A DNA stretch of 64,000 nucleotides from an uncultured Acidobacteriota bacterium (GTDB lineage Bacteria > Acidobacteriota > Thermoanaerobaculia > Multivoradales > UBA5704), in NCBI GenBank assembly GCA_963700145.1, contig OY969474.1, positions 1,600,001 to 1,664,000 on the forward strand, read 5' to 3'. This document shows, piece after piece, positions 1-64,000 of this stretch (positions are counted from its first letter, which is position 1; each line of letters begins with the position of its first letter). The translations under genes and the position numbers were made by a program. The notes beneath the pieces were generated by a model that was not told the origin of the DNA, did no database searches, and saw only the letters and a list, made by a program, of their open reading frames with translations.

Positions 1-50
1 ACCAGCGGCGTGTTGCCCATCGTCTCGAGGATGTCGGCGTGGATCTCCAT
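1..50 (-). CDS. 5' part of a PLP-dependent cysteine synthase / cystathionine beta-synthase (runs off window)
   Basis: Reverse strand from ATG at 50 reads MEIHADILETMGNTPLV, the GNTPLV N-terminal motif of the CysK/CBS family; GGAGAG RBS-like sequence upstream. Confidence 0.75.
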   Translation of the reverse strand, partial: MEIHADILETMGNTPL

Positions 51-70
51 GGCTCTCCGGTAGCGCAGTG

Positions 71-1162
71 TCAGGGGAGGAAAGGCGCCGCCAGCGTCGC
101 GACCTCGTTCTCGGCGAAGCGGGCGCGTGAGAGGTTGGTGAGCACCGCCACCGCCACCCGCGCGTCGGGGTAGACGAGGAGGAAGGCGCGCCCCCCTTCG
201 ATCGTCCCCCCGTGGTGGAGGATGCGGCGGCCGGCGGCGTCGGCGCCGATCCGCCAGGCGATCCCCACACCGGTCTCCTTGCCGTCGGCGGTCGCTTGCG
301 AGGTGAAGAGGAGCTTGCGAGTCTCGGGGCGCAGGAAGCCGTCGGCGAGATGGGCCGAGGCGAAGCGCACGAGGTCCGGCGCCGTCGAGAGCAGGCCGCC
401 CGAGGGCCACTTGTAGCTGCTGTCGATCGGTTGCTCGTTCTGGAAGCCGCCCCCCTCGGCCGCGGCGTACGGCCGGGCGCGGCGCTCGACGATTCGCTCG
501 ACGTCGTCGGCTTGAGTGCCGGCGAGCCCGAGCGGCGCGAGGACCCCCTCCTCGAGCGCGGCGAGGAACTTCCGCCCGGCGGCGGCCTCGGCGACGGCGC
601 CGAGCAGGTTGTAGCCGTAGCTCGAGTAGAGGTAAGCCGAGCCCGGCGCGTGGGCCAACGGGTCGGCGCGGAAGATCGCGAGCCCTTCGCCGAGGCTCGC
701 GTAGCGCTTGACCGGGAGCAGGAAGTCGGCCGGCAGGTAGTGGCGGATCCCGGCGAGGTGGCCGGCGAGCTGCCGCGCGGTGATCGGCTGCCCCTTGTCG
801 GGAAACTCGGGCAGGTAGCGTTGGATGGGGGCGTCGAGGTCGAGCTTCCCCGCCTCGACGAGCCGGGCGACCAGGGCGGCGGTGAAGAGCTTCGAGACGC
901 TGCCGATGCGGAAGCGGGTGTCCGGCGTCGCCGCCACCTTCTGCTCGAGGTCGGCCCAGCCGAACCCCTCCGCCCAGACCAGGGTGCCGTCCACCGCCAC
1001 GGCGGCGGCGAGGCCGGGGGATCCCACCTGCTCGCGCAACGCTGCGGCGGCCGCGTGCGCGGCGGCGGCGGCCGGAGGCGCGCTCGCCGCCGGGGCCTGC
1101 GCCGCCGCGGCGCCCGTGAGGAGCGCGAGGAGCAGGGCTGCCGCGAGGCGTCGGATGGTCAT
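71..1162 (-). CDS. Secreted serine hydrolase, beta-lactamase class C-like family
   Basis: Signal peptide MTIRRLAAALLL..AAA; SxxK (GSVSK), YSS and HGG motifs; start overlaps upstream stop (ATGA). Confidence 0.9.
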   Translation of the reverse strand: MTIRRLAAALLLALLTGAAAAQAPAASAPPAAAAAHAAAAALREQVGSPGLAAAVAVDGTLVWAEGFGWADLEQKVAATPDTRFRIGSVSKLFTAALVARLVEAGKLDLDAPIQRYLPEFPDKGQPITARQLAGHLAGIRHYLPADFLLPVKRYASLGEGLAIFRADPLAHAPGSAYLYSSYGYNLLGAVAEAAAGRKFLAALEEGVLAPLGLAGTQADDVERIVERRARPYAAAEGGGFQNEQPIDSSYKWPSGGLLSTAPDLVRFASAHLADGFLRPETRKLLFTSQATADGKETGVGIAWRIGADAAGRRILHHGGTIEGGRAFLLVYPDARVAVAVLTNLSRARFAENEVATLAAPFLP

Positions 1163-1716
1163 GTGTCGGGGTCCCACTCCGGCTCGGGGTCGATCCCCAG
1201 GCCGTCGGAGAGGCGATTGTAGTAGTTGAAGAAGCCGACCACCTGGGCGATCGTGAGGATCGCGGCGTCGTCGAAGCCGGCGGCGCGCAGCGCCTCGACG
1301 TCGGCGGCGGTGACCTCGCGCGGCGTCAGGGTGAGCTTGCGCGCATAGGCGAGCATGGCGCGGTCGGCGGGTGTGAGATCTCCTTCACCCTCTTCGGCCG
1401 CCGCCGCCAACCGCTCCCCCGCTTCGCCCGCGACCTCGGCCCGGAGGTCGTCCGCGTGCGCGCGGGTTCAGTAGTGGCAGTCGTTGGCGCGCGAGACGGC
1501 GACGGCGATCATCTCGCGCTGGGCGCGGCTGAGCGGGCCGCCGGGGGCGAGCATCAACCGCCGGTAGAGCTCGATCGAGGCCTCCAGCACCTCCGGCTGC
1601 AGGCCCTGCAGGCGCACCACGTTGAAGACCTTGCCGGCGCGCGCCAGCGCCTCGTCGTAGAGACGGCGCAGCGTCCCTTGCGCCTCGTCGGGGGGGATGG
1701 TGCGGATCCAGGCCAC
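1159..1716 (-). CDS. AhpD/carboxymuconolactone decarboxylase-like peroxidase-related protein, probable selenoprotein (CxxU)
   Basis: ORFs 1468..1716 and 1159..1410 are in the same frame, separated only by TGA at 1468-1470; readthrough gives REMIAVAVSRANDCHY-U-TRAH, matching the AhpD ExxxxxxSxxNxCxxCxxxH motif; hairpin downstream. Confidence 0.85.
1427..1466 (-). promoter_or_regulatory. Putative bacterial SECIS-like stem-loop
   Basis: On the mRNA strand CGACCTC-CGGGCC-GAGGTCG begins 17 nt after the UGA, with possible lower pairing CCCG/CGGG. Confidence 0.55.
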
Positions 1717-1717
1717 G

Positions 1718-2989
1718 CTAGAGCTGCTCGTTGAACTGGTAGCAGAAGGCGTCCGCCAGCCGGTGCCAGAAACTGCGCTTCAAGAAGTCGTCCGCGCGCA
1801 GCGGCTTGCACTTCAGGAGGTCGGCCTCGAAGACGGCCTTGAGCTCGGCGGCGATCCCCTCGTCGAGGATCCCCACCCCGGCCTCCTCGTTGATGTCGAA
1901 GGAGCGGTCGTCGAGGTTGGTGGAGCCGACGTGCGAGAAGAGGCCGTCGATGACGATCACCTTCTGGTGCGTCAGCGTCTCCTGGTGCTCCCACATCTTG
2001 ACGCCGTCGCGCAGCAGCTCCCCGTAGCGGAAGTGCCCGGCGTGGCGGACCAGGCGGCTGTCGATGTACGGCCCGGGGACCATCACCTTGACCTCGACGC
2101 CGCGGCGCGCCACCTTGGTCAGCAGGTCGCAGGCCGCGCGGTTGGGGATGAAGTAGGGGTTGGAGATGATCAGCTCGTGTTGCGCCGTCGCGATCGCCAC
2201 CTGGAACAGCAGCTCGAAGTCCGAGATCCCCCCTTTCGGCGAGCCGCTGACGACGTGCATCCGCAGGTCGCCCGCCCGCTCGAGGGCGGGGAAATACCTC
2301 GGGCCGATCAGGACCTGTCCGGTCTCTTCCACCCAGTGCTCGGAGAAGACCGACTGCACCATGTTGACCACCGGGCCGCGCAGGCGCACGCCGGTGTCGC
2401 GCCAGTGGTCCTTGTCCTGGCCGTTGCCGGTCCACTGCTGGGCGATGCCGTGGCCGAAGATGTAGCCGATGCGGCCGTCGAAAACCGCGAGCTTGCGGTG
2501 CGTGCGCTTGTTGAGCACCCCGAGGTGGTAGAGGCGGAGGCGGTTGAAGACCTCCACCCGGCAGCCGGCGCGCCGCATCTGCCGGCGCAGCCGCCGCTCC
2601 ATGGTGAAGGCGCCGAGGGCGTCGAGCATCACCCGCACCTCGACCCCCTCGCGCGCGCGCGCCGCGAGCGCCGCCGCCACCTCGTGGCAGATCTCCCCGC
2701 GCCACCAGACGTAGGTCTCGAGGTGGATCGACGTCTCGGCGGCGGCGATGTCGGCGAGGAGCGGCGGGAAGAAGCCGTCCCCGTTCTGCAGCAGCTCGAC
2801 CGCGTTCCCCGCGGTCATCGGCGCGCCGCTGAGTCCGACGAGCGAGCAGAGCCCGTCCTCGAGCCGGGTGAGATCCTGCGGGATGCGCACCTTGAAGCGG
2901 ACCTCGTGCAGGTTGTTGTAGAGCATCAGCCCGAGCGCGGCGAACGCCAGGACCATCAGCCCGAAGAGCCAGAGAGGGAGCTCGATCAC
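1718..2989 (-). CDS. cls: Cardiolipin synthase (phospholipase D family)
   Basis: Two HKD motifs (HRKLAVFD, HQKVIVID..GSTNLD); N-terminal TM helix; GTG start overlapping upstream TGA. Confidence 0.9.
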   Translation of the reverse strand: MIELPLWLFGLMVLAFAALGLMLYNNLHEVRFKVRIPQDLTRLEDGLCSLVGLSGAPMTAGNAVELLQNGDGFFPPLLADIAAAETSIHLETYVWWRGEICHEVAAALAARAREGVEVRVMLDALGAFTMERRLRRQMRRAGCRVEVFNRLRLYHLGVLNKRTHRKLAVFDGRIGYIFGHGIAQQWTGNGQDKDHWRDTGVRLRGPVVNMVQSVFSEHWVEETGQVLIGPRYFPALERAGDLRMHVVSGSPKGGISDFELLFQVAIATAQHELIISNPYFIPNRAACDLLTKVARRGVEVKVMVPGPYIDSRLVRHAGHFRYGELLRDGVKMWEHQETLTHQKVIVIDGLFSHVGSTNLDDRSFDINEEAGVGILDEGIAAELKAVFEADLLKCKPLRADDFLKRSFWHRLADAFCYQFNEQL

Positions 2990-3753
2990 CGGCGCAGGTC
3001 GACGACGACGGGGAAGTGGTCGGAGGGGCCGCCGCGGGGGATGCGCTCGCCGACGATGTGCCAGCCGGCGTCGGCGAAGACGTAGTCGAGGCGCTGGCGG
3101 GTCATGCGGTGGGTCGACTCCATGGCGTCGCCGCACATGCGGAAGAGGTCGGCGGCCATCAGGTGCCGCAGCTCCGGCGCCTCGGGCGGGGCGTTGAGGT
3201 CGCCGACCAGGACGAACGGCTCGCCGCAGCCGTGCAGCCGCTCGGCCACGTGCTGCACCTGGAGGTGGCGCGACGGCGAGGTCAGCCGCCCCCAGGCCGA
3301 GAGATGAGTGACGAAGAAGCGCAGCCGCTGACCGCGCAGCTCGACGTCGGTGTCGAGCAGGGTCCGCGGCTCGCCGCTGCCGGGGAGCTTCACCACCTCG
3401 GCGGAACGGATCGTGCCGCGGGTCAGGACGGCGTTGCCCACCTCCCAGCGCCGCCCGTCGCGCCCGGCGCCGGCGAGGCTCGCCTCGAAGTGGGAGGTCA
3501 TGCCGGTCAGGCGCGCCAGCTCCTCAATCTGATCGGCGAAGCGCGACATCCAGGTGCCGCGGTGGACCTCCTGCAGGCCGACGACGTCCGGCGCCTCGCG
3601 CTGGATCGCCTCCGCCACCCAGCGCAGGTAGGCGCCGGTCAGGACGTGGGCCTGCCCGAGGACGTTGTAGGACATCACCCGCAGGTCGAAGGGATCGGCC
3701 ACGCGTGGAGGCGCCTCAAGAAACGTACCAGCCCCCGCCGCCGGCGCCGTCAT
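2986..3753 (-). CDS. Endonuclease/exonuclease/phosphatase (EEP) family protein
   Basis: SYNV, LQEV, GDLN, DYVF and SDHFP motifs; adjacent to cls as in ybhP-clsB. Confidence 0.9.
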   Translation of the reverse strand: MTAPAAGAGTFLEAPPRVADPFDLRVMSYNVLGQAHVLTGAYLRWVAEAIQREAPDVVGLQEVHRGTWMSRFADQIEELARLTGMTSHFEASLAGAGRDGRRWEVGNAVLTRGTIRSAEVVKLPGSGEPRTLLDTDVELRGQRLRFFVTHLSAWGRLTSPSRHLQVQHVAERLHGCGEPFVLVGDLNAPPEAPELRHLMAADLFRMCGDAMESTHRMTRQRLDYVFADAGWHIVGERIPRGGPSDHFPVVVDLRR

Positions 3754-4385
3754 CGCACCCCCCAGAGCTTGTGTTGCTGGAGAGAGAGCCGCCACGGCGG
3801 GTTCTCTCGGACCAGCCGGACGCACCAGTCGAGCGCCCGGCGGTCGAGGTCGGGGCCGTCGAACGCCGGCGAGATCAGGTAGTGGTCGGCCTCGACGACG
3901 GTCTCCGGCACCGCCTGGCCGTAGCCGCGGACGTACTTGACCTCGTCGGCGCGGCGCTGGCGGATGGCGTGCTCGGCGACCTTCGGGCTCACCGTCACCC
4001 AGTCGAGCCCCGGCGGCAGCGCGACGCTGCCGTTGGTCTCGATCGCGAGTTGGTAACCGGCCGCGTGCAGCGCCGCGATGAGCGGCGCATCCACCTGCAG
4101 CGCCGGCTCGCCGCCGGTCAGCACGATCCAGCGGCAGTCCGGGCTCGCCGCCCGCAGCTCGGCGAGGAGCTCCTCGGTCTCGAGCCACCGCCCCGACTCG
4201 AACTCGGTGTCGCAGTCGAAGCCGTGCGTCTCCTGCGCGCAGGCCTGGTTGCAGCGGGCGAAGCGGAGGAAGAGGTTCGCCGTGCCGGCGCGCATGCCTT
4301 CCCCCTGCAGGCTGTAGAAGATCTCGTTGACGAGATAGCGCCCCGCGGCCACGCCCGCAACTCTATGCGTTTGTGGGTCTGGCAT
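3750..4385 (-). CDS. queE: 7-carboxy-7-deazaguanine synthase (radical SAM)
   Basis: EIFYSLQGEG, LRF.RCN..C...CDT, TGGEP, ETNG, VSPK and LSLQQHK motifs. Confidence 0.9.
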   Translation of the reverse strand: MPDPQTHRVAGVAAGRYLVNEIFYSLQGEGMRAGTANLFLRFARCNQACAQETHGFDCDTEFESGRWLETEELLAELRAASPDCRWIVLTGGEPALQVDAPLIAALHAAGYQLAIETNGSVALPPGLDWVTVSPKVAEHAIRQRRADEVKYVRGYGQAVPETVVEADHYLISPAFDGPDLDRRALDWCVRLVRENPPWRLSLQQHKLWGVR

Positions 4386-4425
4386 CGCCCTTGCTGTTAT
4401 GGCCTGCCGCCGGAGGTCCTAACTC

Positions 4426-5499
4426 GTGATGACCCGCTCGAACCTCCCCTCGGCCCTGGTCTTCCTGCTCCTTGCCACCGCACCCGCCGCAGCGCAGATG
4501 CCGCAACGGCTCAGCGGTGCCGAGGTCGCCTGCAACGCCAACCAGCTCACCGGGCTGCTCGCCCGTTCCTACATCCGCATGGCGAGCTCGACCTCGGAGA
4601 AGCCGGTGGTGCTGTCGTTCACCTACAGCACGGTGGAAGGGGGCCTCGCCGGCCTCGCCTACACCGAGCAGTTCGAGACCGACAGCGACCTGGCCGCCAC
4701 GCCGGAGCACCATCTCTGGTTCACCGGCAACCCGCACGAGCCGCGCCTGTTGCGCAACCCGAATAGGCCGCAGCTCGACGCCATGAGCTTCACCCGCAGC
4801 CGCCTCAACTCCGACCTCGTCACCCGCGCGCAGGCGGACGCCATGGCGGTGGTGCTCGATCCCACCGCCGATCCGGCGAAGAACACCAACCTGTCCGCGC
4901 TGCTGGCGATCGACAACATCGACGGCCCGCAGGGCGTGGCGACGGACGCCAAGCCGGGGCGCGGACTGGCCGGGCTGATCCAGGCCTGCCACATGAAGCT
5001 GGCGGCGTCCGACCTGCACGTGCTGTCGGTCCTCGCCAAGACCCTGCGCTCCTTCGCCTACAGCACCGACTCGAGCGACACCACGGCGTTCCTGCGCTCG
5101 AAGCTGGTGGCCATCTACCGCGGCGAAGACTCGGAGGACTGGGGCGGGGGCACGCGCACCGCCTACCGCATCGACATCTTCCCCATCGACGCCTCGGGCA
5201 GCGCCGGCCGCGCCGCCTTCGAGATGGTGGTGGAGATCGAAGCCGACGGCACCCTCGGCGACGCGACGCTGGCGGCGCTCCCCGCCTGCACGACGGCGGG
5301 CCAGCGCGACTGCACCACCACCAAGGCGGAGGTGCAGGCGGCGATCATCCGCCCGGTCCACGCCGGCGAGTTCTGGTCGATCTCGGGGCTGCCGCTGGTC
5401 TGCGCCAACGCGGCGAAGGGGAGCTCCTGCAAGCAGCAGGTGAGCTTCTCGTTCGGCGAGCGGCTGGCCGGCACGAGCTGGCTGCGGCCGATCGACTGA
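4426..5499 (+). CDS. Secreted hypothetical protein
   Basis: GGAGG RBS, signal peptide ending AAAQ, coding-like GC3 bias; no family recognised. Confidence 0.75.
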   Translation: MMTRSNLPSALVFLLLATAPAAAQMPQRLSGAEVACNANQLTGLLARSYIRMASSTSEKPVVLSFTYSTVEGGLAGLAYTEQFETDSDLAATPEHHLWFTGNPHEPRLLRNPNRPQLDAMSFTRSRLNSDLVTRAQADAMAVVLDPTADPAKNTNLSALLAIDNIDGPQGVATDAKPGRGLAGLIQACHMKLAASDLHVLSVLAKTLRSFAYSTDSSDTTAFLRSKLVAIYRGEDSEDWGGGTRTAYRIDIFPIDASGSAGRAAFEMVVEIEADGTLGDATLAALPACTTAGQRDCTTTKAEVQAAIIRPVHAGEFWSISGLPLVCANAAKGSSCKQQVSFSFGERLAGTSWLRPID

Positions 5500-5556
5500 G
5501 CCGCGGGCGCGACTTACAATCGCCTCCTCTCTCGCGGAGAGGGAGGTGAGGGCGCG

Positions 5557-7515
5557 GTGGACGAGCACAAGGTCGAGGAGCTGCTGGACGGCGCGTTGCG
5601 CGGATTGCGCGCGGCGGTGCTCGTGGCCGACGCCGGCGGCGCCGTCATTTACGCCAGCCCCGAGGCCGAGCGCCTAACCCAGGCCCCCTGGGAGCCGGCC
5701 GGCAGCCGGCCCCTCGCCGAGGTCCTGGCCCTGCACGCCGAAGCCGGCGGCGAGCCCGTGCCTCTGCCCGGTCCCGGCGACCCGGCGCGCGACCTCGGCG
5801 AGGCGATCGTGCGCGGGCGGCAGGGGCAGGAGACGCCGGTCCACGGCAGCGTCTCGCCGCTGGCGGACGGCGGCCTGGTCGTCCTCCTCCACGACGACTC
5901 CGAAGGCCGGCGCCGCCTCCGCGCCCTGGGCGCCAGCGAAGAGCGCTACCACTCCTTCTTCGAGCTCTCCTCGGCCGGCTGCTGGCGCTTCGAGCTCGAG
6001 CGCCCCTGCCCCACCGACCTTCCCGAGGACGAGCAGATCGACCACTTCTACCGCCACGGCTACCTCGCCGAGTGCAACGAGGAGATGGCGCGGATGTACG
6101 GCTTCGCGGCGCCGGCCGAGATCGTCGGCGCGCGATTGGGCGACTTCCTGCCGCGCGCCGATTCCCACAACGTCGACTACCTCCTCGCCTTCGTCCGCTC
6201 CGGCTACCGCCTGCAGGGCGCCGAGTCGCACGAGGTGGACCGGGAGGGGAACCCCAAGTTCTTCGTCAACCACCTCGTCGGGGTGCTCGAGGACGGCCTC
6301 CTCCGCCGCGCCTGGGGGAGCCAGCACGACGTCAGCGAGCGCAAGCGCCTGGAGGAGGAGCTGCGGCGGCAGGCCGCCGAGCTCGCCGAGGCCGACCGCC
6401 GGAAGGACCGGTTCCTCGCTCTGCTGGCCCACGAGCTGCGCAACCCGCTCGCCCCGATCCGCAACGCCGTCGAGGCCCTGCGCCTGGACTCCTCCTCGCT
6501 GGAGTGGTCGCGCTCGGTCGTCGAGCGCCAGGTGCGCCACCTCTCGCACCTGGTCGAGGACCTGCTCGACGTCTCGCGCATCACGCTGGGGGAGATCCGG
6601 CTGCGGCGCGAGCGGGTGCTGCTGCACGACATCGTCGGCCATGCCGTCGAGGCCGCCCGCCCGCTGATCGAGGAGCGCGGCCACATCCTCACCGTGGCTC
6701 TGCCCTCCGACCCGATCGAGCTGCGCGGCGACACGGCGCGGCTCGAGCAGGTGCTCGTCAACCTCCTCAACAACGCCGCCAAGTACACGCCCCCTGAGGG
6801 CCGCATCGACCTCTCCGCGGAGCTGGAGGACGGGCGGGTGGCGGTGCGGGTCAAGGACAACGGCATCGGCTTCTCTGGCGAGCTGCGGGAGGGGCTCTTC
6901 CAGCCCTTCGTGCACGCCGAGGCCTCGGCCGACCGCGCCGACGGCGGCCTGGGCCTCGGGCTGGCGCTCGCCCGGCGCCTGGTGGAGCTCCACGGCGGCA
7001 CGATCGCCGCCGCCAGCGAAGGGCCGGGGATGGGGAGCGAGTTCACGGTGACCCTGCCGGGGGCCGAGGCGAGCGTCGAGCCGGAGGTCCCGCCGCCGCC
7101 GCAGACGACGGTCGCCGGCCGGCCGGTGCGCGGCCTGCGCATCCTGGTGGTGGACGACAACCGCGACGCCGCCGAGAGCCTCGGCGTGCTCCTGTGCATG
7201 TGGGGGCACGAGACGCTCCTGGCCTACGACGGCCCGGCGGCGCTCGAAGAGGTGCGGCGGGCGCGGCCGGAGGTCGTGCTCCTCGACATCGGCCTGCCGG
7301 AAATGGACGGCTACGAGGTGGCGCGGCGGCTGCGGCGCCTCAAGGAGGGGCGCGACCTCCTGCTCGTCGCCGTCACCGGCTACGGCCAGCGCGAGGACCG
7401 CCGCCTCTCCCAGGAGGCCGGCTTCGACGACCACCTGGTCAAGCCCGTCGAGCCCACCTTCCTCCGCCACCTCCTCGCCAGCTACGGGGCGCGGGACGTC
7501 CCGCCCGGCGCCTAG
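5557..7515 (+). CDS. Hybrid PAS sensor histidine kinase / response regulator
   Basis: PAS-like N-terminus, H-box [10 protein letters not shown]-box [20 protein letters not shown]; C-terminal REC domain (VVDD, LLDIGLP, KP). Confidence 0.93.
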
Positions 7516-7517
7516 CG

Positions 7518-9470
<1,953 letters not shown>

Positions 9471-9513
9471 CCTCGCATCGTAGCCCTCGCGCCGGGGGCC
9501 GTCAAACGCGCGC

Positions 9514-9720
9514 GCGAATGGCGCAGGTAGACGCGCGAATAGGACCGGTACAGCGGCGAATGGGACCGGTACGGCGACGATGGGACAGGTGCGGCGGCGA
9601 TTGGGCTGGGTACGGCGGGGAATGGGCCAAGTGCGCGGGTGAATGGGCTGGTAGGGCGGCGAATGGGCCAGGTATGCGGCGTAACCGCTCCATTCGTCCG
9701 CGGACCTGTCCCATTCGTCC
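9514..9720. repeat. Degenerate 20-21-bp tandem array (consensus GCGAATGGGNCNGGTRCGGCG), about 8 direct plus 2 inverted units
   Basis: Units start at 9514, 9535, 9556, 9577, 9597, 9618, 9639 and 9659; reverse-oriented copies at 9685-9720. Confidence 0.75.
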
Positions 9721-9880
9721 GAAAAATCCACCTATCCGCCAGCCACCCAGGGGATTCGCTCCGCGAAGCCTTCCATTCGCCGTCCGCAAGCAGCGGATCG
9801 CCAGCCCGAGAGGCTTACCCGCCCGCCAAGAGGCTGCATCGCAAGCCAAGGACGGTGGCCGCGACGGTAGACTCCACCTG

Positions 9881-12016
9881 ATGCGTCTTCGCGTCGCTCT
9901 TCTCGCCGTCTTCGCACTCCGCCTCGCCGGCGCCGCCCCAGCCTTTGCCCTCGAAGGCAAGTGGCTCCCGCAGCAGATCCTCGACCTCGATCCTCAGTGG
10001 CTGCGCCAGCAGGGCCTGGCGCTGCCGCCGGAGGCGCTCTGGAGCCGCGAGGGAGGCGGGCTCCTGGAGGCGGCGATCCGGGTCAGCGGCTGCTCGGCGG
10101 GGTTCGTCTCGGCCGAGGGGCTGGTCCTCACCAACCACCACTGCGCCTTCTCCATCCTCCAGCAGCACTCGACGCCCGAGCGCGACCTCATCACGCATGG
10201 CTTCCTCGCCGCGGCGCGGGCCGAGGAGCTCCCCGGCCCCGCCGTCCGCGCCACGATCCCGCACGCGACGCGCGACGTGACCGCCGAGGTCGAGCAGTCC
10301 GTGCCGCGCGGCGCCGACGACCTCGCCCGCTTCCGCGCCATCGACCGCAAGTCGAAGGAGCTGGTAGCGGCGTGCGAGAAGCAGCCGTCCCGGCGCTGCG
10401 AGGTCGCGGCCTTCGACGGCGGCGTCCGCTACCTCCTGGTCGAGAGCCTCGAGTACCCGGATGTGCGGCTGGTCTACGCGCCGCCGCGGGCGGTCGGCGA
10501 GTACGGCGGCGAGATCGACAACTGGAGCTGGCCGCGCCACACCGGCGACTTCGCCCTGCTGCGCGTCTGGGCCACCGCCGACGCGCAGCCCGCCCCCTCC
10601 GGCCAGGGTGCCGCGCCGTACCGGCCGCGCCATCACTTCCCCGTCGCCCCCGGCGGCGCCGAGCCGGGCGCCTTCGTGCTCGTCGCCGGCTACCCCAGCA
10701 TCACCTACCGCGCGCTGACCGAGGCCGAGATGCGCGAGCGCGGCGAGCGCTTCTTCCCCGCCCGCGCGGCGCTCTACCGCGCCTGGATGGACGTCATGGA
10801 GGCCGCCTCGGCGCGAGACGAAGGGGCGCGCATCGCGCTCGCCGACCGGCTCAAGACCCTCGCCAACCGGGAAAAGAACGCCCGCGGCCAGGTGGCGGGA
10901 CTCCAGCGCGGGCGGATCCTCGAGAAGAAGGCCGCCGCCGAGCGCGAGGTCGAGGCCTGGGCGGCGGCGCGCCCGGAGTGGCGTCCGGCGGTGGGGGCGC
11001 GGAACGAGCTGACCGGCCTCGTCGAGCGGAAGCTCGCCGCCTGGGAGCGCGACTTCCTCCTCGAGCAGGGGCGCAACGGTCCCAAGCCGCTCGACCTGGC
11101 ACTGACGCTCGTCCGCTGGGCGCGCGAGAAGGCGAAGCCCGACCTCGAGCGGCAGGTCGATTACATGGAGCGCAACCGCGCCCGGCTGGAGGAGCGGCTG
11201 CGGCTCGACCAGAAGCGGATGCACGCGCCGACCGAGGAAGCGCTCCTGGCCGACGTCCTCGCCCGCTTCGCGGCGCTCCCCGCCGGGCAGCGCATCGAGG
11301 GGATCGCGCCCTTCCTCGGCCAGGCGGCCGACCTCCTCGCCCGCACGCGGGTGACCGACCTCGACACACGGATGGCGATGTTCGGCGAAAGCTCCGCGCA
11401 GCTCCGCGCCCGCCGCGACCCGCTCCTCGACCTCGCCTTCGCCCTCGACCGCGAGCTCGCCGGCGTCGAGGAGCGGGACGAACGCTTCAAGGGAGCGGTG
11501 GCGCGCCTCCGCCCGCTCTGGCGCCGGGCGGTCGAGGCGCACGCCGGCCGGCCGGTCGCCCCGGACGCCAACTCGACGCTCCGGGTCTCGCTCGGGCACG
11601 TCCAGGGGTACCGCCCGCGCGACGGCCTCCTGATGGAGCCGCAGACGCGGGTGGCCGGCGTCGCCGAGAAGCACACCGGCGCCGAGCCCTTCGACGCCCC
11701 CTCGGCGCTCCGCGCCGCCGCCCCGGCCGCGCCGCAGAGCCGCTGGGCCTCGGGGGCGCTGGGCGACGTGCCGGTCTGCTTCCTCGCCGACGGCGACACC
11801 ACGAGCGGCAGCTCAGGCAGCCCGGTCCTCAACGGCCGCGGCGAGCTGGTCGGCGTCAACTTCGACCGCGTCTGGGAGAACGTGGCCAACGACTTCGGCT
11901 GGAGCCAGGACGTCGGCCGGATCATCGCCGTCGACGTCCGCTATCTCCTCTGGGCGCTGGAGGCCCTCCACGGCCCGCAGGCGACCCCGCTGCTGCAAGA
12001 GCTGGGGGTGCGCTAG
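9881..12016 (+). CDS. S46 family dipeptidyl peptidase (DPP11-like)
   Basis: Signal peptide, EGKWLP, GCSAGFVS..GLVLTNHHC, DNWSWPRHTGDF, PDANSTLR, GSSGSPV..NFDR. Confidence 0.93.
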   Translation: MRLRVALLAVFALRLAGAAPAFALEGKWLPQQILDLDPQWLRQQGLALPPEALWSREGGGLLEAAIRVSGCSAGFVSAEGLVLTNHHCAFSILQQHSTPERDLITHGFLAAARAEELPGPAVRATIPHATRDVTAEVEQSVPRGADDLARFRAIDRKSKELVAACEKQPSRRCEVAAFDGGVRYLLVESLEYPDVRLVYAPPRAVGEYGGEIDNWSWPRHTGDFALLRVWATADAQPAPSGQGAAPYRPRHHFPVAPGGAEPGAFVLVAGYPSITYRALTEAEMRERGERFFPARAALYRAWMDVMEAASARDEGARIALADRLKTLANREKNARGQVAGLQRGRILEKKAAAEREVEAWAAARPEWRPAVGARNELTGLVERKLAAWERDFLLEQGRNGPKPLDLALTLVRWAREKAKPDLERQVDYMERNRARLEERLRLDQKRMHAPTEEALLADVLARFAALPAGQRIEGIAPFLGQAADLLARTRVTDLDTRMAMFGESSAQLRARRDPLLDLAFALDRELAGVEERDERFKGAVARLRPLWRRAVEAHAGRPVAPDANSTLRVSLGHVQGYRPRDGLLMEPQTRVAGVAEKHTGAEPFDAPSALRAAAPAAPQSRWASGALGDVPVCFLADGDTTSGSSGSPVLNGRGELVGVNFDRVWENVANDFGWSQDVGRIIAVDVRYLLWALEALHGPQATPLLQELGVR

Positions 12017-12046
12017 GATTCCGGCGGCGAGACCAAGGAGGGAAAC

Positions 12047-13066
12047 ATGCGGCCACATCAGGTGAGACACGGCGTCATCGGAAGCTGGCTGTGCCTCCTC
12101 ATGTTCTGCGCGACCCTGGCCAGCGCCGCGCCGGGCTATCAATACTTCGTCACGGGCAACCCCGCCGACGTCGTCACCCCCACGAGCGGGCTCCTGGTGC
12201 TGCAGGGCGGCGGCACCGACGTGGACGAGAACTTCGTGCGCATGGGAGCTGGCTCCGGGGGCGGCGACTTCGTGGTGATCCGCGCCTCGGGCACCGATGC
12301 CTACAACCCCTACATCTACGACCTGTGCTCGTGCGACTCCGTGGCCACCATCATCTTCAAGAACCGGAACGCGGCGTTCAACCAGTTCGTCATCGACACC
12401 ATACGCAACGCCGAGGCGCTGTTCATCGCCGGCGGAGACCAGTCCGAGTACGTGAAACTCTGGAAGAACACACCGGTGGAGGACGCTATCCACCACGTCG
12501 CGAACAAGCCGGCGCCGGTCGGCGGCACCAGCGCCGGAATGGCCATCATGAGCGAGTTCGTGTACTCGGCGATGAGCAATAGCAGCCTGACATCGGCGGA
12601 GGCCCTCGCCGACCCGTTCCATCGCGATTTGACGCTGGACCGGGACTTCCTGGCCCTGGCCGGCGGGATGAACGGCAAGATCACGGACCAGCACCTCCAG
12701 GAGCGCGACCGCATGGGCCGGACCATCGCTTTTCTCGCGCGGCTGGTCCGGGACGGGTGGACCACCGAGGGTCTCGCCATCGCGGCCGACCGCGAGACGG
12801 CGCTGCACGTCGACCCGGCCGACGGGAGCGCCGAGGTTCTGAGCACGCCCACCCACCCGACGCCGTACGTGTACTTCCTCCGCACCCCCGGCCCGCCAGA
12901 GGTGTGCCAGCCGGGGACTCCCCTCACCTACCGCAACATCTCCGTCTACCGGATCGGACCCGGAGGAAGCTTCGACCTCGACACGTGGAGCGGCACGGGC
13001 GGCATCGCGTACACGCTCACCGTCGAGGCGGGCACGCTCACCTCTTCACGCGGCGCGATCTACTAG
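12047..13066 (+). CDS. Secreted cyanophycinase-like peptidase (S51 family)
   Basis: AAGGAGG RBS, signal peptide, FIAGGDQS, GGTSAG nucleophile, DQH..RDR.GR. Confidence 0.85.
   Translation: MRPHQVRHGVIGSWLCLLMFCATLASAAPGYQYFVTGNPADVVTPTSGLLVLQGGGTDVDENFVRMGAGSGGGDFVVIRASGTDAYNPYIYDLCSCDSVATIIFKNRNAAFNQFVIDTIRNAEALFIAGGDQSEYVKLWKNTPVEDAIHHVANKPAPVGGTSAGMAIMSEFVYSAMSNSSLTSAEALADPFHRDLTLDRDFLALAGGMNGKITDQHLQERDRMGRTIAFLARLVRDGWTTEGLAIAADRETALHVDPADGSAEVLSTPTHPTPYVYFLRTPGPPEVCQPGTPLTYRNISVYRIGPGGSFDLDTWSGTGGIAYTLTVEAGTLTSSRGAIY
12499..12574 (+). repeat. 76-bp direct repeat, copy 1 (inside cyanophycinase)
   Basis: 73/76 identical to 15558-15633. Confidence 0.9.
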
Positions 13067-13130
13067 CGAAACGAGGCCGTTTCGCTCGACGCCGGGGGGT
13101 CACGAGCATCGGTACGGACCGGAGGCTCTA

Positions 13131-15083
13131 CTACGGCCGCATCCAGGTGTAGATCCCGCGGCCCCAGATCGACGCATAGAGCTTGCGAGGGTTCTTCGGA
13201 TCCTGGGTCAACTGCAGCACGTATCCGGTCAGACCGGCCGGACGGAACGTCCGTCCGCCGTCGCGGCTCCAGTAGATGCCGCTGCGGTCCGATGGGGAGA
13301 AGCTGTAGTCGTTGTCGAGCACCGCGGCATAGAAGATGCTCGGCTGCTTCGGGTTGATCAGCAATTGGGTGACACTCGATGCCGCCGGGAGCCCGCGGCC
13401 CCAGGCACGCCAGGAGAGCCCGCCGTCGTCGCTGCGCCAGATGCGCTCGGGGCGATCGCCGTATCCTATTTCCGCGTCGGTGCCCAGGAACAAGCGGCCG
13501 TCATGGGACGGATCGATCGCCAGCGAGCGTGGGTCGCCGGCGCTCGCCAGCCCCCGAAGCCGGATACCCGTCCAGTGCGCGCCGCGGTCGGTGCTCTTCC
13601 AGAGGCGGTCCGGCTGCCACGTCATCATCCAGAGGGAGCCTGGCCTTGCCGCATCGAGAATCAGCCTCCCCACCGTGTGCCGGAACGGCGGCAAGCACCG
13701 GAACGTCACACCCCGGTCGTTGCTGCGCGCCAGGCTGCAAGGCTCACCGGGAGCGCCCAGCTCAGCGCCGTTGAGATAGACGACCTTGGGCGTTGCTGGA
13801 TCGACGACGACATTGCTGACGTCGAAGAGAACGTCGTCAGCATTCTCCTGGAGCGCGGTCCAGTGCTCCCCCCCGTCGTCGCTCCGGGCGAAGCCATCAT
13901 CCCAAGCCAGATAGATCGTCTGCGGTTGCCGTGGATCGAGCGCCAGGACGTGGTGCGCAGGGTAGTCCCTCGCGCTGGCGGGCAGGCCTGAATCTACCTG
14001 CCGCCAGCCCGCGCCGGTGCTGAGCGTCTTGAGCACGCCTGCCACGCCCGCGCCGGCATAGATCACGCGCGGCCGCTCGGGATCGATGGCGAACGAGGTC
14101 ACCGTCGTGGCGTGCAGGCCGCGCCGCGCCGGTTCCCACGTCGCGGCGCGATCACGGCTGCGGAAGACCCCGAGGCCGGCCGTCCCTGCCCAGAGCGTTC
14201 CGCCGCCCGCCGCGTAGCACAGCGGGGGTGCAGGCAACGTCGCGGCTCTCTGCCAGGTCTGGCCGTGGTCGGTGCTGAGCATGTCGCCGGCGTAGACCAC
14301 GCCCTGGCGATCCACCGCGATCGGATGGCCACCCTCGGTGCGGTGCCACGTGGCGCCGCCATCCGTGCTGCGCCAGGTGGCAAAGTCGAAGGAGACATAC
14401 AACAGGTCCGGGGTCGTCGGATCCACGGCGAGCTGCGCGGAGCTCTCGTCGGAGCTCGGTTCGAGCCCCCCTCCGAGCCGCACCCAGGTCTTGCCGGCGT
14501 CCGTGCTCTTGATGACTTGCGTGACGCCATAGCCCTCGACCGCCACGCTGACTGCATACAGGGTGTCGGGACGGAAGGGGTCAACGGCGATATCCCTGGC
14601 GTGGGTGATGTCGATGCCGGTGTACACCTCGCTCCAGGTGGCCCCCGCATCGTCGCTCCGGTACAGAAAGTTGATATTACTGGCCCACACCCGGCGGACA
14701 TTGTGTGGATCGACAGCCACCGATGTGGTGTACGCCGAGTGGAGCTTGGGACCGCTCCACGTCGCCCCGGCGTCGCGCGAGACGAAGATACCGTCCTCAC
14801 CGCTGGTGTACACCGCGGAGCCGTCCGCTGCGACGGCCACGTCGTAGACGCCGCGGCGCACCAGGCCCTGGCTCGACCTGAGCCAGGTCGTGCCGCCATC
14901 GGTGCTCTTGAAGACGCCCTGCCCGGTACCGGCGTAGAGCACGCCCGGCTTCCGAGAGTCGGCCTCCAGGGCGAAGATGTCCCCGCCATCCGGGCCGATC
15001 GAAGTCCAGACGTTGGCGGCGCCCGCTGGGGCAGCCGCCAGGCAGATCGACACGACGACGGAAAGCGCGAGGGCTCGGCGCAT
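13131..15083 (-). CDS. Secreted BNR/Asp-box repeat beta-propeller protein
   Basis: AAGGAG RBS, signal peptide MRRALALS..AGA, many S-x-D-x-G-x-T-W Asp boxes. Confidence 0.88.
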   Translation of the reverse strand: MRRALALSVVVSICLAAAPAGAANVWTSIGPDGGDIFALEADSRKPGVLYAGTGQGVFKSTDGGTTWLRSSQGLVRRGVYDVAVAADGSAVYTSGEDGIFVSRDAGATWSGPKLHSAYTTSVAVDPHNVRRVWASNINFLYRSDDAGATWSEVYTGIDITHARDIAVDPFRPDTLYAVSVAVEGYGVTQVIKSTDAGKTWVRLGGGLEPSSDESSAQLAVDPTTPDLLYVSFDFATWRSTDGGATWHRTEGGHPIAVDRQGVVYAGDMLSTDHGQTWQRAATLPAPPLCYAAGGGTLWAGTAGLGVFRSRDRAATWEPARRGLHATTVTSFAIDPERPRVIYAGAGVAGVLKTLSTGAGWRQVDSGLPASARDYPAHHVLALDPRQPQTIYLAWDDGFARSDDGGEHWTALQENADDVLFDVSNVVVDPATPKVVYLNGAELGAPGEPCSLARSNDRGVTFRCLPPFRHTVGRLILDAARPGSLWMMTWQPDRLWKSTDRGAHWTGIRLRGLASAGDPRSLAIDPSHDGRLFLGTDAEIGYGDRPERIWRSDDGGLSWRAWGRGLPAASSVTQLLINPKQPSIFYAAVLDNDYSFSPSDRSGIYWSRDGGRTFRPAGLTGYVLQLTQDPKNPRKLYASIWGRGIYTWMRP

Positions 15084-15119
15084 GGCGTACTCCTTCCCAA
15101 TTATGTACGACGTCGCACC

Positions 15120-15248
15120 ATTCAGAGAGCCCGCTCCCTCAGCCAGGAAGCGAGCGCCTCGGTGAACGCCGGCAGCAGCTTGAAGCCCTCCATGGCGACA
15201 CTTTGGATGGACCGTCCTTGAGCAGTACTGGCATCTGTATCCGTACAT
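15120..15248 (-). pseudogene. Possible remnant of a YgiT-type zinc-finger gene
   Basis: MYGYRCQYC..TV start with CxxC; the frame degenerates after about 16 codons. Confidence 0.3.
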
Positions 15249-15328
15249 ACGACTTTGTCGCTCCCTCGTGATGATCAGAAAACGGTTATCTTTGACGAAT
15301 CGGCCGACCCTGGCGACTCGACCATACC

Positions 15329-15540
15329 CTGGCGCCCGTGGACCGACCCACCGGCAACGCCGTGGCCGAGCGCTTCATCCTCACCCCTCAAGTCCGAGCT
15401 GATCTGGACCCGCGACTGGGACTCCGCAGCCGAGCTCGACGCGGCCGTCCGCCACTGGCTCGACGACTACAACTATCGGCGGCCTCACCAAGCTCTCGGC
15501 TGGCAGACGCCGGCCGAGTGCCGAGCCGCCAACCTCAACC
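15329..15540 (+). pseudogene. IS3/IS481-type integrase C-terminal fragment (frameshifted)
   Basis: RPTGNAVAERFILT / LKSELIW...YNYRRPHQALGWQTPAE, with a frameshift near 15387. Confidence 0.85.
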
Positions 15541-15557
15541 ACCGTACTGCCGCGGCG

Positions 15558-15633
15558 CGCGAACAAGCCCGCGCCGGTCGGCGGCACCAGCGCCGGAATG
15601 GCCATCATGAACGAGTTCGTGTACTCGGAGATG
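15558..15633 (+). repeat. 76-bp direct repeat, copy 2 (orphan fragment of cyanophycinase)
   Basis: 73/76 identical to 12499-12574; encodes ANKPAPVGGTSAGMAIMNEFVYS. Confidence 0.9.
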
Positions 15634-15762
15634 GCCGAGGTACTTAGCTACCTTTGCCGGTGTCTCGACCGGGAAGGATTCTCGGCGCCGGAGCATCCAA
15701 CGATTCGAGTAGGGATCGCTCTCGCCGGCTGCCTCCGCGCGGCGGCGGGAAAGGAGCCGCCG

Positions 15763-16752
15763 ATGAGATCCATTCCGGTCGTTGTCGCCCTCCTCGTCGC
15801 CGCCGCCTCGCCGGCCTTCGCCCAGGTGGATCGCTGGAGCATCGACGTCGAGGCCGTGTCGCTCGACGCCGGGGGGAACGATCGGCTCGTCCTGACGGAT
15901 CGCGCCGCCGCCGCGAGCGGATCGGCCACCGAGACCACCCACACCCTCGACGCCGGCTCCACGCTCGGCTACCGCGCCGAGGTGCACCGCTCCGGCGGCC
16001 GCTGGCGCTTCGGCGTCGACTTCCTCATCTACCGCACCGATCAGGAGGTCGATCCCGTAACCGGCGCCGCCGGCGGCGGCGCGGCCCAGCGGATCTTCGT
16101 CGTCGGCGGCGGTCAGGTCGTCTCGGACAACCCGGGCGAGCGGCTCTACTACCAGCGCCTCGAGGACACCACGATCGAGCTCTGGTCCGCCGACTTCGTG
16201 GCCTCGCGCGCCATCGCGGGGCGGGACGGCCGCGAGCTGCGGCTGGGGCTGGGCCTGCGCGCCGCCGACTTCGACAACGACTACCGCGCCGTCGCCGGCA
16301 TCGAGGGCGTCGGCGGCCTGCGGCTCGACGCCTCGTCGAACTACGACCGCATGCACGGGCCGCTGGTGGCGCTCAGCGGCGCGATCGAGCGCGGCCGCAA
16401 CCGCTTCGAGGGCACCCTCGGCCAGGCGGTGGTGTTCGGAGACGTCCAGCTGTCGAGCGGGCTGCGCGAGTTCGCCGGCCCACCGACCCTGGACGTCGAC
16501 GCCGAGTTCCCGGCGATCCGCGGCGAGCGCTTCAACCAGGTCGAGAGCGTCACCATCCCAATGACCGAGCTGCGCCTCGAGTGGCGGTTCCGGCTCACCG
16601 ACCACATCGCGCTCGGCGCCGGCGGCTTCTTCGCCGCCTGGACGGACCTCGCCGTGCCGCCCGGCGTCGAGGCGGGCTCGACCCTCGACACGCTCGACGA
16701 GAACACCCTCGAACTGTTCGGCGCCTCGGGGGGCGTGACCCTCCGGTTCTGA
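15763..16752 (+). CDS. Putative outer-membrane beta-barrel protein
   Basis: AAGGAG RBS, signal peptide ending AFA, alternating amphipathic strands, C-terminal VTLRF. Confidence 0.7.
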   Translation: MRSIPVVVALLVAAASPAFAQVDRWSIDVEAVSLDAGGNDRLVLTDRAAAASGSATETTHTLDAGSTLGYRAEVHRSGGRWRFGVDFLIYRTDQEVDPVTGAAGGGAAQRIFVVGGGQVVSDNPGERLYYQRLEDTTIELWSADFVASRAIAGRDGRELRLGLGLRAADFDNDYRAVAGIEGVGGLRLDASSNYDRMHGPLVALSGAIERGRNRFEGTLGQAVVFGDVQLSSGLREFAGPPTLDVDAEFPAIRGERFNQVESVTIPMTELRLEWRFRLTDHIALGAGGFFAAWTDLAVPPGVEAGSTLDTLDENTLELFGASGGVTLRF

Positions 16753-16864
16753 GCGCCTGCTTCACGGGCAAGTCGACTGCTGGGAGAGCTGCCCGGATGT
16801 GCTTGGCGGGCCCTGAGGCTCTATCTGGCCGCCTGCTTCGATCGCAACGACGTTGTCCCCGGGA

Positions 16865-17200
16865 CGATCGGCTTCGCGCAGACAGCGGGCGAGCTCTTAG
16901 GCTGGCATCCCCACCTGCTCGCCGACGGCGGTTGGCTCCCCGACGGCAGCCTTCGTCACCTCCTCGACCTCGACTCCGCTCAGGTCGAGAAGCTCTTCCA
17001 GGCCGAGGTGCTTCGCCTCCTCGTCGGGCGCCGCAAGATCGGCGACGAGGTGGTCGAGAGCCTCCTCTCCTGGCGCCACAGCGGCTTCTCGGTCCACGCG
17101 GCGGTGCGGGTGGAGGAGCGGCAGGAGGCGGCTCGCCTGGGTCGTTACGGGATCCGCTGCCCTCTGGTGCTGGATCGCCTGGCCTGGGACGAGACGAGGT
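16865..17200 (+). pseudogene. IS91-family (Y2) transposase fragment
   Basis: QTAGELLGWHPHL (degenerate HUH), WRHSGFSVH, RLGRY..RCPL; no start or N-terminal part. Confidence 0.75.
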
Positions 17201-17379
17201 CGTCTACTCCGCTCGCCCCTCGCGCTGCGATGGCGCCTTCATCGTCGAGCGCTCCTCCCTCCACGGCATCCTCAAGAACCTCGACTCCGACGGCCAGCAG
17301 CCCGAGCCTCTCGCCCACTCACCGCCCCCCGAGGCCGCGGCTCACTACGACAGCAGCTCGTGGGGCGGCGGCCATCGGC

Positions 17380-18315
17380 CTAGATCGCTACTCGCAGGCG
17401 CCACCAGCCCAACCACGCCAGAAGCACGGCAGCGAGCAGCAATCCGGCGGCGGACGCCGCGGGCACCACGATAGGGGCAGTAAAGCAGAAGCGGACCTGA
17501 CCATTGCCGGTCTGGAAGCCGCCCATCGGGCTAAAGACCAGCGGTGCTGCTGAGTAGGACCCACCGCCGCCGCCAATGCCGCTAAGAGTCGCCGCCCCTC
17601 CACCTCCGCCGTCGAATCCACCGCCGCCTCCACCTCCGCCAACACCGTTGCTGGCGACGCCCGCACCACCGCCGCCGCCAAAACCCCCACTGCCACCGCC
17701 GCCGCCCCCGCTGCCGCCGGCCGCGCCATTGACGAGCGCAGCGCCGCCAGTGGCGGCTATGGGGCAGTTGCCAGTCGGTGCGGCGTCGCCGCCATCGGTG
17801 AGGAGACCGCCACCACCCGCGCCCGCGCAGCCCGAGGGATGACTACCGGCGGCCCCACCGTTGCCGCCAGCGCCTGCAACGCCTCCGGTACCGCCACCAC
17901 CACTGCCGCCAGCACCGGCTGTCCCGCCAGCGCCTCCGGCCGTACCCAACTGGCCAGCACCACCGCCACCACCGGCAGCAATGAGCAGGCCGCCTAGATT
18001 GGGCGCGCGATACACCCAAGAGCCACCACCTCCGCCACCGGCCGCGCCGGCCGCTCCAATGCCCCCGACCAGTACGTTGAGCGTCTCGCCGGGCGTGACG
18101 GCAAAATCCGCCACCAACCGCACGCCTCCTCCGCCGGCGGCTAGCGGCCCTGCACCGCCTCCAGCGCCAGCAAGGTCTATCCTCGCTTCTGTCACGCCCG
18201 GTGGGACGACAAACGTCTGCGGCGCCGGCGGAGACACCACGTCGAACACCACCACCCCGGTATCACTGCACGGCGGGGGAGGTTGCGCCACGCTCGGCTC
18301 AGCAGCCGTCACCAT
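17380..18315 (-). CDS. Glycine-rich surface protein with IPTL-CTERM-like sorting signal (start uncertain)
   Basis: FVVPPGVT..LAGAGGG..VTPGETLNVLVG Gly-rich domain; C-terminal VPAASAAGLLLAAVLLAWLGWWRLR. Confidence 0.7.
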   Translation of the reverse strand: MVTAAEPSVAQPPPPCSDTGVVVFDVVSPPAPQTFVVPPGVTEARIDLAGAGGGAGPLAAGGGGVRLVADFAVTPGETLNVLVGGIGAAGAAGGGGGGSWVYRAPNLGGLLIAAGGGGGAGQLGTAGGAGGTAGAGGSGGGGTGGVAGAGGNGGAAGSHPSGCAGAGGGGLLTDGGDAAPTGNCPIAATGGAALVNGAAGGSGGGGGGSGGFGGGGGAGVASNGVGGGGGGGGFDGGGGGAATLSGIGGGGGSYSAAPLVFSPMGGFQTGNGQVRFCFTAPIVVPAASAAGLLLAAVLLAWLGWWRLRVAI

Positions 18316-18639
18316 GACAACTAGCAGAGCTCGCCAGTGGAGCTTCCCCCCCTGCGCGGTCCTCTCGCGGATCTCACGTCCGCACCGGCCGCAGCCCCGC
18401 CTCTCGGGTGCCACCTGCGTCTCAAGAGATAAAGGGATAGGGCATTCCTTATCTGGGCAGAGCCTACCATCGTCCAGCGGGAGGGGCGGGATAGATCTCC
18501 GGCGTGCGCACAGTAGGGCGATGTCCCGATTCCTGTTGAATTTGGCTGAGTAGCGGCGGCGTCGTGCAGCCGTCCGCTGCTCCCGAGACACCGAAGCGAA
18601 GCGGCGGGTACCATGGAGAGAGCGAGGACGGTGGAACGG

Positions 18640-18748
18640 ATCGCACCCTCTGCGAGGCGGACGGGGCCGACGACTGCCGTAGGTACACGATGGCCTTGCG
18701 CTGTCGATGAGAGGGCGAGATCTTCGGGTCGTCACGCAGCGCACTCAT
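18640..18748 (-). pseudogene. N-terminal remnant of a large serine recombinase
   Basis: KISPSHRQRKAIVYLRQSS..Q (Y-x-R-x-S catalytic start), then truncated. Confidence 0.65.
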
Positions 18749-18914
18749 CGCGTGGCCCTCCTGCGGCGCGGTGAACCGCCTCGATCGCCTCCGCCATGCG
18801 GGCGATTAGCTCCTCTTCCACCTCGGGGGTCGTGTGCACCGGAGGTCTCCGCTCCGGCCCGGGATGGAGATCGAGATCCACTGGCAGGATCAGCTGCTGC
18901 AGACGGCCCTGCAA
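18732..18914 (-). CDS. Small hypothetical protein upstream of the recombinase remnant
   Basis: EVEEELIARMAEAIEAV; GGAGG near its end could serve as RBS for the recombinase remnant. Confidence 0.4.
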   Translation of the reverse strand: MQGRLQQLILPVDLDLHPGPERRPPVHTTPEVEEELIARMAEAIEAVHRAAGGPRDECAA

Positions 18915-18975
18915 GAGCTAGGGGTGAAGGGCGCCCGCTAGGGGCCTGCTACACTCGGTCCTGACGCTCGGACCG

Positions 18976-20100
18976 ATGGAACGCTCGACCGCCCTCCGCA
19001 CCCCCCGCCCCGCCGAGGAGATGGCCTTCCAGCCGCTCCTGGACTCCTTCCGCGGGCGCCTGGACCGCGAGCTGGCCGCCTTTCTGGCGCGCAAGCGCGA
19101 GGCGGCCGGAGCCGCCGAGGCGCTGGAGCTGGTTGACGGGGTGGCGCGCCTGGTGGCGCAGGGGGGCAAGCGCCTCCGCCCGGCCCTGGTGCTGGCCGCC
19201 TACCGGGCCTGCGGCGGCCGGCGGGAGGAGGCGGCGCTGCCGCTCGCGCTCTCGACCGAGCTGCTCCACACCTACCTCCTGATCCACGACGACATCATGG
19301 ACCACTCCGAGGTGCGCCGCGGCGAGCCGGCGGCCCACGTCCGCTTCGCCGACAGCCACGCCGCGCGCGGCTTCCGCGGCGACGCGGGCGACTTCGGCCG
19401 CTCGGCGGCGATCCTGGTCGGCGACCTCGCCCACACCTGGGCGGTGGAGCTGTTCGGCGCGGCTGCCGACCTGGTGCCGGACCCCGAACGCCGGCTTGCC
19501 CTGCGCGGCGCCTTCTCGGCGATGGCCGAGGAAGTGATCGCCGGGCAGTACCTGGAGATCCAAGTCGGGCTGCGGCCACGCTCCGAGGGAACGATCGAGG
19601 ACGAGCTGCTCCGCGTCCTCCGCCTCAAGTCGGGCCGCTACACCGCCGAGCGGCCGATCCAGCTGGGCGCCCTGCTGGCCGGCGCTCCGTCCGGCCTGCT
19701 CGATCTCTTGTCCCGCTACGGCGCCGCCGTCGGCGAGGCCTTCCAGCTCCAGGACGACCTCCTGGGCACGTTCGGCGACGCGGAAACGGTCGGCAAGCCG
19801 GTCGGCGCCGACCTGCGCGAAGGCAAGTACACGTTCCTCGTCCACCACGCGCTCGAGGCATCCTCCCCCGCCCAGCTCCGTCTGCTCAGCGACGCCCTCG
19901 GCGACCACGACCTCACCGCTGACCGGCTCGCCGCCGTCCGCCGCGCCCTCGAGGAGACCGGCGCCCGCGCCCGCGTCGAGGCCATGGTCGAGGAGCGCCT
20001 GCAGGTCGCCGCCGCCGCCCTCGAAGGCCTGCCGCTGGCGCCCGAGGGGGGCGCCTTCCTCGCCGGCCTCCTCGACTGGCTCTGGGAGCGAGAGCAGTGA
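18976..20100 (+). CDS. Polyprenyl diphosphate synthase (FPP/GGPP synthase)
   Basis: GGKRLRP, FARM HDDIMD..RRG, GQ..E, KS, SARM QLQDDLLG, GKPVGADLREGK. Confidence 0.95.
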   Translation: MERSTALRTPRPAEEMAFQPLLDSFRGRLDRELAAFLARKREAAGAAEALELVDGVARLVAQGGKRLRPALVLAAYRACGGRREEAALPLALSTELLHTYLLIHDDIMDHSEVRRGEPAAHVRFADSHAARGFRGDAGDFGRSAAILVGDLAHTWAVELFGAAADLVPDPERRLALRGAFSAMAEEVIAGQYLEIQVGLRPRSEGTIEDELLRVLRLKSGRYTAERPIQLGALLAGAPSGLLDLLSRYGAAVGEAFQLQDDLLGTFGDAETVGKPVGADLREGKYTFLVHHALEASSPAQLRLLSDALGDHDLTADRLAAVRRALEETGARARVEAMVEERLQVAAAALEGLPLAPEGGAFLAGLLDWLWEREQ

Positions 20101-21131
20101 AGCTCGCCCCCTGGGCCGCCGATCTCGGCCGCGACCGCAAGGCCGAGCACATCCGGCTCGCCCTCGAAGGCCGCATGCAGGGCACCGGCGGCGCCTTCGA
20201 CCGCTACCGCTTCGAGCACCAGGCCCTCCCCGAGCTCGACTTCGACGAGATCGACCTCTCGACCACCTTCCTCGGCAAGCCCCTGGCCGCCCCGCTCCTC
20301 GTCTCCTGCATGACCGGCGGCACCGAGATCGCGGCGCGGATCAACCGCCACCTGGCGCTCGGGGCCGAGCGGGTGGGGCTGGCGCTTGGCGTCGGCTCGC
20401 AGCGCAAAGCGTTGGAGGATCGGACGAAAGCTGATACCTTCCGCGTCCGCGACGCCGCGCCGTCCGTCCCCCTCCTGGCCAACCTGGGCGCCGTCCAGCT
20501 CAACTATGGGGTGGGGGCGGCCGAGTGCGAGGCGGCGGTGGCGATGATCGGGGCCGACGCCCTGGCCTTCCACCTCAACCCGCTGCAGGAGGCCATCCAG
20601 CCGGAGGGGCAGCGCGACTTCCGGGGGCTGGTCGCCAAGCTCGGCGAGGTGGCGCGGGGGCTCTCGGTGCCGGCGATCGCCAAGGAGATCGGCAGCGGCC
20701 TCTCGGCGCGCGCCGCACGGGCGCTCCACGACGAGGGGTTCCGGATCTTCGACACCGCCGGCAGCGGCGGCACGAGCTGGGCGCGGATCGAGGGGGAGCG
20801 GGCGGGGGACCCGGACCTGGGCGAGGTCTTCGCCGACTGGGGCATCCCGACGCCGGAGTCGATCCGGGCGCTGGCCGAGCTGCCGGGCATCACGTTGATC
20901 GGCAGCGGCGGCGTGCGCAACGGCGTCGACGCGGCCAAGGCGATCGCGCTGGGCGCGGATCTCGTGGGGCTGGCCTACCCGTTCCTGGAGGCCGCCAGCG
21001 AGTCGGCCGAGCGGGTCGTCGAGCGGGCCGAGCGGATCGTGCGCGAGCTCAAGATCGCCATGTTCTGCCTCGGCGCCAAGGACCTGGCGGCGCTCAAGGC
21101 CGCGACGCTGCACGGAAGGGCCGACCAATGA
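20097..21131 (+). CDS. fni: Type 2 isopentenyl-diphosphate delta-isomerase (FMN)
   Basis: RKAEHI, MTGG, GSQR, HLNPLQE..QPEG, KEIG, GGTSW, SGGVR. Confidence 0.95.
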   Translation: MKLAPWAADLGRDRKAEHIRLALEGRMQGTGGAFDRYRFEHQALPELDFDEIDLSTTFLGKPLAAPLLVSCMTGGTEIAARINRHLALGAERVGLALGVGSQRKALEDRTKADTFRVRDAAPSVPLLANLGAVQLNYGVGAAECEAAVAMIGADALAFHLNPLQEAIQPEGQRDFRGLVAKLGEVARGLSVPAIAKEIGSGLSARAARALHDEGFRIFDTAGSGGTSWARIEGERAGDPDLGEVFADWGIPTPESIRALAELPGITLIGSGGVRNGVDAAKAIALGADLVGLAYPFLEAASESAERVVERAERIVRELKIAMFCLGAKDLAALKAATLHGRADQ

Positions 21132-22423
21132 GCCAGATCAAGCCCGTCGATCCCGTCCCCCCCGCGAGCCACTCGCGCGAAGAGCTGGTGCGTTCGCTGG
21201 TCTCCGGCGAGCGCCGCTTCCACGAGCTGCCGCGCGACCTCCCCGCCGGCGAGGCCGCCGAGGTCCGTCGCCAGGCCCTCGAGGAGATGACCCAGGCCGA
21301 GCTCAAGCACGTCGGCCACCACTCCCTCGACGTCTGCCGGGCCTCCTACCGCCACTGCGAGAACTTCATCGGCGTGGCGCAGGTACCGATGGGGGTGGTG
21401 GGGCCGCTGCGGGTGCGCGGCGAGCGGCTCGACGGCGAGGTCTACGTGCCGCTGGCGACGACCGAGGCGGCGCTCATCGCCTCGACCAACCGCGGGTGCG
21501 CCGCGCTGCGCGCCGCCGGCGGCGTCGTGGTGCGGGTCGAGGACGTGGGGATGACCCGCGCGCCGGTCTTCCGCACCTCCGGCGTCATCCAGACGCAGCA
21601 GTTCGTGCGCTGGATCCGCGAGCACGACGCCGAGCTGCGGAAGGTGGCCGAGGGGACCAGCCGCTACTTGAAGCTCCTCGACGTCCGCCCCTTCGCCTTC
21701 GGCACCACGGTCTTCCTCCGCTTCCGCTTCGACGCCGGCGACGCCATGGGCATGAACATGGCGACGATCGCCTGCGACCGCATGGTCAGCGAGCTGATCG
21801 AGCCGCAGACGGGCGTCCCCTGCATCGCCCTGTCGGGCAACTACTGCACCGACAAGAAGCCGGCCGGCATCAACTTCCAGGAGGGGCGCGGCAAGCGGAT
21901 CTACGCCGAGATCCTGCTCGACGGCGAAGTGCTGCACAGCTACCTCAAGACCGATTCGCGCTCGCTCGTCGAGGCGCAGTACCGCAAGAACCTGCTGGGA
22001 TCGGTGGCGGCCGGGTCGCTCGGCTTCAACGCCCACTTCGCCAACGTGCTGGCGGCCTTCTTCATCGCCACCGGGCAGGACGCGGCGCACGTCGTCGAAG
22101 GGTCGCTCGGGGTCACCTGCATCGAGCCGCGCGGCCCCGAGGGGGTCTTCGCCTCGGTCTTCCTCCCCGACGTGCCGCTCGGCGCCATCGGCGGCGGCAC
22201 CGCGCTCGACACCCAGCGCGAGGCGCTGGCGGTGATGGGGGTCTCCCCCGACCCGCAGCGGCGCGGCGACGCGGTGATCCGCTTGGCCGAGATCTGCGGC
22301 GCCGTGGTGCTCGCCGGCGAGATCTCGCTGATGGCCGCCTTCACCTCGCAGGACCTGGCGCGCGCCCACGAGCGCCTGGGCCGCGGCGCCGCCGCGCCCG
22401 ACCTGCCGCTGCTGCCGACCTAG
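21128..22423 (+). CDS. hmgA: Class I (NADPH) HMG-CoA reductase
   Basis: CENFIG, PLATTE, MTRAP, GDAMGMNM, LSGNYCTDKK, GQD, GGGT, C-terminal His; ATG overlaps fni stop. Confidence 0.95.
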   Translation: MSQIKPVDPVPPASHSREELVRSLVSGERRFHELPRDLPAGEAAEVRRQALEEMTQAELKHVGHHSLDVCRASYRHCENFIGVAQVPMGVVGPLRVRGERLDGEVYVPLATTEAALIASTNRGCAALRAAGGVVVRVEDVGMTRAPVFRTSGVIQTQQFVRWIREHDAELRKVAEGTSRYLKLLDVRPFAFGTTVFLRFRFDAGDAMGMNMATIACDRMVSELIEPQTGVPCIALSGNYCTDKKPAGINFQEGRGKRIYAEILLDGEVLHSYLKTDSRSLVEAQYRKNLLGSVAAGSLGFNAHFANVLAAFFIATGQDAAHVVEGSLGVTCIEPRGPEGVFASVFLPDVPLGAIGGGTALDTQREALAVMGVSPDPQRRGDAVIRLAEICGAVVLAGEISLMAAFTSQDLARAHERLGRGAAAPDLPLLPT

Positions 22424-22439
22424 CCCGGGAGGGCCCCGC

Positions 22440-23519
22440 TTGCCGGCGGTCGCGGTCTCCACACCTGGCAAGCTCATCCTCATCGGCGAGCACGCCGCCG
22501 TCTACGGTCGCCCCGCGCTCGTCGCGGCCGTGGACCGCCGCCTGACCGCCCGCCTGACGCCGCGTCTCGCCGGCGGGGTCGAGCTCGATCTTCCCCAGGT
22601 CGGCTACCGCGAAGAGCTCTCCTGGAGCGACCTCCTCGCCTACGCGCGCGAGGTCCGCGAGCGCTGGGAGCGCTACGCCGCCGAGCCCGGCGCCGCCGCC
22701 TTCCAGGCGGTACGCGGCGGCGACCCGGCGCACGTCGTCAAGGTCGCGCTCGGCGAGGCGGCCGAGGCGCTGGGCGAGGCCGGCGGCCCGCCGCTCCACC
22801 TACGCATCGACTCCCAGCTCCCGATCGGCTCCGGCTTCGGCAGCTCGGCGGCCACGGCGGTGGCGGTGGTGGCGGGGTACCTCGCCTTCCGCGGCGCCGA
22901 CGCCGGCCCGGAGGCCGTCCGCCGGCTGGCGCTGGAGGTCGAGCGCCGCCAGCACGGCATGCCCTCGGGGGTGGACGGCGCCACGGTCTTCGAGGGCGGC
23001 GTCCTCTGGGCGCGCCGCACGGCGGACGGCGGCCTCGAGAGCGAGCCGGTCGAGGCGCGCTCGCCGCTCCTCGCGGCGCTCCGCGTCTACGACACCGGCG
23101 CCCCTCCCGAGCCCACCGGGGCGGTCGTGGCGGCGGTGCGCGACCGCTGGCAGGGCGACCCGGCAGGCCTGGACCGCCTCCTCGACGGGATCGAGGCGGC
23201 GACCCGCGCCCTCCGCGCCGAGCTGGAGCGGGAGCGCGCGGACCCGGCGGCCGCCGTCCCCCTCCTGCGCGAGGCCGAGGCCTGCCTGGAGGAGCTGGGG
23301 GTGGTGCCGCCGGCGGTGCGCGAGCTGGCGCGGCGGGTCGAGGCCGAGGGGGGGGCGGCCAAGGTCTCGGGGGCGGGCTCCCTCGCCGGTCCGGCCGCCG
23401 GCTGCCTCCTCGTCTACCATCCCGACCCGGGCCGGATCCCGACCTGGCCCTTTCTTCGCAGGCTCTCTCATCTTCCGGTCGCCTTGGGGGCGGCCGGCTG
23501 CCGCCGGGAGGCGGCCTGA
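22440..23519 (+). CDS. mvk: Mevalonate kinase
   Basis: PGKLILIGEHAAVYG, PIGSGFGSSAA, HG.PSGVD, KVSGAG. Confidence 0.9.
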   Translation: MPAVAVSTPGKLILIGEHAAVYGRPALVAAVDRRLTARLTPRLAGGVELDLPQVGYREELSWSDLLAYAREVRERWERYAAEPGAAAFQAVRGGDPAHVVKVALGEAAEALGEAGGPPLHLRIDSQLPIGSGFGSSAATAVAVVAGYLAFRGADAGPEAVRRLALEVERRQHGMPSGVDGATVFEGGVLWARRTADGGLESEPVEARSPLLAALRVYDTGAPPEPTGAVVAAVRDRWQGDPAGLDRLLDGIEAATRALRAELERERADPAAAVPLLREAEACLEELGVVPPAVRELARRVEAEGGAAKVSGAGSLAGPAAGCLLVYHPDPGRIPTWPFLRRLSHLPVALGAAGCRREAA

Positions 23520-24524
23520 ATGCTCAAGGCCACGATCGCCGCGCCCGCCAACATCGCCTTCATCAAGTACTGGGGCGCGAAGGACTTAGACCACGCGATC
23601 CCGAACAACCCGTCGATCTCGATGACGCTGTCGCGCTGCGTCTCGAACTGCACCGTCGAGCCGCTCGGCGGCGACGCCCGGGAGGACGAGGTCTGGCTGG
23701 CGCAGAGCGGCGGCGGCTTCGCCACCCCGGCCCACGGCTTCGGCGAGAAGGTGCGGGCGCAGCTCGACCGGGTGCGCGAGTGGTCGGGCTGGGAGGGGCG
23801 CTTCCGGGTGGCCACGCGCACCGAGTTCCCGAGCGCCGCCGGGCTCGCCTCGTCGGCGTCGGGCTTCGCGGCCTTGACGCTCGCCAGCGTCGCCGCCCTC
23901 GACCGCATGGCGACGCCGCAGGAGCTCTCGGCGCTGGCCCGCCGCAGCGGCTCGGGGTCGGCGGCGCGCTCCTGCTTCGGCGGCTACGTCGAGTGGCCGG
24001 CGGGCGGGCCCGACGACGACCCCTGGGCCGGCGCCCTGGCGAGCGCCGACGACTGGGACCTGCGCGACGTGATCGCGGTGGTGGAGATCGGGCCGAAGAC
24101 GATCCCGTCGCTGGAGGGGCACCGGCGGGCACCGACCAGCCCCTACTACAAGCGGCGGCTGGAGCTGCTGCCGGAGCGGCTGGAGCGCACGCGGCTGGCG
24201 ATCAAGGAGCGGGACCTTTCGCTGCTCGGGCCGGCGCTGGAGGAGGAGGCGATCGATCTGCACTTGATCGCGATGTCGTCGCGGCCGCCGGTCTTTTACT
24301 GGAGCTCGGGGACGGTGGAGGTGCTGCGGTTGATCCGGGAGATGCGGCAGGAGGGGGTGGAGGCGTGGGCGACGATGGACGCGGGCGCGAACGTGCACGT
24401 GATCTGTACGCCGGAGGCGGAGGATGACGTGGCGGAGCGGTTGGAGGAGCTGCCGGCGGTGGGGTTCGTGATCCGCGACTGCGTGGGGTCTGGGCCTAGT
24501 CGGGAGATTGAGCATCTGTTCTGA
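23520..24524 (+). CDS. mvaD: Mevalonate (di)phosphate decarboxylase, probably phosphomevalonate decarboxylase
   Basis: ANIAFIKYWGAK, PSISMTL, FPSAAGLASSASG, RRSGSGSAARS, TMDAGANV. Confidence 0.9.
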   Translation: MLKATIAAPANIAFIKYWGAKDLDHAIPNNPSISMTLSRCVSNCTVEPLGGDAREDEVWLAQSGGGFATPAHGFGEKVRAQLDRVREWSGWEGRFRVATRTEFPSAAGLASSASGFAALTLASVAALDRMATPQELSALARRSGSGSAARSCFGGYVEWPAGGPDDDPWAGALASADDWDLRDVIAVVEIGPKTIPSLEGHRRAPTSPYYKRRLELLPERLERTRLAIKERDLSLLGPALEEEAIDLHLIAMSSRPPVFYWSSGTVEVLRLIREMRQEGVEAWATMDAGANVHVICTPEAEDDVAERLEELPAVGFVIRDCVGSGPSREIEHLF

Positions 24525-24544
24525 GGGGGGATCGCGCGATCACC

Positions 24545-24703
24545 GCCCGCCGGGTGCGCTCCCCTACGGCACCGGCGCGCGAGTTGAGGACTTCGGATCT
24601 GAGTCGCGCGCCTCCGGTTCGCTGCGCGCCGGATCGGTGGCGGACTGCGGTGGGGTTGCCGGCGCTGGCTCACAGGTGCCTCCGGGGAGCGCACCCGGCG
24701 GGC
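24545..24703 (+). repeat. ~160-bp long-stem intergenic element, copy A
   Basis: Perfect 20-bp terminal IR GCCCGCCGGGTGCGCTCCCC / GGGGAGCGCACCCGGCGGGC; core shared with 39699-39863 and 44485-44650. Confidence 0.75.
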
Positions 24704-24726
24704 TACCGTCGTGGTGAACCCTTGCA

Positions 24727-24762
24727 TGTCATCCTGAGCGAAGCGAAGGATCTGGGCGGGGG
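24727..24762 (+). repeat. CGTC-type REP-like repeat
   Basis: TGTCATCCTGAGCGAAGCGAAGGATCTGGGCGGGGG; further copies at 26521 and 39630. Confidence 0.8.
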
Positions 24763-24767
24763 AAGCT

Positions 24768-25553
24768 GTGGCTGACATCACCCTATTGAAGCTCGGCGGT
24801 AGCCTGATCACGGAGAAGGAGCGGGCTCGGACTGCGCGAGGGGAGGTAATCCGGCGGCTGGCGGGGGAGATCGTCGCGGCCGGGGCGGGGGGCTTGGTGC
24901 TCGGGCATGGGAGTGGGTCGTTCGGGCATGTGGCGGCGGCGCGGGCGGGCTTGGGGAGCGGGCCGGTGGCGCGGGAAAACCTGGACGGCGTGGCGGACAC
25001 GCAAGCGGAGGCGGCGGAGCTGCATCGGATGGTCGTCGTGGCGTTGCGGGAAGCGGGAGCGCGACCGTTTTCGTTCGTGCCGGGGAGCTTCTTGGTGGGA
25101 AGGAGCGGGCATGAGCACGGAGTGTTGCCGCCTGCGCTGCCGGTGGCGCTGCGCTCGGGCTTCCTCCCCGTGGTCTACGGCGACGTGGTTCTGGACACCG
25201 AGTGGGGCGCCGCGATCGTCTCGACGGAGGTCGTCTTCATCTTCCTCGCCCGCGAGCTGTTGGCCGCCGGCTTCACTGTCCGCCGCGCGATCTGGCTCGG
25301 CGAAACGGCCGGCCTCCTCGACTCCGCCGGTCGTACCATCCCTGAAATTCATCCCGACGATTGGGACACCGCCGTCAGGGCGCTCAGGTCCCCACGAGGC
25401 ACCGACGTCACCGGCGGCATGGGCCTCCGTCTCGTCGCCGCCGCCGCCCTGTCGGATGACGGCATCCCTTCGCTCCTCGCCGACGGCACCGTCCCCGGGC
25501 TCCTGGAGCGCGCCCTTCGCGGCGAGATGGTGCCGGGCACGCTGATAGGCTGA
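24768..25553 (+). CDS. ipk: Isopentenyl phosphate kinase
   Basis: Amino-acid-kinase fold: LKLGGSLITEK, HGSGSFGH (IPK His), PVVYGDV, DVTGGM; inside the mevalonate cluster. Confidence 0.9.
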   Translation: MADITLLKLGGSLITEKERARTARGEVIRRLAGEIVAAGAGGLVLGHGSGSFGHVAAARAGLGSGPVARENLDGVADTQAEAAELHRMVVVALREAGARPFSFVPGSFLVGRSGHEHGVLPPALPVALRSGFLPVVYGDVVLDTEWGAAIVSTEVVFIFLARELLAAGFTVRRAIWLGETAGLLDSAGRTIPEIHPDDWDTAVRALRSPRGTDVTGGMGLRLVAAAALSDDGIPSLLADGTVPGLLERALRGEMVPGTLIG

Positions 25554-25561
25554 CTGCGGCG

Positions 25562-26512
25562 ATGGCCGACCTCGACGCGCACCTGCTCAAGACGAGCCGC
25601 ACGTTTGCGCTCTGCATCCCGCGGCTGGGGCAGCCGACGCGGCGGGAGGTGACGCTCGCCTATCTCCTGCTGCGGGTCGCCGACACGTTCGAGGACGCGG
25701 CCGCCTGGCCGCGGGCGCGGCGGATCGAGGCGCTGGAGCGGTTCGGCGCGCTCCTCGCGCGGCGCGCGCCCGAGGAGACGGCGGCGCAGGCTGCGGTCTG
25801 GGCGGAGGAGGTCCCCTGCGCCTGGCTGGCGTACCGGGAGCTGCTGGCCGACCTGCCCGAGGTGCTCGACGCCTTCTTCGGCCTGGCGCCGCCGGCGGTG
25901 GAGCTCATCCGCGCCCACATGCTACGCACGATCCGCGGCATGGCGGGGTACGTGGCGCGCACCGACGGCGCCGGCGAGCTGCGGCTGGCCGACCTCGCCG
26001 ACCTGCGCGGCTACTGCTACGTGGTGGCGGGGATCGTCGGCGAGCTGCTGACCGAGCTCTACCTGCTCGAGCGGCCGGAGCTCGCGGCGGTGGCGCCGCG
26101 GCTGCGCGAGCGGGCGCCGTTCTTCGGCGAGGGGCTGCAGCTCGTCAACATCCTCAAGGACTCGGCGTCCGACGCGGTCGAGGGGCGCTGCTATCTGCCG
26201 GCGGCGGTGGACCGCGCCGAGGCGCTGGCGCTGGCGCGCGAGGACCTGCGAGCGGCGGCCGAGTACGTGCTGGCGCTCCAGGCCGCCGGCGCCGAGCGCG
26301 GCCTGGTGGCCTTCAACGCCCTGCCGGCCGAGCTGGCGCTCGCCACGCTCGACCGCGTCGAGGCCGCCGGCCCCGGCGCCAAGCTCACCCGCCGCGAGGT
26401 CTTCGACATCGTCGACCGCGTCAACCAGGCCCTCGAGCGCGATGCCCCGGCCGTCTCCCCCGCCGTCTGGAACCCGGCGCAAGCCGCAACCGCCCCTCGC
26501 GCCGCGCACTAA
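25562..26512 (+). CDS. Squalene/phytoene synthase family head-to-head prenyltransferase
   Basis: SRTFAL, YLLLRVADTFED, YCYVVAGIVG, GLQLVNILKD...D..EGRCYLP. Confidence 0.92.
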   Translation: MADLDAHLLKTSRTFALCIPRLGQPTRREVTLAYLLLRVADTFEDAAAWPRARRIEALERFGALLARRAPEETAAQAAVWAEEVPCAWLAYRELLADLPEVLDAFFGLAPPAVELIRAHMLRTIRGMAGYVARTDGAGELRLADLADLRGYCYVVAGIVGELLTELYLLERPELAAVAPRLRERAPFFGEGLQLVNILKDSASDAVEGRCYLPAAVDRAEALALAREDLRAAAEYVLALQAAGAERGLVAFNALPAELALATLDRVEAAGPGAKLTRREVFDIVDRVNQALERDAPAVSPAVWNPAQAATAPRAAH

Positions 26513-26520
26513 CCTTAGCC

Positions 26521-26556
26521 CGTCATCCCGAGCGCAGCGAGGGATCTGGGCGGGGG
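26521..26556 (+). repeat. CGTC-type REP-like repeat
   Basis: CGTCATCCCGAGCGCAGCGAGGGATCTGGGCGGGGG. Confidence 0.75.
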
Positions 26557-26598
26557 CGCCGTCATGCCCGTCACTATAATCCGCCGCCGGAGGTGCCG

Positions 26599-28495
26599 AT
26601 GGCCCGCGTGCTCGATCTACCGCTCGTCGCTCCCCTGCTCTTCTCCTTCGCCGCCCTCCTCTGCGCCTGCGCCGGCGCGCCCGCGCCGGCGCCCTCCGGC
26701 TCCTCCACGCCGGCCGCCGCGCCCGCCGTCCAGGACCCTCACTCCTACGCCAAGCCCCAGGAGGTCGCCGTCGAGCACCTCGGGCTCGACCTCACGGTCG
26801 ACTTCCCGCGCAAGCAGCTCGCCGGGCGCGCCAGCCTCCGCATTCGCAACCGCACCGGCGCCACCCGGCTCCACCTCGACACCCGCGACCTCGACGTCCG
26901 CCGCATCCTCCTCGACGGCGGCACCGAGGCGCGCTTCACCCTCGGCGACCCCAAGCCCTTCCTCGGCCGCGAGCTGACCGTCGAGATCGCGCCCGACACG
27001 CGCGTCGTCCACATCGACTACGCCACCAGCGCCGACGCGGCCGCCCTGCAGTGGCTGGAGCCGCGGCAGACCTCGGGCGAGCACCCGTTCCTCTTCACCC
27101 AGTCGCAGGCGATCCTCGCCCGCACCTGGGTGCCGCTCCAGGACACGCCGAGCGTGCGCATGACCTACGAGGCGACCGTGCGCGTGCCGCCCGAGCTGAT
27201 GGCGGTGATGAGCGCCGAGAACCCGACGGCGAAGTCCGCCGACGGCGTCTACCGCTTCCGCATGCCGCAGGCCATCCCCTCCTACCTCCTGGCGCTCGCC
27301 GTCGGCGACCTCGCCTTCCGGCCGCTCGGCGACCGCGCCGGCGTCTACGCCGAGCCGGCGGTCGTCGAGCGCGCCGCCTGGGAGCTGGCCGACACCCCGA
27401 AGATGATCGCCGCCGCCGAGAAGCTCTACGGCCCCTACCGCTGGGGACGCTACGACGTGCTGGTGCTGCCGCCGAGCTTCCCCTTCGGCGGCATGGAGAA
27501 CCCGCGCCTCACCTTCGCCACGCCGACGATCCTGGCCGGCGACCGGTCGCTCGTGTCCCTCGTGGCGCACGAGCTGGCCCACTCATGGTCGGGGAACCTG
27601 GTGACCAACGCCACCTGGAACGACTTCTGGCTCAACGAGGGGTTCACCGTCTACTTCGAGAACCGCATCATGGAAGCGCTCTACGGCCGCTCGTACTCCG
27701 AGATGCTCGCGGCCCTCGGGCGTGGCGACCTCCTCGAGACGATCGAGGAGCTGGGCGCGGACAGCCCGGACACGCGGCTCAAGCTCGAACTCACCGGCCG
27801 CGACCCGGACGACGGGGTCACCGACGTCGCCTACGAGAAGGGGTATTTCCTGCTGCGGCGGATCGAGGAGGTCGTAGGGCGGAAGCCCTTCGACAAGTTC
27901 GTCAGCTCCTACTTCCAGCGCCACGCCTTCCGCTCGATGGACACCGAGACCTTCCTCGCCCTCCTCGACCGCGAGCTCCTCGCCAAGCACCCGGAGCTAA
28001 AGGCCGAGGTACGCCAGTGGGTCTACGAGCCGGGCCTCCCGGCGACCGCGCCGCAGCCCAAGTCCGACGCCTTCGCCAAGGTCGAGGCGCAAGCGCAGGC
28101 GTTCGCGGCCGGCACCCCGGCGGCCGACGCTCGCGACGCAGGGCTGGTCCACCCACGAGTGGCTCCACTTCCTCCGCACCCTCCCCGACCCGCTTCCCGC
28201 CGAGCGCATGGCCGACCTCGACCAGACCTTCAAGCTCTCCGACAGCGGCAACTCCGAGGTCCTCGCCGCCTGGCTGGAGAAAGTCATCGCCAGCAGCTAC
28301 GCCCCCGCCTACCCCGCCCTCGAGCGCTTCCTCACCGGCATGGGCCGGCGGAAGTTCCTCCAGCCGCTCTACACAGCGTTGGCGAAGACCCCCGCCGGCG
28401 CCGAACTGGCGCTCCATATCTACGAGAAGGCGAGGCCGGGGTACCACACGGTGTCGCGGCAGACGATTGACAAGATTCTGGACTGGCGGGGGTGA
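26599..28495 (+). CDS. M1 aminopeptidase / leukotriene A4 hydrolase-like, with a frameshift near 28128
   Basis: Lipoprotein-like signal, GGMENP, HELAHSW...WLNEG; the C-terminal domain (WSTHEWLHFL...GRRKFL.PLY) continues in the +1 frame to 28495. Confidence 0.88.
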
Positions 28496-28608
28496 GGGTC
28501 GCGATCTGAACGCTTCGCACGGGAACACCGACCGCGATATCTTGCAAGCGATTGGCCTTGCAGTCGTCAACTACTCGCACGTGGAAGAGGCCCTTCCGTG
28601 ACGGCGAC

Positions 28609-29493
28609 TTACACAAATTGTCGAACCTCTGCCTCCAGTAGATCCTTTGTCATGAGTTGGCAGCTCACCGGAACCACTCGCTCGCGAATTCTCTGGAGAG
28701 TCCGGAACATTGTACCATCAGTCGTGAACGCTGAGCAGTATGGTAGCAAGCTGATGTGGTGAAGTCACCTATGTCTGAGCCCCTGAGCTTTGGCCGGTTG
28801 GCCCTGTCGAACGCTACGTAGGAATACCAAAAACACAGGGAGCTGAGGCGAAACCGAAGTCAAGAGGGGACGAAGGCCCGCTCGAGCGCGCTGACCAACG
28901 TCCGTTAGGATCGCGTCAAGGTCTCTCCAGTAGGCGTGACGAAGATCAAGAGAAAACAAGAAGAGCTCCTTGGTCTCTTCTAGCTCGGTGAACTTACCAG
29001 CCTTGTCCTGCTTGAGATATCCATGGCTACAGGCATTCTCAATGATGCTCGTCACGTCCGCGGGCCAGCTCTTCTTGGCTTCCTCGTAGTCGAGGCTCCA
29101 AGTGTGGATGTCGAGTCCCTGCCTCAAGAAAAGGTCGTCCCTCCGCAATAGCCCAAGCAGAGCTGCCTCTCGCAACTCGGCGGAGAGGTCGAACAAGTCC
29201 AGCTCAATCGGGAGGGCTTGCAGTTGGTTCAAATGAGCAGCGACTTCCATCATCCAGACCTTCCGCGGGTTAACGATGACACAAGGAACGCGAGCCAGGA
29301 AGCGCGCTGCTGCGGCACCTCTCTCCTTTTCCCCTGCTCTCTGCCAGCCCGGGTTGTAGAGTTCGACCATCGACAAGGACGTAAGTAGGACTGTGAAGCC
29401 ATTGGACCTCACGAAGGCCGTGAGCCGGGCATCAGCTTCCGGATCGGAGAGAAGCGGGAATACCCAATTGTCAAGAAAGATGTAGCTACGCAT
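28609..29493 (-). pseudogene. Lower-GC hypothetical protein, possibly PIN-like, disrupted by two compensating frameshifts
   Basis: MRSYIFLDNW start; plausible protein continues in a shifted frame (FWYSY..GSDIGD) and resumes in frame after TGA 28765 (HHISLLPYCSAFTTD) to TAA 28609. Confidence 0.55.
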
Positions 29494-29510
29494 ATCTTAC
29501 TCATAACACC

Positions 29511-29573
29511 GACTGACGACCTAGCTAACCCAGCGCGCGCCCTTGTGCGTCCGTGTTCAGCGCATTGTCGGGC
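29511..29573 (-). other. Degenerate integron attC-like site
   Basis: Minus strand GCCCGAC-AATGCGCTGAACACGGACGC...GCGCGCTGGGTTAGCTAGGTC-GTCAGTC, between two co-oriented lower-GC ORFs, 9 nt after a stop codon. Confidence 0.55.
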
Positions 29574-29582
29574 AAGTATGCG

Positions 29583-30434
29583 TTATTGCAAGACCTGATT
29601 CCTTGTTACAGCCTTGATCACGACGTCCCGTGATTCACCGGGAAGGACTTTCATTACCTCAACCTCGGCGAAACTCGGCTTGCCAGTGCGTCCGTCTACG
29701 TGCGCTTCGATTACGTACCCCAGCGGGCTGTAAGGTAGCTCTACTTCAGGCTCTGCCTCGATGGCTGTGGTTGCGACCCCTAGGTAAAACAGCGGTCGCG
29801 CTGTAAACCATGTATCGGGCAAAATGGCGAACACAGAATAGCCGATCCTGTCCGTTCGTTGCGGCTTACCTTCTCCCGTCTGCAGCTTGATCTTGAGCTT
29901 TACATCGGTCTGGATGTCCTGCTCGAACTTCGGCGGCGGCGAACTGCGCGGCGGCGCAGGCAGGGCATAGACAGCCACGGCAATGGCTGTGCATACCGCA
30001 AGGTTCGCCAGTGCCTCCTTCATATCCAGAGCTTTTCCCAGCGCAAGCATTATTGTGCTTGCGCTAAGCAGCACCGCCAGAAACCCAGCGCCCTGCCGAT
30101 AGGTGATCTGCGGAATGTTAACCACCGCGGCCGCGACCACCGGCGCTCCAAAGGCCGCGAGCGTACGCGTCATAGCGCCAGCGCGTGTGAACAGGTTTCC
30201 TTCTACGCTCTTGGTCTTGAACAGTGCGAGGTTGCCCATGGCCCATGTCAGGCCGATCATACCCAGGGAAAGCAGCGTCAGCTCCGGCCAACTGCCCAGA
30301 CCCAGCCAGACCAGATAAATTTCCGCCGCCACCAGGCCAAGCATCACTAGGCTGATAATCTTCTCGAGCAGAGAGACCGCGTGCGTGCTTGTGCTGGTTG
30401 GCCCTACACCCTGTGGGTTGAATAGGACACTCAT
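29583..30434 (-). CDS. Lower-GC hypothetical membrane protein
   Basis: GGGAG RBS, about 5 hydrophobic helices followed by a beta-rich C-terminal domain; atypical codon usage. Confidence 0.65.
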   Translation of the reverse strand: MSVLFNPQGVGPTSTSTHAVSLLEKIISLVMLGLVAAEIYLVWLGLGSWPELTLLSLGMIGLTWAMGNLALFKTKSVEGNLFTRAGAMTRTLAAFGAPVVAAAVVNIPQITYRQGAGFLAVLLSASTIMLALGKALDMKEALANLAVCTAIAVAVYALPAPPRSSPPPKFEQDIQTDVKLKIKLQTGEGKPQRTDRIGYSVFAILPDTWFTARPLFYLGVATTAIEAEPEVELPYSPLGYVIEAHVDGRTGKPSFAEVEVMKVLPGESRDVVIKAVTRNQVLQ

Positions 30435-30929
30435 GAATGCTCCCTGCCTTTGACTACCTGCGGCACCAGGCCAACCTCTGTTTCTACGACTCGCCGAGGC
30501 GCGGTTATGGTCGGCATGGCCCACGGTCGGCTAATGTCTATGGTCCGTGGCTCCGACTGCGCCGATGCTCCATGCGTAGGCCTCTCAATCAGTTGGCCAG
30601 TATAACAAGAGGAGACACGAGCCCTTGCGTGGGGGAGCGCCGCCTAAGCTCCGGTGGCGGAAGCGGCGGCTCAGGCTGCCTGAAGCTCGCGCCATCAGGA
30701 GGCGATGGTGATTAGCGGCGCGCGGGCGGCAACTCGTGTGCGGCGCGCTTGCCTGGGGGCGCGGGCGACGCTACACTCGGGGGCGTAAGTAGGGCAGCAG
30801 GATCGATCAAGAACGCGTGAAGCCGGCCGCACGCCGGGGCATCGAACGCGCGGGCCGAGAACGTGAAGCGGACGCGACAGAGTTGGCACCTCTGCCGCGC
30901 CCTGGACCACACACGGAGGACTAAGCTCC

Positions 30930-31286
30930 ATGCGCAGTCTTGGGACGAAGTCTAGCAACGCCGCCGGTCCCGCCTCTGACACCCCGTATCTCCCCTTCCC
31001 CATCGTGGAGGACCTGAAGCTCTCCGAGCTCCTCGAGAGCCCGGCGGGGCGCGCCGTCGCCGGCGTCTTGGAGCGGCGGGCGCGGCGGGAAGAAAAGAGC
31101 GAGCGGGCGCGGCGGGCGCGTGCGGCGGGGCGCCGGTCGGGGACGGTTTGCGGTCGCTGGACCGGGAGCGGGCGGGTGCCGGACCTGCGGCTGTCGGGAA
31201 GGTGGCTACGGGCGGCGGGTTTCGACCTCGGGCAGGCGTACGAGGTGGAGGTGCGCTCCGGGAGGCTCGTAATCAGGGCGGTTTGA
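30930..31286 (+). CDS. SymE-family type I toxin-like protein
   Basis: VPDLRLSGRWLRAAGFDLGQAYEVEVRSGRLVI matches the SymE P-x-L-x-L-x-G-x-WL-xx-AGF pattern; GGAGG RBS. Confidence 0.75.
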   Translation: MRSLGTKSSNAAGPASDTPYLPFPIVEDLKLSELLESPAGRAVAGVLERRARREEKSERARRARAAGRRSGTVCGRWTGSGRVPDLRLSGRWLRAAGFDLGQAYEVEVRSGRLVIRAV

Positions 31287-31529
31287 GCGCCCCGCCAGCG
31301 GCGGCGACCACCACGGAGGCGGCGGCGACCACCGCGGACTCGGCGGCAGTCTTCGCGGTGGTGAGGGTGAGGGTCACGGCGCCGCCGGCGATCTGGAGGG
31401 CGCTGATGTGCCATTCCGGCAGAGAACGACTCAAGGCTTGGCGACTCCTAGGGTTCTGGGCACGACAGGTTCTCCTTTCGTTCGTTGGGGATGGAGCGTG
31501 CGACGCTCCGCGACGCCCGCCGAGCGGCG

Positions 31530-31850
31530 CGAAATGGCCTCCGGGAGGCGCGGAACTCCCTGCGGCGGCTTCGGAACCCTTTCCCGGAGCGTGGGAATGG
31601 GTTGCGCGGGCCGGGGAATGGGTTGCGCGGGCCGGGGAATAGGTTGCGGAGCGTCGGGAATCCATTCCGAGCGGCTCGGAACAGGTTCCGCAGCGCGCGC
31701 AACCCATTCCCGGCGTCGCGCAACTGGTTCCCGGCGCTGCGCAAGAGGTTCCGCAGCGTGCGCAGGAGGTTCCGAGGTCCCGGGAGGACATTGCGAGGCT
31801 CCACCGGGGCGTCTGCAGGCCCCGCGGGGACATTCCGGGGCCTCCGGCGG
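31530..31850. repeat. Degenerate 21-bp tandem array with internal inverted symmetry
   Basis: GGAATGGGTTGCGCGGGCCGG twice plus about 12 variants; both strands translate to R/G-N-x-F/L heptads. Confidence 0.75.
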
Positions 31851-31968
31851 GTGTTACGCCACCTTCTCCAGGGCCGCCGCGAGCTCCAGCTCCTGCTTGG
31901 TCAGGGCGCGGGCGACGAGCGCCGCGGGGCCGGCGGCGGCAGGATCGGTTCATCCGGCAGCTTCGACC

Positions 31969-33186
31969 TCACAGGACTCTCCACCACGGCGCCGCCAGCA
32001 CGTCCGGCGCCAACCATTCGAGCGTGCTGCCGCTGTGCAGCAGCAGACCGGCGCGGGCCTTGTTCCCGTACTCGGCGCGGAACGCGCGCAGGTGCGTGGC
32101 GTCGGCGAGCCGCGGCCTGGCGCTGGCCTTGATTTCGATGGGGAGCAATCGGCCGCCGGTCTCGATCACGAAGTCCACTTCTTCGCCGATCGTCGTGCGC
32201 CAGTAGCCGATCTCCGCGCGCTCGAGCAGCGTGTCGCGCCAGGCCAGCAGGTCGTCCAGCACGAGGTTCTCCAGATGCGCGCCGCCCGGCTCATCCTGTT
32301 CGGCCAGGTGCAGCGCCACCCCGGTGTCGCCCCAGTAGATCTTGGGCGCCTTGATCAGCCGCTTGGTGCGGTTCACGGCGTAGGCGGGCAGACGCACGAG
32401 CAGGTAGGAGGTCTCGAGCAGGTTGAGCCAGCGGTGCACTGTCGGCTGCGGCAGCGCCACGTCGCGCCCCAGCTCGGTCTGGTTGATGAGCTGGCCCAGG
32501 CGCAGGCAGGCCGCGCGCATCAGGCGGCGGAAGTCGGGCAGCGCGCTGATCGCGGCGAGGTTCTGCAGATCGCGCTCGAGGTAGGTGCGCACATAGCCGT
32601 CGAACCAGATGGTCCGGTCCTTGGGGGTCTTCAGCTCCACCGCCGGCGTGGGGAAGCCGCCGCGCCGGGCCAGCGCGCGCCAGTCGTCCGGCGCATCGGG
32701 CTCGGCCGCGAGCAGGTCGCGCCACTCTTCGTCGCGCGCGGCGAGCAGCTCGCTCCAGGCTCCGCAGCGGCCCAGGCCGCGCTGCTCGCGCCGCGTCATC
32801 GGCCAGAGCGTCAGGTAGCTCGCCCGACCGGCCAGCGATTCGGAGACTTGGCGCATCAGCAGCAGGTTCGCCGAGCCGGTCAGCAGGAAGCGCCCGGGCT
32901 TGCGGTCGCGATCGATCGCCCGCTTCACCGCGCGGAGCAGGCCGGGCTCGCGCTGCACCTCGTCGAGCGTCACCGGCCCGGTGCCGCCCACCAGGACCTC
33001 GGGGTTGCGCCGGGCGGCGTCGAGCACGTCGAGGTCGTCGAGCGACAAGTAGCGCCGCTCGCCGGGCACGAGGCGTTCCGCCAGGGTGCTCTTGCCGGTC
33101 TGCCGCGCGCCCGTCACGACGACGGCGGGCATCACGCGCAGCCGCTCGGCAAGGGCGTTGCCGACGGCGCGAGGAAGGGTCTTCAC
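31969..33186 (-). CDS. AAA+ ATPase with DUF4143 (PD-D/ExK-like) C-terminal domain
   Basis: GARQTGKST Walker A, LDEVQ Walker B, LTGS, GRA, GGFP, YLERD, PKIYWGDTG, EVDFV..PIEIK. Confidence 0.92.
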   Translation of the reverse strand: MKTLPRAVGNALAERLRVMPAVVVTGARQTGKSTLAERLVPGERRYLSLDDLDVLDAARRNPEVLVGGTGPVTLDEVQREPGLLRAVKRAIDRDRKPGRFLLTGSANLLLMRQVSESLAGRASYLTLWPMTRREQRGLGRCGAWSELLAARDEEWRDLLAAEPDAPDDWRALARRGGFPTPAVELKTPKDRTIWFDGYVRTYLERDLQNLAAISALPDFRRLMRAACLRLGQLINQTELGRDVALPQPTVHRWLNLLETSYLLVRLPAYAVNRTKRLIKAPKIYWGDTGVALHLAEQDEPGGAHLENLVLDDLLAWRDTLLERAEIGYWRTTIGEEVDFVIETGGRLLPIEIKASARPRLADATHLRAFRAEYGNKARAGLLLHSGSTLEWLAPDVLAAPWWRVL

Positions 33187-33220
33187 GCCGTGAATGATAA
33201 TCATTCACGGCGTGAATGAT
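33182..33220. promoter_or_regulatory. Perfect palindrome over the ATPase start (putative operator)
   Basis: TTCACGCCGTGAATGAT-A-ATCATTCACGGCGTGAA (17-bp arms) plus overlapping ATCATTCACG-G-CGTGAATGAT. Confidence 0.55.
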
Positions 33221-33242
33221 CAAGCCACGGGGCGCCCGGGCG

Positions 33243-33419
33243 CTAGAGCCCGCGGACTTGGACGGCGATCAGGAGCAGGGCGTAGCCGACGATCCACGCC
33301 CAGTCGCCGAGGCCGTTGCCGAGGTGCAGAACCCCGAAATGGGTCAGGATGGCGACGATGTAGAGGAGCAGGCAGATGAGCCAGGTGACGGAGCGCGGCG
33401 CTTTGCCACGGGTGGACAT
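33243..33419 (-). CDS. Small 58-aa two-TM membrane protein (not in ORF track)
   Basis: AAGGAG RBS; MSTRGKAPRSVTWLICLLLYIVAILTHFGVLHLGNGLGDWAWIVGYALLLIAVQVRGL. Confidence 0.7.
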   Translation of the reverse strand: MSTRGKAPRSVTWLICLLLYIVAILTHFGVLHLGNGLGDWAWIVGYALLLIAVQVRGL

Positions 33420-33484
33420 GGGGTGTCTCCTTGGGTTGAGCGGCGCCGCGGAGCATATAGGCTGAGGTGGAGAGGGGAAACCGC

Positions 33485-33964
33485 ATGCCGCTACGCCGCA
33501 CCGCCGTCCTGATGCTCCTTGCCACCCTGACCACGCCCTTCGCCGCCGGCGCCAACGGCGCCCAGCCCGCCTGCGGCGACGCCGGGCCCGCCCTCGCCGC
33601 CGCCAGCGAGCGCTGGGAGACCGCCTTCCGCAACCGCGACGCCGCCGGTGTCGCGGCCGTCTACTCGGCGGACGCGCAGCTCTTTCCGCCGAACAGCGAG
33701 ATCGTGAGCGGCCGCGAGGCCATCACCCGCTTCTACCAGGGCGCCCTCGACGCCGGGGTCGCCGAGATCCGCCTGCGCGGCGCGCCGCCCGAGTCGTCCG
33801 GCAACCTCGCCTACCGCACGACCTCCTTCACCGTCGTCGGCCGCGACGGCGCGGTGCTCGACGAGGGCAAGGCGGTCGAGATCTGGCGCTGCCTGGACGG
33901 GCGCTGGCAGTTCCACCGCGACATGTGGAACAGCCTGCGGCCGGAGCGCCCGCCTGCCGGGTAA
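33485..33964 (+). CDS. Secreted NTF2-like (DUF4440/YybH) protein
   Basis: Signal peptide; WETAF..RDAAGVAAVYSADA..PP..GREAI, GK..EIWR..DGRW..RDMWNS. Confidence 0.85.
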   Translation: MPLRRTAVLMLLATLTTPFAAGANGAQPACGDAGPALAAASERWETAFRNRDAAGVAAVYSADAQLFPPNSEIVSGREAITRFYQGALDAGVAEIRLRGAPPESSGNLAYRTTSFTVVGRDGAVLDEGKAVEIWRCLDGRWQFHRDMWNSLRPERPPAG

Positions 33965-34022
33965 TCGCGGCAACGCCGCCTCGGCGGCGTCCAGGTCGAG
34001 CCCGGCTGAGATCCCGGTCGGT

Positions 34023-34469
34023 CTACGGCGAGGATGGGGCGGTGGGCTCGAGACTGCGAACGCTGGTGACGAAGTAATCGGTCTCGCCGAAGCAACTCGT
34101 CGGCACGCCTACGTGCTGCTCGTACTGCAGCGAGACGCGTTGCCCGAGCGTCTGGTTGATGCGCTCGGCGACCGCCGCTTCGCGCACGGAGAACTGGAAG
34201 ATCTGGGGCATGGCGCCGGGGAGATTGACCATGGCCAGCTCGCCTTCCCAGGTCTTGCAGATCCATCCCTTACGGGAGAATTTCTGGACGTACCCGGCGC
34301 GCTCCCCCTTGGAGTAGCTGTAGCTGAGCGTGATCCAGGCGTACAGCGCGAGGCCGCCGACCAGCACAAGACACAGGAGGACGAGGAAGAGGGCCGGCTT
34401 GCCGCATCCCCGGCGGGCCCGCGGGCCAGCCGCCGGCGCTGCTGGAGACGAACCGATGGACTCGTTCAT
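34023..34469 (-). CDS. Conserved hypothetical membrane-anchored protein
   Basis: One TM helix then YSKGERAGYVQKFSRKGWICKTWEGEL; GGGAGG RBS. Confidence 0.8.
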   Translation of the reverse strand: MNESIGSSPAAPAAGPRARRGCGKPALFLVLLCLVLVGGLALYAWITLSYSYSKGERAGYVQKFSRKGWICKTWEGELAMVNLPGAMPQIFQFSVREAAVAERINQTLGQRVSLQYEQHVGVPTSCFGETDYFVTSVRSLEPTAPSSP

Positions 34470-34502
34470 CGCGATCCCTCCCGTCCAGAGATCACTCTAT
34501 TC

Positions 34503-35480
34503 TCACTCGATCGTTAGCACGATCTTGCCGAACACCCCGCCGCGCGCGAGCGCGGCGAAGGCTTCGGGGGCCTGCTCGAAGGGGAGGACGCGGTCGACGA
34601 CCGGGCGGAGGCGGCCGTCGGCGAGGCGCGGGAGGGCGAAGTCGGCGAAGGCGGCGACGAGGTGGGCCTTCTCGTCGCGCGGGCGGGCGCGGAGGACGGT
34701 GCCGATCAGGCGCAGCCGGCGGCGGAGGACGAGGGCGAGGTCGAGCTCGGCGCGGGCGCCGGCTAGGAGGCCGGCGACGACGAGCCGGCCGCCGGGCGCG
34801 AGCGCCGCGAGCCGCGCCGCCACCTCGGCGCCGCCGACGAAGTCGAGCACGACGTCGATGCCCGCCCCGCCCGCCGCCGCGCGCAGCCGCTCGGCGTAGC
34901 CCTCCCCCTCCGGCACCAGCGCCTCGATCCCGAACTCCCGCAGCCGCGCGAGCCGCGCCGCGTCGCGCGCCGAGGCGACGACCCGCGCCCCCAGCTCGCG
35001 CGCCAGCTGGACGGCGAACGTGCCCATGCCGCCGGTGGCGCCGGTGACGAGCGCCGTCTCGCCGGCCCGCAAGCCGCCCTCGACGACCATGTGCGTCCAG
35101 GCGGTGAGCCCCGCTTCCGGCACCGCCGCGGCCTCGACGAGCGACAGGTTCTCCGGCACCCGCATGCACTGACCCGAAGGCGCCGCCACCCGGGTGGCGA
35201 GCCCGCCGCCGCCGAGGAGGGCCATCGCCCGGTCTCCTTCGCGCCACCCCTCGACCCCCTCCCCCACCGCCAGCACCGTCCCCGCGCACTCCAGCCCCGG
35301 CACCTCCGGCTCGCCGGGCGGCGGCGGGTAGTGGCCGCGGAGCTGGAGGAGGTCGGCGTGGTTGAGCCCGGCCGCCGCCACGGCGAGGAGCACCTCGCCG
35401 GGCCCGGGGACCGGGTCGGGGAGGGTGCCGAGGCGGGGCGTGGGGTCGGCGGGGTCGGTCGTCGGGAGGACGGCGCGCAC
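34503..35480 (-). CDS. NAD(P)H:quinone oxidoreductase (MDR/PIG3 type)
   Basis: GLNHADL..RGHYPPPPG..PGLECAG, GATGGMG, GKIVL. Confidence 0.9.
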   Translation of the reverse strand: MRAVLPTTDPADPTPRLGTLPDPVPGPGEVLLAVAAAGLNHADLLQLRGHYPPPPGEPEVPGLECAGTVLAVGEGVEGWREGDRAMALLGGGGLATRVAAPSGQCMRVPENLSLVEAAAVPEAGLTAWTHMVVEGGLRAGETALVTGATGGMGTFAVQLARELGARVVASARDAARLARLREFGIEALVPEGEGYAERLRAAAGGAGIDVVLDFVGGAEVAARLAALAPGGRLVVAGLLAGARAELDLALVLRRRLRLIGTVLRARPRDEKAHLVAAFADFALPRLADGRLRPVVDRVLPFEQAPEAFAALARGGVFGKIVLTIE

Positions 35481-35497
35481 GGTCGCCGGCCGCGGGC

Positions 35498-36367
35498 TCA
35501 GGCCGGGACGACGTCCAGCGGTGCCGGCGCCGCGGCCGTCTGGGGCAGGGGCGGCCCGTCCAAGGTCACCTTGGAGGGCCCGTTCGCGTTCCACTGCGCC
35601 TGCACGGTCGTCTGCGGCTTGGTCGCGCCGATCTCCGGCCGCAGGTGCATCGTGGCGGTGAGGCCTTCGCCCGTGCGCTTGATGACCGTCGGGAGCGCCA
35701 GGACCGGCGGCTCGAGCGGGCCCTTGTTGACGCCCAGCGGGTCGTCCTGGGTGTCCAGGACGCGCTTCATCTCGACCGCCGCGGCGAACCCCGAGAGTGG
35801 ATCGAACATCCCCGACCACGTCGTGAAGCTCGTCTTCTGGAACTTGTTGTTGCGGTGGTCGAGGCCGTAGAGGTTGCGGTAGCAGGCGTCCGTCACCTGC
35901 GAGAACCGGCCGGCCCAGCGGACGCAGGGGAGGAAGACCTCGCCGTTCGGGGAGGCCCCGGCCTTCCAGGCGTAGACGGTGCCGCGCCACCACTGCTTCC
36001 AGCCCGGGATGCCGTCGAGCACGAAGCAGAGCGCCGGCAGGAGCCAGTAGGCGGCGTGGGGGTCGGGGGCGAACTGCTCGCTCGTCGCTCCGACCGTCCA
36101 GATGCCGTTCTGGACCTGCGACGTCCCCTCGCGCTCGAGGTGCTTGCGCAGGCCGGCGAGGGTGGCGTCATCCGCCGCTCCCGCGCCCCAGCGCTTGAGC
36201 CATTCGAGCCCCAGCGCCCACCCCATCATGCGGTGGTTCGGCGACTGCTGCTTCGCCCCCGAGTCGGGCAGCGCCATGAGCTGCGGCGAGGGGCGCTCCA
36301 CCTTCTCGCCGCGGACGGTGCGGACCAGCGCCGGCCACTGGTACTGCTCCCAGCCCTGGCCTGCCAT
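35498..36367 (-). CDS. Hypothetical Trp-rich protein (289 aa)
   Basis: ATG overlaps the acyl-CoA dehydrogenase stop; strong coding bias; no family recognised. Confidence 0.7.
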   Translation of the reverse strand: MAGQGWEQYQWPALVRTVRGEKVERPSPQLMALPDSGAKQQSPNHRMMGWALGLEWLKRWGAGAADDATLAGLRKHLEREGTSQVQNGIWTVGATSEQFAPDPHAAYWLLPALCFVLDGIPGWKQWWRGTVYAWKAGASPNGEVFLPCVRWAGRFSQVTDACYRNLYGLDHRNNKFQKTSFTTWSGMFDPLSGFAAAVEMKRVLDTQDDPLGVNKGPLEPPVLALPTVIKRTGEGLTATMHLRPEIGATKPQTTVQAQWNANGPSKVTLDGPPLPQTAAAPAPLDVVPA

Positions 36368-38298
36368 CAGTGGGTGACCACCGGCCGCGCCTGGGGCTGG
36401 ACCTCGGCCGGCGCCGGCTCGCCCATCGGGCTCGCGGGTTTGACGGACTGCTGGGTCTGCTCCTCGAGCCCCAGGATCCCCTCCTCCAGCCAGGCGTGGT
36501 CGCCGGCGAGGACGCGCAGCGCGGTCTTGTACTTCCGCACGTCGTCGTTGCGCCAGAGGTCGCTGAAGAGGTTCGCGATCTTGCGGCGGGCGCCGCGGCA
36601 GAAGAGGTCGGCGAGCTCGAGCGCCTTGTCGGCCTCCGGGTGCCCGGCGCGGCGCATCGCGTCGGCGCGCGCCACCGAGGCGGCGATCGCGAACAGCTCG
36701 TTCGCCACGTCCACCAGCCGGAAGAGGAAGGCCTGCTTGTTCTGGAGCTTCGCCTGGTGGACGACCATGCCGTGGAAGACCTGGCGGGAGAGCCGCCGGC
36801 AGTTGCGCTCGACGAAGCGCAGGTGCCCGGCGAGCAAGCCGAACTCCGCGTAGCGCGGCCACTGCCCCCAGCCCAGCCAGCGAGTCGGGTACCAGGTGCC
36901 GTAGAAGGCGGCCATCTTGGGCAGCTCGGCGAGCTTCTCCTGCAGGCTCTTCTCGGGCTCGATCAGCGCCCCGGCCACCTCCAGGTGCTTGTCCACCGCC
37001 TCGCGCGCCATGAAGAGGTGCATGATCTCCGACGATCCCTCGAAGATCTTGTTGATGCGGTAGTCGCGCATCATGCGCTCGACCCCGATCGGCGCCTCGC
37101 CGCGGCCGGCGAGCGAGGTCTCGGTCTCGTAGCCGCGGCCGCCGCGCACCTGCATCGTGTCGTCGACGATCTCCCAGGTGCGGTCGGTGTTCCACTCCTT
37201 GCACGCCGCGGCCTCGAGACGGATGTCGTAGCCGCCGCGGTCGCTCATCGCGGTGGCCAAGGCGGCGATCGACTCCATGGCGAAGGTCACCGCCGCCATG
37301 TTGGCGATCTTGTGCGCGACCGCCTCGTGCTTGCCGACCGGCTTGCCCCACTGCACCCGCTCGCTCGCCCACTTGCGGCAGATCTCGAGGCAGAGCTTGG
37401 CGGTGCCGACCGAGCCGTTGGGGATCGACAGGCGCCCGTCGTTGAGGGTGGTGAGGGCGATCTTGAGACCCTTGCCCTCCTCGCCGATCAGGTTCTCGCG
37501 CGGCACCCGCACGTCCTTGAAGGAGATGACGGCGTTGGCGAGGGCCCGCAGCCCCATGAAGTGGCAGCGGTACTCGACCTTGACTCCCGGCCAGGCGGTC
37601 TCGACGACGTAGGCGCTGATCTTCTTGGTCTTGGGGTCGCGCGCCATGACGACGAGGAGCTTGGCGAGCGTGCCGTTGGTGCACCAGAGCTTCTCGCCGT
37701 TGAGGACGTATTCGCTGCCGTCGGCGGTGAGCTCGGCCGAGGTCTGGAGGCGGGCCGGGTCGGACCCGACCTGCGCCTCGGTCAGCGCGAAGGCGGAGAG
37801 CTCGCCCGCGGCGCAGCGCGGCAGGTACTTCTTCTTGAGCTCCTCCGAGCCGAAGAGCTTGAGCGGCTGCGGCACGCCGATCGACTGGTGGGCCGAGAGC
37901 AGCGCCATCAGGTTCCCGTCGACACTGCAGACGAGCTGCATGATCCGGTTGTACTCGGTGTTGGTGAAGCCCAGGCCCCCGTACTTCTTGGGGATCTTCA
38001 TGCCGAAGGCGCCGAGCTTGCGGAAGCCGTCGACGACCGATTCGGGGTACTCGCCGGTGGTGTCGATCTGCACGGGGTCCACGTGGTCGCGCAGGAACTC
38101 CTTGAAGGCGCGGTAGAAGGCCGCGAACTCCGGCCGCTCCTCGCCCGGCAGCGGGTAGGGTTGGAGCAGGTCCAGGCGGAAGTTGCCGAGGAACAGCTCG
38201 CGCATGAAGCTCGGCTGCGCCCACTCGGCCGTGCGCGAGGCCTCCGCCACCTTGCGCGACTCGAGCTCGCCGATCTGCTGCTGGTCTTTGGTCGCCAT
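36367..38298 (-). CDS. Acyl-CoA dehydrogenase (VLCAD-like)
   Basis: AFALTE..GSD, LNGEKLWCTNG, GGRGY, RD.RINKIFEGSSE. Confidence 0.93.
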   Translation of the reverse strand: MATKDQQQIGELESRKVAEASRTAEWAQPSFMRELFLGNFRLDLLQPYPLPGEERPEFAAFYRAFKEFLRDHVDPVQIDTTGEYPESVVDGFRKLGAFGMKIPKKYGGLGFTNTEYNRIMQLVCSVDGNLMALLSAHQSIGVPQPLKLFGSEELKKKYLPRCAAGELSAFALTEAQVGSDPARLQTSAELTADGSEYVLNGEKLWCTNGTLAKLLVVMARDPKTKKISAYVVETAWPGVKVEYRCHFMGLRALANAVISFKDVRVPRENLIGEEGKGLKIALTTLNDGRLSIPNGSVGTAKLCLEICRKWASERVQWGKPVGKHEAVAHKIANMAAVTFAMESIAALATAMSDRGGYDIRLEAAACKEWNTDRTWEIVDDTMQVRGGRGYETETSLAGRGEAPIGVERMMRDYRINKIFEGSSEIMHLFMAREAVDKHLEVAGALIEPEKSLQEKLAELPKMAAFYGTWYPTRWLGWGQWPRYAEFGLLAGHLRFVERNCRRLSRQVFHGMVVHQAKLQNKQAFLFRLVDVANELFAIAASVARADAMRRAGHPEADKALELADLFCRGARRKIANLFSDLWRNDDVRKYKTALRVLAGDHAWLEEGILGLEEQTQQSVKPASPMGEPAPAEVQPQARPVVTH

Positions 38299-38710
38299 GA
38301 AGTCCCCCTCGTCGGGATGGTGGGATGCTACCGCGGCCGGGACTCTGCCCTTTATGCCGCAGTGCGACATTGTACCAGCGGCGGCGCCGATTCGGCGCTT
38401 CAGAGGCCGGCGGCGTCAGCGACGGCGGTCAAGAACCTGCGGAGGGCGACGTCAGCTCGCACCACTCCCGACTGCCTCCCGTAGCCGCTTCACCGCCGCC
38501 GCGTTGATCCCGCCGCGCGTAGGGCGCCCAGTCCCACCAGTCGAGCATCGCCTGGGTCTTGAAGTCGGTCCAGGCCCCCGGCTCTCGCTCCATGACGAAG
38601 ATCGCCGCGAACGGCTGCAAAGAGGGCGATCTCGAAGCACAGCAGCGGCGCACCTCAGGGATGCTCTCCACGGCGGCGCGGACGCGCTCGACGACGTCCA
38701 TTGAGCGATC

Positions 38711-39625
38711 TTAGCCCGGATCTGCGACAGGGCTCGCAGGCGGGTGCGCGGCACGCAGGGCGAGGGCCACGCCGGCGGCGACGAGGGCGACGCCGGCGAG
38801 CATGCGGGGGGTGATCGGCTCGTCGAGCGCCACGGCGCCGATGACGACCGCCAGGACCGGCGCCGTGTAGGCGACGAGCGCGACGTGCGTCGCCGGCAGG
38901 TGCTGGAGGAGCCAGAAGTAGAGGCTGAACGCCACCGCCGAACCGACCAGCGCCAGATAGAGGAGCGCGGCGACCGACGGCCCGTCGAAAGTGACCGGCC
39001 GCCCCCGCTCTACCGCCGCCGCCAGCGCCCCCATGATCCCCCCGGTCAACAGCATCGGCACCGCGGTCAGCGACAGCGGATGGATCCCCGCCCCCCACCG
39101 CTTGATCGCGATCTGCGCAATCGCCGACACCAGCGGCGCCAGCAGCAGCACGAACGCAGCGATCTCCGCCCGCCGCCCCCCGAGCGGCTCGAAGTCCCCC
39201 GAAAACAGCACCGCGATCCCCACGAACCCCACCGCCACCCCCACCAAGCGCGCCGGCGTCAACCGCTCCCCCGGCACCGCAAAATGCGCCATCACCGCCA
39301 CCAACAGCGGAAACACCGCGAACAACACCGCCGCCAACCCCGAAGGCACCCACTGCTCGGCCCAGTACACGATCCCGTACGACCCGCAGAACGTGCACAG
39401 CGCATTCACCACCCACAACCGCCGCTCCACCGCCGTCCGACCCAGCGGCGCCCGAACCCCCCAAACCACCAACAGCAGCGCAACCCCCGCAATCGCAAAC
39501 CGCAGCGCCACCCCAGTAAACGGCGGCACGCCGCCAAGCCCAACGCGGATCGCAGCCCAAGTGGTGCCCCAGATGAGCGTGAGGAGGCCGAGAACCAGAT
39601 ACGACACAAGTCGCGTAGGAGGCAT
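38711..39625 (-). CDS. EamA/DMT family transporter
   Basis: IWGTTW..., about 10 TM helices, PVLAVVIG...DE. Confidence 0.9.
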   Translation of the reverse strand: MPPTRLVSYLVLGLLTLIWGTTWAAIRVGLGGVPPFTGVALRFAIAGVALLLVVWGVRAPLGRTAVERRLWVVNALCTFCGSYGIVYWAEQWVPSGLAAVLFAVFPLLVAVMAHFAVPGERLTPARLVGVAVGFVGIAVLFSGDFEPLGGRRAEIAAFVLLLAPLVSAIAQIAIKRWGAGIHPLSLTAVPMLLTGGIMGALAAAVERGRPVTFDGPSVAALLYLALVGSAVAFSLYFWLLQHLPATHVALVAYTAPVLAVVIGAVALDEPITPRMLAGVALVAAGVALALRAAHPPASPVADPG

Positions 39626-39629
39626 CTTT

Positions 39630-39665
39630 CCCCCGCCCAGATCCTTCGCTTCGCTCAGGATGACG
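39630..39665 (-). repeat. CGTC-type REP-like repeat
   Basis: Minus strand CGTCATCCTGAGCGAAGCGAAGGATCTGGGCGGGGG. Confidence 0.8.
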
Positions 39666-39698
39666 GTCTTACGGTTGTACCGTTGACTCGCCAACGGA

Positions 39699-39863
39699 GG
39701 GTCGCGCCGGGCGCTCTCCCCCGGGGAGCTCTCCGCAAGCGCCGGCAACGCCCTTCTCAGTCCACCACCGACCCCGCGCGCAGCGGAGCGCAGGCGCGCG
39801 CCCACCCCGAGCATTCCACAAAGCGCGCGCCGGTCCCCCGGGGGAGAGCGCCCGGCGCGACCC
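39699..39863 (-). repeat. ~160-bp long-stem intergenic element, copy B
   Basis: Perfect 28-bp terminal IR GGGTCGCGCCGGGCGCTCTCCCCCGGGG; shared core GCGCGCC..CGCTGCGCGC..TCGGTGG.GGACTG..GTTGCCGGCGC on the minus strand. Confidence 0.75.
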
Positions 39864-39894
39864 GGGCTCCGCGCGCTCGCCCCTCTCCTACCGC

Positions 39895-41214
39895 CTATGG
39901 ATAGATCTTGTGCAACATGCGCGGGTAAGGGATGGTCTCGCGCAGGTGATGGAGCCCGCCCATCCATGCCACGAAGCGCTCCAACCCCATCCCGAACCCA
40001 CTATGCGGAAACGCCCCATACCGCCGCACATCCAGATACCACTGAAACGCCTCGATCGGCAGATTGTGCTGGCGAATGCGCGCCAGCAGCAACTCGTGCT
40101 CGTGGATCCTCTGACTCCCCCCGATGATCTCCCCGTACCCCTCCGGCGCCAGCATGTCCAACCCCAGCACCACCTTCGCGTCCTCCGGGTCCGGCTGCAT
40201 GTAAAACGCCTTGAACGCCGCCGGGAACCGCGTCACCATCACCGGCCGGTCGTACCGCGCCGCCACCGCCGTCTCCTCGTCGGCGCCGAAATCGTCCCCC
40301 CACTGAATCGGGTTCCCCTCCGCCTGGAGCTGCGCGACCGCCTCCGTGTACGTGATCCGCGGAAACGGCGGCGCCACCCGCTCGAGCGGCGCCGGGTCCC
40401 GCTCCAGGACCTTCAGGTCCTCGCGGCAGCGGTCCAGCACGCGCGCCACCAGCTCGCAGACGAACTCCTCCGCCAGCGCGCACAGCCCCTCGAACTCCAG
40501 GAACGCCACCTCCGGCTCCACCATCCAGAACTCCATGAGGTGGCGCCGGGTCTTGCTCTTCTCGGCGCGGAACGTGGGCCCGAAGCAGTACACCTTGCCG
40601 AGCGCCGCCGCCGCCGGCTCCAGGTAGAGCTGCCCGGACTGCGAGAGGTACGCCTTCTCGCCGAAGTAGTCGGTCTCGAAGAGCGTCGAGGTCCCCTCGC
40701 AGGCCGCCGGCGTCAGGATCGGCGAGTCGATCAGCGTGAAGTCGCGGGTATGGAAGAAGTCGCGGATCGCCTGCGACACCTCGCTCCGGAGCTTGAGCGC
40801 GGCGCGCTGGCGGCTGGAGCGCAGCCAGAGGTGGCGGTGCTCCATGAGGAACGCCACCCCGTGCTCCTTGGGGCTGATCGGGAACTCCTCGGTGAGCTGC
40901 TCGACACGGAAGTCGGTGAGCTGGATCTCCACCCCGCCCGGCGCCCGGCGGTCCTCCTTGACGCGCCCGGAGAGCGCGACGGTCGATTCCTGCGTCGCCC
41001 GCTCGACCTCCGCCCACGCCGCCTCCGGCAGGTCCGCCCGGCTCGCCACCGCCTGCACCACCGCCCCGCCCAGCCGTACCTGGAGAAAGGCGATCTTCCC
41101 CGACGAGCGCTTCCCGTCGATCCACCCCCGCAGCGCCACCTCCTGCCCGGCGTGGGCGGGCAGCTCGCGGAAGGAGGGGGACGGGAGCGGCGGGGCGGGC
41201 GTGGTCGTCGCCAT
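39895..41214 (-). CDS. asnS: Asparagine--tRNA ligase
   Basis: RHLWLRS, LSQSGQLY, FRAEKSKTRRHL.EF, GEIIGGSQR, HSGFGMGLER. Confidence 0.95.
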   Translation of the reverse strand: MATTTPAPPLPSPSFRELPAHAGQEVALRGWIDGKRSSGKIAFLQVRLGGAVVQAVASRADLPEAAWAEVERATQESTVALSGRVKEDRRAPGGVEIQLTDFRVEQLTEEFPISPKEHGVAFLMEHRHLWLRSSRQRAALKLRSEVSQAIRDFFHTRDFTLIDSPILTPAACEGTSTLFETDYFGEKAYLSQSGQLYLEPAAAALGKVYCFGPTFRAEKSKTRRHLMEFWMVEPEVAFLEFEGLCALAEEFVCELVARVLDRCREDLKVLERDPAPLERVAPPFPRITYTEAVAQLQAEGNPIQWGDDFGADEETAVAARYDRPVMVTRFPAAFKAFYMQPDPEDAKVVLGLDMLAPEGYGEIIGGSQRIHEHELLLARIRQHNLPIEAFQWYLDVRRYGAFPHSGFGMGLERFVAWMGGLHHLRETIPYPRMLHKIYP

Positions 41215-41290
41215 GGGGCGCGGATTCTAGCAGCGGGTTTCACCCCGCCCCGGTGTACACTTCGGTAAGGAATCTCCAGGAGGGTAAGGA

Positions 41291-41548
41291 ATGCCGACGA
41301 CCACGCTCACCAGCAAGGGCCAAGTTACCTTGCCCAAGGAGATCCGCGACCGACTCGGACTGCGGCCCGGCCACCAGTTGAGCTTCGAGATCGAACCCGA
41401 CGGACGGCTCGTCGTGCGCCCCAAGAGCGTGGACCTCATGTCGCTCGGCGGGCTGCTGCGGCGCCGCCGGGCCAAGAAGAGCCTCCGCCAGATCGAGGAA
41501 GGGATCGGCCGCGGGGCGGCCGAGAGCTTCCGCGAGTCGGTCGAGTGA
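41291..41548 (+). CDS. vapB: AbrB/MazE-type antitoxin
   Basis: TLTSKGQVTLPKEIRDRLGLRPG. Confidence 0.9.
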   Translation: MPTTTLTSKGQVTLPKEIRDRLGLRPGHQLSFEIEPDGRLVVRPKSVDLMSLGGLLRRRRAKKSLRQIEEGIGRGAAESFRESVE

Positions 41549-41943
41549 TCGCGCTCGACACCAACGTCCTCGTCCGTTTTCTCGTCGCCGACGATCCGGA
41601 GCAGTTCGAGGCGGCAAAGCGGAGCCTGGCCCGCCTCGGACCGGCGGAGGCGTCGGGCTTCGTTGCCGATGTCGTGCTCGCCGAGCTGGTTTGGGTGCTG
41701 CGCACCACCTACGAGCACTCGCGGGGCGAGATCCTACAGGCCCTGGAGGCCTTGGCCAGCGCCGACCATCTGACCTTCGAGGACGACGGCCGGCTGGCCC
41801 GCGCCCTGCGCGCCTTCGGCGAAGGGCGCGGCGACTTCGCTGACTACCTGATCCGCGAGCGCGCCGCGGCGACGGGCTGCTCGTCGGTCCTGACCTTCGA
41901 CAGGACGCTACAGAAAGAAAAGGGATTCTCGGCGCCTAGCTAG
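41545..41943 (+). CDS. vapC: PIN-domain toxin
   Basis: DTNVLVR, AE..WVL, DFAD, TFD; GTGA overlap with the antitoxin. Confidence 0.9.
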   Translation: MIALDTNVLVRFLVADDPEQFEAAKRSLARLGPAEASGFVADVVLAELVWVLRTTYEHSRGEILQALEALASADHLTFEDDGRLARALRAFGEGRGDFADYLIRERAAATGCSSVLTFDRTLQKEKGFSAPS

Positions 41944-41959
41944 CGCCTTCGATGGCCCG

Positions 41960-42634
41960 CTAGTCGCTCTGCAGCCGCCGCAGCGCGTCCGCCGCGGCCT
42001 GCTGCTGCGCCACTTTCTTGCTCGACCCCTCGCCGCGGCCGGCGCGCTCGCCGGCGACCCAGCACTCGACGGCGAAGCGCTTGTCGTGGTCGGGGCCGGA
42101 TTCGCCGACCAGGCGGTAGTCGGGGAGGTCCCAGCCGCGCGCCTGCGCCAGCTCCTGGAGGGCGGTCTTGGAATCCGAGTGGAGGACCTCGGCGTCGGCG
42201 GCGAGCGCGCGGTCGAGCATCGGGCGGACGGCGGCGCGGGCGGGGTCGAGGCCGCCGTCGAGGTAGATCGCGCCGAAGAGGGCCTCCAGCGAGTCGGCGA
42301 GCAGCGAGTCCTTGCCGCGCCCGCCGCCCCGCTCCTCCCCCACCCCGAGCTTCAGCTCGTCGCTCACCCCGAGCGTAGCGGCCCAGGCGGCGAGGACCGG
42401 CTCGCTGACCAGGTGGTTCAGCCGCTTCGTGAGGCCGCCCTCGCGCTCGTCGGGATAGCGCTCGAAGAGCAGCTCGGCCGTGACGAGCTTGAGGACCGCG
42501 TCCCCCAGGAACTCCATGCGCTCCCAGTGCTCTTCGCTCCCCTGCTCGCTGGCGAGCGAGCGGTGGGTCAGCGCCCGCTCCAGCAGCTCGCGGCGGCGGA
42601 AGCGGTAGCCGAGGCTCTCCTCAACGCCGGCCAA
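41960..42634 (-). CDS. rnc: Ribonuclease III
   Basis: ERMEFLGDAVL, AD..EALFGAIYLD, dsRBD KTALQE. Confidence 0.96.
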   Translation of the reverse strand: MAGVEESLGYRFRRRELLERALTHRSLASEQGSEEHWERMEFLGDAVLKLVTAELLFERYPDEREGGLTKRLNHLVSEPVLAAWAATLGVSDELKLGVGEERGGGRGKDSLLADSLEALFGAIYLDGGLDPARAAVRPMLDRALAADAEVLHSDSKTALQELAQARGWDLPDYRLVGESGPDHDKRFAVECWVAGERAGRGEGSSKKVAQQQAAADALRRLQSD

Positions 42635-44435
42635 AGCGCCTTTCGAGGTCGGCGTCGGTCATCTGCAGGACGACGGGACGGCCGTGCGGGCAGGCGTACG
42701 GCTGCTCGGCGGCGAAGAGCTCGGCGACGAGGGCCTCCATCTCGGCCGGGGCGAGGGGGTGGTGCATCTTGACCGCCGCCTTGCAGGCGAGGCTCGCGGC
42801 GAGGGTCTCGACGAGGCGCCGGCGCAGGGGCGCGGCGCCGCCGCCGCCGTTGTCGCCGGCGTGCTCGGCACCCTCGTCGGCAGCAAGGGTGCGGAGGAGC
42901 GCCTCCCCCTCCTCGGCCGAGAGCGGGGCCGGGACGGCGGTCAGGGCCAGCGTGTCGCCCGAGAGAACGGCGAGGCCGAAGCCGCACTCCTCCAGCTCGG
43001 GCGCCAGCTCCTGGAGCCGCAGCCGCTCGGCCGGTGCCAGCTCCAGGAGGGCCGGGTGCAGGAGCGCCTGGCTGGCGGGGGACTCGGCGGCGAGGGCGCG
43101 GCGGAGGCGCTCGTAGAGGATGCGCTCGTGGGCGACGTGCTGGTCGATCACGTAAAGGCCGTCGGGGCCTTCGAGGAGGATGAGCGTCCCCTTGTACTGG
43201 CCGAGGAGGCGGAACGGGCGCGGCTCGCCGCCGCGGCCGGAGAGCGGGACCATCGGGCGGTCGAGGGGTGCGTAGGCGGCGGCTGCGAGACGCTGCGGGC
43301 TGCCTTCGGCAAGATCGCCGGCGAGGCGCCGCTCCCACGCTTCCGCCGTCGAGTACGGCCGGTCGCCCAACCCGCGCCAGGCGGGCGGCATCGACGGCGC
43401 CTCCCCGTGCGGCGCGCGCAGCGGCGCCGGCTCCTCGCCGCGCGCCCGCGCCAGGGCGGCGCGCAGGGTGAAGTGCAGGCGGTCGAGGAGACGAGGATCG
43501 CGGAAGCGCACCTCCGCCTTCTGCGGATGGACGTTGACGTCCACCTCCTCGGGCGGCAGCTCGAGGAAGAGGAAGAGCGCCGGGAACTCGTCGCTCCGCC
43601 ACTCCTCGCGCACGGCGCGGTAGAAGGCGGCGAGGACGGCGCGGTCGCGCAGGAGGCGCCGGTTGACGAAGACGAAGGCGCGGCGGGCGCCGGCGGTCTC
43701 GGGGGTGCCGACGAGGCCGGAGATCGTCTCGTGGAGCGCGCCGGTGGCGGCGAGGGCCGGTGAAGGGATCTCGACCAGGCGGCGCGCGAAGTCGTCGCCG
43801 AAGAGGGCGGCGATGCGCGGGCGGGGGTCGGCGGCGGGCAGAGCGTCGAGGAGCTCGCGGCCGTCGTGCGCGAGGCGCAGGCGGACGTCCGGGCGCGCGA
43901 GGGCGTAGCCCTGGACGACTTCCAGGCAGCGGCGCAGCTCGGTCGCCGGGCTCTTGAGGAACTTGCGCCGCGCCGGCACGTTCCAGAAGAGGGATGCGAC
44001 TTCGATGCGGGTGCCGCGCGGCGCGGGCGCGGGCTCGGCGGCGAGGACGCGGCCGCCGTCGATGCGCACGCGCTGGCCGTCACCCGGTTGCTCGGCGGTG
44101 AGGAGCTCGACGCGCGCCACGGCGGCGATGGCGCAGAGGGCCTCGCCGCGGAAGCCGAGGGTGGCCACGCGCTCGAGGTCGGCGAAGCCGGCGATTTTGC
44201 TGGTGGCGTGGCGGTCGAAGGCTAAGAGGGCGTCGTCGCGGCCCATGCCGGTGCCGTCGTCGGCGACGGCGATGCGGCGGCGGCCGCCGGCTTCTAATTC
44301 GATTCGGATGTCGGTGGCGCCGGCGTCGAGGGCGTTTTCGACTAGCTCCTTGACGACCGAGGCCGGGCGCTCCACGACCTCGCCGGCGGCGATCTGGGCT
44401 GCCACTCGGTCGGGGAGGATGTGGATGCGGGGCAT
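42621..44435 (-). CDS. mutL: DNA mismatch repair protein MutL
   Basis: IAAGEVVERPASVVKELVEN, GFRGEAL, DVNVHPQK, DQHVAHERILYE, ACK, CPHGRP. Confidence 0.96.
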   Translation of the reverse strand: MPRIHILPDRVAAQIAAGEVVERPASVVKELVENALDAGATDIRIELEAGGRRRIAVADDGTGMGRDDALLAFDRHATSKIAGFADLERVATLGFRGEALCAIAAVARVELLTAEQPGDGQRVRIDGGRVLAAEPAPAPRGTRIEVASLFWNVPARRKFLKSPATELRRCLEVVQGYALARPDVRLRLAHDGRELLDALPAADPRPRIAALFGDDFARRLVEIPSPALAATGALHETISGLVGTPETAGARRAFVFVNRRLLRDRAVLAAFYRAVREEWRSDEFPALFLFLELPPEEVDVNVHPQKAEVRFRDPRLLDRLHFTLRAALARARGEEPAPLRAPHGEAPSMPPAWRGLGDRPYSTAEAWERRLAGDLAEGSPQRLAAAAYAPLDRPMVPLSGRGGEPRPFRLLGQYKGTLILLEGPDGLYVIDQHVAHERILYERLRRALAAESPASQALLHPALLELAPAERLRLQELAPELEECGFGLAVLSGDTLALTAVPAPLSAEEGEALLRTLAADEGAEHAGDNGGGGAAPLRRRLVETLAASLACKAAVKMHHPLAPAEMEALVAELFAAEQPYACPHGRPVVLQMTDADLERRFGRR

Positions 44436-44484
44436 GTTTGGCGATCTTACGGTAGGCCCCGCTGGACAAGCGGCCCCCCCGCCC

Positions 44485-44650
44485 AGCCCGGCGGCGGGCG
44501 CTCCCCGGAGGAACCGGCGCGCGCTTTGAAGACTGCCGAGGGGGGGCGCGCGCCTGCGCTTCGCTTTGCGCCTGGATCGATAGGGGACTGCAGTGGGGGT
44601 TGCCAGGCGCTCGCTCAGAGCTTCCTCCGGGGAGCGCCCGCCGCCGGGCT
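44485..44650 (+). repeat. ~160-bp long-stem intergenic element, copy C
   Basis: Perfect 29-bp terminal IR AGCCCGGCGGCGGGCGCTCCCCGGAGGAA; shared core. Confidence 0.75.
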
Positions 44651-44665
44651 TCCCCCCTGGACGAA

Positions 44666-45495
44666 CTACAAAGGCAGCAATGTGTAGGGGGGCTCGTGGA
44701 GGGTTGGCCTGCGCCTCGCTACTAGGAGAGTGTTGCCCCAGGCTCGGCGCCATAGGGGGACGGCGCGGAGTGTGGCGCGCAGGAGGCGGCGCGGGCCGCG
44801 GGGGTCGGGGCGATGCGGGAGGGTGCGGTGGTCGAGGATCTCGAGGTTGGCGGCGCGGAGGAAGCGAGCGAGGAAAAAGGACTGGGCGACGTGGACGGCG
44901 TCGGCGTCGGGGACGTAGCCTTCGGTCAGGACGCGGGGGCTCTCGACGAGGTCGAAGCGGTGGCGGCCGTCTAGGAGGGAGCGGAGCTGGCGGCCTAGGC
45001 GGCGGGCTGCGACCTCCAGGCGGCGGCGCGGAGGAAGGCTGGGGGGCATCTCGTAGGGGAGGTCCCAGGCCGAGCCGACGAGGAGGAGCAAGCCCCCGGG
45101 CCGCAGGACGCGGGCCGCTTCGAGCAGCGTCCTCCCCGGGTCGTGGAAGTGCTCTAAGGCGTAGGTTGAGAGGACGGCGTCGAAGCTGGCGTCGCGGAAG
45201 GGGAGGCGCTCGCCGTCGCCGCGGACGCGCGCTCCGGGGCGCCCCCACTCCGCCGCCAGGGCGAGGCCGGCGGTCGCGACATCCGAGCCGACGTAGCGGG
45301 TGCCGGGGGGCAGCCAGAGGGCGTTCTCGCAGGAGCCGCAGCCGAGGTCGAGGACCCGCTGGCCGGGCTCGAGGAAGCCGAGGAGGAGGCGCCGCTCGGG
45401 GGAGGCCTCGGGGTTGGCGGCGGCGGCCTGCGCGTAGTAGTCGCGGGAGGAGTCCCAGAAGGCGGCGAGCCGCCGGCGCTTTTCCGGGTCCGGCT

Positions 45496-45499
<4 letters not shown>
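44666..45499 (-). CDS. Class I SAM-dependent methyltransferase
   Basis: VLDLGCG, GDGERLPFRDASFD, LEHF, RVLRPGG; TTG start overlapping ppdK stop. Confidence 0.85.
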
Positions 45500-48252
<2,753 letters not shown>

Positions 48253-48293
48253 GATCGCTCCTCCGAAGCCGGCATCCTACACTCCGCCGCCGC

Positions 48294-49187
48294 TCACGCC
48301 GGCGCCCGCTGCACGAGGAGGACGCTGCCCAGGATGAGGAGGCCACCGGCCACCACGACGGCGGTCACCGGCTCGCCGAGCAGCAGGACCGCGGCGGCGA
48401 AGGTGACGAAGGGCTCGAGGTAGAGGAAGGCGGCGACGCGCGAGACCTCCAGCCGTTCGAGGGCGCCGTACCAGAAGAGGTAGCCGAGCCCCGAGCAGCC
48501 GAGGCCGAGGAAGAGGACGGCGCCCCAGCCGGCGGGCGAGAGGCCGGGCAGCTCGCGCCAGCCGCGGGTGAAGAGGAAGAGCGGCGCGAGCATCAGCCAG
48601 CCCAGCGCCATCGCGCCGGCGGTGGCGCGGGTGGGGCCGAGGCGGCGCAGGGTGCGGTGGCCGAGGACCGAGTAGACGGCCCAGTTGACGGTGCTGAGGA
48701 GGATCAGGAGGTCGCCGCGGGTCGAAGGGAGGCGGAGGAGGTCGGCGCCGAGCGCGCCACGCGAGATGACGAGGAGGGCGCCGGCGAAGCCGCCGGCGAG
48801 GCCGGCGATCTTCCAGCCGCCCAGCCGCTCCTTGCCGAGGAGGACGGCGAGGAGCGCCGACCAGAGCGGGATCAAGCCGATCAGCCAGCCGGTCTGGACC
48901 GCCGTCGTCATGGTGAGCCCGACCGACTGGAGCAGCTGGTGGACGAAGATGCCGACGAAGCCCATGAGGAGCAGCGACGGCAGCGCGTCCCGCGGCGGCA
49001 GCGGCGAGACGCCGCGGGCGAGGAGAAGGACGAAGAGCAGCGCCGTGCCGAGCGCGAAGCGCATGAACACCAGCGTCACCGGCGACAGCTCCCGCAGCGC
49101 CGCCTTCGTCGCCACGAACGAAACCCCCCAGAGCACCACGGCGGCCAGCGCGAGGAGCCGGGGCCGACCCCCGGAGCCCTCGCTCAC
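48294..49187 (-). CDS. EamA/DMT family transporter
   Basis: LWGVSF, about 10 TM helices, YLEP..LLLGE. Confidence 0.9.
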   Translation of the reverse strand: MSEGSGGRPRLLALAAVVLWGVSFVATKAALRELSPVTLVFMRFALGTALLFVLLLARGVSPLPPRDALPSLLLMGFVGIFVHQLLQSVGLTMTTAVQTGWLIGLIPLWSALLAVLLGKERLGGWKIAGLAGGFAGALLVISRGALGADLLRLPSTRGDLLILLSTVNWAVYSVLGHRTLRRLGPTRATAGAMALGWLMLAPLFLFTRGWRELPGLSPAGWGAVLFLGLGCSGLGYLFWYGALERLEVSRVAAFLYLEPFVTFAAAVLLLGEPVTAVVVAGGLLILGSVLLVQRAPA

Positions 49188-49217
49188 GCCCGGGATGACC
49201 TCCGTTGCCTTACCAGA

Positions 49218-51300
49218 TCACCCCTTCTCCACTACCACCTCGGTCAGCTTCGCCGTCCGGGAGATGGCGCGCTGGAGGTGTTGGAGGAGGGCCAGGCGGT
49301 TGCGGCGGAGCGCCTCGTCGGGGGCCATGACGAGGACTTCGACGAAAAAGCGGTCGAGGACGGGCGCCAAGTGCGCCACCTGCCGCAGCACGCCCTCGTG
49401 GTCGCGGCGGGCGCCGCCGGCCTCGACTTCGGCTGCCAGGGCCTCGTAGGCGGCATGCAAATCCTGCTCGGCGGGCTCCACCAGCAGCGCCTCGTCGAGC
49501 GGCAGCTCCTCCTCGACGCCGCGCAGGATGTTGGCGATCCGCTTCGCCGCCAGCGCCACCGTCAAGAACCCCTCCTCCTCGCGCGCCTTGTGCACGGCGT
49601 CCACGCGCGCCCGCAGGTCGGGCAGCTCGGTCCACCCCACCGCCAGCGCCGCCTCGATCTCGTCGTAGGCGTAGCCGGCAAGCCCCAGCAAGTACCGCAC
49701 GCGGTCGGCGAGGAAAGGCCGCAGGTCGGCGAGGATCGGCCCGACCGCCCGCTTCAGCTTGTCGCCGAAGAGCTCCACCGCCTGCGCCGCCGCCGCGTCC
49801 AGGTCGAGCGCGATCTCCCCTTCGAGAGCGATCCGCACCACCCCCTGCGCCGCCCGCCGAAGCCCGAACGGGTCGCGGCTGCCGGTCGGCACCAGCCCGA
49901 GGCCGAAGAAGCCGACCAGGGTGTCCAGCCGGTCGGCGAGCCCCGCCACCCGCCCCACCCGCCCGCGCGGAATCGGGTCCTCCGTCGAGGCCGGCAGGTA
50001 CTGGTCGTAGACCGCCTGCCAGACCGCCTCGTCCGCCCCCTGCTCACGCAGGTAGATGCCGCCCACCACCCCCTGGAGCGAGGTGAACTCCTTGACCATG
50101 TCGGTCGTGAGATCGAGCTTCAAGAGCCGCGCCGCCTCCGCGGCCGCCTCGGCCTCCTCCTCCCAGCCGAGCCGCCGCGCGATCCAGCCGGCCAACGCCT
50201 CCAGCCGGTCGGCCTTCGCGGCGTAGCTCCCCAGCGCCTCGTGGAAGCCGAGGTGCGCGAGCTGCCCGGCGCGTGCCGCCAGCGGGCGCTTGCGGTCCTC
50301 GGCGTAGAAGAAGCGGGCGTCGGCCAGGCGCGCCGCAACCACCCACTCGTTGCCGGCGCGCACCAACCCCGCCGGGTCGTCCGGGCGGTCCATGACGGTC
50401 AGGAAGTACGGCAGGAGCTTGCCCTGCGGGTCGGCCACGGTCAGGGCGCTCTGATGGTCGCGGAGGCTGGTCGCCAGCACCTCGCGCGGCAGCTCCAGGT
50501 AGGACGGATCGAACTGGCCTTCGAGCATGCCGGGCACCTCGCAGAGGGCCGCCAGCTTGTCGAGGAGCGCGGGGTCGTCCACCAGCGTGCCGCCGACCGC
50601 CGCGGCCCGCTCGCGCATGCCTTCGAGCAGCGCCGTCTTCCGGACCCCCGGCCGCACCTCCAGCCGACGCGCCGCCAGCTCCTCCCGGTAGTGCCCGGCG
50701 TCCCTCACCTGGAACGCCTGCGGCGAGAGCACCGGGTGCCCCACCGTCGTGTCGCCGGTCTCGACGCCGAAGAAGGTGAACGGCACCGGCTGTCCGTCGA
50801 AGAGCGAGACGATGCCGTGCACCGGCCGCACCCAGGGCCCCTCGCCGCTTCCCCAGCGCATTGTCTTGGGCCACGAGAGGGCGCCGAGGATCCGCGGCAC
50901 CAGCTCCGAAAGGACCTCCCCCGTCGCCCGCCCCGCGGTCCGCTTCGTCGCGGCGAGGTACTCCCCCTTCTCGGTCTGCACCCGCGCCAGCGCCTCGGGC
51001 TCGACGCCGCAGCGGCGGGCGAAGCCGAGGAGGGCTTGGGTGGGCGCACCGTCCGGGCCGTAGCCGGCGCGCGCCGGCGGCCCCATCACCTGCTCGTCGC
51101 GGTCCGGCTCCTTCTCGGGCAGGCCCGACAGGACGAGCACCAGCCGCCGCGGCGTGTAGCCGGTGTCCACCTCGCGCGGTCCGAGCCCGCGCGCCATCAG
51201 CTCCTCGAAGAGGCGGGTGGCGAGCTCGCGCGTGGCCCCCGGCAGCATGCGCGCCGGGATCTCCTCGCTGCGCACCTCCAGGAGGTACTCGCCGCGCGCC

Positions 51301-51314
<14 letters not shown>
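49218..51314 (-). CDS. glyS: Glycine--tRNA ligase beta subunit
   Basis: [56 protein letters not shown]. Confidence 0.96.
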
Positions 51315-52209
<895 letters not shown>

Positions 52210-52217
52210 GTCGGTCC

Positions 52218-52979
52218 CTAGAGCCGGCTCCGGGTCTGCTGGATGACCTCGTAGCTGCGCAGCTCGCGTTGGAGGAAGTGGCGGCGCACCCGCGCGCAGA
52301 GCTCCTCGACCTGCCGCAGCGCCCCGGGCGAAGGCGGCGTCGCGGCCAGCCGCGGCAGCGTCTCGCGCCCGATGCGCAGGAGGAGCTCCAGCGTCTCCCC
52401 GGCGATCCACAGACCGCCGCCCGCCCCACCGCACTCCGGGCAGATCAGCGTGTCGCCCTTGGCCGGGAGGACCGCGGCCCGCTCGCCGGCACCGAACGGG
52501 CCGCCGCAGAGCGGGCAGGCGCGCGGCGGCGGGAAGATGCCCGCCAGGCGCAAGGTCCAGCTCTCAAAATATCGCGCCGCGAGGTCGCGGTCCACCCCGG
52601 CGAGCAGCGCCTCGAGCGTCGAGTCGAGGAGGCGGAAGAGGGCGTCGCTCGCCTCGTCCTCCTGCGCGAACTCCAGCAGGTGGTCGACGAGGTAGCTGCC
52701 GAGAAGGATCCCCTCGAGGTCCTCCTGGAGGCGGTGGGCCGACCGCACCAGCTCGACCGCCGAGATCCGCGCCAGGTCCCGCCCCTCCTTCTCGAACCAG
52801 CTCACCCGCGCCCGCGCCAGCGGCTGGAGCTGCCCGGCGAAGCGGCTGTGCTTGCGCCGCGCCCCCTTGGCGACCCCGCGCTTCTTGCCCTGCTCGCGGG
52901 TCAGGAAGGTGACGATGCGGTCGTCGTCGTGGAGGTCGAAGACGTCGAGGAGGAGCGCCTCGGCGGAAAGGATACGCAC
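52218..52979 (-). CDS. recO: DNA repair protein RecO
   Basis: [22 protein letters not shown]; CxxC...CxxC zinc finger; context next to glyQ. Confidence 0.9.
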
Positions 52980-53057
52980 GGCGGGATGGTACTCCCATCC
53001 CGCCGCGCTCGAAGGTCGAGTCGGAGGCGCGGCTCGGGCGCGGGCGGCTGCGGGGGT

Positions 53058-53333
53058 CTAGGTCTTCGGCTTCATGAAGACGAACTCCATCCCCTCCGGC
53101 GTGCGCCGGTTGTAACGGGCGTTGAACTCCTCGTCGTTCATCACCAGCAGGAGGACGCCCTCGACGAGACCGATGAGCACCCCAAGGCCGCAGAGGACGT
53201 TGGAGACGAGCACGACAATCCCTGCGGTCGTCGACCCCAGATAGAAGTGATGGATGCCGAACCCTCCGAGCAGGATCCCCAGGATGCCTGCGATGACCTT
53301 CTCCTTGCCACGACTCGCCACGCTTGGTTCCAT
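53058..53333 (-). CDS. TM2 domain-containing protein
   Basis: KVIAGILGILLGGFGIHHFYLG; GGAGG RBS. Confidence 0.85.
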   Translation of the reverse strand: MEPSVASRGKEKVIAGILGILLGGFGIHHFYLGSTTAGIVVLVSNVLCGLGVLIGLVEGVLLLVMNDEEFNARYNRRTPEGMEFVFMKPKT

Positions 53334-53401
53334 TGCGCTCCTCCAAGAGAGGCGCCCGGCCAACCGGGCGCGATACAGTGCGCATCATCTAGGAGTAAGG
53401 G

Positions 53402-54385
53402 GTGGAGCCGCAAGTCTCTCCTGCGCCTTTTCTAACCGATGCGACGGGAGCCGCCGTGCCGGCGCTCGCGGCGGCCGAGCCCCGCGATCTCGGCTTCGGG
53501 GCGAAGGTGGCGAGCGAGAGCCGCCAGCGCCTCCTCAACCGCGACGGCAGCTTCAACGTCGAGCGCGAGGGGCTCACCCCCTTCGCCAGCCTCAGCCTCT
53601 ACCACTTCCTGCTCACCGTCTCGTGGCCGCGCTTCCTCACCCTCCTCTCCTGCGTCTTCCTCCTCGCCAACGCCCTCTTCGCCGCCGTCTACACCGCCCT
53701 CGGGCCGGGGGCGCTCGGCGGGGTGACCGCGACGAGCCTCGGCGAGCGCTTCGTCAAGGGCTTCTTCTTCAGCATCCAGACCCTGGCGACGATCGGCTAC
53801 GGCGCCGTCCACCCGGCCAGCATGGCGGCCAACGTGGTGGTGACGCTCGAGGTGCTGGTCGGGCTGATCGGGCTGGCGCTGGCGACCGGCCTCGTCTTCG
53901 CCCGCTTCTCGCGCCCGACCGCCAAGATCCTCTTCAGCGACAACGCCCTGGTCGCCCCCTACCACGGCGGCACGGGCTTCATGTTCCGCATCGTCAACGG
54001 CCGCAGCAACCAGTTGATCGAGGTGACGGCGCAGGTCTCGCTCTCCCGGCGCGGCATCGGCGGCCGCCGGGAGTTCGACCAGCTCGCGCTGGAGCGCGAC
54101 CGGGTGACCTTCTTCCCTCTCTCCTGGACGGTCGTCCACCCGATCACCCCCGAGAGCCCGCTCTGGGGGATGACGGAGGAAGAGCTCCTGGCAGCCGACG
54201 CCGAGTTCTTCATCCTCCTCAAGGGCCTCGACGAGAGCTTCTCGCAGGAGGTCCACAGCCGCTCGTCGTACAAGGCCGAGGAAGTCGTCTGGGGCGCCCG
54301 CTTCGTCGACGTCATCCACGTCGACCGCGAAGACGGCCGCCTGGGGGTCGACATCACGCGGATCAACGAGTACGAGCGCGTCTGA
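53402..54385 (+). CDS. Inward-rectifier potassium channel (KirBac)
   Basis: FFFSIQTLATIGYG filter, FARFSRP, FS..A, LSWTVVHPI...SPL, RSSY. Confidence 0.93.
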   Translation: MEPQVSPAPFLTDATGAAVPALAAAEPRDLGFGAKVASESRQRLLNRDGSFNVEREGLTPFASLSLYHFLLTVSWPRFLTLLSCVFLLANALFAAVYTALGPGALGGVTATSLGERFVKGFFFSIQTLATIGYGAVHPASMAANVVVTLEVLVGLIGLALATGLVFARFSRPTAKILFSDNALVAPYHGGTGFMFRIVNGRSNQLIEVTAQVSLSRRGIGGRREFDQLALERDRVTFFPLSWTVVHPITPESPLWGMTEEELLAADAEFFILLKGLDESFSQEVHSRSSYKAEEVVWGARFVDVIHVDREDGRLGVDITRINEYERV

Positions 54386-54455
54386 GACGACTGCTACCTC
54401 TCGGTGAGGGCACCGGAGGAGCGCGCCGGGACGATTAGTCCGCGGGCGCTCCAGG

Positions 54456-54635
54456 ACCGAATCGGGCGCTCGCCCACCGAAACGGGCGTCCCCGAACCGA
54501 AACGGGCGCTCGCGGACCGAAACGGGCGCTCCCGCACCGAAACCGGCGCTCCCCCACCGAAACGGGCGCTCGCCAACCGAAACGGGCGCTCCCCCACCGA
54601 AATGAGCGCTCCGGGGCCTAAATGGGCGGCTCGTC
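54456..54635 (+). repeat. 20-bp tandem array, 9 units (ACCGAAACGGGCGCTC + 4 variable nt)
   Basis: Exact 20-bp period at 54456, 54476 ... 54616. Confidence 0.9.
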
Positions 54636-54708
54636 CCCGTCCTCGTCGCTCGGTTTACCTCCCGGCAGCGCGATTTCCGCCGCCGGGCCGCCCGCTAGAC
54701 TCCCTCGC

Positions 54709-54822
54709 GATGGACGAGCCCGCTCTTTCTCCGCGCGAGTACCACGCCGAGCGCGAGCGGGAGCGACTGCGCGAGCGCGAAGAGCTGCGGCAGGAGTGGC
54801 TGGCGAAGACGCGAGAGGCGGC
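54709..54822 (+). pseudogene. Truncated N-terminus, possibly of a minimal nucleotidyltransferase-type gene
   Basis: MDEPALSPREYHAERERERLREREELRQEWLAKTREA charged helix, ending just before the IS. Confidence 0.3.
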
Positions 54823-54852
54823 GTCTACTCCCGTCGCCCTTGAGGCCCCTAG

Positions 54853-56122
54853 CAGGCCGCTGAGAAACGGCCTTCAACGGCGGGTGCGAGGCTGACAGCG
54901 ATCTGGGAGCGGGCGATGTCGCGTGCGCGGGTGGAAGGGGAGGGCAACAGGCGCCTTGTGGGCGCGTTTGAGCGCCGCTGGTTTTGCTGGGCAGGACCTT
55001 TTTGGGCTATGCCGGCACGAGCAGGCGACTTAATCGGAGCAGGTTGTACGCTGCGGCGGCGAGGCGGGCGGCCAGCTGCGTCCTCGCCACGCCTCGGACC
55101 CTGGTCCGGTGCAGCCCTGCGCAGGTCTTGAGCCAGCCGAAGATCGTCTCGATTCGCCGCCGTACGACCTGACTGATCCGGTAGCCGGGACGGCGCGTTG
55201 TTCGCCGGTCGATTGCCGAGCGCCTGCGCCGGTGGGCATTCTGGGTGACGTGGGGGGTGACGCCGAGCTCTCGGCAGGCAGCCACGAAGCCCTTGGTGTC
55301 GTAGCTCTTATCGGCGCCCACCGTCTTGCGCCGCGAGCCTTCGAGCCGCGCGAGCAGACCCAGAGCTTCGCGACGCTCGGCGAACCCATCGGCCTGGGCC
55401 ACCACGAAGTCCACCAACAATCCGTTGCGGTTCTCCATCAGAGCGTGGCCGGAAAACGAGAGCTTCGCCTCGTGCCCATCCCCCTTGCGGGCCAGGCGCG
55501 CTTCCGGGTCGGTCGTCGAGGCGTGCGTCTCGTTGCTCCGCTTCGTCCCCGTGAAATCGCTCCAGCCGTTGGCGTCTCCGCCCGGTGGCCCGTCCTTGGG
55601 CCGGAAGCTCTTCATCGACGCCCAGGCCTCGATCAGCGTCCCATCCACCGAGAAGTGCTCGCTCGACAGCAGCCGCTGCACGCTCGCCTCAGCCACGATC
55701 GCCGCCAAAAACCGCTCGGCCACCTCGTGCCGGATCAGCCGCTCCCGGTTGCGTGAAAACGTGCTCGCGTCAAACGACGGCTCGTCGAGCTCCAGATCCA
55801 AAAACCAGCGAAACAGCAGGTTGTACTCGAGCTGCTCGCAAAACTGCCGGTCGCTCCGCACCGAAAACAGCGCGATCAGCAGCTGCGCCTTGAGCAGCCG
55901 CTCCGGCGGCACCGACGGCCGCCCCGTCTCGGCGTACATCACCGCAAACACCTCACTCAACTGCCCGAGAGCCCGGTCGGCCAGCCCCTTGATCCGCCGG
56001 ATCGGATGCGCCGCCGGAATCCGCTCCTCCAACGACCCCACCATCAACAACGTCCTCTGCTCGCGCGCTTTCCCTCGCATGGCCTGCAAGGGTAGCGCGA
56101 ACCGGGGTTTTTCAGCAGCCTG
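54853..56122 (-). mobile_element. IS5-family insertion sequence (1270 bp)
   Basis: Terminal IRs CAGGCCGCTGAGAAAC / CAGGCTGCTGAAAAAC (14/16); CTAG at both flanks (54849-54852, 56123-56126). Confidence 0.9.
55007..56080 (-). CDS. IS5-family DDE transposase
   Basis: GRPSVPPERLLKA, SVDGTLIEAWAS, GADKSYD, RRRIETIFGWLK, AYNLLRL. Confidence 0.95.
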   Translation of the reverse strand: MRGKAREQRTLLMVGSLEERIPAAHPIRRIKGLADRALGQLSEVFAVMYAETGRPSVPPERLLKAQLLIALFSVRSDRQFCEQLEYNLLFRWFLDLELDEPSFDASTFSRNRERLIRHEVAERFLAAIVAEASVQRLLSSEHFSVDGTLIEAWASMKSFRPKDGPPGGDANGWSDFTGTKRSNETHASTTDPEARLARKGDGHEAKLSFSGHALMENRNGLLVDFVVAQADGFAERREALGLLARLEGSRRKTVGADKSYDTKGFVAACRELGVTPHVTQNAHRRRRSAIDRRTTRRPGYRISQVVRRRIETIFGWLKTCAGLHRTRVRGVARTQLAARLAAAAYNLLRLSRLLVPA

Positions 56123-57070
56123 CTAGCGGAAGTACCCGTTGACGTCGATCACGAGGTGGACCGTTCCAGGGTCTGCGGCGAGGGAGGCCCGGACGCTCAG
56201 CATGCCGCTGCCGATCAGCGCGGCGATGCCGTTGTTTGCCCGCGTCTGGCCGGCGCTGAAGTTGATCGTCGAGGTGAGGGGCTCGACCGTCCCCGCCGCG
56301 AAGACTCGCAGGAACCCAGGCGCGGTCGGGCCGACGACGGTGATGTTGAACGAGACGGCGCGGGCGTCGGCGGGGATTCCGCACTGTCCGCCGAGCAGGA
56401 AGTCGCGGAGCTCGTTCGCGCCGAGAGCGGGCCCGCCGTGGGGACCGTCGGCCAACCGCGTGTCGACAACCCGGCACGGCAGCAGCGTGTAGAAGTCGCT
56501 CGGGGAAAGCGCCGCCGACGGGTCGACGCGAAAATAGGCTGCGCCGCCGCCGAACGGGCTGAGCTTGATCCGCATCGTGATCTCATGTGGCCCCGGCGAG
56601 AGAGAGAACAGACCCTGACTGACGCGCGGATCGGCGATGCACGGCTCGGGGTCGTCGCCACAGTCGGCGCCGAGGTCCCGCGGTGTCGAGGTGGCGCCGA
56701 GCTGGGCGCCGAAGTCGAAGATCTCGAACTGGTCGCCCAGCAAGAACGCGTCGGTCACCGTCAAGGTCGCCCCTCCGGCCGGAGCCGTGAACGTCCACGG
56801 CGGATCGTCGGCGAAAACGGAGTTCCCGCCCGAGCTCGGCACGCAGCCGCCCCCTTGGCAGCCCATCGCAAAGCTTCCCGGGCCGGCGAAACTGAACTCG
56901 TTCCACGGCCCGCCAATCGGTACGGGTCCCGGCGGCGGGCCCGTGCCCGGGGAAGCAGCCGGCCCTCCGACCTCGCGGCTCGCGACACCGTTGCCCTCTT
57001 GGGCAGAAATCTCCTGAGCGAGAAAAACCGCGACGCAGGCGGCCGAGAAGATCGCTCTCCTGCTGACCAT
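56123..57070 (-). CDS. Secreted protein with a recurrent C-terminal cell-surface domain
   Basis: Signal peptide; PWTFT..LTVTDAF..GD.F domain; C-terminal FYTLLPCRVVDTR..CGIP..NITVV..INF..GQTRAN..VIDVNGYF. Confidence 0.8.
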   Translation of the reverse strand: MVSRRAIFSAACVAVFLAQEISAQEGNGVASREVGGPAASPGTGPPPGPVPIGGPWNEFSFAGPGSFAMGCQGGGCVPSSGGNSVFADDPPWTFTAPAGGATLTVTDAFLLGDQFEIFDFGAQLGATSTPRDLGADCGDDPEPCIADPRVSQGLFSLSPGPHEITMRIKLSPFGGGAAYFRVDPSAALSPSDFYTLLPCRVVDTRLADGPHGGPALGANELRDFLLGGQCGIPADARAVSFNITVVGPTAPGFLRVFAAGTVEPLTSTINFSAGQTRANNGIAALIGSGMLSVRASLAADPGTVHLVIDVNGYFR

Positions 57071-57122
57071 TGGATGAGATTCTACTAAATAATCGCTTAG
57101 ATTTCAGGGAACGGACAAAGCC

Positions 57123-58031
57123 TCAACCCTCCTCGCTACTGAAGTCCACGTCTCGGTCGAGGGACGCCAGAACCGACCGATCTTCGCGCCAACCGGGCTC
57201 CAGGCGGACGTGGAGGTCGAGGTAGACGCGCTTCTCCAGGAACTCCTCCAGATCCAGCCGCGCCGCCGTGCCGATGTCCTTGATCGCGCTCCCTGCCTTC
57301 CCTACCAGGATCTTCTTCTGCCCTGGCCGGTCCACCAGGATCGAGGCGAAGATCTTGACCAGGCCAGGTGACCCTTCCTCCTCCTCCCAGCGGTCGATCT
57401 GGACCGCGGTGGCGAAGGGCAGCTCGTCGCGGGTGCGCTCGAGGACCTTCTCGCGGATGCGCTCGGCGGCCAGGAAGCGCTCGGGGTGGATGGTCAGAAG
57501 CTCGGGGTCGTAGAGCGGCGCCCCCTCGGGCAGCAATCCCCATAGCACGTCGAGCAAACGGTCGCAGCCGTCGCCGGTGAGGGCCGAGATCGGCACCAGC
57601 TCGGTGAACAGGCCGCTCTCGCCGTAGCGGCCGAGGAGCGGCAGCAGGTCGGGCTTGCGCACGCGGTCGATCTTGTTGAGGGCCAGGACCTTCGGCCGGT
57701 CTGCCTTCGCCACCTGCTCCAGCATGTAAGCGTCGCCGGCGCCGAAGCGCTCGCCGGTGTCCACCAGCAGGCAGACGACGTCGGCGTCGTTCAAGGCCGC
57801 CATGGCGTGCCGCAGCATCTGGCGGTTGAGGCGGTGGAGCGGCTTGTGGATGCCGGGGGTGTCGTAGAAGACCATCTGCCCGCGCGGCTCGGTGAGGATG
57901 CCGACCAGGCGGTGGCGCGTCGTCTGCGGCTTGTCGGAGACGATCGCCACCTTCTCGGCGAGGAGGCGGTTCATCAGCGTGGACTTGCCGGCGTTGGGGC
58001 GCCCGACCAAGGCCACCGTCCCGGCCTTCAT
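57123..58031 (-). CDS. era: GTPase Era
   Basis: GRPNAGKST, KPQTTR, DTPG, NKID, KH domain. Confidence 0.97.
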   Translation of the reverse strand: MKAGTVALVGRPNAGKSTLMNRLLAEKVAIVSDKPQTTRHRLVGILTEPRGQMVFYDTPGIHKPLHRLNRQMLRHAMAALNDADVVCLLVDTGERFGAGDAYMLEQVAKADRPKVLALNKIDRVRKPDLLPLLGRYGESGLFTELVPISALTGDGCDRLLDVLWGLLPEGAPLYDPELLTIHPERFLAAERIREKVLERTRDELPFATAVQIDRWEEEEGSPGLVKIFASILVDRPGQKKILVGKAGSAIKDIGTAARLDLEEFLEKRVYLDLHVRLEPGWREDRSVLASLDRDVDFSSEEG

Positions 58032-59296
58032 GCCGTCTCCTCGTCCTCCTCGCGCTTGTCGATCCGCTCGACCCGCACCGACTGGATGCGGCGGTCGGCG
58101 ACCTCCTCGACGATGAAGCGGAGCCCCAAGGCCTCGACGGAGTCGCCGGGCTCCGGCACCCGCCCCAGCACGCCGTAGATCAGCCCGGCCACGGTCTCGA
58201 CCTCCTCCTCGTCCACGTCGACGTGGAAGAGGTCTTCGAGGAGCTCCAGGTGGGCGCGGCCGTCCACCCGGTAGGAGCCGTCTTCCAGCGGCACCAGCTC
58301 GGCCACCAGCGCCTCGTGCTCGTCCATGATCTCGCCGACGATCTCCTCGAGCAGGTCCTCGACCGTCACCATGCCGGCGGTGCCGCCGTACTCGTCGACC
58401 ACGATGGCAATCTGCTGGAAACGCGCCTGCAGCTCCTTGAGCAGCTCGCCCAGGGGCTTGGTCTCGGGGATGAAGAACGGCGGCTTCAGCAGCTCGGATA
58501 CCGGCGGCCGCTCGGCGCTGCGCAGGGCGCGCAGCACGTCGCGGATGTGGAGGATGCCGGCGATGCGGTCGATCGACTCCTCGTAGATCGGCAGGCGCGA
58601 GTGCCCGGACTCGATGAAGCGCTCGGCGAGGTCGTCGAGCGAAGTGTCGGCCGGCGCCACTACCATGTCCACCCGCGGCGTCATGACGCTGCGCACCTGG
58701 GTGTCGCCGAAGCCGACGATGCTCCAGACCAGGTCCCCCTCCTCCGGCTCCAGGATCCCCTCGCGCGTGCCGACGTCGATGAAGGCCTCGATCTCCTCGT
58801 CTGTCGCCTCTTCCTCCTCCTCCCCCTCCCGCCGCTCGGGGACGCCCGGCAGGAACGGCGCGATGAGCAGGATGAGCGGCCCGAGCAGCAGGTAGAGGAC
58901 GCGGTAGACGCGGGTCAGGCGGCGCAGCGCGCCTTCGGGGTCGCGGCCCACCAGCCCGCGGTTGGTGGCCTCGCTGACCAGGACGACGAGCGCCGTGCCG
59001 GCGAACGCCCAGAGGAGCGCGCCGCGGACACCCAGCACGGCGAGGAGGCGCGCCAGCAGGACGAAGAGCAGGAGCGGCAGGAGGCGCGCGGCCAGGGAGA
59101 GGAGGACGCGGAAGGCGGCGAAGCGGGGCGCCTGCTCGTAGAGCTTGCGCAGCGGGCCGCCCGCCCCCTCGACCCAGTGGCGGAGCCGGATCGGGCCGCT
59201 GCGCTCGAGGAGGGCGGAGACGACGGCCAAGAGCACCGCCAGCGGCACCAGCAGCGTCGCCCCCCAGACCAGCGGCGAGATCCCGACCTCAGGCAT
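58028..59296 (-). CDS. Hemolysin/CorC-like CNNM-CBS protein
   Basis: N-terminal TMs, [39 protein letters not shown]. Confidence 0.9.
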
Positions 59297-59747
59297 CCGC
59301 CACCCAGGTGCGGCGGAGACGCCGCTCGAGACGCGCCATCGCGCCGTCGTCGGTCTCGTGGTCGTGGCCCAGGCAGTGGAGGACACCGTGGAGCAGGAGG
59401 AGCCGCAGCTCGCGCTCGACCGGGTGGCCGGCCGCCGCCGCCTGCCGGCGCGCCGCCGGCACCGAGACCAGGACGTCGCCGAGGTGCCACCCCTCGGGGC
59501 CGCGCCCGCCGGGAAAGGAGAGGACGTCGGTCGCGCGGTCCTTGCCGCGGTAGTCGCGGTTGACCCGGCGCACGAGGGCGTCGCCGGCGAAGCGCACGGC
59601 GAAGCTTCCGGCCTCCGGCGCCAGCGTCCCGACCAGCCGCTCCAGCCAGGGCCGCAGCCGCCGGGCCGCGGCCTCGGGGTAGCGGTTGGGGTTCTGGCAA
59701 GCCACCTCGCGGCGGGCCGGCGCGGTCGCCGCGCGCGCGCCGCTCAA
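59289..59747 (-). CDS. ybeY: rRNA maturation endoribonuclease YbeY
   Basis: NRDYRGKDRATDVLSFP, HGVLHCLGHDH. Confidence 0.95.
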   Translation of the reverse strand: MSGARAATAPARREVACQNPNRYPEAAARRLRPWLERLVGTLAPEAGSFAVRFAGDALVRRVNRDYRGKDRATDVLSFPGGRGPEGWHLGDVLVSVPAARRQAAAAGHPVERELRLLLLHGVLHCLGHDHETDDGAMARLERRLRRTWVADA

Positions 59748-62131
59748 GAGGCGCGCGCGGCCGGGACCGGCCGCCTGGGCACCCGCGCGTTGAAGTCGAA
59801 GCCGGGGTAGTCGATGCGCTGGTGGAAGATGGTGGAGAGCACCCGCTCGAAGGCCTCGCCGACCTTCGTCAGGTCGGCCAGGGTGAGCGCGGTCTCGTCG
59901 AGCTGGCGGTCGTCGAAGCAGTCGTCGAAGAGGGTGCGGATCAGGGCGCGGATCTTGGCGGTCGTCGGCTCGGCGAGGGTGCGGCTTGCCGCCTCGACGG
60001 CGTCGGCCAGCATCAGCACCCCCATCTCCCGCCCCTGCGGCCGCGGGCCGGGGTAGCGGTAGGCCTCTTCGGTCACCTCACCGCCGCCGGGTCCGGCGAG
60101 CTCCTGCGCCCGGTTGTAGAAGTACCTGATGAGCCGGGTGCCGTGGTGCTGCTCGATGGCGTCGACCAGGAGCTGCGGCAGCTTGTGCTGGCGCGCCAGC
60201 CCGACGCCGTCCTTGACGTGTGCGACGAGGATGAAGGCGCTCATCGACGGCGCCAGCTTGTCGTGCGGGTTCTGGCCCGGGCGCTGGTTCTCGATGAAGT
60301 AGTCGGGGCGGAAGACCTTGCCGACGTCGTGGTAGAGGGCGCCGGCGTAGGCGAGGACGGTGTCGGCGCCGATCGCCTCGCACCCCTCCTTGGCCAGGTT
60401 CGCCACCATCAGCGAGTGCTGGAAGGTGCCCGGCGCCTCGAAGGCCAGCCGGCGCAGCAGCGGCAGGTTGGTGTTCGACAGCTCGACGAGCTTGATGTCG
60501 GTGGTGATGCCGAGCGCCCCTTCGAGCGCCGGCAGCGCGAAGCTCGCCACCGCCGCCACCAGGATCCCGCCGCCGAAGCCCATCAGCAGGTCGAAGACGG
60601 CGTGCAGGAGGCCGCGCTCGGCGCCGCCCGAAAAGCCGTAGAGGACCAGCACCATCGCCACGTTGGCCAAGCCCACCCAGAGCCCCACCCGCAGCAGCGC
60701 CGCGCGGTGCTTGAACTGGTGGCGCTCGACGGCGTAGACCGCGGCGAGCGAGCCGCCGAGGGCGTAGAAGACGAGCCAGGGCTCGGCCTCGGCCAGGCGC
60801 CCGGCAAGGGCGGCGTAGACCAGGCCGACGACCAGCGCTGCCTGGCGGCCGAAGAGGAGGGCGGCCAGGAGCGCGGTGGCGGCGAAGGGGACGGCGTAGG
60901 TGTAGCTGCGCAGCGAGTCGAGCGGCGGGGCGTCGAAGGAGCGCGCCAGGGCCCCCGCCAGCACCAGGTGGAGCTTGGTGCCGAGGAGGGCGACGAGGAG
61001 GAGCAGCAACGCCTCGCCGAAGAGCCGCGGCCGGCCGTGGTGCGGCAGCCGCTCGTGGCGCAGGCCGAGCCAGACCGCGCCGGCCGCCAGGGCGAGGAGG
61101 AGGAGCGTGCCGAGGAGGGTGGGAATGAACTGGCGCGCCCGCCGGTCGCCGAGGAGCTGGGCGATCGCCCGCGCCTGCGCCGGCGTCACCTGGTCGCCGG
61201 TGCGGGCGATGACCTGCCCCCTTCGCACCTGCGTGAAGACCGGCGCCACCGCGGCCACCGCCGCCTCCTGCCGCGCCAGGGTCTCGCTGCGGTTGCGGTC
61301 GAGGTTGGGCTTCAAGTTGGCGAGAGCGAGATCGACGACGATCCCCCGCTCGCGGCGCGTCAGATCCGGCCAGTCGCGCACCTCATCCTCGAGGAAGCCG
61401 CGGGTCTCGTCCGGGTAGCCCAAGTGGTCGAAGAGGTCGAAGTGTTTCTGCGCCGCGCCGGTCTCGGGGTTGCGCAGGGTGACGCCGCGCAGGCGGTGCT
61501 CCAGGAGCAGCCCCTTGTTGGCCGCGATGCCGCGCCGCAGGGCCTTGGTGAAGAGGCCGGTCAGCCGCTCCTCCAACGGCCGCCGGAAGCCCTTGGCGGC
61601 GAGGAGGGCGAGCGGCTCGTCGCCGACCTCGAGGCCGGCGACGGCGGGCGGCGTGCCCTCGCGCAGCTCGCGCTGCAGCTCGGCCAGGGCCGAGGCGCGC
61701 CCCGCCGCCTCCTCCCCGGCCCGCGCCAGCAGGCCCCGGCCGCGGGTAAAGAGGCGCTCGATCTGCACGCCGCGCTCGCGCGCCACCGCCAGGTCGAGGT
61801 CGTAGACCGGCAGCACCTCCTGCCGCGCCCCCGCCTGCTTCTCGCGCGTCGTCGCCTCGTCGGGCAGGAGGAGATCGCGGCTGGCGACGTAGTCGCGCGG
61901 CGCGATCGCCCCCGCCGCCACCTTGGGCGCGGTCAGGAACCCCGCCGGCAGCAGGGCCCAGCCGCCGGCGAGGAGGAAGAGCACCGTCCACAGCGCCGGC
62001 GCCTCCAGCGCCCGCTGCCAGAGCCCGCCCGCGAGGTCGGCGACGCGGCGGCCGAGCGGCGGGCGCATCAGGTGGTGGGCGCCGCTGGCGTCGGGGTCGA
62101 AGGGGGTGGGGCGCGGCTTCGGCTTGGGCAT
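59744..62131 (-). CDS. 7TM-HD phosphohydrolase (PgpH/YqfF-like)
   Basis: Large extracellular domain, multiple TMs, APGTFQHS, YHDVGK..YFIENQ, HHGT, YPGP.P, MLADAVEA. Confidence 0.92.
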   Translation of the reverse strand: MPKPKPRPTPFDPDASGAHHLMRPPLGRRVADLAGGLWQRALEAPALWTVLFLLAGGWALLPAGFLTAPKVAAGAIAPRDYVASRDLLLPDEATTREKQAGARQEVLPVYDLDLAVARERGVQIERLFTRGRGLLARAGEEAAGRASALAELQRELREGTPPAVAGLEVGDEPLALLAAKGFRRPLEERLTGLFTKALRRGIAANKGLLLEHRLRGVTLRNPETGAAQKHFDLFDHLGYPDETRGFLEDEVRDWPDLTRRERGIVVDLALANLKPNLDRNRSETLARQEAAVAAVAPVFTQVRRGQVIARTGDQVTPAQARAIAQLLGDRRARQFIPTLLGTLLLLALAAGAVWLGLRHERLPHHGRPRLFGEALLLLLVALLGTKLHLVLAGALARSFDAPPLDSLRSYTYAVPFAATALLAALLFGRQAALVVGLVYAALAGRLAEAEPWLVFYALGGSLAAVYAVERHQFKHRAALLRVGLWVGLANVAMVLVLYGFSGGAERGLLHAVFDLLMGFGGGILVAAVASFALPALEGALGITTDIKLVELSNTNLPLLRRLAFEAPGTFQHSLMVANLAKEGCEAIGADTVLAYAGALYHDVGKVFRPDYFIENQRPGQNPHDKLAPSMSAFILVAHVKDGVGLARQHKLPQLLVDAIEQHHGTRLIRYFYNRAQELAGPGGGEVTEEAYRYPGPRPQGREMGVLMLADAVEAASRTLAEPTTAKIRALIRTLFDDCFDDRQLDETALTLADLTKVGEAFERVLSTIFHQRIDYPGFDFNARVPRRPVPAARAS

Positions 62132-62147
62132 GGGTGGCCGGCGCCGC

Positions 62148-63146
<999 letters not shown>

Positions 63147-63321
63147 CGTGGGTCGGACAATCTCAGGGGCGCTGGGGCCGGAAGGCATTTAGTGTAGCAG
63201 CATCCCTGCAAGGCCCCGGCCAGAGGGGCCAATCCGGGCAATTCGGATGCTCTCTGGTATGCTGCCTCAAACCTTTAGGCATCACTGAACCGGGGAGTCC
63301 AAAGGAGGTACGGGCGACGCG

Positions 63322-63879
63322 ATGCCGGCCTGGGACCATCTCCACAAGTGGCTCATGACCGCCGTCGGCGGGACCATCGCGACGCTCGCCGGCGGCTATC
63401 TGCTTCACGTCTTCCTTCAGCCCCAGACCACGCCGCCCGTCGCGTCGGTTCGAGCTGACGAAACCGCTCGTGCAGACCCGGTTCCACCGGCTCGGCAAAC
63501 CGGCGGCTACCTCGTCGAGCGCCCCGCTCTTTCCGAGACTCCCATCCAGACACCTGCCCCGGAGCCGGCGGCTGAGACCCTCGAACCGGTCGCGCCGCGC
63601 CCCGCCGGAGGCCCGAAGCTCCTCTCACCGGCGGCGCCGGTCCTGTTCTCGGAGATCGACACGCTCGTGAGCGTCAGCTTCCGCGAGACTCTGGGCTCCC
63701 GGTACGCGGAGTTCGTCGTCGATGCGCCCGGCAGCGAGAGCTTCCGTTTCCCGGCGCGGAGCGCGGGCGCCGCGCAGGAGTTCGAGACCGGAGGACGGCG
63801 CTTCGAGATCCGCGTCGTCGCAATCGACTGGCAGGGAATGACATCGCAGGTCATGTTACGGCCGGCTGCCGGCTCGTGA
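63322..63879 (+). CDS. Hypothetical membrane-anchored protein
   Basis: AAAGGAGG RBS, N-terminal TM, Pro-rich linker, small beta domain. Confidence 0.65.
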   Translation: MPAWDHLHKWLMTAVGGTIATLAGGYLLHVFLQPQTTPPVASVRADETARADPVPPARQTGGYLVERPALSETPIQTPAPEPAAETLEPVAPRPAGGPKLLSPAAPVLFSEIDTLVSVSFRETLGSRYAEFVVDAPGSESFRFPARSAGAAQEFETGGRRFEIRVVAIDWQGMTSQVMLRPAAGS

Positions 63880-63887
63880 GGAACTCA

Positions 63888-64000
63888 ATGAAGCGAGTCT
63901 CACCGCCATCGCTTTCCGCGGTCTTCCTCTTGCTCTTCTCAGCCGCGTCCTGGGCGCAGGCGCCCCAAGACCTCGAAGGCGGCATCCGCGACCTCGCCGC
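63888..64000 (+). CDS. 5' part of a secreted protein (runs off window)
   Basis: GAGG RBS; MKRVSPPSLSAVFLLLFSAASWAQAPQDLEGGIRDLA signal peptide. Confidence 0.65.
   Translation, partial: MKRVSPPSLSAVFLLLFSAASWAQAPQDLEGGIRDLA

Follow-up and report, generated by a model that had tools for sequence, protein, structure and literature searches.

A clustered mevalonate pathway with a predicted mevalonate-5-phosphate decarboxylase in an uncultured Acidobacteriota bacterium whose genome yielded no HMG-CoA synthase

The gene cluster and its conservation

The window analysed here is a stretch of 64,000 nucleotides from the genome of an uncultured member of the Thermoanaerobaculia (Acidobacteriota; hereafter, the host). 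Between positions 18976 and 26512 it contains seven ORFs, 7/7 on the forward strand, together with two REP-like repeats:

18976..20100, + strand: short-chain trans-prenyl diphosphate synthase, probably of the FPP/GGPP type (PF00348)
20097..21131, + strand: type 2 isopentenyl-diphosphate isomerase (IDI-2; TIGR02151, 374 bits, cut-off 281)
21128..22423, + strand: class I HMG-CoA reductase (HMGR; TIGR00533, 447.7 bits, cut-off 441.8)
22440..23519, + strand: mevalonate kinase (MVK), TTG start (TIGR00549, 148 bits, just below the cut-off of 163)
23520..24524, + strand: predicted mevalonate-5-phosphate decarboxylase (MPD; nearest PDB match 6N0X; Ala20, His201, Asp287)
24728..24753, no strand: REP-like palindromic repeat in the gap between decarboxylase and IPK (82 genome-wide copies at two mismatches or fewer)
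24768..25553, + strand: isopentenyl phosphate kinase (IPK), GTG start (NF040647, 132.9 bits, cut-off 120)
25562..26512, + strand: squalene synthase-type head-to-head synthase, FdfT-like (PF00494; best model TIGR01559)
26522..26547, no strand: second REP-like repeat, after the last gene (66 copies at two mismatches or fewer)

Successive genes are separated by -4, -4, 16, 0, 243 and 8 nt and are probably co-transcribed, the 243-nt gap being the one that contains the genome-wide palindromic repeat. Three independent public runs supply DNA contigs that span most of the cluster in pieces, with a spike in read depth at this repeat. RNA from the cluster amounted to a few short contigs, too few to show expression, and the scan for promoters and terminators gave 0 promoters and three terminator-like sites against 1.5 expected. 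All seven co-oriented genes proposed in the earlier note, with their family assignments, were borne out over this span, and neither phosphomevalonate kinase (PMK), HMG-CoA synthase (HMGS) nor thiolase was found within the cluster, as that note had stated.

Some of these assignments rest on more than a model score. The best NCBIfam matches of the prenyl synthase (NF041169 and NF042416) are both below cut-off, and its type is read from a Tyr at position -5 before the first Asp-rich motif, which we take to be the rule that governs chain length. For the MVK, TIGR00549 is the best model and the PMK model TIGR01220 reaches only 34.5 bits. Three HMGR paralogs elsewhere in the genome (310-335 bits with TIGR00533) were rejected as the HMGR of the pathway, being below cut-off and sited in lipid or secondary-metabolite loci.

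In a search of genome contigs, all seven genes occurred in the same order in 24 of the 80 best loci, and the IDI2-HMGR-MVK-decarboxylase-IPK series in 43/80; many of the remaining loci were either broken by contig ends or distant CPR/Chloroflexota matches. Such recurrence of the order makes a chance arrangement untenable. The cluster is common to most of an order of Thermoanaerobaculia and, since the pathway is moreover already published, the suggestion that it might be an undescribed system has to be abandoned.

The lower pathway

The host genome is 95.4% complete and its assembly is possibly not closed. Within it, dxr, ispE, ispF, ispG and ispH of the MEP pathway were all not found, three PMK queries gave no tblastn match and two further PMK queries from CPR matched only the MVK. 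At the family level the decarboxylase was detected in 76 of 77 genomes and ispG in 0/77 (at most 27 candidates scored per genome). The identity of the IPK is clear, with all seven of its PDB matches being IPK structures (one entry is titled generically as a kinase) and the signature GHGSGSFGH aligned, including the signature histidine. Three clade genomes with no IPK at this locus carry one at another site, above cut-off. Because neither PMK nor the MEP pathway was found, the cluster is very likely the only source of IPP in the cell, by the known MPD+IPK route. This is the route that had been proposed from the window, and the PMK gene that would have made IPK a salvage enzyme was not seen in the genome, where the decarboxylase itself proved nearest to an Anaerolinea MPD.

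The best PDB match of the decarboxylase is this Anaerolinea enzyme (6N0X, E 1.8e-65; the best diphosphomevalonate decarboxylase, DMD, reaches 3.7e-45). With an AlphaFold model (pLDDT 92) the Anaerolinea chains also outranked every DMD, at about 40% identity and a TM-score of 0.90-0.92. The protein has the catalytic Asp287, and the lysine that binds the diphosphate in DMD (Lys21 in S. epidermidis) is replaced by Ala20. MPD engineering was reportedly the subject of work by Thomas in 2019; a N20K/H194M mutant entry, judged by PDB sequences and titles, flags the two positions that correspond to Ala20 and His201 here. His201 is present in all 53 clade loci in which IPK is adjacent, none of which has Lys or Arg at position 20; the absence of Lys/Arg there holds for all 58 clade loci. 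In CPR-type loci position 20 is Lys/Arg in 12/12, with two kinases upstream in 10/12, and four reference DMDs have Lys and Met at the two positions. His201 is also found in 5/12 CPR-type enzymes, one IPK-linked enzyme from Patescibacteria retains the Lys, and a DMD-type Arg at 198 persists in 16/53 clade members. The passages of Zhu 2024 (PMC11052028) on a Chloroflexota enzyme describe the same loss of Lys and retention of His, and dual specificity.

Model scores and phylogeny were less straightforward. With the DMD model TIGR01240, which may not tell MPD from DMD, the protein scores 210 bits and exceeds the cut-off of 171; with NF040704, the model for haloarchaeal PMD, its 142 bits fall short of the required 475. 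Its Ala26 corresponds to Ile27 of S. epidermidis, a site at which MPDs have Arg or Thr (Dellas 2013, PMC3857490, Table 4); this feature is not strict, since in six Chloroflexota loci the residue is Arg in 2/6 and Asn in 4/6. A quick tree of 53 rows (the host enzyme, 48 of the 80 loci and four reference DMDs) placed it in a clade of its own (27/53 rows, SH-aLRT 100); this tree, whose basal forks are open and which includes neither haloarchaeal nor Anaerolinea references, yields no donor and no direction of transfer. We consider the enzyme most probably specific for MVA-5-P. Databases label it diphosphomevalonate decarboxylase, in our prediction a mislabelling of the key enzyme of the cluster. 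As for its description as haloarchaea-type, this stands for the reaction chemistry only, because the enzyme fails the haloarchaeal model and the Chloroflexota enzymes are the closest among the references tested.

The last gene and the end product

The best model for the last gene is the squalene synthase TIGR01559, at 77 bits and far below the cut-off of 287. In the PDB, squalene synthases occupy its first 10 places, ahead of CrtM and phytoene synthase; among named proteins, FdfT and myxobacterial enzymes are its closest relatives. Aligned to solved enzymes it has the two Asp-rich motifs, the SRxF flap and the YCxxVAGxVG region, presumably the functional motifs of squalene synthases, and SRTF, ADTFED, YCYVVAGIVG and LQLVNILKD are kept in 41 aligned rows. 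Two family members have a paralog (55% identical) within their shc cassette, and this, too, reaches only 87 bits with TIGR01559.

The genomic context in relatives, where shc, HpnH and HpnG are present, points in the same direction. In 8 of the 16 loci examined (chosen for shc or the cluster) the shc cassette immediately precedes the cluster, and in relatives the same cluster sits behind shc-hpnH-hpnA-hpnG. It resembles the rear portion of a hopanoid supercluster still present in the relatives, with the order shc-hpnH-hpnA-hpnG-IDS-IDI2-HMGR-MVK-MPD-IPK-SQS. In the host genome no shc, hpnG, hpnI or hpnK was found, and hpnH gave only weak radical-SAM matches. The end product had been left open in the earlier note; it is now less so, as the squalene synthase-like sequence and the shc/hpnH neighbours of its orthologs make C30 much more likely than C40. 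The product of the last gene is quite probably squalene and, as the host genome has no cyclase, squalene is also the likely end product.

The supply of HMG-CoA

HMGS was already seen to be missing from the cluster. The more unusual point, which could not be seen from the window, is that neither type of HMGS was found in the 95.4% complete genome by Pfam, two local profiles or tblastn. The best match of a broadened HMGS profile, weak at E 1e-13, was a FabH-like gene and was judged to be FabH. No broken HMGS remnant was found, either at the syntenic site or genome-wide. Across the family some HMGS was detected in 29 of 77 genomes and not found in 48/77; some members have an AIB-like operon with an archaeal-type HMGS. 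HMG-CoA lyase was above cut-off in 0/77 and the beta chain of methylcrotonyl-CoA carboxylase (MCC) was present in 75/77. As a control, the lyase was above cut-off in 83 of 151 genomes of the class, and it is scarce in two unrelated families too (0/3 and 3/20). The sole HMGL-like gene of the host was discarded as a lyase: it resembles LeuA and homocitrate synthases and adjoins isopropylmalate dehydrogenase.

Genes that could serve a leucine route are present: aminotransferase, 2-oxoacid dehydrogenase, acyl-CoA dehydrogenases, MCC beta chain, biotin carboxylase with carrier, and hydratase. The MCC beta chain has methylcrotonyl-CoA carboxylase as its best PDB match and is assigned as such, whereas the candidates for isovaleryl-CoA dehydrogenase, BCKDH and hydratase are all below curated cut-offs. 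In 61 close metagenome loci the MCC beta gene adjoins AtuA in 31 and the hydratase in 38. The genes ilvC, ilvD and leuD were not found in the host genome while ilvE is present, which suggests that leucine is taken up by the cell. Since no HMGS gene was found, we lean towards leucine catabolism as the likely source of HMG-CoA.

Proposed route and alternative readings

Taken together, it is likely that the cluster is the only isoprenoid route of the cell, from HMG-CoA to squalene, with HMG-CoA probably coming from leucine breakdown. Leucine degradation, from aminotransferase to hydratase, would deliver HMG-CoA in place of the HMGS entry, HMGR would convert it into mevalonate and MVK this into mevalonate-5-phosphate. 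The predicted MPD would produce isopentenyl phosphate, from which IPK and IDI-2 would make IPP and DMAPP. The prenyl synthase would then form FPP, and the head-to-head synthase squalene, which in the host would stay as an uncyclised membrane hydrocarbon. IPP would also feed the quinone and undecaprenyl synthases.

A classical route, in which the decarboxylase uses MVA-5-PP made by an orphan GHMP kinase or a bifunctional MVK and IPK serves in salvage only, would agree with the outcome of TIGR01240 and NF040704, with the PMK-linked CPR enzymes among the nearest tree neighbours and with a Serratia genome that carries the same decarboxylase clade and neither IPK nor PMK. The orphan (genome positions 4335122-4336099), third of the only three GHMP-domain genes in the host and also present in the genome G215, scores about equally with the MVK and HddA models. 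However, it is unlinked, its nearest relatives are heptose-phosphate kinases and its best structures heptose/sugar kinases. With the DMD lysine missing throughout the clade (58/58) and every Acidobacteriota case checked retaining an IPK, whether at the locus or elsewhere, we find the classical route quite improbable. Much the same applies to a last enzyme that yields phytoene (C40) or an unreduced C30 carotenoid precursor. PF00494 spans both activities, the prenyltransferase may make GGPP and the genome has three CrtI-superfamily oxidoreductases. With 139-152 bits all three stay below the crtI cut-off of 238, and each is found in an unrelated locus; squalene synthases outrank CrtM and CrtB, and the orthologs adjoin shc. 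Such a product is thus hard to credit.

Two further readings concern the entry point. An enzyme so far unrecognised could build HMG-CoA from acetyl units, with the lower route unchanged; the foremost candidate is the AtuA pair (2639782-2641804 in the host genome), as a reversible HMG-CoA/acetoacetyl-CoA lyase or synthase. In relatives AtuA shows about 80% conservation and accompanies MCC-beta and the hydratase, at the place expected of a lyase; HMG-CoA lyase occurs in 0/80 AtuA loci, and the genome has thiolases. No solved relative was found, and the Atlas search gave only its Pfam family. For AtuA of Pseudomonas an acetate-lyase role has reportedly been proposed. The function is putative, though, the context suggests leucine catabolism rather than synthesis, and the reverse reaction would presumably require the pull of HMGR; we consider this synthesis unlikely, and AtuA may itself drain HMG-CoA. 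Alternatively, an HMGS may be absent from the assembly only, or external mevalonate or 3-hydroxy-3-methylglutarate may be scavenged. The incomplete genome, a bacterial-type HMGS in one of three same-genus genomes (G272) and the HMGS of other family members speak for this. Against it, no HMGS was found in G215 or G223, each a single contig at 100% completeness, nor in G064 with its three contigs, although all of them have the full cluster, and the yhaM-like/DUF420-like interval that holds HMGS in G112 is occupied by another gene in the host. As HMGR is retained, uptake of mevalonate would by itself be insufficient to account for the cluster. This reading seems to us rather improbable, and leucine breakdown remains the preferred supply.

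Comparison with known systems and implications

The closest parallel is in Chloroflexota (MPD and IPK of Roseiflexus castenholzii, Dellas 2013, PMC3857490; MPD of Anaerolinea thermophila, 6N0X/6N0Y/6N0Z), which likewise combine MVK, an MDD-like decarboxylase without the DMD lysine and IPK, without PMK; the MPD histidine is kept in the host enzyme. The latter, however, belongs to its own clade with Ala instead of Arg/Thr at position 26, and the host genes are clustered, with a squalene synthase attached and HMGS not found in the genome, whereas Chloroflexi MVA genes are unclustered (Hoshino 2018). For Haloferax volcanii PMD/IPK (VanNice 2014, as relayed in parts of PMC9385802 and PMC6107057) the predicted order of reactions is the same, class I HMGR and type 2 IDI are shared, and the host squalene synthase has homologs in haloarchaea (about 36% identity); the difference lies in the PMD, whose model the host enzyme fails. 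Acidobacterium Mor1 of subdivision 22 (Sinninghe Damste 2017), by its description in sections of PMC5462960, also has no MEP genes, most mevalonate genes, a squalene synthase homolog, shc and hpnH. It is a single genome of another subdivision with a cyclase, and those sections do not mention IPK, MPD or a missing HMGS. Myxobacteria, Bradymonadales and Oligoflexia (Hoshino and Gaucher 2021, PMC8237579) are aerobes that swapped MEP for MVA and have a single-step squalene synthase, and it is among myxobacterial enzymes that the host synthase has its nearest named relatives; their MVA route is treated there as homologous to the eukaryotic one, and the main text is without IPK, MPD or Acidobacteria. 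Finally, HMG-CoA joins leucine catabolism and isoprenoids via methylglutaconyl-CoA hydratase in a Calditenuis archaeon (proposed, PMC12979851) and at the AIB branch point of Myxococcus (PMC5389471). In the portions of these papers that bear on it, Myxococcus has HMGS and its loss in Calditenuis is unreported; in the host the link would be obligatory.

In bacteria the MPD+IPK route is confined to Chloroflexota as far as the main texts of PMC6107057, PMC11052028 and PMC9254496 go; supplementary trees of the first two, outside the literature search, may include acidobacterial sequences. The literature searched (subscription journals mostly outside its scope) gave no description of the operon in Thermoanaerobaculia or of an HMGS-less bacterial MVA pathway. 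We are thus dealing with a known pathway with an unusual entry point, in a lineage absent from that literature, and not with a new kind of chemistry.

The route now extends to most of an Acidobacteriota order and, likely by transfer, to some Gemmatimonadota. An obligate MVA user without HMGS predicts that isoprenoid carbon comes from leucine, or from an unknown HMG-CoA-making enzyme, for which AtuA is the candidate. More tentatively, this family of uncultured soil Acidobacteriota may have discarded MEP and, mostly, HMGS and HMG-CoA lyase, drawing all its isoprenoids (quinones, undecaprenol, squalene) from scavenged leucine via a new MPD clade, with the AtuA pair controlling or supplying HMG-CoA. 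In the relatives the cluster feeds hopanoid synthesis, which bears on the reading of hopanoid carbon-isotope signals because the MVA and MEP routes label carbon isotopes differently. Being compact and coupled in translation, the module would also lend itself directly to terpene engineering.

Content and conservation of the cluster

The seven co-oriented genes reported in the earlier note are borne out by their coordinates, by Pfam and NCBIfam assignments and by the conserved order in the loci of relatives:

18976-26512, + strand: polyprenyl synthase, type 2 IDI (IDI2), class I HMGR, mevalonate kinase (MVK), MDD-family decarboxylase, IPK and squalene/phytoene synthase; intergenic gaps of -4, -4, 16, 0, 243 and 8 nt

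The source genome (G000) is a single contig of 5.46 Mb, 95.4% complete, in which the window spans C1:1600001-1664000, and the closest named homologs and loci belong to the Thermoanaerobaculia, Acidobacteriota. Among the best 80 of at least 569 confirmed loci from a search of genome contigs, 24 contained all seven genes in the same order and 43 the ordered run IDI2-HMGR-MVK-decarboxylase-IPK. The cluster is real and conserved. In the sample used for class tallies (151 genomes, one of them, G004, unpublished and carrying none of the conclusions), IPK passed the curated cut-off in 32. Within the window's order 35/37 genomes gave matches above 100 bits, against 0/114 genomes from other orders (top score 57 bits), so the cluster is a trait of the order.

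Downstream of the cluster, an M1 aminopeptidase gene (window 26593-28495) is broken into two overlapping frames, probably by a sequencing indel. G000 has two copies of a block of ~8 kb (purH-like gene, polyprenyl synthase and adjacent genes; C1:7000-15200 and 1369000-1377200) that are inverted and differ slightly; they reflect either a true duplication or faulty assembly at the start of the contig.

The decarboxylase and the type of pathway

We have compared the decarboxylase with mevalonate-5-phosphate (MPD) and diphosphomevalonate (DMD) decarboxylases. Among solved structures it is closest to the Anaerolinea thermophila enzyme 6N0X (E 1.8e-65; best DMD, 3.7e-45), and its AlphaFold model (pLDDT 92) matched every listed Anaerolinea "mevalonate 5-phosphate decarboxylase" chain ahead of all DMDs. 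PDB 6N0Z is the N20K/H194M mutant of the Anaerolinea enzyme; the matching window residues are Ala20 and His201. This lysine is given as the DMD feature in a passage of Dellas 2013 (PMC3857490), and the Chloroflexota enzyme, as described in a section of Zhu 2024 (PMC11052028), lacks the lysine, keeps the histidine and has dual activity. Position 20 is Lys in 4/4 reference DMDs and Lys or Arg in 12/12 CPR-type enzymes, ten of them with two kinases visible upstream; within the clade of the window protein it is non-basic in all 53 members with an adjacent IPK and in 5/5 without. Against an MPD, the protein scores over the cut-off of the DMD model and under that of the haloarchaeal PMD model, has Ala where the same passage of Dellas 2013 lists Arg/Thr, shares the MPD histidine with 5/12 CPR-type enzymes, and the lysine is retained in one IPK-linked Patescibacteria enzyme.

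In a quick tree of 53 rows the window decarboxylase fell in a well-supported clade (27 rows, with an unresolved base) that holds, besides Acidobacteriota, Gemmatimonadota, Schekmanbacteria, a Salinibacteraceae bin and a Serratia. In this form of the phylogenetic check proposed earlier, the clade is separate from the Streptomyces and Firmicutes DMDs and adjoins CPR as well as Chloroflexota enzymes. Decarboxylase and IPK pairs also occur outside the clade, in uncultured bins that carry a Gammaproteobacteria label and in one Patescibacteria bin (loci L052, L060, L075 and L083). A cultured enterobacterium, a Serratia quinivorans strain, carries HMG-CoA synthase (HMGS), HMGR, MVK and a decarboxylase of the window's clade (L058:6087-11002); neither IPK nor phosphomevalonate kinase (PMK) was found in its genome, and the route there may stop at isopentenyl phosphate or isoprenol.

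As already remarked for the cluster, no PMK was found in G000 as a whole: a PF00288 search gave MVK, the decarboxylase and, as its third and last gene, an unlinked kinase closest to heptose-phosphate kinases, and PMK queries added no gene in this 95.4% complete genome. The suggested search for the MEP route ended likewise, with dxr, ispE, ispF, ispG and ispH not found in G000 and weak partial matches only for dxs and ispD; the genome does carry prenyl synthases, the undecaprenyl type among them. Among the 77 genomes of the window's family, ispG was found in none and the decarboxylase in 76. From its gene inventory, G000 very likely has the cluster as its only IPP route, without an alternative in the genome. 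In the sister family f5 (Ca. Multivorans and relatives) ispG is kept beside IPK and HMGS in 19/23 genomes, and both pathways may coexist. Three Acidobacteriota without IPK at the locus carry it elsewhere in the genome; the eight other GHMP kinases scanned from these and from the family genome G215, all those listed but one of G318 and one weak G215 match, were of GalK, ThrB, IspE or orphan type.

Set against the Chloroflexota/haloarchaeal MPD+IPK pathway, the cluster agrees in the sequence tests apart from a single residue and an HMGS gene, and so ranks as a variant of that known pathway. We consider it highly probable that the cluster would work in this way, and the proposal of an undescribed system was not sustained. 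The description as haloarchaea-type stands as regards the MPD+IPK tests, mostly in agreement, but not for the decarboxylase, which fails the haloarchaeal PMD model. Chloroflexi are the only bacterial phylum with this route in a passage of Hoshino and Gaucher 2018 (PMC6107057), Aoki 2022 (PMC9254496) names only halophilic archaea and Chloroflexi in the corresponding passage, and Acidobacteria are not mentioned in the main texts of Zhu 2024 and of a 2026 review on isoprenoid pathways in bacteria (PMC13001223). Relative to the published main texts searched, the host range is new. Sections of two other papers describe Mor1, a bin from the Acidobacteria that holds mevalonate genes, squalene synthase and squalene-hopene cyclase (shc), the route being unnamed (Sinninghe Damste 2017, PMC5462960), and MVA with SQS in myxobacteria and relatives (Hoshino and Gaucher 2021, PMC8237579). 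PMC9385802 served as background.

The source of HMG-CoA

The most surprising and testable point is a family without HMGS in most members, without HMG-CoA lyase and without MEP. No HMGS was detected in G000 by Pfam, by profiles from relatives' bacterial- and archaeal-type enzymes or by tblastn. It is present in 29/77 family genomes (25 archaeal-type, 4 bacterial-type) and was not found in 48, among them G215 and G223, both single-contig, 100% complete and with the full cluster. HMG-CoA lyase exceeded the cut-off in 0/77 (top score 118, cut-off 246) and in 83/151 class genomes, being rare in a few other families too; the methylcrotonyl-CoA carboxylase beta chain (MCC-beta) is found in 75/77. In the five loci read (L108-L112, in G227, G211, G231, G243 and G189), the archaeal-type HMGS belongs to an operon similar to the AIB operon of Myxococcus (described in a section of PMC5389471), with an archaeal HMGS module. 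All five have genes for TetR, an archaeal-type HMGS, an archaeal-type thiolase and DUF35; in three of them CoA-transferase-like A/B genes and a zinc dehydrogenase gene follow.

As the simplest reading we infer, with some preference, that leucine is the HMG-CoA source. It would pass through isovaleryl-CoA, methylcrotonyl-CoA and methylglutaconyl-CoA to HMG-CoA, by way of a putative dehydrogenase and hydratase, and HMGR would pull this HMG-CoA into the cluster. Genes for IlvE, for a 2-oxoacid dehydrogenase complex and for several acyl-CoA dehydrogenases are present in G000. Searches of this genome for ilvC, ilvD and leuD found none of the three. Leucine channelling into a PMD/IPK route is proposed for an archaeon in a section of PMC12979851. 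Of 61 close metagenome loci, 31 link MCC-beta with an AtuA pair and 38 with the hydratase, and an HMG-CoA lyase was seen in 0/80 AtuA loci. The AtuA pair is a candidate non-homologous HMG-CoA lyase, and may break HMG-CoA down or even make it. In G000 a split AtuA pair and hydratase are located at C1:2638979-2641804 (L117).

Further HMGR genes were seen in G000. Two paralogs at C1:4968000-4985300 (L001) lie in a type II fatty-acid/polyketide-like locus with KAS, chain-length-factor-like, two ACP, flavin halogenase-like, carotenoid-oxygenase-like, desaturase-like, acyltransferase and ABC1 kinase genes; they keep the catalytic motifs, score below the HMGR cut-off and may be acyl-thioester reductases. 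A fourth HMGR (C1:5434602-5436140, L002) has an additional N-terminal domain (PF25653) and lies close to genes for an ABC1 kinase and an acyltransferase and to a patatin-like gene.

The last gene and the end product

For the last protein, squalene synthases ranked above CrtM and CrtB, and squalene synthase motifs are retained; its closest named relatives (10 of at least 150 matches looked up) are FdfT-annotated and myxobacterial. Immediately upstream of the cluster, 8/16 loci of relatives (picked because of shc or of the cluster) have a shc-hpnH-(hpnA)-hpnG cassette; in unselected loci (the best 80 of at least 569) the flank contains shc in 8/80. The genome check for shc and crtI returned no squalene cyclase in G000 and three CrtI-superfamily proteins, all far below the crtI cut-off; a strong cyclase match was found in only 3/23 other family genomes. 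Together these observations argue for squalene as the likely product in G000, and for hopanoids in relatives. The end product, previously left open, is thus narrowed towards squalene by the synthase ranking and the relatives' shc. Two family members possess a 55%-identical synthase paralog within a separate shc cassette.
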